Part shown: in pieces, positions 1-64,000 of the stretch
Position numbering within the stretch: position 1 is the stretch's first letter
Layout of the letters: every line of letters starts with the position of its first letter
Position numbers and translations under genes: made by a program
Notes under the pieces: model-generated
Told to the model about the DNA's origin: nothing
The model's input: only the letters and a program-made list of their open reading frames with translations
The model's database searches: none
Assembly: GCA_963969005.1 (NCBI GenBank)
Contig: CAXAJC010000001.1
Coordinates: forward strand, 1,477-65,476
Direction: 5' to 3'
From: an uncultured Cellvibrionales bacterium
GTDB lineage: Bacteria; Pseudomonadota; Gammaproteobacteria; Pseudomonadales; Porticoccaceae
DNA length: 64,000 bases

Positions 1-1041
1 CAATCAAAACATGACAATGAAGCTTTTGCCGATGGTGTGTTGGGTAATGTGACTGGGTCGACCAAGGATCAGTATCAATATATTGGTTCGATGTTTTGGG
101 ATGATTCCAGCCAGCGTATTTCTGTTCTTGCTGAGCGTGAAGAGGAAGACTATAAGCAGCGTGGTCCTCTGAGTTGGGGCTTGGACCCCAATCAGGATCG
201 TGAGCGTGATACGGATAGCTTTGCTATTGAATATCGCAGTGATATCTCTGATCGCCTCAGTCTGGCACTGAGCAGTCGCTACGACGATAACTCTGAGTTC
301 GATAGCGCCAGTACATATCGAATGGAAGCGGTTTATCAATTAGGTGACGATACCAGATTGCGCAGCGCCTATGGCACAGCGGTCAAGAACCCGACTTTCA
401 CTGAGCGCTTTGGTTTTTACACCAACTTTATTGGTAATCCCGAGCTGAAGCCTGAAGAGTCAACCAGCTGGGAGTTGGGCATTGATCAACAGTTAGGTGA
501 TTTAAGCCTGTCTGCAACGCTGTTTGATGCTGAGTTGGAAAATGAAATTAACGGTTTTGCTTATGATGCGGTGAATATGGGTTATACCGCCACCAATAAA
601 GAGGGTGTTAGCAAGCGTCAGGGTATTGAACTCACAGCCTCAGTGGAAATGGATGAAAGTCTGGCCCTTAGTGCAGCCTATACCTACACCGACTCTGTTC
701 AGCCGGATGGTGCTGGTGGCTATGAGGATGAAGTGCGCCGTGCCCGCCACACAGCCAATCTAAATCTGGCTTGGCAGGCGACGGATCTGCTGCAGCTAAC
801 GACCAATGTCCAGTATAGCGGCAGTCAGAGCGATGAGTTTTTCCCGCCCTGGCCGACGCCTTCAGAGATTGTCACCCTAGATGACTACACCTTGTTAAAT
901 GTAAACGCTAACTTTAGTGCAACAGACAGGTTGGACATTTATCTGCGCCTGGATAACCTGCTGGATGATGACTACGAAGAAGTATTTGGTTATCAGACAT
1001 TGGGTTTTGGTGCCAGCCTGGGTCTGCGCTTTAGCCTCTAA
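1..1041 (+). CDS. btuB: TonB-dependent outer membrane receptor, BtuB-like (5' end lies outside the window)
   Basis: Frame is open from base 1. Amphipathic beta-strands, LFDAELENEI and LRLDNLLDDDYEEVFGY...LGLRFSL C-terminal signature of TonB receptors. Heads an operon containing cobO and btuF. Confidence 0.75.
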   Translation, partial: QSKHDNEAFADGVLGNVTGSTKDQYQYIGSMFWDDSSQRISVLAEREEEDYKQRGPLSWGLDPNQDRERDTDSFAIEYRSDISDRLSLALSSRYDDNSEFDSASTYRMEAVYQLGDDTRLRSAYGTAVKNPTFTERFGFYTNFIGNPELKPEESTSWELGIDQQLGDLSLSATLFDAELENEINGFAYDAVNMGYTATNKEGVSKRQGIELTASVEMDESLALSAAYTYTDSVQPDGAGGYEDEVRRARHTANLNLAWQATDLLQLTTNVQYSGSQSDEFFPPWPTPSEIVTLDDYTLLNVNANFSATDRLDIYLRLDNLLDDDYEEVFGYQTLGFGASLGLRFSL

Positions 1042-1051
1042 GGCAGAGACC

Positions 1052-1750
1052 ATGGCTGGTTCAGTTGATACAGGGAAAAAGCGAGTGTTGCTCTCTTGGA
1101 GCAGTGGCAAAGACTCGGCTTGGACTCTGTATCAACTGCAACAGGATCTAACGGTTGAGGTGGTGGGTTTGCTCACCACCTTCAATAGTCAGTTTAAGCG
1201 TTCGGCCATTCATGGCGTGCGCCAACAGTTGCTGCGCCTTCAGGCACAGGCGGCGGAGCTACCACTGATCGAAATTCCTCTGCCCTGGCCCTGCAGTAAT
1301 GAGCAGTATGAAGCTATTATGGGCAAAGCTGTGGATGATGCCCGGGCTCAGTTGCAGATGGATGCGGTGGCCTTTGGCGATCTGTATCTGGAAGATATCC
1401 GCAACTACCGGGAGCAGCAAATGGCTGGCACTGGTTTGGAGTTGGTCTTTCCCCTGTGGCAGATTCCCACCGACCAGCTGGCACAGCAAATGATTGATGG
1501 CGGCCTGAAGGCGGCTATTACGTGCCTTGACCCCAGGGTTATGCCGGAGCATTTGGCTGGTTATCAGTTTGGCCCTGAACTATTGGAGCAGCTTCCGCAA
1601 TCTGTGGACCCCTGTGGAGAAAATGGTGAATTCCACACCTTCGCCTGGGATGGCCCCATGTTTAAGCAGCCCATTCCAGTGATGGCTGGCGAAGTGGTTA
1701 ATCGGGATGGTTTTGTCTATGCTGATTTGCTGTTGGAGGATAGCCTATGA
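1052..1750 (+). CDS. Dph6/MJ0570-like PP-loop ATP pyrophosphatase (diphthine-ammonia ligase family)
   Basis: SWSSGKDS PP-loop, FGDLYLEDIRNYRE, FPLW and DPCGENGEFHTF motifs. Start placed at ATG 1052, just after the receptor stop. Confidence 0.85.
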   Translation: MAGSVDTGKKRVLLSWSSGKDSAWTLYQLQQDLTVEVVGLLTTFNSQFKRSAIHGVRQQLLRLQAQAAELPLIEIPLPWPCSNEQYEAIMGKAVDDARAQLQMDAVAFGDLYLEDIRNYREQQMAGTGLELVFPLWQIPTDQLAQQMIDGGLKAAITCLDPRVMPEHLAGYQFGPELLEQLPQSVDPCGENGEFHTFAWDGPMFKQPIPVMAGEVVNRDGFVYADLLLEDSL

Positions 1751-2661
1751 AAATAGTCTCATTACTGCCCAGTGCCACCGAATTGGTCTGTGGCCTCGGC
1801 CTGCGCGATCAGTTGGTGGGTGTATCCCATGAATGTGATTACCCAGCTTCTGTGGTTGGCTTGCCGGTGCTCACCAGTTCGCGAATTCCCGAGGGGTTGG
1901 ATAGCGGCGAGATTGATCGACTAGTTACCGATCAGCTAAAAAATGATGAAGCTCTCTATGATCTGGTAATGGAGCCACTGACGCAGTTGCAGCCGGATTT
2001 GATTGTCACCCAGGCCCTGTGTGATGTCTGCGCCGTATCTGGCAATGATGTTGCCAAAGCTATTGGCAGTCTGCCCGGTGACCCCCAGGTGGTAAATCTG
2101 GAACCTATCTGCCTCAACGATGTGCTGGATACTGTCGATATGCTGGCTCAGGCCGCCGACTGTGTGGAGCAGGGTATGCGTTACAGAGCAGAGCTTCAAG
2201 GCAGAATTGATGCTGTTGCCGAACGCTCAAAAACATTGATCGACAGACCCAAAGTGGCGCTGCTGGATTGGCTTGACCCATTGTTTGATGGGGGACACTG
2301 GAGTCCGGAAATTATTGATCTGGCTGGCGGCGAGCCCTGCTTTGGCGCCAAACAGGAACCTTCCCAGCGACGGGAGTGGGAACAGCTGATTGAAGCTCGC
2401 CCGGACTGTATTTTTATTGCCCTGTGCGGCTTTAATGTGGAGCGGTCAATGCAGGATATTGAGGCGTTTTTAGCCACTGACGGGTACGCCGAACTTAAGG
2501 CGGCCTGCAGGCCAAAAATATTTCTGGTGGATGGCAATGCCTACTTTAGCAGGCCCGGCCCAAGGCTCGTGGATGCACTTGAAATCATGGCCCATGCACT
2601 GCATCCCAACACTCATTTATTGCCCGGCGGATTACCCGACGCCATAACAATTATTGAATAA
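1747..2661 (+). CDS. BtuF/TroA-fold cobalamin-binding-like protein, no signal peptide, Cys-rich
   Basis: Starts directly with MKIVSLLPSATELV...LVGVSHECDYP, which aligns with the mature BtuF N-terminus. Also PDLIV and YFSRPGPRL motifs. ATGA overlap with the upstream gene. Confidence 0.8.
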   Translation: MKIVSLLPSATELVCGLGLRDQLVGVSHECDYPASVVGLPVLTSSRIPEGLDSGEIDRLVTDQLKNDEALYDLVMEPLTQLQPDLIVTQALCDVCAVSGNDVAKAIGSLPGDPQVVNLEPICLNDVLDTVDMLAQAADCVEQGMRYRAELQGRIDAVAERSKTLIDRPKVALLDWLDPLFDGGHWSPEIIDLAGGEPCFGAKQEPSQRREWEQLIEARPDCIFIALCGFNVERSMQDIEAFLATDGYAELKAACRPKIFLVDGNAYFSRPGPRLVDALEIMAHALHPNTHLLPGGLPDAITIIE

Positions 2662-2672
2662 GGTTTAGTCCC

Positions 2673-3287
2673 ATGACAGACGACAAGGCGAAAAAAGAAA
2701 GCAGCCACAAAACCAAAATGCAGAAGCTCAAGGAGAATGTGGATTCTTCTATTGCAGCCGCAGATACCGAGCGCGGTGTGATGATTTTGCTGACTGGCAA
2801 TGGCAAGGGCAAATCCAGTTCTGCCTTTGGTATGGTGATGCGCGCTCTGGGTTATGGCTATAAAGTTGGTGTAGTGCAGTTTATTAAAGGCGCTCAGTTA
2901 TCCGGCGAAGAGATGTATGTGCGCGATCATTGCCCCCAGGTGACTTTTCAACAGATGGGCACCGGCTTTACCTGGGATACCCAAGATCGCTCAGGCGACA
3001 TAGCTGCGGCAGAAACCAGCTGGGCTGTGGCAGAGGAAATGCTTAAGGATGAAAGCTATCATCTGGTGGTTCTGGATGAGATTACGTATATGCTTAGCTT
3101 TAAATATCTGGATCAGGATATGATTCTGGATGCCCTTAAAAATCGTCCGGCCAATCAATCGGTGGTCGTTACCGGTCGCGGTGGCGGTTCAGCACTGGCT
3201 GATATGGCCGACACGGTCTCTGAAATTAAAGAAGTGAAGCACGCTTATAATTCTGGCGTGATGGCCCGCAAGGGCGTGGACTATTAA
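2673..3287 (+). CDS. cobO: cob(I)alamin/corrinoid adenosyltransferase
   Basis: TGNGKGKSSSAFG P-loop, VVQFIKG, GTGFTW, LDEI, TGR and KHAY motifs of CobO/BtuR. Confidence 0.95.
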   Translation: MTDDKAKKESSHKTKMQKLKENVDSSIAAADTERGVMILLTGNGKGKSSSAFGMVMRALGYGYKVGVVQFIKGAQLSGEEMYVRDHCPQVTFQQMGTGFTWDTQDRSGDIAAAETSWAVAEEMLKDESYHLVVLDEITYMLSFKYLDQDMILDALKNRPANQSVVVTGRGGGSALADMADTVSEIKEVKHAYNSGVMARKGVDY

Positions 3288-4307
3288 TTGCGGCGTGTCT
3301 CCGCGCAAAGCTTAATCTGGGCGCTGGCAATTCTGTTGCCAGTGGCCGCCCTTGTTTCCATGACCGTGGGCACAGTCAATATTTCTCTGGCCGATACACT
3401 GAGTGCAGTGGTTGGCAATTCTGTTAGTCAGCAAACTGATACCATTCTTTTTGATATTCGCCTGCCGCGAATACTGCTGGCGATTTTTGTCGGTGCTGTT
3501 TTAGCCAGCACGGGCGCCGTTATGCAGGGGTTGTTTCGCAACCCATTGGCGGACCCTTCCCTAATTGGCGTTTCCAGCGGTGCCTCTGTGGGCGCCAGTT
3601 TAATGATCGTCACCGCCGGTGGTTTTATTCAGAGCGGTGCTCTGGTTGGTTTGTCTCTGGTTGCTGTGGGTGCTTTTGTCGGAGGTTTTGCGGCCACATT
3701 GCTGGTTTATCGACTGGCGACTTCAGGAATTGGCACATCAGTTACCACCATGCTGTTGGCCGGGATTGCCATAGGCGCACTGGCCGGTGCCCTTAATAGC
3801 TTGCTTAGCTATTTTTCCGACAATGATATGTTGCGCCAGATAAGTCTGTGGCAAATGGGCAATCTCAGTGGTGCCAGCTGGTTAAAGGTCAGTATTATGG
3901 GGGCAGTGGCGATTTTTTTAATGCTGCTGTTTCCCAGGGAGAGCAAAGCCCTTAATGCATTATTGCTGGGGGAGTCCGAGGCCCGGCATCTGGGTATTGA
4001 TGTGCAGCGGGTTAAGCGTCGCTTGATTATTTTGACAGCGCTGGGGGTGGGTGTTTCTGTGGCTCTGGCTGGTCTGGTCGGCTTTGTTGGTCTGATAATG
4101 CCCCATATAGTGCGCCTGGCTATAGGTCCGGATCACCGCTGGCTGGTACCTGGCTCGGCATTGGCTGGAGCTACATTGCTAGTGATTGCTGATAGCCTGG
4201 CACGTATTGTAGTGATTCCCGCCGAGCTACCCACAGGCATTCTTACCGCTCTTCTAGGTGCCCCATTCTTTGTCGCACTGCTGCTAAAGCAGCGCAAGGA
4301 TGTGTAG
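3288..4307 (+). CDS. FecCD-family ABC permease (HmuU/BtuC-like)
   Basis: IRLPRILLAIFVGAVLA, QGLFRNPLADP, EARHLG, GFVGLIMPH and ELPTGILTALLGAPFF motifs. Confidence 0.9.
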   Translation: MRRVSAQSLIWALAILLPVAALVSMTVGTVNISLADTLSAVVGNSVSQQTDTILFDIRLPRILLAIFVGAVLASTGAVMQGLFRNPLADPSLIGVSSGASVGASLMIVTAGGFIQSGALVGLSLVAVGAFVGGFAATLLVYRLATSGIGTSVTTMLLAGIAIGALAGALNSLLSYFSDNDMLRQISLWQMGNLSGASWLKVSIMGAVAIFLMLLFPRESKALNALLLGESEARHLGIDVQRVKRRLIILTALGVGVSVALAGLVGFVGLIMPHIVRLAIGPDHRWLVPGSALAGATLLVIADSLARIVVIPAELPTGILTALLGAPFFVALLLKQRKDV

Positions 4308-4310
4308 CCT

Positions 4311-5084
4311 GTGACTATGCTTGCCGACAATATCTCTCTGCACCTTTCGGGCTTTGATCTGTTGCGCAATATCAGCCTTGAGGTTAAAGCCGGTGCGGTG
4401 ACCGCTATTGTTGGCCCCAATGGTGCTGGCAAGTCAAGCTTGCTTAAAGTACTGACTGGAGAGATAGCGCCGACCAAGGGCGATGTGTATCTCAACCAGC
4501 GGGAGCTATCCCATTGGCCGCTACTACATCGGGCAAAGATGCTCGCGGTGCTGCCCCAGCACACATTGCTCAATTTTCCTTTTACTGCCGATGAAGTGGT
4601 GGGTCTGGGTCGCATCCCCCACCAGACTGGCGTGATTAAAGATAATGAAATTATTGCCCAGGCGTTGGACCTGGTGGATGCCAGCTACCTGCAAAAGCGT
4701 TTTTATACCCAGATGTCCGGGGGCGAAAAACAGCGAGTGCAGTTAGCCCGAGTGCTGGCGCAGATTTGGCAGCCCAGTGATTATGGTGAGCAGTTTCTGG
4801 TGCTAGACGAGCCCACCTCAGCCTTTGATCTATCACACCAGCAGCTGACTCTGGAGATTGTTCGTCAGCTGGCAGAGAGGGGTGTTGGTGTACTCATGGT
4901 GGTCCATGACCTTAATCTGGCGGCCCGCTGCGCGGATAATTTGGTGGTCTTTAATGGTGGTGCTATCGCCGCTCAGGGCAAGCCAATCGATATTCTTAGT
5001 GAGCAGCTAATCGACAAGGTATTTGGTGTGAAGTCTATTATTTCCCAACATCCTGTAACCAAACGACCACTGGTGATTACCTGA
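4311..5084 (+). CDS. ABC ATP-binding protein (HmuV/BtuD-like)
   Basis: Walker A GPNGAGKS, MSGGEKQRVQLARVLAQIW and LDEPTS; resembles HmuV. Confidence 0.9.
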   Translation: MTMLADNISLHLSGFDLLRNISLEVKAGAVTAIVGPNGAGKSSLLKVLTGEIAPTKGDVYLNQRELSHWPLLHRAKMLAVLPQHTLLNFPFTADEVVGLGRIPHQTGVIKDNEIIAQALDLVDASYLQKRFYTQMSGGEKQRVQLARVLAQIWQPSDYGEQFLVLDEPTSAFDLSHQQLTLEIVRQLAERGVGVLMVVHDLNLAARCADNLVVFNGGAIAAQGKPIDILSEQLIDKVFGVKSIISQHPVTKRPLVIT

Positions 5085-5956
5085 TGCGCCTGCTCAGTAT
5101 TTTGATGGCCTGGTGTTCCCTCTCGGTAATGGCCGACGTCAGGGTAGTGGACGACAATGATGATGAGGTGAGGCTGGCAGCACCTGCCCAGCGGATTATC
5201 AGTCTGGCTCCCAATATTACTGAAGTATTGTTTCATATTGGTGCTGGGGAGCTGATTGTGGGTGCCGATGAATATAGTAATTACCCGGAGGCGGCAAAGC
5301 AGATACTGCGGGTAAACAACCATGCGGCTGCCAACTATGAGTTGATTCTCTCCCTCAAGCCAGATTTGGTGATAGCCTGGCAGTCGGGCAATGGCGATAA
5401 GATTATTAGTCCGCTGCGCAAACTGGGTATTCCTGTTTTTGTGGTGGAGACCCGTGAAATTGAGCGTATCCCCAATCTGTTTCGGCGCTTTGGCCAACTC
5501 AGTGGTAACAATGAGCTTGCCCAGCAGCGCATAGAGGAGTTTACCCAGCGTTTGCAGCTGTTGGGAGATGCCCAGATAGGCAAGTCTGTGGTCAGGACTT
5601 TTTATCAAATTTGGGATCAGCCACTGATTACTTTAAATGGCAAGCATATGGTCAGTGATGTGATTGAACTTTGCGGCGGGGTTAATGTTTTTGCCGACGC
5701 GGCGCCTCTGGTGCCTTATGTGAATATTGAATCTATAGTGGCAGCAGATCCCCAGGTGATTATTGCCGGAGGCAGTCAGGACGAGCAATCCAGCTGGTTT
5801 AGCAGTTGGCAAAAGTGGGATGGCATTTCCGCGGTGCAGCATAAGCAGATCTACCTGATTCCCGCAGACCTGATGCAGCGCCACTCAGTGCGTATTCTGG
5901 ATGGCGCCCAAATGATGTGTGATTATCTGGATAACGCCAGAATAGCAATAGACTAA
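5084..5956 (+). CDS. btuF: periplasmic cobalamin-binding protein
   Basis: Sec signal peptide, RIISLAPNITEVLFHIGAG, YSNYP, LKPDLVIAW and MQRHSVRILDG. TGATG overlap with the ATPase gene. Confidence 0.85.
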   Translation: MRLLSILMAWCSLSVMADVRVVDDNDDEVRLAAPAQRIISLAPNITEVLFHIGAGELIVGADEYSNYPEAAKQILRVNNHAAANYELILSLKPDLVIAWQSGNGDKIISPLRKLGIPVFVVETREIERIPNLFRRFGQLSGNNELAQQRIEEFTQRLQLLGDAQIGKSVVRTFYQIWDQPLITLNGKHMVSDVIELCGGVNVFADAAPLVPYVNIESIVAADPQVIIAGGSQDEQSSWFSSWQKWDGISAVQHKQIYLIPADLMQRHSVRILDGAQMMCDYLDNARIAID

Positions 5957-6047
5957 GCCAGACCGTGCTAACCTACCAAGCCGCTAACCTCCCGGCCATA
6001 TCCGCAGCCGCTCCTGTAATTCCCGTGACAAAAGCCTCAGACATAAA

Positions 6048-6074
6048 AAAGCCGCTAACAGTGTTAGCGGCTTT
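6048..6074. terminator. bidirectional intrinsic terminator between the btu operon and amtB
   Basis: Perfect inverted repeat AAAGCCGCTAAC-agt-GTTAGCGGCTTT with an A-tract before and a T-tract after, between convergent genes. Confidence 0.8.
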
Positions 6075-6157
6075 AAGTGTCCCTTTTTTTCACTCTGTCA
6101 CATCTAAGTACAACAGTAGCGTTCGGACGATTTTATTTTATTCCCCTAGTTTTCTTA

Positions 6158-7468
6158 TTATAGGTCATACCCCCTCTCATCATGCTCAGTGAGATCTAGA
6201 CCTCTGGTCTCGTCTTCTTCGTCGACACGTAATACTAACAGTTTATCGACAAGTTTCAACAGTATAAATGTCGCTATACCTGTATAGACGAACGTAGAGG
6301 CAATACCCACAATCTGAACATAGGTCTGAGAGGCCATGGTCATACCTTCGTTGTAACCCTGCCCGCTGAATACGCCCAGCGCATCGGAAGCAAAAACACC
6401 AGCAAGGAATGTACCCAACATACCACCAACGCCGTGCACGGGAAATACATCTAGGGAGTCATCAATTTTAAAGCGCTGTTTGATTGCCTGAGTGGCGTAA
6501 TAGCAGATAACACCGGCACTAAAGCCAATAACCAGTGCGCCGCCAGGGCCCACAAAACCAGAGGCTGGGGTAATAGTACCCAGTCCGGCAACCATACCAG
6601 TCACAATTCCCAGTACAGAAGGCTTACCGTGCTTCAGCCATTCCATCATCATCCAGGCTAGGGATCCGGATGCAGCTGAGATATGAGTCACTAGCATAGC
6701 CATACCTGCGTCACCGTTAGCAGCCAGTGCTGAACCGGCATTAAATCCAAACCAGCCAACCCAGAGCATACCAGCACCGGTGATGGTCATGGTCATATTG
6801 TGGGGAGGCATTGCCTGTTTGGCGAAACCTTTACGGTTGCCCAGAACCAGTGCTGCAACCAGGGCGCCAACACCAGCGGTAATATGTACAACGGTACCAC
6901 CGGCAAAATCCAGCAGACCCATGCTGCCAAGCCAGCCACCACCCCAAACCCAGTGGGTAATAGGTGCGTAGACAACAATCAACCACAGGGCACTGAACAG
7001 CAGCATGGCGCTAAAGCGCATACGCTCGGCAAAGGCACCGACAATCAGGGCTGGGGTAATAACAGCAAATGTCATCTGGAACATGGCAAATACAGACTCG
7101 GGAATGTCACCGGCCATTGAGTCTTCAGCAATATTACCCATCAGCAGGTTATCAAGATTGCCGATCCAGGCATTCATGGAGCCGCCGTCGCCAAAGGCGA
7201 GGCTGTAACCAAAGGCAAACCAGATCAATGAGGCCATGCAGGTAATGGCAAAGCACTGCATTAAAACCGAGAGTACATTTTTAGCGCGAACCAGGCCGCC
7301 GTAAAACAGTGACAGACCGGGAATGGTCATAAACAACACCAGCGCGGTTGATGTTAAAATCCATGCAGTGTTGGCGCCATTTAATTCGTCGGCAAACGCC
7401 TGAGTCGATAGCGCGGTTAAAATAATCGCAAGAACACCGCGATTGAGGTATTTGTTATTGGTTAGCAT
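6158..7468 (-). CDS. amtB: ammonium transporter
   Basis: GLSLFYGG, FQMTFA, DFAGGTVVH, GWFGFNAGS and DDSLDVFPVHG, with both pore histidines present. Cleavable signal peptide. Confidence 0.97.
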   Translation of the reverse strand: MLTNNKYLNRGVLAIILTALSTQAFADELNGANTAWILTSTALVLFMTIPGLSLFYGGLVRAKNVLSVLMQCFAITCMASLIWFAFGYSLAFGDGGSMNAWIGNLDNLLMGNIAEDSMAGDIPESVFAMFQMTFAVITPALIVGAFAERMRFSAMLLFSALWLIVVYAPITHWVWGGGWLGSMGLLDFAGGTVVHITAGVGALVAALVLGNRKGFAKQAMPPHNMTMTITGAGMLWVGWFGFNAGSALAANGDAGMAMLVTHISAASGSLAWMMMEWLKHGKPSVLGIVTGMVAGLGTITPASGFVGPGGALVIGFSAGVICYYATQAIKQRFKIDDSLDVFPVHGVGGMLGTFLAGVFASDALGVFSGQGYNEGMTMASQTYVQIVGIASTFVYTGIATFILLKLVDKLLVLRVDEEDETRGLDLTEHDERGYDL

Positions 7469-7590
7469 TATGTTCCCCTGATAAAAAGCACTAAAAAAGT
7501 GCGTAAAAAATATTCGACTAATTAAAACGCACCATAATCGAACATAAATCCCGCTAAAAAGCTCGAAATGCTGCCTTATAGCAATTGACG

Positions 7591-7606
7591 AGCAATTTTT
7601 GTGCCA
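7591..7606 (-). promoter_or_regulatory. sigma54 (-24/-12) promoter for amtB
   Basis: Minus strand reads TGGCAC-AAAAA-TTGCT, an exact match to TGGCAC-N5-TTGCW, about 120 nt upstream of the amtB start. Confidence 0.85.
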
Positions 7607-7651
7607 TTAAAAACCACCTATGCACTAATTTATTTCATTGGGGGTTTTGCG

Positions 7652-7668
7652 GGCACCATAGAGGTGCT
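7652..7668. promoter_or_regulatory. NtrC-type binding site
   Basis: GGCACC-ATAGA-GGTGCT against consensus TGCACC-N5-GGTGCA. A weaker site TGCACT-AATTT-ATTTCA lies at 7621-7637, 31 bp centre to centre. Confidence 0.65.
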
Positions 7669-7741
7669 TGGAGGCAATGGAATCTGAGACCATCCCACTG
7701 TTTATAGGTTTATTCTCAGGCTATGCACCAAGGAGGAGCCC

Positions 7742-8016
7742 ATGGTGAATCATAGAGAACTAACCGCTGCACTGGCGTTGTTGCGCGAGAAACTACAGAA
7801 CGCTTCAAAAATCAGTAGTGCCGAACGAGACCTGTTGAGCAGTTTGATTACTGATATGACTCAGGGGACGACAGTGATAATCAGCAGGAGGATCCGTCAG
7901 ACCATAGCTTTTGTGAGCTATTGCAGACCAAGGCGTCCAGTTATGATGCCGATCATCCAGAATTGGCCTATCTGATGCGTCAAGTACTGGACATACTGAC
8001 TAAAATGGGGATTTAA
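7742..8016 (+). pseudogene. frameshifted DUF4404-family small protein
   Basis: N-terminal half (RELTAALALLREKL...ERDLLSSLITDM) in one frame and C-terminal half (YDADHPELAYLMRQVLDILTKMGI*) in the -1 frame. One extra base near GGGG 7864-7867 restores a 91-aa ORF. SD AGGAG precedes the start. Confidence 0.7.
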
Positions 8017-8065
8017 TAACCGACTATTTAACGCTGTATCCATAACAAATAGCAGGCGGTCTTTC

Positions 8066-8647
8066 TTGATTAGAATTCTTTGCACCACAGCAATCTTGTT
8101 GGGCTCTTTGGCAGGCTGCTCATCCACAGTTGTCCCGGCCAAAGTGGGGCCTACTGGCGAGTATATTGGCTGGCACTGTTCAGGAGATATTACCTCTGAG
8201 AGCAATTGGAACTGTGAACAGAAAACCTTAAAAGATGGCAAGGTTGTCACCGCTGCGGTGCCGCCCCAGGCAGCAGCTCCGGCAGCGCCCTCTAATCAAG
8301 AGCCTGCGCAAGAGGAACCTATTAAAGAAAACGCGCCGAGCCCGGTTACAGATGCTGCCCCTGCAGAGACCGTTTCTGCAAAGACACAGCCGAGCCTTCC
8401 AACCACAGGTTACAGCCTGCAACTGGGAGCTTATCTCAGCCGCCAGCAGGCCGAAGAAGTGGCAGCTGATATGGTACTTAGCGGCACACTTGAAGTGAGA
8501 GAGATCATGTCCCAGGGTAGGGCTTTTTCGGTTATTTTGCTGGGCCACTATCCCACACGCAGTGACGCAGAGGCTGCGGCTCAGAATTTAACCATCAGCT
8601 ATTGGGTTCGCTCTATGAGGTCTCTCGCTGATGCCGCGGTCGACTGA
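8066..8647 (+). CDS. SPOR-domain lipoprotein
   Basis: Lipobox LAGC, Pro/Ala-rich linker, C-terminal YSLQLGAY...LGHYPTRSDAEAA SPOR-like domain. Confidence 0.75.
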   Translation: MIRILCTTAILLGSLAGCSSTVVPAKVGPTGEYIGWHCSGDITSESNWNCEQKTLKDGKVVTAAVPPQAAAPAAPSNQEPAQEEPIKENAPSPVTDAAPAETVSAKTQPSLPTTGYSLQLGAYLSRQQAEEVAADMVLSGTLEVREIMSQGRAFSVILLGHYPTRSDAEAAAQNLTISYWVRSMRSLADAAVD

Positions 8648-9173
8648 AACTACTACAGACACCAGATTAAACACCTTTGCCACTGGTGACAGCAGCAGTG
8701 CCGGGCCGGAGGGCAATCTCGATTACGGACTACTTAAACAGCAACTGCAGGGTCTGATCGACAATGAGACTGATGCTGTTGCCAATCTGGCCAATGTCGC
8801 AGCACTGCTGTGGCAGGAAGTGCCGAAGATCAACTGGGTGGGGTTTTACTTGCTCAAACAAGAGCAGTTGGTGCTGGGGCCGTTTCAGGGCAAACCGGCC
8901 TGCTCTCGAATATCAATAGGAGAGGGGGTCTGCGGCACTGCAGCGGCCATGGGCAGAGCCATCGTGGTTGCTGATGTGCATCAATTTCCCGGGCATATTG
9001 CCTGTGATCTGGCCAGCAAGTCGGAAATTGTTGTGCCTCTGTGGCGAGATGGCCAGTTGCTGGGTTTATTGGATATCGACAGCCCGGTCATCGATCGCTT
9101 TGACTACCTCGACCAACAGGGTTTGGAGGAGTTGATGCAAACCTTACTGGCGCGTCTTGAGCTGCCACTATAA
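8631..9173 (+). CDS. msrC: GAF-domain free methionine-R-sulfoxide reductase
   Basis: INWVGFY, LGPFQGKPAC, GEGVCG and HIACDLASKSEIVVP with the conserved cysteines. Confidence 0.85.
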   Translation: MPRSTETTTDTRLNTFATGDSSSAGPEGNLDYGLLKQQLQGLIDNETDAVANLANVAALLWQEVPKINWVGFYLLKQEQLVLGPFQGKPACSRISIGEGVCGTAAAMGRAIVVADVHQFPGHIACDLASKSEIVVPLWRDGQLLGLLDIDSPVIDRFDYLDQQGLEELMQTLLARLELPL

Positions 9174-9200
9174 AAATTATCCTAATGCACTGAGGAGTTC

Positions 9201-10058
9201 GTGACCTTGAGAATTGGCAGTTTTATTAATCCGCAGCATATTTTTCGCGCTTTTAAATATGTTGTTTACCTTTTGGTAACGATCAATATATTTTTATTTT
9301 TCCAAGAAGAGTCGCTTGCTACCGCCCAGACCTTCAGCCAGGGCATTAATCTGGTGGATATTATTCAGGGGTTTGCATCGACTATAGATACAGCAGCCTG
9401 GGTGCTGCTGCTGTTACTGTTTGAATTTGAGACCTCGATTCTGGACGATCAAACCCTGCGCCAACCCAAAGTGCAGGCTTTTTTTATTACCCTGCGCACC
9501 TTTTGCTATGGTTTTATCCTTTATGCCTCCTATGGCTATATTTCAAAGATGCTGCTGTTGCACAATATTTCTCCGGTGGCCATAGCCGATCTCTGTAATC
9601 AGCTGGGCCAGGGATTCAGCAGCATTGTAACCATTGACGAGTATCCGCCACTGGATGCCCAGAGTTGCGTTACGCTGGCTAATCAGGAGCTCTATGGGCT
9701 AGACGGGGAGCAGGTGATTGGCAGCGCCTCTGACTGGACAGCTATTCAGTGGCTGGCCTGGGTCGATGTAATTAATTCTCTTGCCTGGATTGCGGTTGTG
9801 ATTATTTTGGAAATTGATGTCTGGCTGCAGTTGCGCGGTCGTCTTGAAGGGCGCTTTGTCAGCATTAGCCAGCTCATTAAGGTGGTTCTCTACGCAATAT
9901 TATTTGGTGCAGCTGTGTATTGGGGGCTGTTGGGCGACTTCCTTGATTTCTGGGATGCCTTTTTGTGGCTGGTGGCCTTTGTCTTTATTGAGATGAATAT
10001 CTTTCAATGGCAGGCGGAAACCAATGCTGAAACCAGCATTGGTGCCGAGGCGGTCTAG
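9201..10058 (+). CDS. hypothetical integral membrane protein with three internal repeats
   Basis: 285-aa ORF with about six hydrophobic segments, following msrC. Function not recognised. Confidence 0.7.
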   Translation: MTLRIGSFINPQHIFRAFKYVVYLLVTINIFLFFQEESLATAQTFSQGINLVDIIQGFASTIDTAAWVLLLLLFEFETSILDDQTLRQPKVQAFFITLRTFCYGFILYASYGYISKMLLLHNISPVAIADLCNQLGQGFSSIVTIDEYPPLDAQSCVTLANQELYGLDGEQVIGSASDWTAIQWLAWVDVINSLAWIAVVIILEIDVWLQLRGRLEGRFVSISQLIKVVLYAILFGAAVYWGLLGDFLDFWDAFLWLVAFVFIEMNIFQWQAETNAETSIGAEAV

Positions 10059-10483
10059 CCTGGAATAATCGCCAGAGTAAGTTTTGCCAAGCAGGTTAGC
10101 TTGTCTTCGTCGTTCTTCAGGCGTATTTCCCACACATGGGAGCGGCGGCCTAAATGTATTGGCCGTGCCGTGCCTGTTACCAGGCCGGATGAAACCGGTC
10201 GCAAATGAGTGGCACTGACTTCCTGACCCAGGCATTTGAACTTGCTCATATCAATAACATGGGCGCCGGCTATGCTGCCCAGGCTCTCTGCCAGCACTAC
10301 ATTGGCTCCGCCATGAACCACGCGGTAAGGCTGAAAAGTACGATGGTCCGCTGGCATGGTGCCAGTAATATAATCGTCGCCCACCTCAGTGACCCGGATA
10401 TCTAAATGTTCACCAATGGTGCCACTGTTCATCTTCCCGTTACACAGTTCTATCTCCGGTCTGCGGTGCCAAATGCTGGCCAT
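10055..10483 (-). CDS. hotdog-fold thioesterase (PaaI/MenI-like)
   Basis: FQPYRVVHGGANVVLAES and ARPIHLGRRSHVWEI motifs. Confidence 0.9.
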   Translation of the reverse strand: MASIWHRRPEIELCNGKMNSGTIGEHLDIRVTEVGDDYITGTMPADHRTFQPYRVVHGGANVVLAESLGSIAGAHVIDMSKFKCLGQEVSATHLRPVSSGLVTGTARPIHLGRRSHVWEIRLKNDEDKLTCLAKLTLAIIPG

Positions 10484-10496
10484 AATCTATCCTTTA

Positions 10497-12164
10497 TTAT
10501 TGTGTTTTAAGACGCTTGTGCTTCACTCTTGTGGGCTGAGCATCTTCGCCTTTGCGGGCGATAAAGTCGTCGTGATACTCGCTGTAGTTACCCTCAAAAA
10601 ACACCACTTCGCTATTGTCTTCGTAGGCCAGAATATGGGTGGCAATACGATCCAAAAACCAGCGGTCGTGAGATATAACTAGTACGCAGCCGGGGAAGGA
10701 AAGGACTGCTTCTTCCAGTGCGCGCAGAGTCTCAATATCCAGATCATTGGAAGGTTCATCCAGCAGCAGCACATTGGCGCCCTGTTTTAAGGTGTTGGCC
10801 AGATGCAGGCGACCGCGCTCACCACCGGACAGCTCGCCAACACGCTTCTGTTGGTCATTGCCCTTAAAGTTAAAGCGCCCGGCGTAGGCCCTGGAGGACA
10901 CCTCGTAGTTGCCGATTTTGAGAATATCATGGCCGCCAGAAATGGCCTCCCAAACACTATGGTTGTCGTTCAGGGCATCTCTGCTCTGTTCTACATAGGC
11001 CACCTTAACGGTTTCGCCAAGGGTAATGCTGCCGCTATCTGGCTGCTCTGTGCCTGCAATCATGCGGAATAAGGTTGATTTACCAGCACCGTTGCCGCCG
11101 ATAATACCCACCACTGACGCCTTGGGTATGGACAGGGAGAGGTCCTCGATTAATAGCTCATTGCCAAAACCTTTGCTGACGTTGTCCAGCACAATAACCT
11201 TGTCGCCGAGGCGCTCGCCCGGGGCAATGTAGATTTCATTGGTTTCATTGCGCGACTGAAACTCTTGGGAATTGAGTTCATCAAACCGGGCCAGGCGAGC
11301 TTTGTTCTTTGCCTGCCGCCCTTTGGGGTTCTGTCGCACCCATTCCAGCTCCTGCTTAATGGCGCGTTGGCGACTAATCTCCTGCTTGGATTCTGTCTCC
11401 AGTCGTTTGCCCTTAGCCTCTAGCCATGTAGAGTAATTGCCTTCATAGGGAATGCCGCGACCGCGATCCAGTTCCAGAATCCAGCCAGCGACATTGTCGA
11501 GGAAGTAGCGATCGTGAGTAACAGCTACTACGGTGCCAGAGAACTCTTCGAGAAATTTTTCCAGCCAGAATACAGACTCTGCATCCAGGTGGTTGGTGGG
11601 TTCGTCAAGCAGCAGCATATCCGGGCGCGACAGCAACAGTCGGCACAAGGCCACCCGGCGCTTTTCACCACCGGACAATGATGTGACATCTGCATCCCAG
11701 GGTGGCAGGCGCAGGGCATCTGCCGCTATATCCAATGAATGATCCAGATTGTGGGCATCCCAGGCTTCAATAATAGCTTCCAGCTCACCCTGTTTTTTGG
11801 CCAGCGCATCAAAATCTGCATCCGGCTCTGCATAGTCCAGGTACACCTGATCCAGGCCCCTGAGGGCGTCGACGGCCTCGCGCATGCCGTCTTCAACATT
11901 GCCGCGTACATCTTTAGCCGGATCAAGTTGCGGTTCCTGTGCCAGATAACCTATTTTGATACCAGGCATGGGGCGGGCTTCTCCCTGAATATCAGTATCC
12001 AGTGCCGCCATAATTTTTAGCAATGTGGATTTACCAGCGCCATTGAGACCCAAAACACCAATCTTGGCTCCCGGAAAGAAAGACAGGGACACGTCTTTAA
12101 GAATTTCGCGCTTGGGGGGAACAATTTTGCTCACCCTGTTCATCGTGTATACGTATTGAGCCAT
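10497..12164 (-). CDS. ettA: energy-dependent translational throttle protein, ABC-F
   Basis: MAQYVYTMNRVSKIVPPKREILKDVSLSFFPGAKIG, two ABC domains and the ELEWVRQNPKGRQAK linker. Confidence 0.97.
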   Translation of the reverse strand: MAQYVYTMNRVSKIVPPKREILKDVSLSFFPGAKIGVLGLNGAGKSTLLKIMAALDTDIQGEARPMPGIKIGYLAQEPQLDPAKDVRGNVEDGMREAVDALRGLDQVYLDYAEPDADFDALAKKQGELEAIIEAWDAHNLDHSLDIAADALRLPPWDADVTSLSGGEKRRVALCRLLLSRPDMLLLDEPTNHLDAESVFWLEKFLEEFSGTVVAVTHDRYFLDNVAGWILELDRGRGIPYEGNYSTWLEAKGKRLETESKQEISRQRAIKQELEWVRQNPKGRQAKNKARLARFDELNSQEFQSRNETNEIYIAPGERLGDKVIVLDNVSKGFGNELLIEDLSLSIPKASVVGIIGGNGAGKSTLFRMIAGTEQPDSGSITLGETVKVAYVEQSRDALNDNHSVWEAISGGHDILKIGNYEVSSRAYAGRFNFKGNDQQKRVGELSGGERGRLHLANTLKQGANVLLLDEPSNDLDIETLRALEEAVLSFPGCVLVISHDRWFLDRIATHILAYEDNSEVVFFEGNYSEYHDDFIARKGEDAQPTRVKHKRLKTQ

Positions 12165-12415
12165 TGGATTAATCGTCTGCTGTGGAAGAACCAGCGCGCA
12201 TTTTAGCTGAAACTTCTGTGATAAAGAATCAGCCAGGGCTAAAACAACAGCTCATACTCGATGTTATGCACGGCTAGCACTGAAAAACCTCAGGTTTTCT
12301 AGGATAAACTCAGTTTGCCAAACCGATACGGCCTTTGCATTGCCTCAAATATTATCGAATCTCTGTCCAATCCTTCCCCTGTTTAGACCACAACAATAAA
12401 GCCAGGGAGATAATA

Positions 12416-12607
12416 ATGCCTATGAAAACTTTGTTAGCAGCGATTGTTGTATTTATTGTCTGGTCGGCAATCGATTTTTTGATTCATAGCATGCTCTTGC
12501 AGTCAGCCTATCAGCAGGCAGATTATTGTTGGCGACATTAACATGATATGCATGCACTACTGATGTCCGCAGTGACATTAACCCAGATTGGTGGTATTTC
12601 TTTTTAA
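12416..12607 (+). pseudogene. truncated small membrane protein gene
   Basis: SD GGGAGA, then MPMKTLLAAIVVFIVWSAIDFLIHSMLLQ with in-frame TAA at 12539-12541. The frame continues HDMHALLMSAVTLTQIGGISF* and stops just before a terminator. Confidence 0.5.
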
Positions 12608-12617
12608 ATAAAAAGCG

Positions 12618-12641
12618 GCACAGAGGGGGTGCCCTCTGTGC
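12618..12641 (-). terminator. intrinsic terminator downstream of the saccharopine dehydrogenase-like gene
   Basis: GCACAGAGGG-ggtg-CCCTCTGTGC perfect 10-bp stem with a U-rich tail on the minus strand. Confidence 0.7.
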
Positions 12642-12659
12642 TTGGTCTCAGTTGCAGCG

Positions 12660-13892
12660 CTAGTCCTGCTTGTTAAATGACATGCCTGCATGTTGATTGA
12701 GGCGGTCGATTAATAGATCTCCCATGGCCGTCGCTGGCGTCCAGAAACCACCGGCCTTATCTTCCTTGGCCAAATCAAAGGCCAAACACAAACCTGCCTG
12801 AGCCAGCATCTTGGCTGTGCAGCCATAGCCCGGATCTCGATCACCCGTTACTTGCACGGCCATTTTGTCACCTTTCTGGTTGCTGCCCTGCAGGTGGATA
12901 TCAAAGTAGCCATTAAGCTGGTCTTGCAGGCTGGGGCCCTCACCTGGTTTAGGCAGGACAAATTTATTCATTAGATTGCGCAGGGGGTCAAAGATCATGC
13001 TGCCGGCAAATGCTCCCAGACCAGCAGTCAGGGCGAGGGCTTTTATTCGACCTTTGCTGCCATCTCCAGTGAGCATAGCTTCGCCATAGCTGAAGTCTTT
13101 GCCATAGGCCATTTTATTTAACGCATTAGAGCGCAGAACAACCCGGGAGTTAATCGCTTCCATAATAAAAGGACCAGTCCAGCTGTTGAAGTCATTGTCG
13201 TAGGTTGGCCCTTTGATAATTTGCTGCTTGATACTGTAGCTATGTTTCTCCGAGCACAGAAGATAGGGGTTGCCCATATCTTTGCGCACTTGAGGGTCTG
13301 CTTTGGCCGCAACAACCATTTCGCCCATGCTGGCGATAGTGCCTCCAGAGGCGCCGCCTTTCATGGCTTTAACCCGCAGTTTCACCGAATTAAAGTACTT
13401 GCCATACTTTTTCTTGCCCTGTTGTTGCAGAAAATGGGTACCCAGATCAGAGGGTATCGAGTCAAAACCGCAGCAATTAACAATGCGGGCACCGGACTTT
13501 TTGGCGGCCTTTTCATATTTGACGATCATCTGCTTGATCCAATAGGCCTCACCGGTCAGGTCACAGTAATCATTGCCATTTTCGGCGCAGGCGGCAATCA
13601 GCTCTTCGCCATAGAGTATGTAGGGGCCCACGGTAGAGACGATCACGCGGGATTTTTTGCACATGCTGTCAAGTGCGGGTCGGTTATGGGAGTCGGCGAC
13701 TATGATAGGCAGCTTGGCTGCGCCTTCCCCCAGGCTATCGCGCAGCTCATTGAGTTTAGCCTCTGAGCGGCCAGCGATGGCCCATTTTATTTTGCGGCTC
13801 AGGCCGATATGTTGAAACAGGTATTCAGTTAGGATCTGGCCCACAAAGCTGGTAGCGCCGAATATAACAAGATCAAATTTTTTAATAGCCAT
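12660..13892 (-). CDS. saccharopine dehydrogenase-like NAD(P)-binding oxidoreductase
   Basis: FGATSFVG Rossmann motif, AIAGRS, STVGPY, DYCDLTGE, CGFDSIPSDLG and GDRDPGYGCTAKML. Confidence 0.9.
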   Translation of the reverse strand: MAIKKFDLVIFGATSFVGQILTEYLFQHIGLSRKIKWAIAGRSEAKLNELRDSLGEGAAKLPIIVADSHNRPALDSMCKKSRVIVSTVGPYILYGEELIAACAENGNDYCDLTGEAYWIKQMIVKYEKAAKKSGARIVNCCGFDSIPSDLGTHFLQQQGKKKYGKYFNSVKLRVKAMKGGASGGTIASMGEMVVAAKADPQVRKDMGNPYLLCSEKHSYSIKQQIIKGPTYDNDFNSWTGPFIMEAINSRVVLRSNALNKMAYGKDFSYGEAMLTGDGSKGRIKALALTAGLGAFAGSMIFDPLRNLMNKFVLPKPGEGPSLQDQLNGYFDIHLQGSNQKGDKMAVQVTGDRDPGYGCTAKMLAQAGLCLAFDLAKEDKAGGFWTPATAMGDLLIDRLNQHAGMSFNKQD

Positions 13893-13959
13893 TACTAGTG
13901 TTTTTCCCCGGAGTGCTGATTTATAGTTGTTGCCATCTGTACTTTTGAGTGGCCCTTCA

Positions 13960-14592
13960 ATGCAACCTATTCTCTATTCCTTTCGCCGTTGCCCCTATGC
14001 CATGCGGGCCAGGATGGCGCTGCGACGAGCGAGTATAACGGTTGAATTGCGAGAAGTCAGTCTCGGTGACAAGCCACAGGCAATGCTTGAGCTATCAGCA
14101 AAGGGCACAGTGCCTGTGCTGTTGGCCAATAAACTGATGCTGGATGAAAGTCTGGATATTATGTACTGGGCGATGGAGCAGGCGGATCCGGGGCAATGGC
14201 TGGATGCAGATTTGCAGGCACGGACTGAGAGTTTAATTTATGAGAATGATGGCAGCTTTAAAACTCATCTTGACCAGTATAAATACTGGGACAGATTTCC
14301 CGCCCAGAGCCAGCAATATTATCGCCAGCAGGGCGAGACATTTCTGGTTAAATTAGAGCAGTTGCTGCAGGCCAATCAGTATCTATTGGCGGACAGGCCC
14401 ACCTTTGCAGATATTGCTGTTTTTCCCTTTGTGCGGCAGTTCGCCTTTGTTGATAAGCACTGGTTCGATACTTCCGGTTACAGCCAGTTGCAGCGCTGGT
14501 TGCAGGAGTTCCTCGAATCGCCGCTATTTATACAGTCTATGGATAAGCTACTCCCCTGGCAGCCCGAGGATCCACCGCGATTCTTTCCCTGA
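13960..14592 (+). CDS. glutathione S-transferase family protein
   Basis: LYSFRRCPYAMRAR, KGTVPVL, ESLDIM and ADIAVFPFVRQF. Confidence 0.92.
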   Translation: MQPILYSFRRCPYAMRARMALRRASITVELREVSLGDKPQAMLELSAKGTVPVLLANKLMLDESLDIMYWAMEQADPGQWLDADLQARTESLIYENDGSFKTHLDQYKYWDRFPAQSQQYYRQQGETFLVKLEQLLQANQYLLADRPTFADIAVFPFVRQFAFVDKHWFDTSGYSQLQRWLQEFLESPLFIQSMDKLLPWQPEDPPRFFP

Positions 14593-14658
14593 TCATTGCC
14601 AGATTACTCTGAACCAGACTGCTCTGACCCCTATGGCTCAGAGTTGTGTCAGGCTGGA

Positions 14659-17445
14659 TTAGTAAGCCCAATCAATCAAAATCTTTGCTCTGGCATCTGC
14701 AGGTGCATTGGCACCAGGTTGCAATAATCTAAAGTTCAACCCGGCCTCTGGAATATCGGCACCGCCAAAAGGCAGTTTTGGATTCTGGTATCTATTGGGT
14801 CGGCGATCACTAAATGAGCTGACTGGCGCAAAGCTCTCAGTGGACTGCAGCACTAACTCGCCGCCTTCAATACCGTAGATCTCAGTGCCATTGGCAAAAG
14901 GCTGCAGAGCAAAAGGTGCATCTGCGGAATGTCTGTTGCGCAGCACTCGATCATAGAGCCTGAATTGAGTATCACCATTGCGAATACGCAGATCGAACAA
15001 ACTGGTCACGCCCTTGTATTTGAGGCGCTCCTCACCGGGCAGCAATGTATTGATCAATGTGTAACCATACATTAACTGACGCTTGTTCCAGCTTATGGCT
15101 TCCACTGGCGGTTTATTGTTAACCAGTGATTTGGCGCAGCGCTGACGATCTGCGGCGCTGACATCGCTGGAGTAAAAAGCCATGGGCCGCTGATGACACA
15201 TTACATCGACAAAGGATTTCTGCAGCCAGGGTTGGGCACTTTTATCAAACTCGTAGAAGCGCCATCCATCGACATTCTTTTGGTACTGGCTGGGCACGCC
15301 GGGCAGATCAAACTCCTGGGGGTTGGCATCCACTAGCAGCAGGAACCCGCGGCCAGGACCAAATTGGGCTGGCTCATTCTGGCTCCACAGATATTCGCCA
15401 TTGTAGTACCAGGCCAGAACCCCAGGCCGGTAATTGGCATTAAAGGCCTTGAGTTCCCCCTGCTCATCAGGGAAGAACATAAAGCCAGGTTTGGCCAGAT
15501 TGGCATCATAGTTTTTGACTTTGCTGAAGTCGGCATAGGGGTCACGGTATTCCAGCAGATAATAATGGGGCACGGCCAGACGATGGTAGCCACCGGAGAG
15601 GGTAAATCCATCGCTCAGCCAGCCGGCCATGGAGCCGTCTTCAAAGTCTTCTGTATAGTCGATAGCATCGAGGCGGATATTATCCACCAGTGCGCCATCT
15701 TCAACAGCCGCACCGTCGGCAAAATAATGCAGACGCAAGCTGACTTGTTGGCCCCGGTAGGCCTCCAGATCAAATTGCGCATTGACCCATAGTGCAGTTT
15801 CACAGGGGTCAGCAATATTCTGGCCGACGCGGTCTTCTGCCAGAGCTTTATCAACCATCGGGTCGCAGCCCTGGGCAGTTTCCACCTTGCCGTCGCCATC
15901 CATATCGCCGGAGCGTCCGGTCAGGCCGGGAATAGAGCCGGCACCCTCATGGCCTTTTTGCGAGGGCATAACAGAGCTGCGGTCGGCAGGATTATCTTTA
16001 TCTATGGGCATTAGGCGCTGATACTCGGCACCTTCAGTTTTGGCCTCTATATACAAATAGTCCCAGTCGGCTTCAATCTTAAACCAGCTATCAAAGCTCA
16101 GTATCAATGGCTCATCCTCTGCTACCTCGGTGAGATCAAAGGATCTGGTCAGGTAACGATTCATATCATTACCCTGGCCTGTATAGATGGCCTGCTTGCC
16201 CTGAGCCTGTCCCAATGGGCCCAGATTTAGCTCGCGAAACTTGGGTGGCAATACCACCATAGCAGCATCACAGAGACCTGGTACCAGCTCCTCTGCCGAT
16301 TTATTGGACCATTGATTCATGGTTTTTAAATACAATGACTGGCGCTTGCTGCCGCCAAATTGCTGGGGCCGCACCACACAGGGTTTAATCCAGCCCAGCA
16401 TCATTCTCGACCAGGCACTCATCTCCTGGGGCTCTGGTGAGCTGGTGGAAGACATCACCTCCCAGGAAGCGGTGGAATTATTAGTCGAGCGAGCATAGAG
16501 ATCCGGCAGGCCAAGGCTGTGGCCAAACTCATGGATAAAGGTCGACACCTCAGTATATTCGGACTGCATATTGTAGTCGTATACCCACAGGCCATCGGCA
16601 ATCTTGATGCCACCGCGGCCATGAACCAGGCCCTCAACCTCCGGACCTTTACCAATATCATTGGTTAACGAACTGCGGTGAGGCCAGATGCGGTCTGCGC
16701 ATTGCTGCTCGGCAATGGGAAGGGAATCAAAAATATCAGCGCCGGCATTGACGGTAAATTTCTCACTGAGCTTGTAAAGACCCTGACAGGACGACTGGCC
16801 TTTGCCTGCATAGACGACCACCAGATGATCCAGATAGCCATCTGGCTCGTCGCGGTTGCCGTCGCCATCGTAGTCTGTAGGGTCCCAGCGATCATAATCC
16901 AGCCAGGGAAAATCCGGGTTTTGGTTGTAGGCCACTGCTAATGCGTCGGACACCAGTTTCTCCGCATTGCTGTCATTACGCCAGCTGCCATCGCTGTTTT
17001 GCACTGGGCGGCCATAGTTGGACAGAGGCTTGTCGACCTGAACCACAGGCAGCACAGTACCTGTCACATGGTACTGGCCCTTGGACTGGTGGCGGTAATA
17101 ATGGGAGAGGGTATTGATTTTGGGTTTTTTAATGGAGCCTGCGAACAGCAGTTTCTGCAGGTAGTCGCGGTTCTTTTTGTCCTGACGCTTATCTTCGGCA
17201 AAGCGGTCATAGCCCAGATCGGCAAACTCTACACTGATTACCAGCAGCTGATGGGGGCGCTTGGCTCCGGCTAATACTGGTGTAATCGAATCAGTTTTTA
17301 TCTGTGGATTGCCCAGCTTATCGAACTTAAACTGGGTCAAATTTTCAATCAGCTGCTGACCCTGTTGGTCGGCCGCAAGGCCAGCAGTGCTGAATATTAG
17401 TAAGCAAAAGGCAATCGCCAGTTTATTGACGCAGTTAACGTGCAT
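14659..17445 (-). CDS. M6-family secreted zinc metalloprotease (immune inhibitor A / PrtV-like)
   Basis: Signal peptide after ATG 17445 (SD AGGAGA). HEFGHSLGLPDLY zinc motif at 16519-16533. InhA-type inserted domain (FKIEADWDY, DLEAYRGQQVSLRLHY) and DxDGDG loops. Confidence 0.88.
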   Translation of the reverse strand: MHVNCVNKLAIAFCLLIFSTAGLAADQQGQQLIENLTQFKFDKLGNPQIKTDSITPVLAGAKRPHQLLVISVEFADLGYDRFAEDKRQDKKNRDYLQKLLFAGSIKKPKINTLSHYYRHQSKGQYHVTGTVLPVVQVDKPLSNYGRPVQNSDGSWRNDSNAEKLVSDALAVAYNQNPDFPWLDYDRWDPTDYDGDGNRDEPDGYLDHLVVVYAGKGQSSCQGLYKLSEKFTVNAGADIFDSLPIAEQQCADRIWPHRSSLTNDIGKGPEVEGLVHGRGGIKIADGLWVYDYNMQSEYTEVSTFIHEFGHSLGLPDLYARSTNNSTASWEVMSSTSSPEPQEMSAWSRMMLGWIKPCVVRPQQFGGSKRQSLYLKTMNQWSNKSAEELVPGLCDAAMVVLPPKFRELNLGPLGQAQGKQAIYTGQGNDMNRYLTRSFDLTEVAEDEPLILSFDSWFKIEADWDYLYIEAKTEGAEYQRLMPIDKDNPADRSSVMPSQKGHEGAGSIPGLTGRSGDMDGDGKVETAQGCDPMVDKALAEDRVGQNIADPCETALWVNAQFDLEAYRGQQVSLRLHYFADGAAVEDGALVDNIRLDAIDYTEDFEDGSMAGWLSDGFTLSGGYHRLAVPHYYLLEYRDPYADFSKVKNYDANLAKPGFMFFPDEQGELKAFNANYRPGVLAWYYNGEYLWSQNEPAQFGPGRGFLLLVDANPQEFDLPGVPSQYQKNVDGWRFYEFDKSAQPWLQKSFVDVMCHQRPMAFYSSDVSAADRQRCAKSLVNNKPPVEAISWNKRQLMYGYTLINTLLPGEERLKYKGVTSLFDLRIRNGDTQFRLYDRVLRNRHSADAPFALQPFANGTEIYGIEGGELVLQSTESFAPVSSFSDRRPNRYQNPKLPFGGADIPEAGLNFRLLQPGANAPADARAKILIDWAY

Positions 17446-17579
17446 TTGATTCTCCTGACCGGGCGTTGAAATTGGTATGATTGTCGCTAAACCTATAGAT
17501 AGGATTATGACCTGTGATATTCGTTCTGTGCAATGCCCTGTCACCTTGTCTATAACCACCGCTGCTATTAAGACTGATT

Positions 17580-19469
17580 ATGATTTCACTGACAGATATT
17601 GAATTGCGCCGCGGCACCAAGGTGTTGCTTAACGAAGCACAGCTGGTTATTCACCCGGGCCAGCATATCGGCATTATTGGCGCCAATGGCTGTGGTAAAT
17701 CCAGTCTCTTCAAGCTGCTAATGGGCCAGATAACCCCGGATGCAGGCAATCTGTTTATTCCCAATAACTGGCGTATTGCTCATATGGCCCAGGAGCAGGC
17801 CAGCTCTGACAGCAGTGCTGTGGATTTTGTTTTGGACGGAGATCCACAGCTGCGCCAAATAGAAGGGGCGATCGAGCAGGCTCTATTGGTTGAGGATAAT
17901 GACCGCTTGGCCAAAGAATACGAGAAAATGGATGCTATCAGTGGCTTTGATGCGCGCTACCGGGCGGAGCAGCTGCTCCATGGTCTGGGTTTTCATCAGT
18001 CGGAAATAAAAAGGCCGGTGAGCAGTTTCTCTGGTGGCTGGAGAATCAGGCTTAATCTGGCCCAGTCATTGATGAGTGCCTCGGACCTGCTGTTGCTGGA
18101 TGAGCCCACCAACCATTTGGATTTAGATGCTACATTGTGGCTGGAGCAATGGTTAAAAGCCTACCCGGGCACATTGCTGATTATTTCCCATGATCGGGAT
18201 TTTATCGACAATGTGGTTGAGCGTATTGTGCATATTGAGCGGCAGCAAGCGGTGGCCTACACAGGTAATTATTCCTCCTTTGAAAGAGTGCGCGCCGAGC
18301 GGCTGGCACTGCAGCAGGCGAGTTTTGAGAAACAGCAAAAAAGGCGCAAAGATGTGGAGGCCTTTGTGGCACGATTCCGCTACAAGGCATCAAAAGCCAA
18401 ACAGGCCCAGAGTAGAATTAAAGAGCTGGAGCGCATGGAAAATATTGCGCCCGCCCATATTGATTCACCGTTTTATTTCAATTTTCCCGAGCCGCAAAAA
18501 GTTCACAGCGCCCTGGCCAATATTAGCCAGGCGGATTTAGGCTATGGTGAAAAAACCATCCTCTCTCAGGTTAATTTTGATTTACAGCCTGGTACCAGAG
18601 TTGGATTATTAGGCCCCAATGGTGCAGGTAAATCTACATTAATCAGCAGTCTGACCGGCGATATAAAATTAATATCCGGTGCCAAAGTCTATGGTGAAAA
18701 TGTCAAGATAGGTTATTTTGCCCAGCATCAATTAGAAGTTTTAGACTTACAGGCCAGTCCGTTGTTACATTTGCAGCGAATTAGTCCAAAAGCCACAGAT
18801 CAGGAAATAAGAAATTTTTTAGGTGGTTTTGATTTTCATAATGACAAAGCCCTTGACCCAATAAAAGATTTTTCCGGTGGTGAGAAGGCGCGCTTGGCGC
18901 TGGCTATTATTGTCTGGCAAAAACCTAATCTGCTTCTGTTAGACGAGCCAACTAACCATCTGGATCTGGAGATGCGCCAGGCCTTGACCATGGCTTTGCA
19001 GGGCTATGATGGTGCATTGGTGGTTATCTCTCATGATCGTCACCTGCTGCGCAATACTGTAGATCAGTTTTTCCTAGTCGCCGAAGGTCGAGTGGAGGAG
19101 TTTGATGGGGACTTAAAGGATTACCAACATTGGTTGAAAAATTTCTCCCGCGATACGCCAGTGCCACAGCAAATTGTTGTTGATTCTGCAGTAGATAAAA
19201 AACTGGCTCGACAGCAATCTGCTGAGAGTCGCAAGAAAATTGCGCCACTAAAAAAAGAAATAAAAACGATAGAGTCGAAAATTGAAAAGCAGCAACAAAA
19301 GCTGGCAGGTTTAGAAGCTCAATTGGCTGATACCAGTATTTATGAAGAGGAAAACAAGCAAAAACTAAAAGTCACTTTGGCTGATCAGGCTGAGGTCAAA
19401 AAGCAGTTATCCGATCTTGAGGAGAACTGGTTGGAGAAACTGGAATTAATTGAGTGCTTCGCGCAATAA
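17580..19469 (+). CDS. yheS: ABC-F ATPase, YheS-like
   Basis: Two ABC domains (GANGCGKS; GPNGAGKS), FSGGWRIRLNLA, ARFRYKASKAKQAQSR linker and a C-terminal coiled coil. Confidence 0.88.
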   Translation: MISLTDIELRRGTKVLLNEAQLVIHPGQHIGIIGANGCGKSSLFKLLMGQITPDAGNLFIPNNWRIAHMAQEQASSDSSAVDFVLDGDPQLRQIEGAIEQALLVEDNDRLAKEYEKMDAISGFDARYRAEQLLHGLGFHQSEIKRPVSSFSGGWRIRLNLAQSLMSASDLLLLDEPTNHLDLDATLWLEQWLKAYPGTLLIISHDRDFIDNVVERIVHIERQQAVAYTGNYSSFERVRAERLALQQASFEKQQKRRKDVEAFVARFRYKASKAKQAQSRIKELERMENIAPAHIDSPFYFNFPEPQKVHSALANISQADLGYGEKTILSQVNFDLQPGTRVGLLGPNGAGKSTLISSLTGDIKLISGAKVYGENVKIGYFAQHQLEVLDLQASPLLHLQRISPKATDQEIRNFLGGFDFHNDKALDPIKDFSGGEKARLALAIIVWQKPNLLLLDEPTNHLDLEMRQALTMALQGYDGALVVISHDRHLLRNTVDQFFLVAEGRVEEFDGDLKDYQHWLKNFSRDTPVPQQIVVDSAVDKKLARQQSAESRKKIAPLKKEIKTIESKIEKQQQKLAGLEAQLADTSIYEEENKQKLKVTLADQAEVKKQLSDLEENWLEKLELIECFAQ

Positions 19470-19568
19470 AAAGTCATAAAATACGCAATCGTATAGTTAA
19501 TTATGCAAACTAGTGGTGCATTGCTAAGGAAAGTAGTAAACATACTCTAATACAACGAGGTTATTAAT

Positions 19569-20078
19569 GTGTTTAATAAAGACAAGATTAAGGAAAAATA
19601 CCAGTCCGCTATCGCTAAATCTATGACCCCTGATAATCAGGTATCCAATTCAAAACTGCATTTAGTACAAGGAGGTACTCGCATGATTGGTCCCAACGTA
19701 AAAATTGAAGGTAAGATCACCAGTGACGAAACTCTGCTTATAGAAGGGCAAGTTGATGGCAGTATTGTGGCTGACTCCAGTAAAGTAGTGGTGGGCAAGT
19801 CCGGTGTTCTGACTGCCAATATCTCGGCCAAGGTGGTCAAGATTGAAGGCAAGGTAAAAGGCGATATTGCCGGTGGTGAAAATGTCATTATCGCCAAGAC
19901 CGGCAATGTGCTGGGTAATATCGAGTCACCCCGAGTGACCTTGGAAGATGGTGCCCAGTTTAAAGGTAGTATTGATATGGGCTCCGGCGAGAAGGCCGTT
20001 AAAGAGTTGCCCCTGCCGAAGCGATCAAATGTTAAGGCACATCGCTCGACATTGGATTCAGACGCCAAGGCATCCTGA
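19569..20078 (+). CDS. bactofilin (polymer-forming cytoskeletal protein)
   Basis: IGPNVKIEGKI...LLIEGQVDGSI...VKIEGKVKGDI...VLGNIESPRVTLEDGAQFKGSIDM beta-helix. GTG start gives an MFNK N-terminus. Confidence 0.93.
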   Translation: MFNKDKIKEKYQSAIAKSMTPDNQVSNSKLHLVQGGTRMIGPNVKIEGKITSDETLLIEGQVDGSIVADSSKVVVGKSGVLTANISAKVVKIEGKVKGDIAGGENVIIAKTGNVLGNIESPRVTLEDGAQFKGSIDMGSGEKAVKELPLPKRSNVKAHRSTLDSDAKAS

Positions 20079-20093
20079 CCTCTATTCACTGAT

Positions 20094-20117
20094 TGGCTCC
20101 CGCTGAGCCGGGAGCCA
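20094..20117. terminator. GC-rich hairpin downstream of bactofilin
   Basis: TGGCTCCC-gctgagcc-GGGAGCCA; the U-tract is only weak. Confidence 0.5.
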
Positions 20118-20391
20118 GATTAATTTTGAGCGCCCACCTAGATGAGAAGAGCTGCAATTCCTCTTAATTAGCTTCCTCGGCTTGAGGTTTCTCTTGGGAG
20201 ATTGCTAAAAGCTGCCTGATGGGCGAGTGGAATATATTCTCCTTGAAAACAGAAGCCTCCAGTGACTGCAGGACGATTTTTGTAAGCCCCCCAGACGATT
20301 CGAGTGACCTCCCGGTTCCATATTTATCCTTCTCAGTTGTGGGCGGGACAGATAAACTATGGGCCATAAAAATAACCACAAGGCAGTAACA

Positions 20392-21108
20392 ATGAAACAG
20401 GCAATTATTATAGGCGCCAGCTCAGGTATTGGTTGGGAGTTGGCGGTTCAGCTGGCGGCAAAAGGTTATCGACTGGGTCTGATGGCCCGGCGCAGTGGTT
20501 GCCTGGAGAAGCTGGCGGGCAAACTGCCCGGGGAGCATTTTATTCAGGTTACTGATGTGTCTCAGGCTGAACAGTCTCAGGAGGAGCTGACGTCCTTAAT
20601 TGAAAAAATGGGTGATGTTGATCTTATTGTGGTTAATTCCGGGGTTGGCAATAAAGAGCGCAAACTTGACTGGGTGGTTGAGCGGGAAATGATTGATGTC
20701 AATGTCCGTGGCTTTGCCGCCATGTCACTGACATCGATGAATTATTTTACCCAGCGTGGTGCCGGTCACTTGGTAGGGCTGTCCTCCTGTGCTGCCCACT
20801 TCTCGGCGGGAATAACACCTACCTACAATGCCACTAAAGCATTTGCCTCCAACTATCTCAATGGCTTGCGCTCCCGTGCTGCCAGATCCAAGCTGCCTAT
20901 TACCATCACTACAATTGAGCCTGGTTTTGTCGAAACGCCGATGGTCGAAGGCAAGCCCATGTGGCTGGCACCTTTGGAGAAAGCTGTGACGCAGATGGTG
21001 ACTGGTATTGAAAGGAGACGAGACCATATCTTTATTACCAGACGCTGGAGACTGGTTGCCCTGTTGCTGGATATTATGCCCAATGGGCTGATTCGCAAAT
21101 TGATGTAA
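20392..21108 (+). CDS. short-chain dehydrogenase/reductase
   Basis: IGASSGIG, NSG, YNATK (YxxxK) and IEPGFVETPM. Confidence 0.92.
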   Translation: MKQAIIIGASSGIGWELAVQLAAKGYRLGLMARRSGCLEKLAGKLPGEHFIQVTDVSQAEQSQEELTSLIEKMGDVDLIVVNSGVGNKERKLDWVVEREMIDVNVRGFAAMSLTSMNYFTQRGAGHLVGLSSCAAHFSAGITPTYNATKAFASNYLNGLRSRAARSKLPITITTIEPGFVETPMVEGKPMWLAPLEKAVTQMVTGIERRRDHIFITRRWRLVALLLDIMPNGLIRKLM

Positions 21109-21178
21109 TTGATTGTGGTTTGATGATCTCTATTGATATTTCAATTACCAATTACTGGACTCACAGGTCACAAAAGCT

Positions 21179-21886
21179 ATGGCATTAATCTCTCGGGGCC
21201 TTGCCGCCGCCAGCAGAAAAGGCGCAGCAGATATGCTGCCCCTGAGTCTGGCCGTGTTGCCCTGGGGCGTCTTGTTTGGCTCCCTGGCAGTGCAGCGTGG
21301 CTTTAGCTGGCTCGAGGCGCAGCTTTTTTCCGGGATTATTTTTGGCGGCGCAGTACAGATTGTGACGGTGGAATTGATTGCTGACAATGCCTCATTGCTG
21401 ACCGTTTTATTCAGTGCCTTTGTAATTAGCTCAAGGCACTTTCTCTATGGCCTGACATTGCGCGATCGACTCAGTCCCCAGCCATTGCGCTGGCGTTTGG
21501 GTTTGGGGTTTTTGTTGACCGATGAACTCTTTGCCCTGTCTGGGGACCGGCGGGCCTACCAATCCAGATTTCGACTCTACTATGCTCTGGGTGCTGGGGG
21601 CAGTTTTTATCTGATCTGGAATCTATGGACCTTTGTCGGCATAGTTGCAGGGGCCTCATTGCCCGACCTTACTGAATTGGGTTTGGACTTTGCGATTGCT
21701 GCGACCTTTATTGCTCTGGTGGTACCTGAGATCAAAACGCTTGCAACTCTGGTTACAGTACTGGTGGCCGCCGCAGGTGGAATCCTATTTAGCCTCTGGC
21801 AATGGGAGATGGGTCTGGTCTGTGCGGCAGTGCTGGCTATGGTGTCTGGTTACCTTTGTGCAAAAATTCAAGAGGGCTCATCTTGA
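21179..21886 (+). CDS. azlC: AzlC-family branched-chain amino acid exporter subunit
   Basis: PWGVLFG, FGGAVQ, SRHFLYG, LTDELFA and GLDFAIAATFIALV. Confidence 0.9.
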   Translation: MALISRGLAAASRKGAADMLPLSLAVLPWGVLFGSLAVQRGFSWLEAQLFSGIIFGGAVQIVTVELIADNASLLTVLFSAFVISSRHFLYGLTLRDRLSPQPLRWRLGLGFLLTDELFALSGDRRAYQSRFRLYYALGAGGSFYLIWNLWTFVGIVAGASLPDLTELGLDFAIAATFIALVVPEIKTLATLVTVLVAAAGGILFSLWQWEMGLVCAAVLAMVSGYLCAKIQEGSS

Positions 21887-22188
21887 CCTTGCTGACTATA
21901 TTACTGCTGGCCTGCATTACCTTTGGCACTCGCTATTTGTTTCTTGAGGGGCGGCTGCCTATTCGTCTCGGCCCAAACGTAAAACATCTTTTAAGCTTTA
22001 GTGGTCCTGCAGTGTTAACCGCCATCGCCGCGCCTATTATTTTTATTCATCAACAACAGCTGGATATCGCTATTGATAACCCCTATCTCTGGGGTGCACT
22101 GGCTGCGGTAGTTACGGCTTATAAAACCGGGTCTGTTTATTGGACCATGGGTGTGGGTTTGCTGGTATTTGCGCTGGCAGGTTTTTAA
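21883..22188 (+). CDS. azlD: AzlD-family protein
   Basis: ITFGTRYLFL...LSFSGPAVLTAI. TTG start overlaps the azlC stop. Confidence 0.82.
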   Translation: MTLLTILLLACITFGTRYLFLEGRLPIRLGPNVKHLLSFSGPAVLTAIAAPIIFIHQQQLDIAIDNPYLWGALAAVVTAYKTGSVYWTMGVGLLVFALAGF

Positions 22189-22315
22189 ACAGGCATTTTG
22201 CACTGGTACTCACAGGTCACTGAATTACTTCTGTTAGGGTTCAGGGTGGCTGCACTGTTTTAGCATCATTGATATTATGAAACCCTAATTTAAAGACAGA
22301 AACGAGACGCGAATT

Positions 22316-23458
22316 ATGATCCCAAGATGTTTATATGATTCCGACCATGAGATGTTCCGCGATAGCCTGCGCAAGTTTATTGAAACTGAAGCCATGCCCC
22401 ACCATGAGCAGTGGGAAAAAGACGGCATGGTCAGTGACGAGATTTGGCTAAAGGCCGGCGAGCAGGGCTTTTTATGCCCAATGATTCCGGAAGAATACGG
22501 TGGCGTGGGAACTGATTTTCTCTATAACTGCATTGTTAATGAAGAGATTGGCCGCTCCGGTTGTACTGGCCTTGGCTGGACATTACACAATGATATTACT
22601 GTGCCCTATATCGTCCGCTACGGCAGCGAAGAGCAGAAGCAAAAGTATCTGCCTCGCTGCATTACTGGTGAGCTGATAACTGCTATCGCTATGACCGAGC
22701 CCGGTGCCGGTTCAGATTTGCAGGGCACTAATACTACCGCCGTGCTGGATGGGGATCATTATATTCTCAATGGCTCCAAGACCTTTATCACCAATGGCCA
22801 AAAAGCTGGTTTGGTGATTGTGGTGGCCAAGACTGATACCAGTGCTGGCTCCAAAGGCATTAGCCTGTTCCTGGTGGAAGCGGACCTGCCTGGATTTAGC
22901 AAAGGCAAAAATCTGACCAAGCTGGGCCTGAAAGCGCAGGATACTTCAGAGCTGTTTTTCCAGGATGTAAAAGTCCCCAAGGAAAACTTGCTCGGTGAAG
23001 AGGGCCGCGGCTTTATCTACCTGATGCAGGATCTGCCTCAGGAGCGTCTGTCGATTGCGGTGGGCGCAGTGGCTAATGCCAAAGCTATTCTGGAGGCGAC
23101 CATTGATTACACTAAAGAGCGTAAAGCCTTTGGTACGACCGTGGCCTCATTCCAAAACACCCAATTCAAACTGGCCGAGCTGTCGGCAGAGGTAGACTGT
23201 GCCGAAGTCTATACCGATCGCTGCACCGAGCTATTGCTGGAAGACAAGCTGGATACAGTCACAGCGTCCAAGGCAAAACTATTGACCACTGACTTGCAGT
23301 GCAAAGTAGCGGACGAGTGTCTGCAGCTGCACGGTGGCTGGGGCTATATGTGGGAGTATCCAGTGTGTCGCGCCTTCGCGGATTCCAGAATCCAGCGTAT
23401 TTATGGCGGTACTAATGAGATTATGAAGTTGATTATCTCAAGGGACCTAATGAAGTAA
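22316..23458 (+). CDS. acyl-CoA dehydrogenase
   Basis: IAMTEPGAGSDL, NGSKTFITNG, QDTSELFF, ERLSIA, QLHGGWGY and IYGGTNEIMK. Confidence 0.95.
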   Translation: MIPRCLYDSDHEMFRDSLRKFIETEAMPHHEQWEKDGMVSDEIWLKAGEQGFLCPMIPEEYGGVGTDFLYNCIVNEEIGRSGCTGLGWTLHNDITVPYIVRYGSEEQKQKYLPRCITGELITAIAMTEPGAGSDLQGTNTTAVLDGDHYILNGSKTFITNGQKAGLVIVVAKTDTSAGSKGISLFLVEADLPGFSKGKNLTKLGLKAQDTSELFFQDVKVPKENLLGEEGRGFIYLMQDLPQERLSIAVGAVANAKAILEATIDYTKERKAFGTTVASFQNTQFKLAELSAEVDCAEVYTDRCTELLLEDKLDTVTASKAKLLTTDLQCKVADECLQLHGGWGYMWEYPVCRAFADSRIQRIYGGTNEIMKLIISRDLMK

Positions 23459-23475
23459 AATTTTCAGAGTCAGAA

Positions 23476-23503
23476 AAAAACGCCCCTTTGATGGGGCGTT
23501 TTT
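23476..23503. terminator. bidirectional intrinsic terminator
   Basis: AAAAACGCCCC-tttgat-GGGGCGTTTTT between convergent genes. Confidence 0.85.
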
Positions 23504-23538
23504 GTGTTTGAGATTTAATTCAGCCAGGCGATAGAAAA

Positions 23539-24273
23539 TCAATCTTTATAGGAGGGGTCAATCTTCTCAATCAGCCGGGTAAAAGCCTTAAATTCCAGCT
23601 CGCCGCTTGGCCCGCCCATGGCCTGCATAGCCATCAGCTGTTCCGACTTGGCCAGGATTTCAGGGCCCACCGGAATATTGGGTCGGCCAGTGGAGTCTGT
23701 TGTCACCTGTACCTGACAGGCGCGCTCCATGGCCCAGAGATTTTGAAAGGCTTCGGGAATAGTACGCCCACCGGCCAGCAGGCCGTGGTTGCGCAAAATC
23801 ATCAGGCTCTTATCACCTAGGTTGGCGATCAGCCTTGGTTTCTCATCTTCATTGACGGTAATGCCTTCAAAGTCATGATAGGCGATCTGGTTGTGTAGCA
23901 GTGCTGAATAGAAGTTGTCGGTGCGCAACCCTTCCTGTGTGCAGGCAACTGCCATTCCGGCATTAGTGTGGGTATGGGCAATGCACTGCACATCTGGACG
24001 AGCAGCATGGATAGCGGTGTGAATCACAATGCCCGCGGGGTTTACCCTGTACTCAGTGTCTTCGACAATATTGCCTTCGATATCCACTTTAACCAGATTA
24101 GAGGCAGTTACTTCTTTATAGTGCAGGCCGTAGGGGTTGATCAGAAAATGGTGCTCGTCGCCGGGCACCTTGACTGTAATATGGTTGTAGATCATTTCAC
24201 TCCAACCCATGTAGTCAAAGATTCTGTAGCAGGCTGCCAGCTGTACTCGCAGTTCTCGCTCTGTCTGTGCCAT
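23539..24273 (-). CDS. class II aldolase/adducin family protein
   Basis: NHITVKVP, FLINPYG, IHTAIHAARP, HTHT and LRNHGL. Confidence 0.92.
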   Translation of the reverse strand: MAQTERELRVQLAACYRIFDYMGWSEMIYNHITVKVPGDEHHFLINPYGLHYKEVTASNLVKVDIEGNIVEDTEYRVNPAGIVIHTAIHAARPDVQCIAHTHTNAGMAVACTQEGLRTDNFYSALLHNQIAYHDFEGITVNEDEKPRLIANLGDKSLMILRNHGLLAGGRTIPEAFQNLWAMERACQVQVTTDSTGRPNIPVGPEILAKSEQLMAMQAMGGPSGELEFKAFTRLIEKIDPSYKD

Positions 24274-24407
24274 TAGTTTGCCCTCTCTACCCATTATTTT
24301 TTATTAAGGCCACTTTATCACCGGCGGTAAGCAAAGCGCCATTGCTGTTTCTTTGCACTACAGCATTTTTATCATCGCTGATTTCGGCACGGGCCCAGAC
24401 CAGTGTT

Positions 24408-25388
24408 TTAGCCATCGGCATCCATCAGCGCTCTCGCCGCCGCCCAGCCCGATTGCACCGCCCCCTCAAAGCGCGGCCCGGCAAAGGCATCACCAGCAAC
24501 TGCCAGAGGTGGCAGAGCAGTGCTATCACTTAATAGCAAACAGGGATCGGGATCTACAGTAGAGGGCTTGCTGTAGCGCCAGCCATGGACCTGATATTCG
24601 ATTACCTGTGCATCACCAAGATGCTGTGCTGCCGCATCAATCAGTTGTTGGCCAATTTGCATACGGTTATGGTCAAGATGCTCGGCGCTATACTCACCAC
24701 TGCCATGAATGGTCACTGCAGGAATTTTGGATACGCCTTTTTGCAGATTATCGCTAATCCAGGCGATGGGCCCTTCCTCCAGTGCGATGGCGCCAGGCGC
24801 TTCAATAGCAGTTGGGCCATCGAGAATAGCCATCACCGCAATACAGCTTTCATATTCAATACGCTCAAGTCGGGCTTGCTTGTCTGCTGGAATATTAATC
24901 CCTTCAAGTAGCTCCAGAGCCTGGGGCACAGGGGAGGTAATCAGAAGTTTGTTGGCGTTGACTCTGTCGCCATTATCCAGATTGGCCAGCCAGCCAGCGT
25001 GCTGCTGGGATACTGTCACCACTCTGGTGGCACGCATAATATCCAGCCCAATGGCCAGATGCTTGGCCACGGCAGTCATAGTGGGTACGCCACGATATCT
25101 GGGGTGGCCATTGGGCTGCCCCGGATAGCTGCTATACCATTCCTCGGCCACACCAGCGGCAATCCAATCTGCCACAGCGGCTCTAAAGCGCGGCTCCCGC
25201 GCTGTCATAAACTGCGCCCCATGATCAAAGGTCGCATCACCAATTCGCCGTCCCGCCAGCCTGCCACCCAGACCGCGGCCTTTATCAATCACCAGAACCT
25301 GGTGACCCGCCTGCTGAAGGTCATTGGCGGCACTGAGGCCGGCTAGACCGGCACCAATAATTAAGATATCGGTTGTGATGGTGGACAT
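24408..25388 (-). CDS. renalase-like FAD/NAD(P)-dependent oxidoreductase
   Basis: GAGLAGL, DKGRGLGGRLA, FDHGAQF, HGWRYS and GDAFAGPRFEGAVQSG. Confidence 0.9.
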   Translation of the reverse strand: MSTITTDILIIGAGLAGLSAANDLQQAGHQVLVIDKGRGLGGRLAGRRIGDATFDHGAQFMTAREPRFRAAVADWIAAGVAEEWYSSYPGQPNGHPRYRGVPTMTAVAKHLAIGLDIMRATRVVTVSQQHAGWLANLDNGDRVNANKLLITSPVPQALELLEGINIPADKQARLERIEYESCIAVMAILDGPTAIEAPGAIALEEGPIAWISDNLQKGVSKIPAVTIHGSGEYSAEHLDHNRMQIGQQLIDAAAQHLGDAQVIEYQVHGWRYSKPSTVDPDPCLLLSDSTALPPLAVAGDAFAGPRFEGAVQSGWAAARALMDADG

Positions 25389-25408
25389 GATTATAGGTCT
25401 TTGCTGAG

Positions 25409-25549
25409 TTAGCGTTTGCGAGCGTCGGTTTTGCAGCGCACCGAACAGTAGCGCACTTCATCCCAGACCTTCTCCCATTTCTTACGCCAGGTAAAAGGGC
25501 GCTGGCAAACAGGGCAAATCTTGCTCGGCAGGTCGGACTTTTTACGCAT
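25409..25549 (-). CDS. DUF2256-family small Cys protein (not in the ORF track)
   Basis: Hand translation MRKKSDLPSKICPVCQRPFTWRKKWEKVWDEVRYCSVRCKTDARKR* (46 aa) with the CxxC...WRKKW...YCSxxC signature. Confidence 0.9.
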   Translation of the reverse strand: MRKKSDLPSKICPVCQRPFTWRKKWEKVWDEVRYCSVRCKTDARKR

Positions 25550-25590
25550 AGCGGGCATAGCTGGATTATGACAGCTTTTGACCTTGGCTG

Positions 25591-26418
25591 TCAGGCAGCA
25601 GCCAATGCACCGCCCGCCAATGTAATGCGATGCATTAATCTCATCTGGCCCTGATAGTCATTGTCGGCCATATGCCAGGTGCAGCGATTATCCCAAAAGG
25701 TCACTGAGCCGGGCTGCCAGTTAAAGCTGCAGGTGAACCGCGGTTGGTTAACATGGGCATAGAGTTTATCCAACAGCACGCGACTGTCGGCAAAATCCCA
25801 TCCCTCAAATTGAATAGTATGGCCAGGGTTGACATAGAGTACCTTGCGGCCACTTTCAGGGTGGCGAATAACCACAGGATGAGTAGCATCCCCAACCCGA
25901 TCCATGCCTCCCAGCTGCTCGGCTAAATCAGTCATGCGATAGAGGCCATTTTCACCATACAGATGAGTGTTGGAATGCACAGCGCGCAGGCCTTGAATAT
26001 CCTGTTTAAGGTCTGCAGGCAGCGCATCATAGGCTGCGGCAAGATTGGCAAAATGGGTATTGCCGCCAGTCTCGGGCAATGTGCGCGCCACCAGAATTGA
26101 GCCCAGAGCAGGTTCATCATCGTAGGAATGATCTGTGTGCCAGCCACCACCAATATTAGTTTGCTGGGTTTTTTCTTTGCGCACCTCGGCAATCTCGGGG
26201 TGTTCCTGTGTGGTTTTAAAAAACTTGTTAACCACAATTTTTCCAAAGCGGTGGGCAAAGCGAAGATGTTCTTCTGGGGGCAGTTCCTGATCGCGGAAAA
26301 ACAGTAAGCCATGTTCAGTAAATGCTCTGCGCAGTTCAACCAGTTCAGCATCAGTCATAGAGGCCAGCTGCAGGTCGCTCACAACCGCGCCGCAGTTTTC
26401 GAAAGGGGATACTTGCAT
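25591..26418 (-). CDS. TauD/TfdA-family Fe(II)/2-oxoglutarate dioxygenase
   Basis: HGLLFFRDQ, WHTDHSY (HxD), HPVVIRHPESGRKVLYVN and WDNRCTWH. Confidence 0.93.
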   Translation of the reverse strand: MQVSPFENCGAVVSDLQLASMTDAELVELRRAFTEHGLLFFRDQELPPEEHLRFAHRFGKIVVNKFFKTTQEHPEIAEVRKEKTQQTNIGGGWHTDHSYDDEPALGSILVARTLPETGGNTHFANLAAAYDALPADLKQDIQGLRAVHSNTHLYGENGLYRMTDLAEQLGGMDRVGDATHPVVIRHPESGRKVLYVNPGHTIQFEGWDFADSRVLLDKLYAHVNQPRFTCSFNWQPGSVTFWDNRCTWHMADNDYQGQMRLMHRITLAGGALAAA

Positions 26419-26615
26419 ATGAATCTCTAATTATTATTGATGATCGCTATTGGATCATACGACTGATAGCAAAACAATAATGATAAGGCAGAGGATAAAC
26501 AGGATAGATAATAAGCTGGCGATTAGGTCTTGCCATGGTTGACTCATTTTGTATAACCACAGAGACAACTCAGTACAGCGGCTTATGGCCTTTTTTAATT
26601 TGTATCTATAAAGAG

Positions 26616-27203
26616 TTAAGTTTTCAATAGATTAGCGATATGGGCACGCATAACAGGCACCACCTCCGCCTCAAACCAAGGGTTTTTCTTAAGCCAGATA
26701 TTATTTCGCGGGCTGGGATGGGGCAGGGGGATATGCCCGGGCCAGTGCTGTTGCCAGTTTTCCACCAGCCTGGTGACAGTCAGATTGCTTTTGCCAAAAT
26801 GGTAGTTATGGGCATATTTTCCAATCACCAAAGTGGTTTCAACTCCCGGCAAATGACGCAGTAGCCGCGCGCGCCAGGTGATTGCACATTCGGGTCTGGG
26901 CGGCAGATCACCAGACTTGCCCGTGCCCGGATAGCAAAAACCCATGGGCACTATGGCAAATAGCTCGGGGTTATAAAACTGTTCAGGGGTTACACCCATC
27001 CAGTCGCGGAGGCGATCGCCACTGGGGTCATCGAATGGAATACCTGAAGCATGCACTCGCCGACCAGGTGCCTGACCCGCGATTAAAATTTTTGCATTGG
27101 AGTTGACCTGCAGAACCGGCCGCACGCCGTGGGGCAGATGGGGCTTGCAGATTGTGCAAGCCCGCACCTGAGTACCCAGCCCATTGAGGGACTCAGTATT
27201 CAT
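26616..27203 (-). CDS. uracil-DNA glycosylase-like protein (probable Fe-S type)
   Basis: CTIC, GQAPG, DPSGDRLRDW, GFCYPG, PPRPECA and LPHPSPRN. Confidence 0.85.
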   Translation of the reverse strand: MNTESLNGLGTQVRACTICKPHLPHGVRPVLQVNSNAKILIAGQAPGRRVHASGIPFDDPSGDRLRDWMGVTPEQFYNPELFAIVPMGFCYPGTGKSGDLPPRPECAITWRARLLRHLPGVETTLVIGKYAHNYHFGKSNLTVTRLVENWQQHWPGHIPLPHPSPRNNIWLKKNPWFEAEVVPVMRAHIANLLKT

Positions 27204-27226
27204 GGCATCCTTGCCTGAGACTTAAA

Positions 27227-27607
27227 TTACTTATCCAAGCTCCAGATACCAGCACCACGCACTGCGATAAATAAAAACGCAAAGCAGAAAAATGCCGACA
27301 GCTCACCGTTATTGAGTATTGGGAAAAAATTGTTCATACCATGGACCATCCAATAGGCCACCGCCATGGTGCCACTGCAAATAAACGCTGTCGGGCGGGT
27401 GAATAGGCCGATCATCACTAGAATGCCACCCAGGGTTTCGATGGTGCCTGCGGCGTACATCAGCGGGTTTAGCGGGTAGGGAAAGTCAGCGGGGAAGTTA
27501 AATAGCTTTTGAGTACCGTGCCAGATAAACAAAAAACCCGTGACAATGCGCAGCAACGCGTAGGCCTGATCTTCGCGGCCATCCAGCAGATTATCTAAAA
27601 ATTTCAT
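27227..27607 (-). CDS. DoxX-family membrane protein
   Basis: LLRIVTGFLFIWHGTQKLF, GLFTRPTAFICSGTMAVAY, NNGEL and GAGIWSLD. Confidence 0.9.
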   Translation of the reverse strand: MKFLDNLLDGREDQAYALLRIVTGFLFIWHGTQKLFNFPADFPYPLNPLMYAAGTIETLGGILVMIGLFTRPTAFICSGTMAVAYWMVHGMNNFFPILNNGELSAFFCFAFLFIAVRGAGIWSLDK

Positions 27608-27659
27608 TTTATTACCCCACAATTTTAGTTAGAGAGTAATTTATAGCAGAAACCGCATG

Positions 27660-28205
27660 CTATTGGACAGTTTGTTGGGTGGTTTGCGCGATAAACTTTT
27701 TCCATACCGCAATGGGCTCCCACACCTTGCTCAGGTCTTTTTTGGCCAGCTCAGGGTCCTGCTTAAGTACAGCGCAGCGGTAGCAATACACAAAGGCAGA
27801 CACACGCATATTGGCAGCACAGTGCAACCATACCTTTTGGTTGGTGTGCTCGGCCTGTTGCATCGCCTCTACAAACATCCGAAATCTGCGTTGGCTGGGG
27901 TGATAAAAATTTACCGGAATATGGCTATAAGACATAGCCAGATCAGTGACGGTTTGCTGTTCATTGGGCAGAGAGTTTTCGGCCCCATGGGGAGCCAGGT
28001 TAATCACTGTTTTAAACCCAGCGGCGGCAATGTTGGCAAATTGCTGTTCGGTAGGCTGGCCCGAAGTGGTCAACTGTTCGTTAATCGGCAGATAGTTAAA
28101 AATTCTGGTAAGGGATGGGTTGGAAAATCGAGTTGGACTGTATTTGTCAATCAGAGTAACCAGATACCCCAGCGCTGTTTTCAGGGTTTTCAGAAAACCA
28201 ATCAA
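27660..28205 (-). CDS. PTP-fold phosphatase/sulfurtransferase-like protein (DUF442/BLH-like)
   Basis: TSGQP, GFKTVINL, HIPV and active-site loop HCAANMR (Cx4R). Confidence 0.75.
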   Translation of the reverse strand: MIGFLKTLKTALGYLVTLIDKYSPTRFSNPSLTRIFNYLPINEQLTTSGQPTEQQFANIAAAGFKTVINLAPHGAENSLPNEQQTVTDLAMSYSHIPVNFYHPSQRRFRMFVEAMQQAEHTNQKVWLHCAANMRVSAFVYCYRCAVLKQDPELAKKDLSKVWEPIAVWKKFIAQTTQQTVQ

Positions 28206-28501
28206 CCGTTCGCGCCAGCCGCTCGAAGGATCCCAACATAATCCCCGCCATGCCCGTGTTCACTGGCAATCTGCACCAGTGTTTTTCCCTCTGGATTAGC
28301 CGCATCAAGATTGTGTCCGGCCTCTTTAAAAAACTGCAGAAAGGTCGCAAAGTTATCCAGGTTCATGCCGCGATAGGCTTTTTCCAGCAGATGAAAATCC
28401 CCATCCACACCAGTTGGTGGCTGGTAGTCCAAAAAGCTTTTTACGCGCTGGTCATCAAAGACTTCGCCGAGAACTTTTTGCTTATCTTTTTTCAGTGACA
28501 T
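28202..28501 (-). CDS. PA4642-family protein
   Basis: MSLKKDKQKVLGEVFDD...DFHLLEKAYRGM...FLQFF...IASEH pattern recalled for this family. Confidence 0.75.
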   Translation of the reverse strand: MSLKKDKQKVLGEVFDDQRVKSFLDYQPPTGVDGDFHLLEKAYRGMNLDNFATFLQFFKEAGHNLDAANPEGKTLVQIASEHGHGGDYVGILRAAGANG

Positions 28502-28518
28502 GTTTTTCCTTAAACGGT

Positions 28519-29979
28519 TTACAGTAGTTCATTAAGTTTTTGCGCCAGTATCTGGTTGACCTGTTGCGGGTTGGCCTGACCTTTGGAGGCTTTCATAATC
28601 TGCCCCATAAAGCCGCCGAGTTTTTTCTTGCGTTTGGCTTCGTCAGTATTGATATAGTCTTCTACCATAGCCTGGTTAGCGGCCAGTACATCTGCCACCA
28701 TCTGCTCTAGCATACCGCTATCAGATACCTGCTTTAAGCCGCGGGCTTCAATTATCTGGTCTGCATCTCCTTCGGCGGCCCATATCCCTTCAAATACTTC
28801 TTTGGCCATTTTGCCACTAATGCTGTTGTCGGCAATTCGGGTGATCAGTCCACCCAGTTGTTCTGCGCTGACCGGACTTTTGGCGATGGACAGATCTTCA
28901 TTGTTGAGTCTGGCGCTGAGTTCGCCCATGGTCCAATTGGCGGCCAGTTTTGCATTGCCGGATGTTGTAGCGGCTGTCTCGAAATAGGCTGCCATTGCAG
29001 CGTCGCTGCTCAGCACACTGGCATCGTAGTCGGACAGACTGTACTGGTCGACAAAGCGGGTACGGCGGGCATCTGGCAGTTCTGGCATATTGCGGCGCAG
29101 TTCTTCGATGGTTGCGTCGCTGACAATGACTGGCAGTAGATCCGGGCAGGGGAAGTAGCGGTAGTCGTTGGCTTCTTCTTTGCTGCGCATGGAGCGGGCG
29201 ACTTTGGTGTCGCCGTTGTACAGGCGAGTTTCCTGGATTACAGTGCCGCCATCTTCGATCAGGTCTATCTGGCGCTCGACTTCTTTGGCGATGGCCTCTT
29301 CCATAAACTTAAACGAGTTGAGGTTTTTGGTCTCGGTTCTGGTGCCTAAGGTGTCGCTGCCTCTTGGCTTAATGGAAACATTGACATCAAAGCGCATGCT
29401 GCCCTGGGACATTTCGCCATCACAGATGCCGATGGAGGTCACAATGCTATGGAGCTTGCGGGCAAAGGCCACGGCTTCTTCGGCATTGGACATATCTGGT
29501 TCGGAGACAATTTCGATCAGGGGAGTACCGGCGCGGTTGAGGTCGATCCCTGATACACCGTGGCGGAAGTTACCTTCATGGAGTGACTTGCCGGCATCTT
29601 CTTCCAGATGGGCGTGGTGAATGCGCACAGTCTTGGTACTGCCGTCGGCCAGTTCAATCTCTACATTGCCGCGCCCGACAATGGGCTTTTCCAGCTGGGT
29701 GGTCTGGTAGCCTTTGGGCAGGTCAGGGTAGAAATAATTTTTGCGTTCGAAAGCGGATTCTTTGCCAATTTCGGCGTCGATGGCTAGGCCAAACATCACA
29801 GCGTAGTGGACTGCCTGTTTGTTGAGCACAGGCAAAGTGCCGGGCATGGCCAGATCGATGGCGCAGGCCTGGATATTGGGCTCGGCACCGAATGCGGTGC
29901 TGGCGCCGGAGAATATTTTGGTTTTGGTGGCCAGCTGCACATGCACTTCCAGACCGATTACTGTATCCCAGTTACTCAT
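28519..29979 (-). CDS. gatB: Asp/Glu-tRNA amidotransferase subunit B
   Basis: [44 protein letters not shown] and YRYFPCPDL. Confidence 0.98.
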
Positions 29980-31430
29980 TCGATTCCCTCGGGTGCTGCC
30001 CTGTGCCAGTTGGTGGCCTGCTGGTACTGGTGGGCGACATTGAGCATGCGCGCTTCGTCAAAATAGTTGCCGATAATCTGCAGGCCCACTGGTTTGTCGT
30101 CGACCATGCCACAGGGTAATGACATGCCGGGTAGGCCAGCCAGATTGGTGGCGATGGTGTAGATATCTTCCAGGTACATGGCCACTGGATCGTCCCCTTT
30201 GGCACCAAACTTAAAGGTGGGAGACGGGCAGGTGGGGCCCATAATCACATCCACCTTTGCGAATGCTGTGGCAAAATCTTGCTGAATCAGCTGGCGCACT
30301 TGCTGGGCTTTTCCGTAGTAGGCGTCGTAGTAGCCTGCGGACAGGCAGTAGGTGCCAATCAGGATGCGGCGCTGTACTTCTTCACCAAAGCCTTCGGCTC
30401 TGGTTCTGGTGTACAGGTCCTGTAAGTCGGTTGGGTCTTCACAGCGATAGCCGTATTTAACACCGTCGAAGCGGGATAGGTTGGCTGAGGCTTCCGCTGG
30501 GGCGATAACATAGTAGGCGGGCACGGAGAGACCAGTGTTGGGCAGGCTGATATTCACCAGCTCTGCGCCCTGGGCTTCAAATTCTGCCAATGCGGCACGC
30601 ACTGCCTGTTCGGTGCCTGGGTTAAGACCTTCGGAAAAGTATTCATTGGGTACGCCGATGCGCAGGCCTTTGATACTGCTGCCTATTGTTGCGCTGTAGT
30701 CTGGCACATCCCGCTCTATGCAGGTGGAGTCTTTGTTATCAAAGCTGGCCATGCAGTTGAGCATGATGGCGCAATCTTCGGCGGTGCGGGCCATGGGGCC
30801 GCCCTGGTCCAGACTTGAGGCGAAGGCGATCATGCCCCAGCGGGATACGCGGCCATAGGTTGGTTTTAATCCGGTAATGCCGCACAGGGCTGCTGGCTGA
30901 CGAATGGAGCCGCCGGTATCTGTGGCTGTTGCGCCTGGGGCCAGTCGCGCCGCTACCGCAGCTGCGGAGCCGCCGGATGAGCCGCCGGGCACGCAGTCTG
31001 TGGCCCATGGGTTTTTAACCGGGCCGTAGAAGCTGGTTTCATTGGAGGAGCCCATGGCGAACTCGTCCATATTGGTTTTGCCCAGTACCACGGCCCCAGC
31101 CTGTTCGAAGTTTTCCACCACTGTGGCGTTGTAGGGTGGCACAAAGTTGTCGAGCATTTTGGAGCCACAGCTGGTACGCACCCCATTGGTGCAAAAGATA
31201 TCTTTATGCAGTATGGGTACGCCGCAGAGTGCGGGCGCATTGCCAGCGGCCAGGCGCTGATCGGCTGTGGCTGCGGCTTGCAGAGCTTGATCAGCGGTTA
31301 CGGTGATCACGGCGTTGTAGTTGGGGTCGAGTTTGGCAATACGTGCCAAAAAGTGCTGAGTCAGCTCAACACTGGAGAACTCTTTGCTTTGCAGCCCACG
31401 GATAAGCTCGGCAATGGTGAGGTTATGCAT
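29976..31430 (-). CDS. gatA: Asp/Glu-tRNA amidotransferase subunit A
   Basis: Amidase signature [24 protein letters not shown] and [10 protein letters not shown]. Confidence 0.98.
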
Positions 31431-31444
31431 ATGTTGGGTCGCTT

Positions 31445-31732
31445 TTATTCGATGACTTTAGGCACTAGAAACAGGCCATCTTCGGTATCGGGCGCTGTGG
31501 ATTGCAATGCTTCCCGTTGATTGAGTTCGTTGACTTCGTCATCGCGCAGGCGCTGAGTGGCTTGCATGGGGTGCGACATAGGGTCTACACCGCTGGTATC
31601 GACGGCCTGAAGTTGGTCGACCAGCTCTAATACGCTGCCGAGGCGCTCGCTTACTTGATTGATGGTGCTGTCGTCGATGGCGATGCGTGCCAAGGTCGCC
31701 AGCTTTTCAATTTCATGCCGTTCTATGCTCAT
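31445..31732 (-). CDS. gatC: Asp/Glu-tRNA amidotransferase subunit C
   Basis: [10 protein letters not shown]...LRDDEV...FLVPKVIE, directly upstream of gatA. Confidence 0.96.
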
Positions 31733-32000
31733 TTTAGGGTCTCTGGGTTGGCTGAAATCCGGAACTTTCCGGCGGATCGAATATTACAACAATTAGGTGG
31801 CTTAGGTTAGGGGTTTAGGGCGCTAAAATACGCTATTTTCGGTGTTTTTGGCTGTTTTTGGATTGTTTTCTCCCTGAATTAAAAGAGTAGTAGGAAGTTT
31901 TGTTCAAGATCAGCTAGAATTCGCTCCAACGTTGCTAAAGCCGTGCTTTGAACGGCCGATAGACTGTTTGGTGACGATTTTTTTCTAACGCTAATTTTAA

Positions 32001-33086
<1,086 letters not shown>

Positions 33087-33132
33087 AAATAGGGCAGTTT
33101 CAGCTTGAATAGTAGGTTTCTGGATTGGGCTT

Positions 33133-33981
33133 ATGAAAAATGTGTTTGCCAAGTCGTCCTCTCCTCTGCGCAAGATATTTCTTGTTAGCCTCGTTGCCTT
33201 CGGATTAATGGCCCTGGATAACAGCACCTCTTGGCTGTCTCCCCTTTACCGGGTCGCAGACAGTGTGGTGCGACCCATCTACTGGATTACCAATATCCCC
33301 GCCCGCGTTCAGGAATGGGGCGAGGTCAATGTCACGTCTCGCACTGTTATCGAGCAGGAAAATGTGCGCCTCAAACAAGAGAGTCTTATTCATCTGGGTC
33401 AGCTGCAGCGTATGGCGGAGCTGGCGGCGGAAAACTTGCGTCTGCGCCAGTTGCTCAATGCCACTGAGCTGTTGATGGACAGTGTGCTGGTGACTGAGGT
33501 GATTGGTGTGTCCCCCAGTCCCCAGAGCCATACGGTTACTGTGGATCGGGGTAGCGACGATGGTGTCTATGTGGGCCAGCCTATTCTCGATGCTGATGGG
33601 CTGATGGGGCAGATTATTTCTGTTTATGGTGGCCATAGTGTGGCGCTGTTGATCACCGATAGTACCCATGCGCTACCTGTGCAGGTGCTGCGCAATGGAG
33701 TGCGCTCGATTGCTGAGGGCACCTCTGACTACAATCGTATGACCCTGAAATTTGTCTCGCCAACTTCAGATATTGTTGAGGGCGATCAGCTGGTGAGTTC
33801 TGGTCTGGGTGGGCGTTTTCCCGTCGGTTATCCGGTGGGCACTGTGATCAGTATCAGTCAGAAGCCCGGGGACACATTTGTGCATGTTGAAGTGGACCCG
33901 TCGGCGCAGCTCGACCGCAGCCGCCACCTGCTCTTGGTATTTACCTCCATAGATGGCTCGCCTGACAGGAATAGCCGTTGA
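33133..33981 (+). CDS. mreC: rod shape-determining protein MreC
   Basis: N-terminal TM, coiled coil ENLRLRQLL, and SGLGGRFPVGYPVG. Confidence 0.95.
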   Translation: MKNVFAKSSSPLRKIFLVSLVAFGLMALDNSTSWLSPLYRVADSVVRPIYWITNIPARVQEWGEVNVTSRTVIEQENVRLKQESLIHLGQLQRMAELAAENLRLRQLLNATELLMDSVLVTEVIGVSPSPQSHTVTVDRGSDDGVYVGQPILDADGLMGQIISVYGGHSVALLITDSTHALPVQVLRNGVRSIAEGTSDYNRMTLKFVSPTSDIVEGDQLVSSGLGGRFPVGYPVGTVISISQKPGDTFVHVEVDPSAQLDRSRHLLLVFTSIDGSPDRNSR

Positions 33982-34454
33982 ATCCGGTCAGCTTAACAGG
34001 CCCAGTGACTTTCTCACTGATAATCGCGGTTATTTTGCAGCTGATTCCTGTGTCCGGTGACTGGATTCTGTGGCGTCCCAACTTTCTGATGTTGATGATG
34101 ATTGCCTGGATACTCTACCAGCCGAGCCGCTTCGGTATTGTTTTTGCGGCACTGGTCGGGCTTTTGGCCGATACGCTGTTCCGCACAGCTCTGGGGCACT
34201 ATGTGCTGGTGTTTGCGCTCTGTGGAGCTGTGGCTTATTTGTTGAGCCGCTGGCTTACGTATTTTTCATATTTCCATCGTGCTATTTTGATTTTTCTGTT
34301 GGTGGTTTTTTCCGAGTTAGTTCAGTCGTTGTTGTTCTCGATCTGGGATGTGCCCATGGGCTTGAAGCATGTGCCTGTTTTGGGCTTTGTCAGTGCGATA
34401 GTCTGGTTGCTGGTGGACAAATTTGTCGCTAGTCTAAACTTTATGTACCGATAG
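33978..34454 (+). CDS. mreD: rod shape-determining protein MreD
   Basis: Hydrophobic, WRPNFLMLMMIAW and GLLADTL; follows mreC. Confidence 0.9.
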   Translation: MNPVSLTGPVTFSLIIAVILQLIPVSGDWILWRPNFLMLMMIAWILYQPSRFGIVFAALVGLLADTLFRTALGHYVLVFALCGAVAYLLSRWLTYFSYFHRAILIFLLVVFSELVQSLLFSIWDVPMGLKHVPVLGFVSAIVWLLVDKFVASLNFMYR

Positions 34455-34482
34455 TGGTTTAGCAGCCTACTAAGGAATTATT

Positions 34483-35076
34483 TTGTCAGACCAGAATCTT
34501 ATTCTTGCCTCAGCATCACCCCGTCGGGCTGAGTTATTGACCCAGATTGGGGTTAGATTTGTGGTGGCTCCGGCAGATATTGATGAGAGTCAACGGGGAG
34601 CAGAGTCGCCCGTTGATTATGTAACCCGAATGGCTGTTGAAAAAGCTGCTGCTGGTTGCATAGACCAGCAGTTAGGTTTGCCTGTTTTAGGGGCTGACAC
34701 TGCGGTGGTTTGTGATGGTCAGGTTTTTGGTAAACCGACTGATCGCGGTGATGCTCAGGCTATGCTGTTGGCGCTGGCGGGCAAAACCCATACTGTATTG
34801 TCAGCTGTGGCGATGGATAATGGCACTGACAGGCAGGTTCTGTTGTCAGAAACCAGAGTGACATTTCGTAGTGTCTCTGCTGATGAATGTTCCAGGTATT
34901 GGTTGACTGGAGAACCATTGGGTAAAGCCGGTGGCTATGCCATTCAGGGGCTGGGTGCAGTTTTTGTTGCTCATCTTGAAGGTAGCTATACCGGGGTGGT
35001 GGGGTTGCCAATTGCCGAGACTGAAACATTGCTTCAGCGGTTTGCTGTTCCAGTTTGGCAGAGCATTACTGACTAA
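34483..35076 (+). CDS. yhdE: Maf-family nucleoside triphosphate pyrophosphatase (YhdE)
   Basis: LILASASPRR, LGADT, FGKP and GKAGGYAIQG. Confidence 0.93.
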   Translation: MSDQNLILASASPRRAELLTQIGVRFVVAPADIDESQRGAESPVDYVTRMAVEKAAAGCIDQQLGLPVLGADTAVVCDGQVFGKPTDRGDAQAMLLALAGKTHTVLSAVAMDNGTDRQVLLSETRVTFRSVSADECSRYWLTGEPLGKAGGYAIQGLGAVFVAHLEGSYTGVVGLPIAETETLLQRFAVPVWQSITD

Positions 35077-35126
35077 GTGCCATAATTAAAAAAATCAGTT
35101 ATTCGTTTATCTTTTGCGGAAATAGT

Positions 35127-36590
35127 ATGAGCCGAGAAATTCTTATCAATATTACGCCGATGGAAACCCGCGTAGCCTTGGTGGAAAATGGCGTGCCGCA
35201 AGAAATTTCTATTGAGCGCAATCAAAAGCGTGGTCTGGTAGGCAATATCTACAAGGCTATAGTGGTGCGTGTGCTGCCCGGCATGCAGGCGGCTTTTCTG
35301 GATATAGGTGAAGAGCGCACGGCATTTTTGCATGTGGACGATCTGTATCATCTGGATGCAGAGTCGGGACAAAAGGCGGATATTCAGCAACTATTGCGCA
35401 CTGGCCAGCAGATTCTGGTGCAGGTGATCAAGGATGCTATCAGCAGCAAAGGCGCGCGCCTGACCGCACAACTTTCTCTGGCTTCCCGCTATCTGGTGTA
35501 TATGAATGGCAATGACCATATAGGGCTGTCCCAGCGCATTGAAGATGAGCAGGAGCGCGAGCGTCTAAAGGAAATTATTGAGACGACCACCGCAGAGAGC
35601 GGACTGGGTGAGAGCGGTGGCTTTATTGTGCGCACTGCTGCAGATGCTGTTGAGGCCGGTGCATTGCAATCAGATATGCGCTACCTGCACAGGCTATGGC
35701 TGCATATTGAGTCATCTAAATCTGAGGCCAAAGCGCCCTCCTGTATCCATGAAGAGTTGCCTCTGTATAAGCGTGCACTGCGCGATATGGCCAGCGATGA
35801 GGTGGAAAAGATACTGGTGGATTCTCGCGAGGTGTTGGACAAACTGAGGTCTTTTGCCAACAAATTCAGTCCGGAAATGGCTAATCTGATTGAGCATTAT
35901 CCCGGTGAGCGTCCGCTGTTTTACCTTCATGGTATAGAGGACGAAATTGCCAAGGCACTGCACCGGTCTGTGCCCTTAAAGTCCGGCGGCCATCTGGTGA
36001 TTGATCAGACTGAGGCCATGACCACTGTGGATGTTAATACCGGAGGCTTTGTCGGTCATCGCAATCTTGAGGAAACCATTTACAAAACCAACTTGGAAGC
36101 CGCAGTGGCTGTGGCGCGACAGCTGCGCATGCGCAATCTGGGTGGCATTATTATTGTTGATTTTATTGATATGCAGAGCGCTGAACATCGTCGCCAGGTG
36201 TTGCGCAGCTTTGAAAAAGCCCTGGGTCGTGACCGTGCCAAAACAGCAATTTCCGGTGTTACCGAGCTGGGTCTAGTGCAGGTGACTCGCAAGCGCACCA
36301 GTGAAAGTCTGGGTCAGGTGCTCTGTGAAGGTTGTCCAACCTGCGATGGTCGCGGGTCGATCAAGTCGGCGGAGACCGTTGGCTATGAGGTGCTGCGGGA
36401 GATACTGCGGGTTGCCCGCGCCTATGAATGCGAGCAGTTGCGTGTGTTGGCCTGTCATGCGGTCATTGAGCGCCTGCTGGATGAAGATTCAGCTCAGGTG
36501 GCCGATCTGGAGGCCTTTATTGGCTGTACCATTCAGTTTCGTGCGGAGAGCCTTTTTGCCCGCGACCAGTTCGATATTATTCCGGTCTAA
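35127..36590 (+). CDS. rng: ribonuclease G
   Basis: GNIYK, PGMQAAF, LKSGGHLVIDQTEAMTTVDVNTG and GGIIIVDFIDM. Confidence 0.97.
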   Translation: MSREILINITPMETRVALVENGVPQEISIERNQKRGLVGNIYKAIVVRVLPGMQAAFLDIGEERTAFLHVDDLYHLDAESGQKADIQQLLRTGQQILVQVIKDAISSKGARLTAQLSLASRYLVYMNGNDHIGLSQRIEDEQERERLKEIIETTTAESGLGESGGFIVRTAADAVEAGALQSDMRYLHRLWLHIESSKSEAKAPSCIHEELPLYKRALRDMASDEVEKILVDSREVLDKLRSFANKFSPEMANLIEHYPGERPLFYLHGIEDEIAKALHRSVPLKSGGHLVIDQTEAMTTVDVNTGGFVGHRNLEETIYKTNLEAAVAVARQLRMRNLGGIIIVDFIDMQSAEHRRQVLRSFEKALGRDRAKTAISGVTELGLVQVTRKRTSESLGQVLCEGCPTCDGRGSIKSAETVGYEVLREILRVARAYECEQLRVLACHAVIERLLDEDSAQVADLEAFIGCTIQFRAESLFARDQFDIIPV

Positions 36591-36593
36591 GCT

Positions 36594-39500
36594 ATGAATC
36601 ATGCCCTTGTCAAAATAACGAAGTCTGCCAGCCTGTGGTTCTGGCGGCTTGCTGCGCTGTTAATTATTGGCACTGTTATTTTGCTGGTTATTGGACGTCA
36701 GACCATTGGCAGTATTGACCAACTACGTCCGACATTGCAGAGCATTATCACTGACAATTCTGGTCTGCAGGTCAATCTGGGCCGGCTGCAGGGTGAATGG
36801 CCGAGGCTAGTGCCTATTTTGGATGTGGAGGCGGTTGAGGTTATTGCTGACAACGGCGAGGTGGCAATCTCTCTGGACCATGGTCGTGCCAACCTAGATG
36901 TTTTAAACAGCCTTAAATACGGATCGCCCATCTGGCGCGAGTTGACCGTTGATCAGCTGGTGCTGAATGTGCGCGAAGACAGCAAGGGCCGCTGGAATAT
37001 CAATGGCCTTGATGGTGAATCTAAGACTGATCTAAAGCTTATTCTTGATCCACTGTTTTACAGTCGCCTGATTCGTATGAAGCTGGTGATTGTAAATCTG
37101 GAGTTCTTTTCCGGTAAACAGCTGCAGATGCGCAGTGATGAAGTGCGGTTGGAAAATGACTCGGACTTTCACCGCGCTGAATTATCCCTGCGCCTGTCCG
37201 ATCAGGAGACTCCTGCCTATTTGCTGTTGGAGGGAGTTGGCGATCCCTCTGATCTCGAGTCCTTCCATGCCGATGGTTACTTGCAGCTTAATGGTTTCAA
37301 TATATCCCAGCCGGTTGTCGAGATGGCCAAGTCGTTGCTGCCCCAGCTGTTTGCCAATTTAGATGAGTTTGAAGCCAAGACCAGCGGTGAGCTGTGGTTT
37401 GATATTCATCCTGGTGGCGGGCTGGATTTTGAAGGTGAACTGGCAGTTTCCGAGGTGCCTCTGGACTGGCTTGCCGAAGTGCCACCCCTCAAAAATATTT
37501 ATACCGGGATAACGGGCTGGTTTACTCCAGGTTCGGATTGGGGGATCAGATTACAGGGTTTTGATTTTGCTTGGTCGGACAGTGATATTAAACCGCTGGA
37601 TATGGTGTTTACTCAGCGCCTGGGTTCCCGCTGGCGTGACTTTGATGTGTCTGTAAATCGCCTTGATTTGAATATTTTAACTGATCTGCTGCGCCAGACC
37701 AGGCTGCCTGCTGACAGGCTACTAAACATTATTGATCAGGTGCGTCCGCAGGGTAGCCTCAGCGCTCTGACATTGGGACAGAATGAAAATGGCTATTACG
37801 CCTCAGCCAATCTGCAGGCTATCAATATGCGGAATTACAAAGGCGCTCCGGCCCTTAAAGGTGTGGATGGCTATCTGGAAGTGCATGAGCACGGTGGCCT
37901 GTTTCATATTGCAGATAGTGATGGTTTTGATGTTTTTTTTACCAAGGTCTACCGCGATTATCTCCATGTGGACAGTGCCGAGGGCACGATATATCTGGAT
38001 TGGCAGCCTGAACAAAAAACACTGATGGTAGAGAGTGAGCCAGTGAAGACAGTGGTTGATGCTGGCACCAGCCATATTATGTTTTCGGTTGAGCAGCAGT
38101 TCCACAGCAGGGGGTTGCCCCCTGAGGTTAATCTGGTGATTGGTGGCCGCGATATTGATGCCAGTTACAGCAAACAATACCTGCCCTATAAGATGCCGGA
38201 GACTCTGAGCAATTGGCTTAAAACCGCAATTGTCGGCGGTAATGTTAAAGACTTTGCCCTGGCCTACAGAGCCGGAGCACCGCGAAATGATGTTCGCTCC
38301 AGAACCAGTCAGATGCTGTTCCGCGCTGAAGACACTGCAATAGACTACCATCCGGATTGGCCCGGGCTGCGTGATCTGGATACTGAGGTGCTGGTTGATG
38401 ATGGCTATGTGCAGTCCAGTATCAGTTCGGGACTGGCGGGGGATAATAGTATTGTTGCGGCTACTGCTGAGTATGACAGTGCCATGCCCCCAGAGCAGCG
38501 TATTTTAATCATCGATGGCACTGTGGCTGGTTCTCTGGCCCAGGGCGTTGATTTTCTGGCTCAGTCCCCGGTAAAGAAAAACCTTGGGCCTCTGGCCAGC
38601 TGGGACCTTGCCGGTAATGCTGATACCCAGATGCAGCTGCGAATTCCATTGGGCATAAAATCTAAAAATACTCTAGCCAAGGCTGAGTATAAGGTTAGCA
38701 CCCAACTGACTGATGCGCGGCTCGCTATACCAGACTCGCCAATTGCAATGACTGAGGTCAACGGCGATATTAAATTCTCTGCTGCGGATGGGCTGCAGTC
38801 TGACAATATTACTGCCACATTCTGGCAGGAACCTTTAACCGCCAAACTATATAAAACTGGGTCCGAACAAAAAATTGCCATAAAGACCGAGGTTAAACCG
38901 GAGAGTATCGAGCAGCTGGTTAAATTTCCCTGGTCTGAGGTGTTGGTGAGTAATGTTGCTATAGATGGGTTGTTGAGTATTCCCCCTGCCTCAGCCGAGG
39001 ACGGGGTCAATCTGGCACTGACCAGTCAGTTGCAGGGCACTGAGATACGCTTACCAGAGCCTCTGGCGCTGTCCGCTGCAGATCAGCGATCGATGAATAT
39101 GACAATATTTTTCAGCCCGGAGTTGGCGCGTATTGAAGCTAATCTGGGAGAAGAGCTGACTGCTGAGATGTATTTCTCTGATGGTGCCCTGTCTCAGGGG
39201 TTAGTGCTCTATGACCGCGCAGATGTTGCTGCCCAGCCGGGGGAGTTGCTGGTTGCCGCCTATATGCCGACTACGGATCTACAGATATGGATGCCTGTTG
39301 TTGAGCTGTTTTCTCGTCAATCCTCGGAGCCTAGGCAGTCCAGTTGGGAGCCAGTGTTTGATTTGAATTTTGATCGTCTGGAGCTGGCAACATTTGAGCT
39401 TAATCAGATTGAGGCGCGAATCAGTATCAGCAACCAAATTACGCAGATTGCCTTTAATAGTGATCTTGCCGATGGTCTGTTGGAGCTTGCCGCAGACAAG

Positions 39501-40508
39501 CAGCAGGTTCCCCGACTAAGTCTTTCCCGTTTGCATTTACCCAGTGCTTTGCTGGAAGAAAAAATCGGCCAGCAGACTGTAGACCCCCGTACATTTTTAG
39601 CGGTTGATCTGTCGGTTGATCAGCTCAGGGTTGGCGATAAAGACTGGGGCTCCATTGCTCTGCAGTTGCGCCCGGAGGTATCTGGTGCAGCGTTCAATAA
39701 TATCAGCGGTAATCTGCTGGGCCTGCGCCCTGGCTTATCTGATACGGAACCGCCCACAGAATTTTTCTGGAGCTTCGATGGCGAAGCCCACAGCAGCAGG
39801 CTGATAGGTCCTGTTGCGGTGGATAATATTGGCGATATGTTTGCCAGCTTTGATATTGATAAAGTGGTTGATAGCGAGTCCGGTAAATTAACATTTGACC
39901 TTGCCTGGCAGGAGAAGCCCTGGGGGCTCAGCAGAGAAAATATAATTGGTGATTTTGATATTAAATTATCCGATGGCAGTTTTTATAAATCTGCCGGTGG
40001 TGCTGGTGGTGCCCTGAAGCTGGTCAGCCTGTTTAATTTTGCTAATTGGCTACGTCGTTTGCAGCTGGATTTCTCCGATGTGGTGGGGCAAAACCTTGAG
40101 TACAACAGGCTTAACGGCAAGCTGCATTTTGAAAATGGTGTGGCCAGCCTCCGCGACCCGTTAAAAATGGATATGCCTTCTGGTCGCATGAGCATGGCGG
40201 GTGATTTTGATCTGGTCAATGAAACCGTGGATACCCGCTTAGTGGCAACATTGCCGGTAGCGACTAATCTGCCCTGGGTGGTGGCAATGATGGGAGGCCT
40301 GCCTGCAGCTGCTGGAGTCTATGTTACCAGTAAGCTGGTTGAGAAGCAGGTTGATCGACTATCCAGTATTAGTTATGAAGTCACTGGGCCCTGGGATGAT
40401 GTAAAGGTCTCTGTCGACAAGATCTTTGCCGCAGAGTTAAAAGGGGCCCCTGAAACCGGGCAGCCGGAAAAGGACAAGGCGGTTAGCAAACCAACGACAG
40501 ATCAGTAG
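36594..40508 (+). CDS. yhdP: YhdP-family (AsmA-like) phospholipid bridge protein
   Basis: 1304 aa with an N-terminal TM, beta-rich, C-terminal RRLQLDFSD...YEVTGPWDD; located after rng. Confidence 0.9.
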   Translation: MNHALVKITKSASLWFWRLAALLIIGTVILLVIGRQTIGSIDQLRPTLQSIITDNSGLQVNLGRLQGEWPRLVPILDVEAVEVIADNGEVAISLDHGRANLDVLNSLKYGSPIWRELTVDQLVLNVREDSKGRWNINGLDGESKTDLKLILDPLFYSRLIRMKLVIVNLEFFSGKQLQMRSDEVRLENDSDFHRAELSLRLSDQETPAYLLLEGVGDPSDLESFHADGYLQLNGFNISQPVVEMAKSLLPQLFANLDEFEAKTSGELWFDIHPGGGLDFEGELAVSEVPLDWLAEVPPLKNIYTGITGWFTPGSDWGIRLQGFDFAWSDSDIKPLDMVFTQRLGSRWRDFDVSVNRLDLNILTDLLRQTRLPADRLLNIIDQVRPQGSLSALTLGQNENGYYASANLQAINMRNYKGAPALKGVDGYLEVHEHGGLFHIADSDGFDVFFTKVYRDYLHVDSAEGTIYLDWQPEQKTLMVESEPVKTVVDAGTSHIMFSVEQQFHSRGLPPEVNLVIGGRDIDASYSKQYLPYKMPETLSNWLKTAIVGGNVKDFALAYRAGAPRNDVRSRTSQMLFRAEDTAIDYHPDWPGLRDLDTEVLVDDGYVQSSISSGLAGDNSIVAATAEYDSAMPPEQRILIIDGTVAGSLAQGVDFLAQSPVKKNLGPLASWDLAGNADTQMQLRIPLGIKSKNTLAKAEYKVSTQLTDARLAIPDSPIAMTEVNGDIKFSAADGLQSDNITATFWQEPLTAKLYKTGSEQKIAIKTEVKPESIEQLVKFPWSEVLVSNVAIDGLLSIPPASAEDGVNLALTSQLQGTEIRLPEPLALSAADQRSMNMTIFFSPELARIEANLGEELTAEMYFSDGALSQGLVLYDRADVAAQPGELLVAAYMPTTDLQIWMPVVELFSRQSSEPRQSSWEPVFDLNFDRLELATFELNQIEARISISNQITQIAFNSDLADGLLELAADKQQVPRLSLSRLHLPSALLEEKIGQQTVDPRTFLAVDLSVDQLRVGDKDWGSIALQLRPEVSGAAFNNISGNLLGLRPGLSDTEPPTEFFWSFDGEAHSSRLIGPVAVDNIGDMFASFDIDKVVDSESGKLTFDLAWQEKPWGLSRENIIGDFDIKLSDGSFYKSAGGAGGALKLVSLFNFANWLRRLQLDFSDVVGQNLEYNRLNGKLHFENGVASLRDPLKMDMPSGRMSMAGDFDLVNETVDTRLVATLPVATNLPWVVAMMGGLPAAAGVYVTSKLVEKQVDRLSSISYEVTGPWDDVKVSVDKIFAAELKGAPETGQPEKDKAVSKPTTDQ

Positions 40509-40523
40509 AAATAGGGACCTCTT

Positions 40524-41339
40524 ATGAGTATTGCTGTTGCTGCGATTCAATTTAAACCTCAGGCATCTGTGGATGCCAATTTACATTGTGCTGCGACTTT
40601 TCTTCGGCAGGCCGGGGAAGCTGGCTGTCAATTAGCGGTGCTGCCGGAAAACTTTGCCTATTATGGTCAGCCAGATTTATTACAGGCTGGCCGTGACGAG
40701 TCTGACGAGCAGGGCCCGGTGCGCCAGTTTCTGGCTGAGCAAGCCGCGAGGCATGGTATATGGCTGGTGGCCGGGACTGTCCCTGTAGCTGGGCCGAGCC
40801 CCAGACCCAGTGCCCGTTGTTTTTTGTTCAGTCCCGAAGGTGAGGTTGTTGATCACTACGACAAGATTCACCTGTTTGATGTCGATGTGACCGTTGATGG
40901 GTACAACCGAAGTTACCGTGAATCCGATGATTACAGCGCTGGCAAGCGAGTGGCGGCGGTGCGTACTGATCTGGCAGTACTTGGCCTGACCGTTTGTTAT
41001 GACCTTAGATTTGCTGAACTGTACCGACGGCTGGTCGATGCCGAGGCACAGATTATCACCGTGCCAGCCGCCTTTACTGCGGCCACGGGCAAAGATCATT
41101 GGCAGGTGCTGTTGCGTGCCCGGGCGATTGAAAATCAATGCTTTGTGATTGGTGCCAATCTGGTGGATCGGGAGCATAAGCGCCGCGGTCTGTGGGGTGG
41201 CAGCTGCATCATTGACCCTTGGGGCAATGTGCTGGCATCCATGGAAGATGAGGTGGGTGCGGTGATTGCCGAAATCGAGCTGGGCAAGATTGACCAGATC
41301 AGGGCTGAGATGCCTGTTGCCGAGCACCGCCGCTTGTAA
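40524..41339 (+). CDS. carbon-nitrogen hydrolase (Nit1/YbeM-like deaminated glutathione amidase)
   Basis: Catalytic triad LPEN / YDKIHLFD / VCYDLRF, plus LRARAIENQ. Confidence 0.93.
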   Translation: MSIAVAAIQFKPQASVDANLHCAATFLRQAGEAGCQLAVLPENFAYYGQPDLLQAGRDESDEQGPVRQFLAEQAARHGIWLVAGTVPVAGPSPRPSARCFLFSPEGEVVDHYDKIHLFDVDVTVDGYNRSYRESDDYSAGKRVAAVRTDLAVLGLTVCYDLRFAELYRRLVDAEAQIITVPAAFTAATGKDHWQVLLRARAIENQCFVIGANLVDREHKRRGLWGGSCIIDPWGNVLASMEDEVGAVIAEIELGKIDQIRAEMPVAEHRRL

Positions 41340-41365
41340 TCATCGTCTGTAAATTTGAGGTTTGG

Positions 41366-41872
41366 CTATTCAGTAATCTCGCGCAGGTAGGCAAATAGTT
41401 TTCGCGCTGCCGCCGGTGGTTTTTTTAATTCCCTTTCGCGATTTGCTTGACGCTGCAGATTGCGTAGCTGTTGTCGGTCGGCCTCTGGGTGCTGTTGAAT
41501 AAAGTCTTCTATTGCCGGGCTGCCCTGGTCAATTAAACGGTCGCGCCAGTGTTCCAGCTGTGCAAAATGCTGACGATAGGTCTGGGACTGATGATCCATT
41601 TTTTCTAGGGTATGAGTAATAACCTCGGTATCGGCGGTGCGCATAAGCTTGCCAATATATTGCAGATGACGGCGTTTGGCTTCTCGGCTTTTGAGCCTGC
41701 GGGCTTCATAGATAGCCTCTTTGAGGTTTTCCGGCAGATCAAACTTCTGCAGGTTGCCTTCAGGCATATCCACCAGCTGGGCACCCATATCTTGCAGCGC
41801 CTGACTGTCCCGTTTACGTTGGGATTTGCTCGGGCCGTCCCATTCTGGCGGATCAATTTCTGAATCTATCAT
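41366..41872 (-). CDS. yjgA: ribosome biogenesis factor YjgA/DarP
   Basis: SKSQRKRD...LQDMG, RRHLQYIGKLMR, LEHWRDRL and DRQQLRNLQR. Confidence 0.95.
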   Translation of the reverse strand: MIDSEIDPPEWDGPSKSQRKRDSQALQDMGAQLVDMPEGNLQKFDLPENLKEAIYEARRLKSREAKRRHLQYIGKLMRTADTEVITHTLEKMDHQSQTYRQHFAQLEHWRDRLIDQGSPAIEDFIQQHPEADRQQLRNLQRQANRERELKKPPAAARKLFAYLREITE

Positions 41873-43215
41873 GACAAAAACACTGTTGCTAGACCAAGGA
41901 AAGAGACAAATCCGACAATATCCGTGACTGTGGTCAGAACCACTGTGCCGGCAAGTGCTGGATCTATATTGATCGAGCGCAACAGCACTGGGAGTAATGT
42001 GCCGGTAATGGCGGCGGCGGTCAGGTTAATAGCCATGGCTGCTCCAATAATCAGTGCCATAGTGGAATCCTGAAACCACAGAGATACCACGGCACCAGCG
42101 ACCAGTGCATAGAGCATGCCATTGAGGGCACCGACGGTAAATTCTTTGCTCAGCAGCCACGACAGGTTGCTGCGTTCAACTTGACCCAGAGCCATGCCGC
42201 GAATAACGACAGTTAATGTCTGGCTGCCGGCGACACCTCCCATGCTGGCAACTATGGGCATCAGAATGGCCAGTGCTACCACTTTATCCAGAGTGCCTTC
42301 GAACAGGCTGATGGCGGTGGAGGCGATTATTGCTGTGATCAGGTTAACCCCAAGCCAGACTGCGCGCCGGGGGGCGGTTCGGCTGATGGGTGAAAAGGTG
42401 TCCTCGGTGTCGCTCAAACCGGCCATGGCCAATAATGAGTGGTCGGCATCCTCAACAATAACGTCGACCACGTCATCAATGGTGATACGTCCGAGAAGGC
42501 GATTATTGTCATCGACCACTGGTGCAGAGACCAGATCCTGACGTTGGAACTGCTGGGCTACGTCGGAGTCTGTGAGATTGACATGTATGGCCTGGGCATC
42601 GGGGTTCATCACTTCCCGCACTGTGGTGGTGGGGCTCGAGGTGAGCAGCTTGCCCAATGCCAAATTGCCGAGAAATAAATCATTGCGGCTGACCACAAAT
42701 AGGTTGTCAGTCAGGTCGGGGATTTCATCAAAGCGGCGCAGGTAGCGCAACACTACATCCACGGTGATATCTGGTCGCACGGTGATGATCTCGGTGTCCA
42801 TTAATCCACCGGCAGTTTCTTCATCGTAAGTGAGCACTGACTCTACGCGTTGCCGATCCTGTACGGACATGGCCTGTAGGACTTCGGGGATCATCTGATC
42901 AGGCAGCTGCTGAAGAATATCGACAATATCATCGACATCCAGTCCCTCGGTCAGGGATGCAACTTCCGCGCCGTCCATTTCATTGAGGAATTCGAGCTGG
43001 ATTTCATCGGATAGCTCTTGCAGTACTTCACCGGATATCTCTGGATCAACCAGCTCCCAGAGAATACGACGGAACTTTGGCGGTGCGGTTTCAAGCTGGT
43101 GGGCTACATCCGGAGGTGACAGATTATTGAGAATATGACGAACCTGATTCAAAGTGACTGAATCGATGGCATTGCCCAACTTTGCCAGTAGATTGTTGTC
43201 TTTGGTTTCGGTCAT
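41869..43215 (-). CDS. mgtE: magnesium transporter MgtE
   Basis: N-domain, CBS pair (ETAGGLMDTE), GGVAGSQ and DPALAG...TTVTD. Confidence 0.97.
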   Translation of the reverse strand: MTETKDNNLLAKLGNAIDSVTLNQVRHILNNLSPPDVAHQLETAPPKFRRILWELVDPEISGEVLQELSDEIQLEFLNEMDGAEVASLTEGLDVDDIVDILQQLPDQMIPEVLQAMSVQDRQRVESVLTYDEETAGGLMDTEIITVRPDITVDVVLRYLRRFDEIPDLTDNLFVVSRNDLFLGNLALGKLLTSSPTTTVREVMNPDAQAIHVNLTDSDVAQQFQRQDLVSAPVVDDNNRLLGRITIDDVVDVIVEDADHSLLAMAGLSDTEDTFSPISRTAPRRAVWLGVNLITAIIASTAISLFEGTLDKVVALAILMPIVASMGGVAGSQTLTVVIRGMALGQVERSNLSWLLSKEFTVGALNGMLYALVAGAVVSLWFQDSTMALIIGAAMAINLTAAAITGTLLPVLLRSINIDPALAGTVVLTTVTDIVGFVSFLGLATVFLS

Positions 43216-43321
43216 GGTCTGTTCCCTAGCTAAACCTGCATTGCGCGGTTAGAGGGGCATTTTAGCGGGCTATGGGGCTTACGGATAGGATTAACTGAAA
43301 CTTGTCCGATTATGGCTGAAT

Positions 43322-43591
43322 TTATTCCCCTTCACCAAAATAATCTGCCAGCAGTTGGGTGATTTCATCGCAGGCTGCCTGTTCGTCGGCGCCGTCGAAT
43401 TCGAAGGTCAACTCTGTACCCTGACCGGCTGCCAGTAACATCAGCGACATAATGCTTTTGGCATCCACCAATGGCTCTTGTTTGCCGATACGAATGGCAC
43501 AGGCGTAATGACCTGCTGCTGCGGCCAGTTTAGTAGCAGCGCGAGCATGCAGCCCCAGTTTGTTGATTACTGGTAGTTTGCAGCGAATCAT
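43322..43591 (-). CDS. npr: HPr-family phosphocarrier (NPr)
   Basis: NKLGLHARAA and DAKSIM; located in the rpoN operon. Confidence 0.92.
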   Translation of the reverse strand: MIRCKLPVINKLGLHARAATKLAAAAGHYACAIRIGKQEPLVDAKSIMSLMLLAAGQGTELTFEFDGADEQAACDEITQLLADYFGEGE

Positions 43592-43604
43592 GGCTAACTA
43601 TTTC

Positions 43605-44471
43605 TCAGCATGGGGCACTCAACTCTTTGTGGACTACTTTGACAAAGGGCTGCTGTTGGGAAAAATGCTCATAGAGTCTGTTGGCCAGATACACGGAGCG
43701 GTGCTGGCCGCCGGTGCAGCCAATGGAGACGGTCATATAGCTGCGGTTGTTGGTCTGGAATTTGGGGATCCAGCGTGTCAGGAAGCCGATTATATCGGCC
43801 AGCATTGAGGCAACATCCACCTGGGATTCCAGGAATTCAATTACTGCGGGGTCATTGCCTGTCTGGGTGCGCAATTCTAATTTCCAGTAGGGATTGGGCA
43901 GGCAGCGAACATCAAAGACAAAGTCTGAGTCACTGGGTACGCCCCGTTTAAAGCCAAAGCTTTCGAACAAAATTGACATGCTTTCGCGATTGTCTGGCAC
44001 CACGGTATTTTTAATCAGGTCCCGGAGCTGGTGCAACGACAGCCCGGAGGTGTCGATGGTGCGATCAGAAATGTCCGATATTGGCGTCAGCATTTCCTTT
44101 TCCAGTTCAATTGCTTCTTTGAGGCTAATTGATTCGTTGCTCAGGGGGTGTTTGCGCCTGGTTTCGCTGTAGCGGCGTAGCAGATCATTGCGTCGTGCCT
44201 GCAGAAAGACCACATCCACTGCGACACCAGTATCTTCGATATCATGGAGCATGCTGGGTATTTTACTCAGATCACCCACCAGGTTGCGGGCATCAATACC
44301 CACTGCAAGCATTAGCTCCATTTCCCCTGGCTCATCTTTTAACTGCGTGACAAGTTCCGGCAACAGGCTCGCAGGAAGGTTGTCAATGCAGGTAAAGCCG
44401 ACATCCTCAAGGATATTCAATGCGGAGGTTTTGCCAGATCCGGAGCGACCGCTGATGATAACCAGGCGCAT
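43605..44471 (-). CDS. rapZ: RNase adapter protein RapZ
   Basis: SGRSGSGKT, CIDNLP, FDVRCLPNP and IGCTGGQHRSV. Confidence 0.97.
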   Translation of the reverse strand: MRLVIISGRSGSGKTSALNILEDVGFTCIDNLPASLLPELVTQLKDEPGEMELMLAVGIDARNLVGDLSKIPSMLHDIEDTGVAVDVVFLQARRNDLLRRYSETRRKHPLSNESISLKEAIELEKEMLTPISDISDRTIDTSGLSLHQLRDLIKNTVVPDNRESMSILFESFGFKRGVPSDSDFVFDVRCLPNPYWKLELRTQTGNDPAVIEFLESQVDVASMLADIIGFLTRWIPKFQTNNRSYMTVSIGCTGGQHRSVYLANRLYEHFSQQQPFVKVVHKELSAPC

Positions 44472-44473
44472 GA

Positions 44474-44941
44474 TTAACTCGAGCGCTCCAGTTTTGTGGC
44501 TGTGGCGTAAAGTTCTTCATTGTTGCTGCACTGGCGCAGAGATTGACGAGAGTCGCCATCCTGCATCAATGCAGCGATTCTGGCTAATGTGGCCAGATGT
44601 TCGTCGTTTTTTTCCTCCGGAACGACCAGAGCAAAAATTAAATCTACAGGTTTATCGTCTTGGGCATCGAAGTCGATGGGCTTTTCCAGTTTGATCAGGC
44701 AGCCGTGAATACGTCTGAAGCCGGAAGCGCGACAATGGGGTATGGCGACTCCTTCACCTATCCCTGTGCTGCCCAAGCGCTCCCGGGCAACCAGGCTGTG
44801 GAACAACTGATCGGTCTGCTCCGTATCACCACCCAGTTGCTCGGTGATAAAGGCTGATAAATTTTCCAGTACTCGTTTTTTGCTGGCGCCTGGCAAGTTG
44901 CATAGCGTCATGTCCGGCGTCAGCACGTCTATTATTTTCAT
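44474..44941 (-). CDS. ptsN: PTS IIA(Ntr)
   Basis: RERLGSTGIGEGVAIPH. Confidence 0.95.
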   Translation of the reverse strand: MKIIDVLTPDMTLCNLPGASKKRVLENLSAFITEQLGGDTEQTDQLFHSLVARERLGSTGIGEGVAIPHCRASGFRRIHGCLIKLEKPIDFDAQDDKPVDLIFALVVPEEKNDEHLATLARIAALMQDGDSRQSLRQCSNNEELYATATKLERSS

Positions 44942-44949
44942 GGACTGGG

Positions 44950-45237
44950 TTAATGGCCTCGGTGTTTTTCTTTGTGCTTGATAAGCTGGCGATCCAATTT
45001 GTCGGTCAGGGCATCAATTGCTGCATACATGTCTTCATGCTCTGCATTGGCAAAGAGCTCTGCCCCCGCTACATGTACGGTGGCTTCTGCTTTTTGTACC
45101 AGCTTTTCAACGGTGAGAATAACGGCGGTGCTGGTTATCTGCTCGTAATGCCTTTCAAGTTTGGATAGTTTGGTGGTGACATAGTTGCGTATGGGGTCGG
45201 TGAGATCTAAATGGTGTCCACTGATGGTCATTTGCAT
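44950..45237 (-). CDS. hpf: ribosome hibernation promoting factor
   Basis: ISGHHLDLTDPIRNYV...DMYAAIDALTDKLDRQL. Confidence 0.96.
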   Translation of the reverse strand: MQMTISGHHLDLTDPIRNYVTTKLSKLERHYEQITSTAVILTVEKLVQKAEATVHVAGAELFANAEHEDMYAAIDALTDKLDRQLIKHKEKHRGH

Positions 45238-45249
45238 ACAATTCTCCTT

Positions 45250-46824
45250 TTACTTGGCATTTTCGAATCGTTTCCTTTGGCTCGATGAGGGGATTCCCAT
45301 GCTTTCGCGGTATTTGGCGACAGTTCGTCGGGCAACTTGAATTCCCTGCTCGTCAAGAAGAGAGGTTAGCTTGTTATCACTCAAAGGTTTGGCGGGTTGT
45401 TCTGCGCTAATCATTGTTTTCAGGATAGCGCAAACTGCAGTGGATGAACACTCCCCTCCGCCAGATGTGCCGACATGGCTGGAAAAGAAATATTTCAGCT
45501 CAAATATTCCCTGGGGTGTAGCCAGATATTTGCTGGTGGTGACCCGAGAAATTGTCGACTCATGGAGGTCCAGTTTGGTGGCAATATCTGACAAAACCAT
45601 GGGTTTCATGGCTATGGGACCATGATCCAAAAAGCCTTGCTGCAGATCTATAATGGTGATGGCAACGCGCATCAATGTCTCATTGCGGCTTTCAAGGCTG
45701 CGCAAAAACCAGCGGGCTTCGGCGAGGTTGTTCTTCAAAAATTGATTTTCATCGCTGTTATCTGAGCGATTGATTAGGTTGCTATAGGTGTCGTTGATAC
45801 GCAATTTGGGCATATTGCTGTCATTGAGCTGTACCCGCCAGCGCCCAGCGATCTTTTCTACATACACATCTGGCGCAATATACTCCGCTTCGTTCACTGC
45901 TAAGGCTTCGCCGGGACGGGGATTAAGGCTGCGGATTAGCAGCAGAGCTTCTTGCAGATCATCGCAGCTGTAGCCGGTTTTTTTACTCAGACGATTGATG
46001 TCAACTGAGGCGATATCTTCGAGAAATTCATCGACTAGTCGTATGGCCTGGGCTAGGTGGCCAGTTTCATCACTAAGTTGATTGAGCTGGATAAGCAGAC
46101 ATTCCTTGATATTGCGACCAAATATCCCGGGCGGGTCAAACTGCTGCAGGCGGTGCAATACGGCTTCGAGTTCGTCATCCTCAATGGGATCCATCAGTTC
46201 AGAGCTGTCTTCCGGCTCAAGACTGTTCCCCAAATCTTGATGCTGGATATGGGCTGTGATCTCGCGCAGATCCTCGCTGATCAGGCCGCTGTTATCGATA
46301 GAGTCGATAAAGGCTTCGGCGATTTCGCGGTCACGATCTGAAAACGGTGTCAGGTTGAGCTGCCAGTGCAGGTGGTCTTGCAGTGATTCTGTGACTTGAA
46401 AAACCTGCTCCAGATTAACTTCTGCACCTGTGTTACTGGAAGAGCTGTTGGAAGAGCTATGGTCGTCCCAGTTAGCATCTACAGGAAGATCCTGATGACT
46501 ACCCTGTTCCCAATTGGTCTCGGCTTCAGCTTCTGTAACGGTTTGCTCGGTGGCATCGGCAGCGGTTTGGTGGAGGCTGGGATCATCGCTATTGAAGTCC
46601 ACATCACCATCGCTGTCATTGTCCCCTGTGACTGATGTTTCTTCTTTGCTGCTATTGGTGCGGCCGTCGTCCTCGTCCATTTCCAACAATGGGTTGTTGT
46701 AGAGTTGTTCGATAACTTCTTGGCGTAATTCCAAAGTTGACAGCTGCAGCAGGCGAATGGCCTGCTGCAATTGAGGTGTCATGGTCAGCTGTTGGCTGAT
46801 TTTGAGTTGAAGACCTGGACGCAT
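45250..46824 (-). CDS. rpoN: RNA polymerase sigma-54 factor
   Basis: QLTMTPQLQQAIRLLQL, HESTISR and the RpoN box ARRTVAKYRE. Confidence 0.99.
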   Translation of the reverse strand: MRPGLQLKISQQLTMTPQLQQAIRLLQLSTLELRQEVIEQLYNNPLLEMDEDDGRTNSSKEETSVTGDNDSDGDVDFNSDDPSLHQTAADATEQTVTEAEAETNWEQGSHQDLPVDANWDDHSSSNSSSSNTGAEVNLEQVFQVTESLQDHLHWQLNLTPFSDRDREIAEAFIDSIDNSGLISEDLREITAHIQHQDLGNSLEPEDSSELMDPIEDDELEAVLHRLQQFDPPGIFGRNIKECLLIQLNQLSDETGHLAQAIRLVDEFLEDIASVDINRLSKKTGYSCDDLQEALLLIRSLNPRPGEALAVNEAEYIAPDVYVEKIAGRWRVQLNDSNMPKLRINDTYSNLINRSDNSDENQFLKNNLAEARWFLRSLESRNETLMRVAITIIDLQQGFLDHGPIAMKPMVLSDIATKLDLHESTISRVTTSKYLATPQGIFELKYFFSSHVGTSGGGECSSTAVCAILKTMISAEQPAKPLSDNKLTSLLDEQGIQVARRTVAKYRESMGIPSSSQRKRFENAK

Positions 46825-46853
46825 AGATTGCTAATACTACAAAAAAGACCAGA

Positions 46854-46869
46854 TGCAATTTTAGTGCCG
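46854..46869 (-). promoter_or_regulatory. sigma54 -24/-12-like box upstream of rpoN
   Basis: Minus strand CGGCAC-TAAAA-TTGCA (GG-N10-GC), 30 nt upstream of the rpoN start. Confidence 0.6.
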
Positions 46870-46913
46870 AGTTATGGCAGCTGGCAATGCTGGATTTACG
46901 AATAACCCCATTA

Positions 46914-47639
46914 TTACAGGGTAAAATGCTCTCCAAGGTAGGTTTTGCGTACTTTTGCGTCGCTGAGGATATGTTCTGTGGTGCCTTCGGCGATAACATG
47001 GCCTTCGCCGATAATGTAGGCATGCTCGCAGATATCCAGTGTTTCACGCACATTATGGTCGGTGATCAACACACCAATACCTTTGTCCCGCAGATGGCGA
47101 ATAATACCTTTGATGTCATTGACCGAGATGGGGTCAACGCCGGCAAAGGGTTCATCCAGTAAAATAAACTGTGGGTCCGCAGCCAGTGCTCGTGCAATTT
47201 CGACGCGTCGCCGCTCTCCCCCTGAAAGGCTCATGCCAATATTTTTTGCCAAGTGAGAAATATGGAATTCATGCATCAACTCTTCGAGGCGCTGGTTGCG
47301 CTGCTGGCGGTTGAGTTCGCTGCGGGTTTCCAGAATAGCCAGTATATTGTTTTCGACACTCAGTTTTCTGAAGATTGAGGGTTCCTGGGGCAGATAGCCT
47401 AGCCCGCGCTGAGCGCGGCCATGCATGGGCAGGGAGGTGATATCCACATTATCGACGGTCACTGTGCCGCCATCCTGGCACACAAGGCCGATAATCATGT
47501 AGAAGCAGGTGGTTTTACCTGCGCCGTTAGGGCCCAGCAAGCCCACAATTTCACCCTGTTTAACTGACAGCGAGACATCTTTTACCACGGGGCGCTTGGC
47601 ATAGGATTTAGCCAGATTCTGTGCTTCTAAAATTGCCAT
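46914..47639 (-). CDS. lptB: LPS export ABC ATPase
   Basis: [29 protein letters not shown] and [10 protein letters not shown]. Confidence 0.98.
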
Positions 47640-48172
47640 TACTCTGGACTCTCCTGCTGTTCTGTTGTTGAGTTGTCCAGATTTGAAGGTGGTATCACCA
47701 ATTGGATACGTTTTTGGTTGCTGCGATTATTGCCGTTGGCTTTCCAAGTCCCTTTATTGATGTCGTAGACAATCAAATCTCCCGTAACCAATGTGCCATT
47801 GCGCGCCAGTGAGGCATTTTTTTGCAGGTTGATTTTGTCCTCGCCGAGCAGGTACTCAATAATTTCGCCATGGGCGACAACAATGCCCTCATTGATATTG
47901 GGCTGGTGTCTGTAGGTTGCAGGCTCGCCCAGAGACAGTATGCGATTGACCTTGCTGTCTTTATAGAAAATGGTCACTTTTTCAGCCTCTATGGAGACTG
48001 ATCCTTGACGCATAATCACATTGCCGCTGTATTCTGTGAGACCGGTGGCCTGGTTGCTTTCAGCGAAGTCGGATTCAATGGTAACGGGCTGGTCGCCATC
48101 GCCAGGTAGCCCGTAGCCATGAGTGACGGTAGCGAGAAAAATCATGGCGACTAATATTTTAAATTGGCTCAT
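47639..48172 (-). CDS. lptA: LPS transport periplasmic protein
   Basis: Signal peptide, [21 protein letters not shown] and beta-jellyroll pattern; synteny. Confidence 0.9.
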
Positions 48173-48728
48173 GAATAGCCCGGACCTGTGATTTGATAAT
48201 AAATACCTCGTTAGTGAAATTGGCACTCAGCCCGGTTCCGGAAAGTTTAACCTCTGGCGATTTCAGTTTAAAGGGACCTTTATTGGTGGCGCTGTTGCTG
48301 TTGGGCAGATAGGTCATATCATCACTGGTCAAGATGGTCTGCCCCTCATCTGCTGTAGTGATTGCCACCACATCATCCTGCAGAAATACTTTATTACCGT
48401 TATTTGAAAGCGTGCCATGTTTGGCCTTAATACTCAGCTGATCGCTGTTAGCTGGCTCTTCAATGGTCACTATATTGGGCTGTTTGAGAGTCAGTTCTGA
48501 CTTCTTGTTAAAAAACTCGGCTCTGGTTGAGGTGAGTAAAAACTGCTGCCTACCAGAGGACGAAAACTTGAGGCTGCTGACATCGGTCATATAGCTATCG
48601 GCGACAGGAACTTCTTCCACTTGGCCAGTTTGCTTGCGCATAAAGGACTCCGGCGGACTATCCCAGATCAATAAAAAGCCACCGACGAAAAATATCAGTG
48701 CAGAGATAAGTAGCGCCTGTCTGATCAT
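48159..48728 (-). CDS. lptC: LPS export protein LptC
   Basis: N-terminal TM and beta-rich periplasmic part, between kdsC and lptA. Confidence 0.85.
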   Translation of the reverse strand: MIRQALLISALIFFVGGFLLIWDSPPESFMRKQTGQVEEVPVADSYMTDVSSLKFSSSGRQQFLLTSTRAEFFNKKSELTLKQPNIVTIEEPANSDQLSIKAKHGTLSNNGNKVFLQDDVVAITTADEGQTILTSDDMTYLPNSNSATNKGPFKLKSPEVKLSGTGLSANFTNEVFIIKSQVRAIHEPI

Positions 48729-49261
48729 TGATAGCTGGCCAGTATTGGCTGCAGTTTTCCCTGGGCCTCAAGTATTGTCTCGGCCACTTCGCGAACGGCG
48801 CCATGGCCGCCACTTTTAGCAGTCTGCCAAAGGGCCTGGCTGGCGTTGGTGGTGCTGCCATTAGCCGGGGTGATGCCCAGCCCAACCCGTCGGATAACCG
48901 CCAGATCAGGGAGGTCGTCGCCCATAAAGGCTATTTCATCCATGCTGATATCCATAGTTTGTAGCAGTTCGTTAAGGGCGGTTAGTTTGTCTTCGCGCCC
49001 CTGAACAACCGGATCTATACCAAGCTCATCAGCGCGGCGTTGAAGCAGCGCGGATACGCGGCCGGTAATAATACCCACCTGTACGCCTCCCTGCTGCAAT
49101 AATTTAATGCCCATCCCATCCTGTATATTAAAGGCCTTCATTTCTTCGCCGCTGTTGCCGTAGTAGAGGCGACCATCGGTCAGCACGCCATCTACATCCA
49201 GCAGTAGCAGTTTGATTTTCTTTGCCGCTGCAACGACAGAGGTAGGAACACTGTTGCCCAT
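48725..49261 (-). CDS. kdsC: KDO-8-phosphate phosphatase
   Basis: LDVDGVLTDG, IITGR, MGDDLPD and GGHGAVRE. Confidence 0.96.
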   Translation of the reverse strand: MGNSVPTSVVAAAKKIKLLLLDVDGVLTDGRLYYGNSGEEMKAFNIQDGMGIKLLQQGGVQVGIITGRVSALLQRRADELGIDPVVQGREDKLTALNELLQTMDISMDEIAFMGDDLPDLAVIRRVGLGITPANGSTTNASQALWQTAKSGGHGAVREVAETILEAQGKLQPILASYQ

Positions 49262-50232
49262 TAAACAACTCCTGCGCGCAAAATATCATGCATATGCAGA
49301 ACACCAATTGGATGTTGATTGTGATCTTCGACAATCAGTGCAGTGATACTGGCACTCTCCATAATGGTCAATGCTTCGGCGGCGAGTATGGCGTCGCTGA
49401 TGGTTTTTGGGTTAGGTGACATAACCTGCTCCATGGTTGCGGTACCAATATCAATGTTTTGATCAATAACGCGGCGCAGGTCTCCGTCGGTAAACACGCC
49501 CATAAGCTTATTGTTGCTGTCGACTACTGTTGTCATACCAAATCCTTTCTCGGTCATCTCAAGCAGTGCGTCCTGTAATAGCTGATCGGCTCGGACTCTG
49601 GGAACCTCTGTGTCCCCATGCATAATATCGCCGACCCGCAATAGCAGTTTGCGGCCCAGGGCTCCGCCCGGGTGGGAGAAGGCAAAGTCTTCGGCGCTGA
49701 AGCCGCGGGACTCTAGCAGTGCAATAGCCAGAGCATCGCCCATCACCAATGTCACTGTGGTACTGGTGGTGGGAGCTAAATTTAACGGGCAGGCTTCGCT
49801 GATGACGCTGACATCAAGATTGGCACAGGCAGATTGGGACAATATTGATTCCGGGTCCCCGGTCATGCTGATCAGGGGAATGCCCAGGCGTTTGATCAAC
49901 GGCAATATGGTAACCACTTCTGCGGTACTGCCTGAGTTTGAAATGGCGATCACCACATCATTTTTGGTGATCATACCCAGATCTCCGTGACTGGCTTCGC
50001 CCGGGTGGACAAAAAAGGCTGGTGTGCCTGTGCTGGCCAATGTTGCGGCAATTTTATTGCCTATGTGCCCGGACTTGCCCATACCGGTGACAACCACACG
50101 ACCTTCGCAGGCCAGTATAGTCTTGCAGGCACGCTCGAAATCGTTGTTGATGCACGGCGCCAGCTGCCCTACGGCCAGAGATTCCATCTCTACGGTGCGC
50201 AGGCCAGATTTAATAAAGTCGCTTGTTGCCAT
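49261..50232 (-). CDS. kdsD: arabinose-5-phosphate isomerase
   Basis: GMGKSGHIG, HPGEASHGDLG, EACPLNLAPT, HPGGALG and a CBS pair. Confidence 0.97.
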   Translation of the reverse strand: MATSDFIKSGLRTVEMESLAVGQLAPCINNDFERACKTILACEGRVVVTGMGKSGHIGNKIAATLASTGTPAFFVHPGEASHGDLGMITKNDVVIAISNSGSTAEVVTILPLIKRLGIPLISMTGDPESILSQSACANLDVSVISEACPLNLAPTTSTTVTLVMGDALAIALLESRGFSAEDFAFSHPGGALGRKLLLRVGDIMHGDTEVPRVRADQLLQDALLEMTEKGFGMTTVVDSNNKLMGVFTDGDLRRVIDQNIDIGTATMEQVMSPNPKTISDAILAAEALTIMESASITALIVEDHNQHPIGVLHMHDILRAGVV

Positions 50233-50290
50233 ATTCAGGATTCATCTGTGTTTAAGTTCAGTATTATAGAGCAAATCAGGTCGGGCGTAT

Positions 50291-51274
50291 TTAGGCTTGG
50301 CCTGCCGAGATTGCAGGCCATAGCAGTACATAATAAAACCCGTAGCCTGCCAGCAAAATCATGCCCATGGTTTTGGATATGCGTCCTGAGCTGCTGCGCA
50401 GTGCAACTGCGGCCAAAATAACCATCAGCAGGGTCATTGCTGCCATAGTGGCATAGTCACGGGCAAAGACATCGGGGCTTAGAGCTACCGGGGCTATAGC
50501 GCCGGCAGAGGTCATTACCAGCATAAGATTAAACAGGTTGGAACCCAAAATATTACCCAGGGCTATATCATGATGGCCGCGAATGGCACTTATCACCGAG
50601 GCGGCCAGTTCGGGCAGGCTGGTGCCGATGGCGACTACGGTAAGGCCTATCACTAGTTCGCTGATGCCTGCGTAGGCGGCAATGGATTTTGCCCCCCACA
50701 CAGTAATCTCGGCACTGACTAGCAGCACTCCCAGACCCACAGCAAACCACAGTAGCGCACTGCCAATGGGAAGTTCCGGAAGCTCTTCGGCCTCTCCGAT
50801 CACTTCCTGGTTGGGATGATTCTTTTTGTATTTGACCACCAATATCAGCAGCGGAACAATTAGCAGGCCCAGGCTGATGCTCTCGCCGCGACCGAGAAAT
50901 CCATCATAGAGGCATAATCCAGCCAGCGCTGTGATCAGTAAAAGAACCGGGGTCTCTTCCCGCAGTAAATACTTTTGCACTGGAATAGGGGCTACCAGTG
51001 CTGTAATACCCAGTACCAGACCAATGTTAGCTAGGTTTGAACCCAGAGCATTGCCGACGGCCAGTTGTGCAGCATCTCTCATGGCGGCATTGATGGAGAC
51101 AATAACCTCTGGTGCAGAGGTACCCACAGAGACCACAGTCAGGCCGATAATCATGGGTGAAATGCCAAAGTTACGCGCTGCGCCCGCACTGCCGGCAACA
51201 AATCTGTCAGCTCCCCAAAGCAGGCCTAAAATCCCCGCGACAAGGGCCAGCATGGGTAGATAGATAGCGGACAT
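50291..51274 (-). CDS. yrbG: Ca2+/Na+ antiporter family protein
   Basis: Two alpha repeats, GTSAPE/GSNLAN and GTSLPE/GSNLFN. Confidence 0.93.
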   Translation of the reverse strand: MSAIYLPMLALVAGILGLLWGADRFVAGSAGAARNFGISPMIIGLTVVSVGTSAPEVIVSINAAMRDAAQLAVGNALGSNLANIGLVLGITALVAPIPVQKYLLREETPVLLLITALAGLCLYDGFLGRGESISLGLLIVPLLILVVKYKKNHPNQEVIGEAEELPELPIGSALLWFAVGLGVLLVSAEITVWGAKSIAAYAGISELVIGLTVVAIGTSLPELAASVISAIRGHHDIALGNILGSNLFNLMLVMTSAGAIAPVALSPDVFARDYATMAAMTLLMVILAAVALRSSSGRISKTMGMILLAGYGFYYVLLWPAISAGQA

Positions 51275-51401
51275 ATAGTCTCCGGCTGTGTTTATTCAAT
51301 AGTGCGGGAATGGTATAGTGCCCAGCCACTATTGTCAGCACTGAAGAACTAGATTTTTGAATCCGCTGTCAAGGGAAGAGAATTTAAATGAGAAATATAA
51401 T

Positions 51402-52031
51402 ATGCGATTAATAAGAACAGGTTTCCTGAGTACTCTGGTCGGGTTGCTGATGTCAATATCAGCGATAGTTTCTGCTGAGAGCGCGCCAGCCACTGAGAAA
51501 GGTCCCTTTGAGAAGATTGAGCAGGTCACCGCTCAGTTGTTAGTGGTGATTGCAGACCATGTCGAAGGTTTTCCAGAGAATGAGCCGCAATATTTCCAGG
51601 CGCTGAATACTCTGCTGGAGCAGCATATTGATTTCAACTATATCGCTAAATCAGTGATGGGCCGCTCGGCAAAGAGCGCGACTGGTGAGCAGCGAACTGA
51701 GTTCGCTACTAAATTTCGCAATGGTCTGATTGAGACCTATGGTCGCGGACTTATCGGCTATGGCGATGAGAAGATTGTGCTGCTCAACAAAGCACCGTTG
51801 AAACCGGGCCAAAGAATGGTGTCGGTAAAGCAGGAAATTCAAGCTGAAGGCGCGGTGTACCCAATGGAATATTCTATGGCCCTCAGCAAAAAAACCGGGC
51901 AATGGAAGGCCATTAATGTGGTGATCAATGGTATTAACATGCGCAATATTTTCCGCAGCCAGTTTGCCAATGCTGTACAGAAAGCTGGTGGCGATATTGA
52001 TGCGGTTATTGCTGACTGGTCAGCTGAATAA
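51402..52031 (+). CDS. mlaC: MlaC/Ttg2D phospholipid-binding protein
   Basis: Signal peptide, IDFNYIAKSVMG, QRTEF...LIETYG, WKAINVVINGI and RSQF. Confidence 0.88.
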   Translation: MRLIRTGFLSTLVGLLMSISAIVSAESAPATEKGPFEKIEQVTAQLLVVIADHVEGFPENEPQYFQALNTLLEQHIDFNYIAKSVMGRSAKSATGEQRTEFATKFRNGLIETYGRGLIGYGDEKIVLLNKAPLKPGQRMVSVKQEIQAEGAVYPMEYSMALSKKTGQWKAINVVINGINMRNIFRSQFANAVQKAGGDIDAVIADWSAE

Positions 52032-52062
52032 TATGTAATTTAAGAGAAGAGTTAACCTATAA

Positions 52063-52302
52063 ATGAATCCAGATGATGTAAAAGTGCTGCTAGAAAATGC
52101 CCTGCCCGATTGTTTATTTCAGGTGGAGACCGATGGTGGCCATTTTAATATTGTTGCTATTGGTGATCTATTTGAGGGCAAGCGTCCTGTGCAGCGTCAG
52201 CAACAGATTTATGCTGCCCTCAATGAAAAGATATCTTCTGGCGCGATTCACGCAGTCAATATGAAAACATTCACTCATCAAGAGTGGAATGATCGCAGCT
52301 AA
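52063..52302 (+). CDS. ibaG: BolA/IbaG family protein
   Basis: DGGHF...FEGKRPVQRQQQIY...IHAV, upstream of murA. Confidence 0.92.
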   Translation: MNPDDVKVLLENALPDCLFQVETDGGHFNIVAIGDLFEGKRPVQRQQQIYAALNEKISSGAIHAVNMKTFTHQEWNDRS

Positions 52303-52332
52303 TACCTCTGCGGCTCTACTATCAAATTCTGA

Positions 52333-53604
<1,272 letters not shown>

Positions 53605-53646
53605 ACCGGCGAATTAAAGCTAAGCCTGAGAGACCAGATAATTGTT

Positions 53647-54282
53647 ATGACACAGATTACCCTGGCCCTGACCAAGGGTCGCATATTAAAAGAAACTCTA
53701 CCGCTGCTTGAGGCTGCGGGAATCGTGCCTGCGGAAGATATAGCCACCAGCCGTAAATTGGTATTTGCGACCAATCAGGAAGGTTTGCGCCTGCTGATTT
53801 TGCGCGGCTCCGATGTCCCCACCTATGTGCAGTTTGGTGCGGCCGATATAGGTGTTGCTGGCAAGGATGGTCTGCTGGAACACCAGGGTGATGGCTACTA
53901 CGAGCCCCTGGATCTGGGTATTGCTCGCTGCAAGCTGATGACTGCTGTGCCTGTTGGTGCTCAGCCCCAGACTGGGCGTCTGCGTGTGGCAACAAAATAT
54001 GTCAACGTGGCGCGCCAGTTTTATGCTGAGCAGGGTCGCCAGGCAGATCTGATCAAGCTCTATGGCGCCATGGAAATTGCGCCGATCCTTGGTTTGGCCC
54101 ATGAAATCGTGGATATTGTTGATACAGGCAATACTTTAAAAGCCAACGGCCTTGAGGCTCAGGAAGAAATTGCCGATATCAGCTCTCGCCTAATTGTGAA
54201 TAAAGCAGCGATGAAAACTAAATACAATGAGATTCAGTCCATTGTGGACGCGCTGCAGAGCGCAGTGGCGAATAAAGCGTGA
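53647..54282 (+). CDS. hisG: ATP phosphoribosyltransferase, short form
   Basis: ALTKGRI, DVPTYV, RVATKY and [11 protein letters not shown]. At 211 aa it lacks the C-terminal regulatory domain. Confidence 0.97.
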
Positions 54283-55586
54283 GCAGGTCAACTATTAATC
54301 GTCTAACCAGTGCCGATGCAGACTTTCTGCCATCGCTGGATAAGCTGATCGCCTGGGATATGGTGTCAGATAGCGATGTTGAATCTGCTGTTGCAGGGAT
54401 TTTAACTCAGGTTCGTGCTCGCGGCGATGCTGCACTGATTGAGTACAGTAATCGCTTTGATCGTCGCGATTGTGAGTCTATCAGTGAATTTTGTCTTAGC
54501 TCGAAACAGCTTCAGGAGGCCCTGGAGTCAATAGATTCAGTCACCCGTGACGCCCTGGAAACAGCAGCGACTAGAATCCGTGATTATCACAGTCACCAGT
54601 TGCAGGAGTCTTGGCAGTATCAGGAGGCCGACGGCACTGTGCTCGGTCAGCAGGTGACGCCACTGGAGTCAGTGGGTATCTACGTGCCCGGTGGCAAAGC
54701 TAGTTATCCCTCGTCAGTGCTGATGAACTGTATCCCCGCTCGTGTCGCCGGTGTCAGCGAAGTGATTATGATGGTGCCAGCCCCGGATAATGAGCTCAGC
54801 CCAATTGTTTTGGCAGCGGCGGCCATTGCCGGTGTTGATAAGGTATTTACCATTGGTGGTGCCCAGGCGATCGCTGCACTGGCCTATGGCACTGAGACGG
54901 TGCCCAAAGTGGATAAGATTGTTGGACCAGGCAATATCTATGTTGCTACAGCCAAGCGTATGGTGTTTGGTTCCGTGGGTCTTGATATGGTGGCGGGCCC
55001 TAGCGAAATTTTAGTGGTTTGCGATGGCCAGACTGATCCTGACTGGATTGCCATGGATTTGTTTTCTCAGGCTGAGCACGATGAAGATGCCCAGTCTATG
55101 CTAATTGCCTGGGATGCAGACTATCTGGATGCAGTGCAGCAGAGTATTGAAAAGCTGCTGCCGGAGATGGAGCGGCGGGATATTATTGCCCAGTCTCTGG
55201 CTAACCGCGGTGCTCTGATTGAGGTGGCCGATGCGGGCGAAGCAGTCACCATCTGCAATCGTATTGCCCCGGAGCATTTAGAACTCTCTGTGGCAGACCC
55301 AGAGTCCTGGTTGCCCAATATCAAGCATGCAGGTGCCATATTTATGGGCCGTCACACAGCAGAGGCGCTGGGTGATTACTGTGCCGGGCCCAACCATGTG
55401 TTGCCCACCTCGGCGACATCAAGATTTTCGTCGCCCTTGGGGGTGTATGATTTTCAGAAGCGCAGCTCTCTGATTTTTTGTTCTGAGCAGGGTGCGTCAG
55501 ATCTAGGCCGTATAGCCTCAGTGTTGGGGCGAGGTGAGTCCCTGACGGCCCACGCGCGGTCGGCGGAATACCGGATTAAAAAGTAG
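54279..55586 (+). CDS. hisD: histidinol dehydrogenase
   Basis: [33 protein letters not shown] and AGPNHVLPT. Confidence 0.98.
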
Positions 55587-55607
55587 TACTACTGAGTAAG
55601 CATTGAT

Positions 55608-56669
55608 ATGAGCAGGTACTGGAGTGACTTTGTTAAACAGCTGCAACCCTATACTCCCGGGGAACAGCCAAAAATTAATAATCTCACCAAGTTAAACACC
55701 AATGAAAACCCCTACGGTCCATCGCCAGATGCGCTGCAGGCAATGCAGCAGCTACTCAATGATGATCTGCGCCTGTACCCGCCCCCCAATGCCGATGATC
55801 TAAAGGCGACTATTGCCGATTATTATCAGGTAAACGCTCAGCAGATTTTTGTTGGCAATGGTTCCGACGAAGTTCTGGCGCATATTTTTAATGGCCTGCT
55901 AAAACAGGACAAACCGATATTTTTCCCCGATATCAGCTACAGCTTTTATCCGGTTTTTTGTCAGCTTTACGATATTGAATATGAGCAGATTCCTTTAACT
56001 CAGGATTACTCTATTGATCTGCAGGCCTATCGGCGCCCCAATGGCGGCATTATTTTCCCCAATCCCAATGCTCCAACGGGCAGAGTGTTGGGTCTGGATG
56101 TTATTGAACAACTGTTGCAGGCCAACCGGGACTCTGTGATTGTGGTTGATGAGGCCTATATTGATTTTGGCGGCCAGAGCGCAGTGGCGCTGGTGGATAA
56201 ATACGCGAATCTAATTGTGGTTCACACATTGTCCAAGTCCCGCTCCCTGGCGGGTATGCGCATTGGTTATGCCATCGCCGGTGCTGAGTTGGTGGAGGGT
56301 CTGGACAGGGTGAAGAACAGTTTCAATTCCTATCCGCTGGGGCACCTGCAGATTGCTGCAGCTATTGCCTCTTTTAAGGATGAGGCGTATTTTCAGCAAA
56401 CCTGCACTCAGGTTATTGACAGTCGTGAACAGTTGGTAGAACAGCTACAACAGCTGGGTTTCGATGTTTTGCCATCGGCTGCCAATTTTGTCTTTGCCCG
56501 ACACAGGGACAAATCAGCCAGTGCTATAGCAGGGGAATTGCGTGAGCAGGGTTTGATTGTGCGGCACTTTAACAAGCCACGAATTGATCAGTTTCTGCGA
56601 ATTACTGTGGGAGCCCCGAAAGACAACCAGCTGTTGGTAGATAGCCTCGCGGCAATTCTTGGCGGCTAA
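55608..56669 (+). CDS. hisC: histidinol-phosphate aminotransferase
   Basis: [20 protein letters not shown] and [14 protein letters not shown]. Confidence 0.97.
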
Positions 56670-56689
56670 GGCTGCCTAAAGTTGGCTAT

Positions 56690-57838
56690 TTACTGGGGAT
56701 TCACCGGGCGGGTGCCAGCAACTGCAGTGAGGGTGAAAGTCTCTATACCCCTGAGTATTTCAAGTTTGATCGACTGCCCCGGCATTACATCAGCAATCTG
56801 ACTGGCGCTGCTGTGGCGATCTGTCACCGGGGTGCCATTGATACCAATAACTATATCTCCTGGTCTGATACCGATTTTCTGAGCTGGCCCTGCAGTAGAT
56901 ACACGATTGACCAGCAGCCCCCTGGTAGTGCTGGTATTAAAACGTCGCGCCAAATCCGGATTCAGCGGTGTTGCGTCCATTCCCAGCCAGCCGCGAATAA
57001 CCCGACCATATTGAATAATATCATTGAGTACTTTTTGCGCCTCATTGACCGGAATGGCAAAGCTCATGCCGGCGGCGCCATTGCGATCAAGTTTTGCTGT
57101 ATTGATGCCTAGCAGGTTGCCATAGACATCGACCAGCGCACCACCAGAATTACCCGGGTTGATATCGGCATCGGTCTGGATAAAGTTTTCAAAGGTATTT
57201 AGGCCCAGACCATTGCGTCCGGTGGCACTAATAATGCCCTGTGTTACAGCCTGACCCAAGCCATAGGGGTTGCCAATAGCCAGTACCACATCACCTATCT
57301 TTGCATCCATGGCATCACCGATGGAGATAGGCTGCAGTTGATCTACATCTATCTTGAGAATGGCCAAATCTGTGTCGGGGTCAGTACCGACTATCTTTGC
57401 CGGGACGTCGCGGCCATCATATAGCAGCACCACAATCTCATCGAAGTTAGCGACCACATGGTTGTTGGTCATGATAAAACCGTCATCGCGGACAATAATG
57501 CCCGAGCCTAATGAGCTTTGCAGACGTTGCTGCTGATAATTAAAGAAGCGCCGTATAAATGGGTCATTAAGTAGGGGGTGTTTGTTCTCCCGTCGCACTT
57601 TGCGGGTGTAAATATTGACTACTGAGGGCGCGGCGCGGCGCACTGCTGCGGCATAGGAGACAGGTCCCACCCAGTCTGATGAGGCGGTGTCGTCTGTTTG
57701 GGCAAGATTGTCGAAGTCAGTGCTGGTGCCGCGAAACTGAGGGAAGACCAGCATTAACAGGGCAGCAACAAACAATCCCGTTAGCACAGGCTTGCCAATA
57801 TAATTAAAAATCCAGTCTATTTTTTGTCTATTCAGCAC
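56690..57838 (-). CDS. degS: DegS/AlgW-type HtrA serine protease
   Basis: N-terminal TM, TNNHV, DLAIL and GNSGGAL triad, single PDZ domain. Confidence 0.85.
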   Translation of the reverse strand: MLNRQKIDWIFNYIGKPVLTGLFVAALLMLVFPQFRGTSTDFDNLAQTDDTASSDWVGPVSYAAAVRRAAPSVVNIYTRKVRRENKHPLLNDPFIRRFFNYQQQRLQSSLGSGIIVRDDGFIMTNNHVVANFDEIVVLLYDGRDVPAKIVGTDPDTDLAILKIDVDQLQPISIGDAMDAKIGDVVLAIGNPYGLGQAVTQGIISATGRNGLGLNTFENFIQTDADINPGNSGGALVDVYGNLLGINTAKLDRNGAAGMSFAIPVNEAQKVLNDIIQYGRVIRGWLGMDATPLNPDLARRFNTSTTRGLLVNRVSTAGPAQKIGIRPGDIVIGINGTPVTDRHSSASQIADVMPGQSIKLEILRGIETFTLTAVAGTRPVNPQ

Positions 57839-57906
57839 GGTAACGAACCTCTCAATGCCGTTGATTATGGCACATTGGAGAGGTTATTGCGTTTTTCACC
57901 GGCGGG

Positions 57907-58212
57907 TTACTTGCGCAGTAAATTGGATAGTTTGGGATTCGGAGACTTGGCTGGTCGATAGATAAGCAGTATATGGCCGATTGACTGCACCAGTTCTGCC
58001 TTAAAGTTCTGGCAGATTTTATCACTAACGGCTTTTTTGGCCTCGCGATCGCCTACCGCCAGTTTTACCTTGATAAGCTCATGGTCACTGAGCGCGCGCT
58101 CGAGCTCGGCAGATACATTGTCGGTCAAGCCTTTTGCGGCAATGGTTACCACTGGCTTGAGATCATGTCCCAATCGACGTAAATGTTTTTTATCTTCATT
58201 GGAACTTGTCAT
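57907..58212 (-). CDS. yhbY: CRM-domain RNA-binding protein
   Basis: LRRLGHDLKPVV, HELIKVK and VQSIGHILLIYR; divergent from rlmE. Confidence 0.93.
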   Translation of the reverse strand: MTSSNEDKKHLRRLGHDLKPVVTIAAKGLTDNVSAELERALSDHELIKVKLAVGDREAKKAVSDKICQNFKAELVQSIGHILLIYRPAKSPNPKLSNLLRK

Positions 58213-58260
58213 AATGGTCGGCCTAATTTCAAAGTTGGCCATTCTAGCGAAATCCTCAGC

Positions 58261-58881
58261 ATGACGAAATCTAAAAATCGCAGTTGGATTAAACAACATG
58301 TTAAAGACCCCTATGTGATGCAGTCCCAAAGGGATGGCTATCGATCCCGTGCCAGCTATAAATTACTCGAAATAGTCGAAAAGCAGCGCTTGATCCGCTC
58401 TGGCATGACCGTCGTAGATTTAGGTTCTGCACCAGGCGGTTGGTCCCAAGTGGCAGCAAGTCTTGTGGGCCACGAGGGTCGGGTTCATGCGCTGGATATT
58501 CTGCCCATGGATCCGGTGGCAGGGGTGGATTTTATCCAAGGGGATTTTACCGAGGATGCCACCTTTGAGGAACTGCTCGCAGTTATCGGAAATAGGCCGG
58601 TCGACCTTGTAATTTCTGATATGGCCCCCAACTTAACAGGAGCGAAGTCCGTTGATCAGCCTGCTATGATGTATTTAGTTGAGCTGGCAATTGATTTGAC
58701 CTGCAGAGTAATGAAGGTGGAAGGAGTGTTTATCGCCAAATTATTTCAGGGTGAAGGCTTTGATGAGTTTGTGCGTCACGTCAGAACTGTGTTTAATACT
58801 GTTAGTCTAAAGAAACCAGATGCATCCAGAGCCAAGTCCCGCGAGGTCTATCTGGTAGCCAAGGGCCTTAAGGGCCAATAG
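58261..58881 (+). CDS. rlmE: 23S rRNA Um2552 methyltransferase
   Basis: YRSRASYKL, DLGSAPGGW, SDMAP and SRAKSREVY. Confidence 0.98.
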   Translation: MTKSKNRSWIKQHVKDPYVMQSQRDGYRSRASYKLLEIVEKQRLIRSGMTVVDLGSAPGGWSQVAASLVGHEGRVHALDILPMDPVAGVDFIQGDFTEDATFEELLAVIGNRPVDLVISDMAPNLTGAKSVDQPAMMYLVELAIDLTCRVMKVEGVFIAKLFQGEGFDEFVRHVRTVFNTVSLKKPDASRAKSREVYLVAKGLKGQ

Positions 58882-58894
58882 AGAGGAATAACTT

Positions 58895-60808
58895 TTGAAC
58901 GATTTGGTTAAAAATTTAATTGTATGGGTGATCTTAGCCGCCATCTTAATGTCGGTGTTTAACAGCTTCACCCCACAGCCTGTAGACAACAGCCTGGGTT
59001 ATTCCGAGTTTGTTATGGAAGTGCAGAATGACCGGGTGTCCAAGGTCTCTATCGATGGCCTGATTATTGAAGGCGAACGTCGTGACGGCAGTACATTCCG
59101 CACAGTGCGGCCCAATGTGCAGGATCCGGGTTTGATGGGCGATCTGATTAATCACAATGTCAATGTTATGGGCAAAGAGCCTGAGACTCCAAGTCTTATT
59201 TCTCAGCTATTGGTGGCAGCATTCCCGATACTGCTGATTCTGGCTATATTTGTGTTCTTCATGCGCCAGATGCAGGGTGGCGGTGGCGGCAAAGGTGGTC
59301 CCATGAGCTTTGGTAAAAGCAAAGCCAAGCTGCTGACCGGTGATCAGATTAATACGACGTTTTCAGATGTGGCTGGTGTGGATGAAGCCAAAGAGGATGT
59401 GGGCGAACTGGTTGAATTCCTTAGCGACCCGAGCAAATTCCAGCGTTTGGGTGGCCGTATCCCCAAGGGGGTTCTAATGGTTGGCCCTCCGGGAACAGGT
59501 AAAACCCTGTTGGCCAAGGCTATTGCCGGTGAAGCCAAGGTACCATTCTTCTCTATTTCTGGTTCCGACTTTGTAGAAATGTTTGTCGGTGTTGGCGCCT
59601 CCCGTGTGCGTGATATGTTTGAGCAGGCCAAAAAGCAGGCTCCCTGCATAATCTTTATCGACGAAATTGATGCTGTGGGTCGTCACCGTGGAGGTGGCTA
59701 CGGCGGTGGCAATGATGAACGCGAACAGACATTAAACCAGTTGCTGGTTGAGATGGACGGCTTTGAGGGTACCGAAGGGGTGATTGTGATCGCTGCTACG
59801 AACAGACCAGATGTGCTGGATAAAGCATTGCTGCGTCCGGGCCGCTTTGATCGTCAGGTCTATGTGGGACTTCCGGATATTCGTGGCCGTGAGCAAATTC
59901 TTAAAGTACATGCGCGCAAAGTACCTTTAGATGAGTCAGTGGAGCTGGGTATTTTGGCTCGAGGAACCCCTGGGTTTTCCGGTGCCGACCTGGCCAATCT
60001 GGTCAATGAAGCCGCATTGTTCTCTGCCCGAGGCAATCGCCGTGTGGTTACCATGGAAGAGTTCGAGAAGGCGCGAGATAAAATTATGATGGGTGCTGAA
60101 AGGCGCTCTATGGTGATGTCAGAGAAAGAAAAGACCAACACAGCCTATCATGAAGCCGGTCATGCCATTATTGGCCGACTGGTGCCGGAGCATGATCCGG
60201 TGCACAAGGTGACGATTATTCCCCGTGGCCGAGCCCTGGGTGTGACTCAGTATCTGCCAGAGGAAGATCGCTATAGCATGAATCGCCGTCAGCTCAATAG
60301 TCAGCTGTGCAGCCTGTTTGGGGGGCGAATTGCCGAGGAGTTGGTGGGCGGTATTGATGGGGTTACTACTGGCGCCTCCAACGATATTGAGCGGGCCACA
60401 CAGATGGCGCGCAACATGGTTACCAAATGGGGACTCAATGAAAAAATGGGTCCTATCCTTTACGGTGAAGACGAGTCTCAGGCGCCTGGCGGCGGCAATA
60501 CTCATTACTCTGAGGACACCTCCAGAGAAATCGATCAGGAAGTGCGCAGTATTCTCAATGACGCCTACAGTACAGCGTCAAAATTACTGGAGGATAATCG
60601 CGATATTCTTGAAGCAATGAAAGATGCTCTGATGGAGTTTGAGACTATCGATGCTGATCAGGTCGATGACCTGATGAATCGACGCAAAGTGCGGCCTCCC
60701 CAGCAATGGGATGACCATGACTCTGACGACACCTCTGGTGGAGGCAACAGTACGTCAAAAGACTCTGTTGATGAGAGTCCAATTGGCGGTCCAGTCGAGG
60801 GTCTTTGA
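58895..60808 (+). CDS. ftsH: ATP-dependent zinc metalloprotease FtsH
   Basis: Two TMs, [22 protein letters not shown] and HEAGH. Confidence 0.99.
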
Positions 60809-60831
60809 TTTTTAACCTTAATTTTTATAGC

Positions 60832-60866
60832 AGACCTCGAAGCTCACAAGGCTTCGAGGTCTTTTT
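60832..60866 (+). terminator. intrinsic terminator between ftsH and folP
   Basis: AGACCTCGAAGC-tcacaag-GCTTCGAGGTCT followed by TTTT. Confidence 0.8.
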
Positions 60867-60872
60867 GTATCT

Positions 60873-61745
60873 ATGACCTTATTAACCTGCGGCAGCAAAA
60901 TTCTCGATCTGTCCCGCCCGGCGGTGATGGGTATCGTTAATATCACCCCTGACTCATTTTCCGATGGCGGTGACCTATACTCCTCTGGCAGCCTGGATCT
61001 GAGCAAGACAATGGCTGCGGTAGAGGCAATGCTGGCAGCAGGCGCAGATATTATTGATATTGGTGGCGAGTCCACAAGGCCTGGTGCTGTGCCGGTTACC
61101 ACTGCCCAGGAGCTTGACCGGGTGATTCCGATCGTCAATGCGGTGAGCAGTGGTTTTGACTGTATTATCTCGGTGGATACCAGCACAGCTCAGGTTATTA
61201 GCGAAGCCGCAGCCGGCGGTGCCCATATCATTAATGATGTACGGGCATTGCAGCGGGAAGGTGCGTTAGCGGCCGCTGCTGCCAGTGGTTTGCCGGTCTG
61301 CCTGATGCATATGCAGAATCAACCCGACAGCATGCAGCTTAATCCTCAATATAAAGATGTCGTTGCCGAGGTGTTGGCGTTTTTACATCAGCGCAAACAA
61401 CAGTGCATTGAGGCTGGCATTGCGGCAGATCAAATTGTGCTGGATCCAGGTTTTGGTTTTGGCAAGACTCTGGACCATAATCTGGCACTTTTTAATGGCC
61501 TGGACAGACTTGCAGAAGCAGGATATCCGGTGCTGGTGGGTGTCTCGCGCAAATCAATGATTGGTCAGCTGATTGACTCAGCAGTGGATAAAAGACTGAT
61601 GGGAAGTGTTACCATGGCGCTTTTGGCTGCGCAGAAGATCAAGGCAGTTCAGGGCTCGTTAATATTGCGCGTCCATGATGTAAAAGAGACCGTGCAGGCG
61701 CTGCGTATCTGGCAACAGATCGAGAGTTTTGAGGACACAAAGTAA
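60873..61745 (+). CDS. folP: dihydropteroate synthase
   Basis: GIVNITPDSFSDGG, DIGGESTRPG, DPGFGFGK, SRKS and RVHDV. Confidence 0.98.
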   Translation: MTLLTCGSKILDLSRPAVMGIVNITPDSFSDGGDLYSSGSLDLSKTMAAVEAMLAAGADIIDIGGESTRPGAVPVTTAQELDRVIPIVNAVSSGFDCIISVDTSTAQVISEAAAGGAHIINDVRALQREGALAAAAASGLPVCLMHMQNQPDSMQLNPQYKDVVAEVLAFLHQRKQQCIEAGIAADQIVLDPGFGFGKTLDHNLALFNGLDRLAEAGYPVLVGVSRKSMIGQLIDSAVDKRLMGSVTMALLAAQKIKAVQGSLILRVHDVKETVQALRIWQQIESFEDTK

Positions 61746-61748
61746 ATT

Positions 61749-63089
61749 ATGGCAAGAAAATATTTTGGCACAGATGGCATCCGCGGCAGAGTGGGTGAAT
61801 ATCCGGTTACCGCAGACTTTATGCTCAAGCTGGGTTGGGCAGCGGGCACTGTGCTGACCCGTGACACAGAAGGGAAAAAGCGCGTACTGATTGGCAAGGA
61901 CACCAGAGTGTCTGGTTACATGTTTGAATCTGCCCTCGAAGCAGGCTTGATTGCTGCTGGTGTAGATGTTGATATGCTCGGGCCTATGCCGACTCCGGCT
62001 ATTGCCTATTTAACCCGCACCTTCCGTGCTTCGGCTGGCATTGTTATCAGCGCTTCCCACAACCCGGTTGAAGATAACGGCATCAAATTTTTTGCTGCCG
62101 ATGGTTATAAATTGCCAGATGACGTGGAGCTTGAAATTGAGGCTCTGATGGATAAGCCGCTGGTTACCAATGGCTCCTACAGCCTGGGTAAGGCCCGTCG
62201 TCTCAGCGATGCTACCGGACGCTACATTGAATTCTGTAAAGGCACTCTGCCTGCAGGCTATGATCTTAATGGCCTCAATATTGTTGTGGATTGCGCCCAT
62301 GGCGCGACCTACCATGCTGGACCCAGAGTGTTTAAGGAATTGGGTGCCAGCGTTATTACCATGGGCAATACTCCCAATGGTTTTAATATCAATGATCAGT
62401 GCGGCTCCACCCATATGGACGGTTTGCAGGAGTCTGTAACTGAGGCCAAGGCTGATCTGGGTATTGCCTTTGATGGCGATGGTGACCGCGTCCTGTTTGT
62501 GGATGCCAATGGGGACATAGTCGACGGTGATGAGCTGATCTATATTATTGCCCAGCATCGCCGGGCGGCAGGTAACTGCGATGGTGTCGCTGGCACATTG
62601 ATGAGCAACCTTGGGCTTGAGCTGGCCCTGAAGGAGTTGGGCATACCTTTTGAGCGCACCAAAGTAGGTGACCGCTATGTGGTTGAAGCCCTTAAGGCTA
62701 ATGGCTGGGATCTGGGCGGTGAAGCTTCTGGCCATGTACTGTGCAGTGACCTCAATAGCACTGGTGATGGCATAGTTGCAGCGCTGCAGGTGATTCTGGC
62801 ACTGTCGGAGAGCGGCCAGCCACTGCACCAGCTTAAGCAGGGCATGGTTAAGTTCCCCCAGACTATGATTAATGTTCGTCTGGCGAAAAAGGTCGATATC
62901 AGTGCTAACCAGGCGATTAATACTGCTGTTGCACAGGCCGAGCAAGAGTTGGATGGCCTTGGGCGAGTGCTGTTGCGACCCTCAGGCACCGAGCCATTAA
63001 TACGAGTAATGGTTGAGGGTGAAGATCAGGTCTTGGTGGATAGATTGGTGGCAGATATCGCCAAAATCGTCCAACAGCAGGTTGGCTAG
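61749..63089 (+). CDS. glmM: phosphoglucosamine mutase
   Basis: [28 protein letters not shown] and RPSGTEP. Confidence 0.98.
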
Positions 63090-63202
63090 TGGTTTATCGG
63101 CTATAAAGGCCGCTTCCCAGTTGTATATTCACACCTAGTCGGGTAGCATTTGCGCCCGCTTGAGAAGCCCCTACCTTCCCCTCAGAAAAAGGAGCAGTTC
63201 GG

Positions 63203-63952
63203 ATGGCTAAATCGCTGATAGCGGGCAATTGGAAAATGCATGGTACCGCTGCATCGGCAGGTGCCATTGCCGAGGAGTTGGCGAGGAATTGGAATAATCA
63301 AAACTCGGTAGAGATGATTGTTTTTCCGCCATTTGTCCACCTGACATCTGTGGCTGAGGCTGTCGGGCAAACTGATATTGCTGTAGGTGGACAAAACCTG
63401 TGCCAATTTGAGTCAGGTGCTTACACAGGCGAGGTTTCCGCGGCCATGTTGGCTGATCTGGGTTGCCAATATGTATTGGTTGGGCATTCAGAACGGCGGG
63501 CACTGTTTAACGAAAGCAGTGAAACAGTGGCAGAAAAATTTAAAGTTGCGCAGCAGGCAGGTTTAATACCGGTTCTCTGCGTTGGCGAGTCGCTGCAGCA
63601 GCGACAGCAGAAGCAAACGCTAGAAATAGTAGCGCAGCAAATCAGAGCGGTGACAAAGAGCGTTGCACTGCAAGATCTGTGTCGGGCAGTGATCGCTTAT
63701 GAGCCAGTATGGGCCATAGGCACAGGTGAGACAGCAAGCCCCGAGCAGGCCCAGGAAGTGCATGGGGCTATTAGAACCCAGCTTGGAGACGCCGGGCGCG
63801 AAACAACGCTGCTCTACGGTGGCAGTGTCAACCCGAGCAATGCAGCAGAATTATTTGCCCAGCCAGATATTAATGGTGGTCTGGTGGGTGGAGCCTCATT
63901 AAAGGCAGATGACTTTTTAAATATTGCACAACAACTGATCGAGCAAGAGTAA
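63203..63952 (+). CDS. tpiA: triosephosphate isomerase
   Basis: GNWKMHG, GHSERR, AYEPVWAIGTG and LVGGASL. Confidence 0.99.
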   Translation: MAKSLIAGNWKMHGTAASAGAIAEELARNWNNQNSVEMIVFPPFVHLTSVAEAVGQTDIAVGGQNLCQFESGAYTGEVSAAMLADLGCQYVLVGHSERRALFNESSETVAEKFKVAQQAGLIPVLCVGESLQQRQQKQTLEIVAQQIRAVTKSVALQDLCRAVIAYEPVWAIGTGETASPEQAQEVHGAIRTQLGDAGRETTLLYGGSVNPSNAAELFAQPDINGGLVGGASLKADDFLNIAQQLIEQE

Positions 63953-64000
63953 TGGAACAATTTATTTTAGTATTTCACTTTGTGGTTGCAGTGGCCCTGA
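63952..64000 (+). CDS. secG: preprotein translocase subunit SecG (3' end lies outside the window)
   Basis: TAATG overlap with tpiA, then MEQFILVFHFVVAVAL; tpiA-secG synteny. Confidence 0.8.
   Translation, partial: MEQFILVFHFVVAVAL

Follow-up and report, generated by a model that had tools for sequence, protein, structure and literature searches.

The window, i.e., the whole stretch of 64,000 nucleotides that was analyzed, begins inside a compact operon with the gene order btuB-DUF71-cBtuF-cobO-btuCDF, which lies behind a cobalamin riboswitch. Its features, in window positions, are the following.

1..1041, + strand: 3' part of btuB, TonB-dependent B12 receptor (TIGR01779, TonB-B12, 2e-40; PF00593)
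1052..1750, + strand: PP-loop ATP pyrophosphatase of the DUF71-B12 subgroup, COG2102/PF01902, 232 aa (PF01902, Diphthami_syn_2, 7e-26)
1747..1750, + strand: ATGA overlap of the DUF71 stop and the cBtuF start, translational coupling
1747..2661, + strand: cBtuF, leaderless BtuF-fold class III binding protein, 304 aa (PF01497, Peripla_BP_2, 3e-18)
2673..3287, + strand: cobO/btuR, ATP:cob(I)alamin adenosyltransferase (PF02572, 5e-60; TIGR00708, 6e-63)
3288..4307, + strand: btuC-type ABC permease (profile matches)
4311..5084, + strand: btuD-type ABC ATPase (profile matches)
5084..5956, + strand: btuF, periplasmic B12-binding protein with an N-terminal signal sequence (NF002894, 3e-50; alignment)
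6048..6074, no strand: hairpin formed by a 12-bp palindrome, between btuF and the convergent amtB (palindrome)

The btuB gene starts upstream of window position 1 and downstream of the riboswitch (RF00174, 99.8 bits), which maps to G000:C1:243-497, i.e., window positions -1233 to -979. It lies about 1 kb upstream of the window start and is the sole cobalamin riboswitch of the genome. A preliminary description of this DNA had recognized two translationally coupled genes between btuB and cobO as part of a B12 salvage operon. Both observations hold: the ATGA overlap occupies 1747-1750, with a GGAGG at 1735-1739, 8 nt 5' of the cBtuF start; the riboswitch precedes btuB; and cobO is followed by btuC, btuD, and btuF with gaps of 0 to 3 nt or overlaps. 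The hairpin is the probable end of the operon. The same layout occurs in five congeners and in related metagenome contigs and is therefore not a chance juxtaposition. The convergent amtB was considered as an ammonia supplier for DUF71 and discarded as plain synteny, since amtB is also found in congeners devoid of DUF71.

The DUF71 protein scores 91.5 bits against PF01902 (cutoff, 23.2), and it is highly probable that it belongs to the DUF71-B12 family and lies within a B12-handling operon. This subgroup was linked to B12 transport genes by de Crecy-Lagard et al. (2012, Biol Direct 7:32; PMC3541065), who found that 75 of 102 bacterial DUF71 genes adjoin B12 transporters and 18 of 102 adjoin cbiB, reported an anticorrelation with CbiZ in bacteria, and defined the motif ENGEF/YH in place of the EGGE/DxE of Dph6. 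Our protein shares with it the PF01902 domain, the PP-loop (SWSSGKDS, with S17-S-G-K-D-S22 intact), the signature (E190-N-G-E-F-H195), and the adjacency to btuB/btuCDF behind a B12 riboswitch. The enrichment of DUF71 beside btu/cob genes was thus already on record in 2012, so that the novelty entertained in the preliminary description does not stand; the enzyme is a member of a known subgroup, and the locus is another instance of an unsolved puzzle. DUF71-B12 is listed as "function unknown" in PMC5041015, and a literature search for its validation turned up only the 2012 paper and citations of it, with no biochemical assay of any DUF71-B12 protein.

The closest structural matches identified by Foldseek for the AF2 model (pLDDT, 93.8) are archaeal Dph6 proteins PH1257/PF0828 (2d13 and 3rk1; TM, 0.77 to 0.82), with TilS, the nitrile synthetase ArtA, MnmA, and LarE as further PP-loop relatives. 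PF28410, a domain annotated on homologues, corresponds to Diphthami_syn_2_C. Diphthine-ammonia ligase (EC 6.3.1.14; PF0828, PH1257, and yeast Dph6) has the same fold and ATP-site residues: S17-S22, H54, and T196 of our protein align to S12-D16, H48, and T189 of PF0828; S17, G19, K20, D21, H54, and T196 are the ATP-site residues common to both; and the PP-loop, H54, and T196 are invariant in 30 homologues. Because the ATP site is kept, the DUF71 protein probably works as an active adenylating enzyme, and it probably shares the adenylate-then-amidate chemistry of Dph6. The two differ in that the score against the Dph6 equivalog TIGR03679 (64.6 bits) falls below its cutoff (197.3), ENGEFH stands where Dph6 has its catalytic EGGE/DxE motif, and the EF2 diphthine substrate is missing in bacteria. 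This supports the earlier view of a Dph6 homologue that does not make diphthamide in bacteria. The conserved replacement of Glu by His in this motif may signify chemistry unlike that of Dph6 (PMC3541065).

The second gene of the pair specifies a protein whose N-terminus, MKIVSLLPSATE, aligns to residue ~22 of Vibrio BtuF (5ysc), i.e., to a strand at the start of the mature domain. It consequently lacks a signal peptide, as had been proposed, whereas the genuine BtuF of the operon (5084-5956) has an N-terminal extension. cBtuF matches PF01497 (66.6 bits) and has the class III periplasmic binding protein (PBP) fold; against the BtuF profile NF002894 it reaches 32.8 bits, below the cutoff of 234. 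Its AF2 model (pLDDT, 90.3) retrieves the heme- or B12-binding periplasmic proteins RhuT, ShuT, and BtuF as best Foldseek matches (E, 1e-15 to 1e-12). With BtuF (E. coli 1N4A and Vibrio 5YSC) and the heme PBPs ShuT, RhuT, and BhuT, it shares the two-lobe fold, the backbone helix, and the conserved DYP region; it differs by the missing signal peptide, an insert of ~25 residues after strand 2, and the invariant His/Cys motifs SHECDYP, TQxLCxVCAV, and CGF. Family-invariant residues include H28, C30, C92, C95, and C227, apparently at the lobe interface and at positions that we take to be those where BtuF contacts its ligand (BtuF Trp66 and around Tyr50). A conceptual parallel to cBtuF, with no sequence or fold relationship detected, may be seen in thiol-lined proteins that receive and process imported cobalamin: BtuM, a solitary B12 transporter of the S-component type that ligates through Cys, and the human trafficking proteins CblC/CblD.

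The cBtuF family is wide. Its partners include btuB, riboswitch-controlled DUF6580 membrane proteins that resemble S-components (weak match to 4hzu_S), and creatininase-type amidohydrolases. In B12 contexts it also occurs without DUF71, as riboswitch-DUF6580-cBtuF in locus L094 and riboswitch-btuB-cBtuF in locus L115, and a btuB-(DUF6580)-cBtuF arrangement is found at ~9 metagenome loci. DUF71, in turn, occurs without cBtuF in other phyla. The preliminary description had treated the two proteins as a unit, and that much has to be given up in its strict form, since each gene is found without the other; an obligate DUF71 subunit was rejected as a role for cBtuF, which is present in 0 of 5 genomes of the btuF-DUF71 type and 8 of 25 orphan genomes. 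The searched literature contained no description of cytoplasmic BtuF-like proteins or of DUF6580, and the leaderless partner does not appear in PMC3541065. The locus draws attention to a family of leaderless BtuF-fold proteins found repeatedly in B12 contexts.

The host, whose genome is 98.9% complete, is a marine, small-genome Porticoccaceae (SAR92-type) B12 user unable to make B12 or to rebuild the nucleotide loop. Four proteins with B12-binding domains indicate that the organism needs B12, and neither the host genome nor the 12 congeners contain CbiB above the cutoff, CobS, or CbiZ. The pattern extends to 17 DUF71-B12 genomes of other phyla, 16 of which are without CbiB and 15 without CobS. 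Within the order, CbiB is present in 1 of 9 DUF71-positive genomes versus 49 of 142 without DUF71, a contingency that is not significant by itself (Fisher one-sided p=0.14); over the pooled DUF71-positive genomes, CbiB occurs in 2 of 25 versus a 33% background (binomial p=0.004). Lack of CbiB and CobS implies that the substrate of DUF71-B12 is either a complete imported cobamide or of another kind altogether. Any corrinoid substrate would thus already be complete, and the only carboxylates of a complete cobamide are those left by deamidation. Deamidation of cobamides is a known hydrolytic decay with inactive products (PMC9822362); our literature search found no evidence of deamidated cobamides as an abundant natural pool.

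We assign a probability of roughly 0.4 to the following reading of the whole: a B12 operon in which cBtuF escorts the corrinoid to CobO and DUF71-B12 re-amidates it as an optional step. cBtuF would hold the imported corrinoid in the cytoplasm and hand it over to CobO. DUF71-B12 would use ATP to adenylate a free carboxylate on the complete imported cobamide, and an amide would then replace the adenylated group with release of AMP and PPi, so that side chains lost by hydrolysis are restored. Side-chain repair by DUF71-B12 is plausible, and corrinoid side-chain amidation is the most conservative chemical reading of the reaction, one we nevertheless hold only tentatively and with the odds against it. 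ATP-dependent amidation of corrin carboxylates is the reaction type of CobQ/CbiP and CobB/CbiA, which combine a CbiA/MinD-type ATPase with a GATase domain in a fold unrelated to DUF71 and act on loop-less biosynthetic intermediates in de novo synthesis. The distribution of DUF71 in the genus fits a repair step, which would be accessory. It is present in 6 of 13 congeners; G007 has btuB-cBtuF-cobO without it, G009 retains a deletion remnant only, and both keep cBtuF-cobO-btuCDF intact, which argues for an accessory step. A broader version is rather unlikely, namely, that pure B12 importers possess a cytoplasmic branch for the reception and repair of cobamides. There, cBtuF, as a leaderless escort lined with His and Cys, would receive the corrinoid from BtuCD (in other lineages, from the DUF6580 S-component-like permease) and deliver it to CobO, and DUF71-B12 would re-amidate hydrolytically damaged cobamides bound to the escort. 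If true, this salvage reaction would differ from those of CobQ/CobB, CbiZ, and CbiR, and the branch would be the bacterial equivalent of the idea of CblC/CblD trafficking.

In the published proposal, DUF71-B12 stands in for bacterial CbiZ: by cleavage it would release adenosylcobyric acid from pseudo-B12 or other cobamides, or it would open a different remodeling route, so that the nucleotide loop could be rebuilt with the preferred lower ligand. The anticorrelation with CbiZ and the cbiB neighbors in PMC3541065 speak for it, and CbiZ is indeed missing from our host. CbiZ and CbiR are likewise cytoplasmic, act on imported cobamides, and often lie beside btu genes; however, they are hydrolases of unrelated folds, and a reviewer objected in the same paper that PP-loop ATPases are ligase-type enzymes rather than amidohydrolases. 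Moreover, the product would need CbiB, CobU, CobS, and CobT, of which CbiB and CobS are missing from the genus and from nearly all the other DUF71-B12 genomes counted above. Gene content thus contradicts this proposal for the host and leaves it very improbable, while a role distinct from that of CbiZ, as anticipated in the preliminary description, is favored. A substrate outside the corrinoids is also to be weighed, be it a small amino- or carboxy-metabolite or, as for the ancestor Dph6, a protein carboxylate; in that case, its place in a B12 operon would stem from co-regulation or from a protein target linked to B12. Neighborhoods, compared by clustering recurrent neighbor ORFs, cut both ways here. 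The expected enrichment near cobalamin genes stands insofar as btu and BtuF-like genes are the commonest conserved neighbors of DUF71, across more than six phyla; it does not extend to most close relatives, since the 80 nearest homologues in genomes include only 17 with btu/cob neighbors (13 of 32 outside one Acidobacteriota-rich clade). Rfam scans found no cobalamin riboswitch at 16 orphan DUF71 loci. Among equally close relatives (45 to 54% identity), of which some carry ENGEFH, there are recurrent fusions with GNAT acetyltransferases; these have either domain first and lie in unrelated, non-B12 neighborhoods. Single relatives carry a PPTase or a DUF2284 domain. On the tree, genes from B12 contexts intermingle with orphan genes, so that they look like one orthologous group. 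The orphans and GNAT fusions hint that the substrate may lie partly or wholly outside the corrinoids. Against this stand the conserved btu neighbors, the translational coupling of DUF71 within a riboswitch-controlled operon, and the 2012 neighborhood statistics (PMC3541065), and we consider a non-corrinoid substrate unlikely.

Another role for DUF71-B12 that seems improbable is an ATP-dependent step of a different kind on a complete, cBtuF-bound cobamide. It might, for example, adenylate a carbonyl or amide oxygen in the manner of QueC/TilS, attach a non-ammonia nucleophile, or use ATP to drive the exchange or loading of a ligand ahead of CobO. The fold relatives TilS, ArtA, MnmA, and LarE do activate carbonyl or amide oxygens, an invariant His replaces the Glu of the catalytic motif, and DUF71 lies directly upstream of cBtuF and cobO. 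Yet no known cobamide modification calls for such chemistry, and congeners that retain cBtuF and cobO dispense with DUF71. For cBtuF itself, the competing view replaces the corrinoid carrier by a cytoplasmic protein that binds a metal (Co, Zn, or Fe) or an Fe-S cluster or that serves CobO as a redox partner. The invariant His and Cys residues at the lobe interface would suit such a role, TroA-like relatives bind bare metals, and a more distant cBtuF subgroup has no riboswitch and is accompanied by genes for creatininase-type hydrolases and for radical SAM proteins of the B12-binding type. This view is quite unlikely, as the best structural and profile matches (RhuT, ShuT, BhuT, and BtuF) are all tetrapyrrole binders, the linkage to riboswitch and btuB recurs, and BtuM and CblD provide known cases of Cys-Co ligation.

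Since 2012, DUF71-B12 has stood as an open "missing function" case, and the cofactor economy to which it belongs shapes communities in the sea and in soil. To this case the locus adds gene-content evidence at odds with the published CbiZ-analogue idea. Should DUF71-B12 indeed repair deamidated cobamides, B12 auxotrophs could tap a "dead" vitamin pool that current models ignore. The genus described here offers natural variants with DUF71, without it, and with a deletion remnant of it for comparison.

The DUF71 gene lies in a plus-strand operon whose genes are tightly packed after btuB:

1-1041, plus strand: btuB-type gene for a TonB-dependent B12 receptor (TIGR01779, 2e-40), partial, as the window begins inside it
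1052-1750, plus strand: DUF71 gene (PF01902, "diphthamide synthase" homologue; product P0001, 232 aa)
1747-2661, plus strand: cBtuF gene, for a leaderless BtuF-fold binding protein (PF01497, 304 aa)
2673-3287, plus strand: cobO
3288-4307, plus strand: btuC
4311-5084, plus strand: btuD
5084-5956, plus strand: btuF

This layout bears out the preliminary description, which had placed translationally coupled DUF71 and BtuF-fold genes between btuB and cobO; the two are joined by an ATGA overlap at 1747-1750, which a GGAGG precedes by 8 nt. Near-identical proteins come from sources that put the organism in Porticoccaceae / SAR92. Its 2.05-Mb, 98.9%-complete genome has a single cobalamin riboswitch, which precedes btuB, at positions 243-497 of the contig (the window is G000:C1:1477-65476). 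A 12-bp hairpin (6048-6074) lies after btuF, before a convergent amtB. The latter, an Amt-family ammonium transporter gene (6158-7468, minus strand), was rejected as an ammonia source for DUF71 because the synteny persists in Porticoccaceae operons without DUF71. Further along, a 285-aa ORF without a Pfam match (9201-10058, plus strand) lies near genes whose products have a SPOR domain (8066-8647) and a GAF domain (8631-9173).

P0001 carries the PP-loop SWSSGKDS, aligns over its full length to archaeal Dph6 structures, and retains their ATP-site residues. Its AlphaFold model (pLDDT 93.8) best matches PH1257 and PF0828 (TM 0.77-0.82), with the PP-loop enzymes TilS, ArtA, MnmA, ASS, and LarE far behind Dph6. 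Despite the shared fold and ATP site, assignment as Dph6 was rejected: the score of P0001 against TIGR03679, the Dph6 equivalog, is 64.6 bits (cut-off, 197.3), and residues 190-195 read ENGEFH in place of the EGGE/DxE motif of Dph6. The ENGEFH-type motif is the defining signature of the DUF71-B12 subgroup (de Crecy-Lagard et al. 2012, PMC3541065). In that data set, 75/102 members adjoin B12 transporter genes and 18/102 adjoin cbiB, so the enrichment of bacterial Dph6-like genes near btu/cob genes, proposed in the preliminary description as a check, is already in print (PMC3541065). A 2016 table from the same group still lists DUF71-B12 as "function unknown, B12 salvage" (PMC5041015), and our literature searches found no later assay of the subgroup. 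The locus is a genuine, well-formed case of an association that is already known for this family but has yet to be solved.

CbiZ-like remodelling requires CbiB and nucleotide-loop enzymes. CbiB (above the Pfam cut-off), CobS, and CbiZ are absent from the window's own genome and from 12/12 genomes of the same genus; CbiB and CobS are both present in 4/8 genomes from other families of the order. Where DUF71 occurs in a B12 context in other phyla (17 genomes), CbiB was found in one genome and CobS in two. Of 151 sampled genomes of the order, 9 carry DUF71 and 50 carry CbiB, and a single genome carries the two together (p=0.14 at the order level alone); pooled CbiB co-occurrence is 2/25 against a 33% background (binomial p=0.004). 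The own genome also encodes four B12-binding-domain proteins and therefore needs B12. Together with the rarity of CbiB and CobS, this need places the DUF71 module in pure cobamide importers. There the 2012 proposal fails, i.e., that DUF71-B12 replaces bacterial CbiZ, with pseudo-B12 cleaved to adenosylcobyric acid or remodelled by another route (PMC3541065), and we regard such a role as very improbable.

In a pure importer, any corrinoid substrate is already complete. PP-loop enzymes activate a carboxylate or carbonyl oxygen by adenylation, after which a nucleophile displaces AMP. As the host cannot finish incomplete corrinoids, the carboxylates of a useful substrate could come only from deamidated side chains; side-chain deamidation is a documented hydrolytic route to inactive mono- to heptacarboxylic acids (PMC9822362). 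Since only deamidation leaves carboxylates on a complete cobamide, the most conservative chemical reading is the one put forward in the preliminary description, that DUF71-B12 would re-amidate side chains, here of complete imported cobamides, a candidate activity to which we give a probability of about 0.3 and which is better supported than the CbiZ-like role. Other ATP-dependent chemistry on the cobamide is somewhat less probable, and we rate a non-corrinoid or protein substrate similarly.

The last alternative draws on the wider distribution of the family. A profile built from 51 diverse homologues was searched against GTDB species genomes, and the 80 nearest loci were retrieved. Only 17/80 have btu, cobO, or BtuF-type neighbours, yet no other neighbour family rivals these in frequency, the rest being sugar kinases, glycosidases, and similar genes. 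Nine of the 17 adjoin a leaderless cBtuF, and such loci span Pseudomonadota, Acidobacteriota, Gemmatimonadota, Armatimonadota, and Vulcanimicrobiota; the other 8 carry btuB and/or btuDCF-type genes beside DUF71 (btuB-btuD-btuC-btuF-DUF71 in 6), with a clear signal sequence on the BtuF of at least L067. In a maximum-likelihood tree, B12-context and orphan DUF71 genes interleave (at least 14 changes needed); 44/63 orphans fall within one Acidobacteriota-rich clade, outside which 13/32 genome loci are in B12 context. No cobalamin riboswitch was detected at the 16 orphan loci scanned. DUF71-GNAT fusions (P0250, P0253, P0254, P0266, P0273, P0279, and P0312; loci L182-L185; 45-54% identity to P0001) make up 7 of the 150 closest 50%-identity cluster representatives, in both domain orders. 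The fusion is genuine (17 different fused proteins, 383-393 aa), and the neighbourhoods of these genes contain no B12 genes. The interleaved tree, the riboswitch-free orphans, and these fusions raise the possibility that the family substrate is not exclusively corrinoid. Other fusion partners, each seen once, are a PPTase (P0247) and DUF2284 (P0263); in P0260, a 458-aa protein of the representative library, DUF71 occurs twice in tandem, with two ENGE[FY]H motifs.

DUF71 and cBtuF are separable. Within the genus, DUF71 occurs in 6/13 genomes, each time as btuB-DUF71-cBtuF-cobO, and cBtuF in 9/13. In the congener G007 (L192:6885-6995), the operon reads btuB-cBtuF-cobO-btuCDF, with no DUF71 and a spacer of 86 nt; in G009 (L193:6780-6950), the same operon retains a DUF71 remnant of ~130 nt, in which an internal deletion joined the first ~90 nt to the last ~40 nt and the PP-loop is mutated to SSEKDS. 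DUF71 is thus an accessory gene, which deletion has removed from operons that still carry cBtuF and cobO. Such a pattern is more in keeping with an optional step, for repair or for the use of analogues, than with obligatory processing. Elsewhere in the genome, a bona fide cBtuF was found in 8/25 orphan-DUF71 genomes and 0/5 btuF-DUF71 genomes. This natural deletion series, the CbiB/CobS-absence argument, and the wider view of the leaderless BtuF-fold family are new here.

The reported lack of a signal peptide on cBtuF held: the protein starts MKIVSLLPSATE, which aligns to the first strand of mature BtuF (~residue 22 of 5ysc), unlike the true BtuF at 5084, with its signal-type N-terminal extension. 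The cBtuF model (pLDDT 90.3) is that of a class III binding protein, the fold shared with BtuF, and structure and profile searches place it nearest to heme- and B12-binding proteins (RhuT, ShuT, and BtuF of Vibrio and E. coli). The cBtuF family lacks a leader peptide and has a ~25-residue insert after strand 2; its motifs SHECD[YF]P, TQxxCxVCAV, and CGF hold the invariant H28, C30, C92, C95, and C227. When aligned with BtuF, these His/Cys residues take the place of the segment around Trp66, which we take to be a ligand-contact region, and flank the DYP motif; they are therefore predicted to line the ligand cleft. From its context and fold, cBtuF may accept or escort corrinoids in the cytoplasm and supply them to CobO; alternatively, it may contain a metal or Fe-S site instead of binding a corrinoid.

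When metagenomes were searched with the cBtuF profile, 80 loci were retrieved, with DUF71 as neighbour at 11, a BtuB-type receptor at about 10, and the membrane protein DUF6580 at 11 (L094:4987-6897, L115:896-4546, L089, L096, L098, L105, L111, L112, L114, L122, and L142). DUF6580 (~180 aa; weakly similar to 4hzu_S, an ECF S-component) lies immediately upstream of cBtuF, often preceded by btuB. Cobalamin riboswitches stand directly upstream of DUF6580-cBtuF in L094 and of btuB-...-cBtuF in L115. Given these neighbours and riboswitches, the link of cBtuF to B12 uptake does not depend on DUF71. DUF6580 and cBtuF may form a BtuCD-independent corrinoid uptake pair. In a more distant cBtuF subgroup (41-45% identity), whose scanned loci showed no riboswitch, a creatininase-family amidohydrolase gene follows at 15 loci (L121, L124-L127, L131, L134-L136, L139, L143, L145, L151, L154, and L160). 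TPR and DUF6989 genes often flank members of this subgroup, as does a divergent gene whose radical SAM product carries a B12-binding domain.
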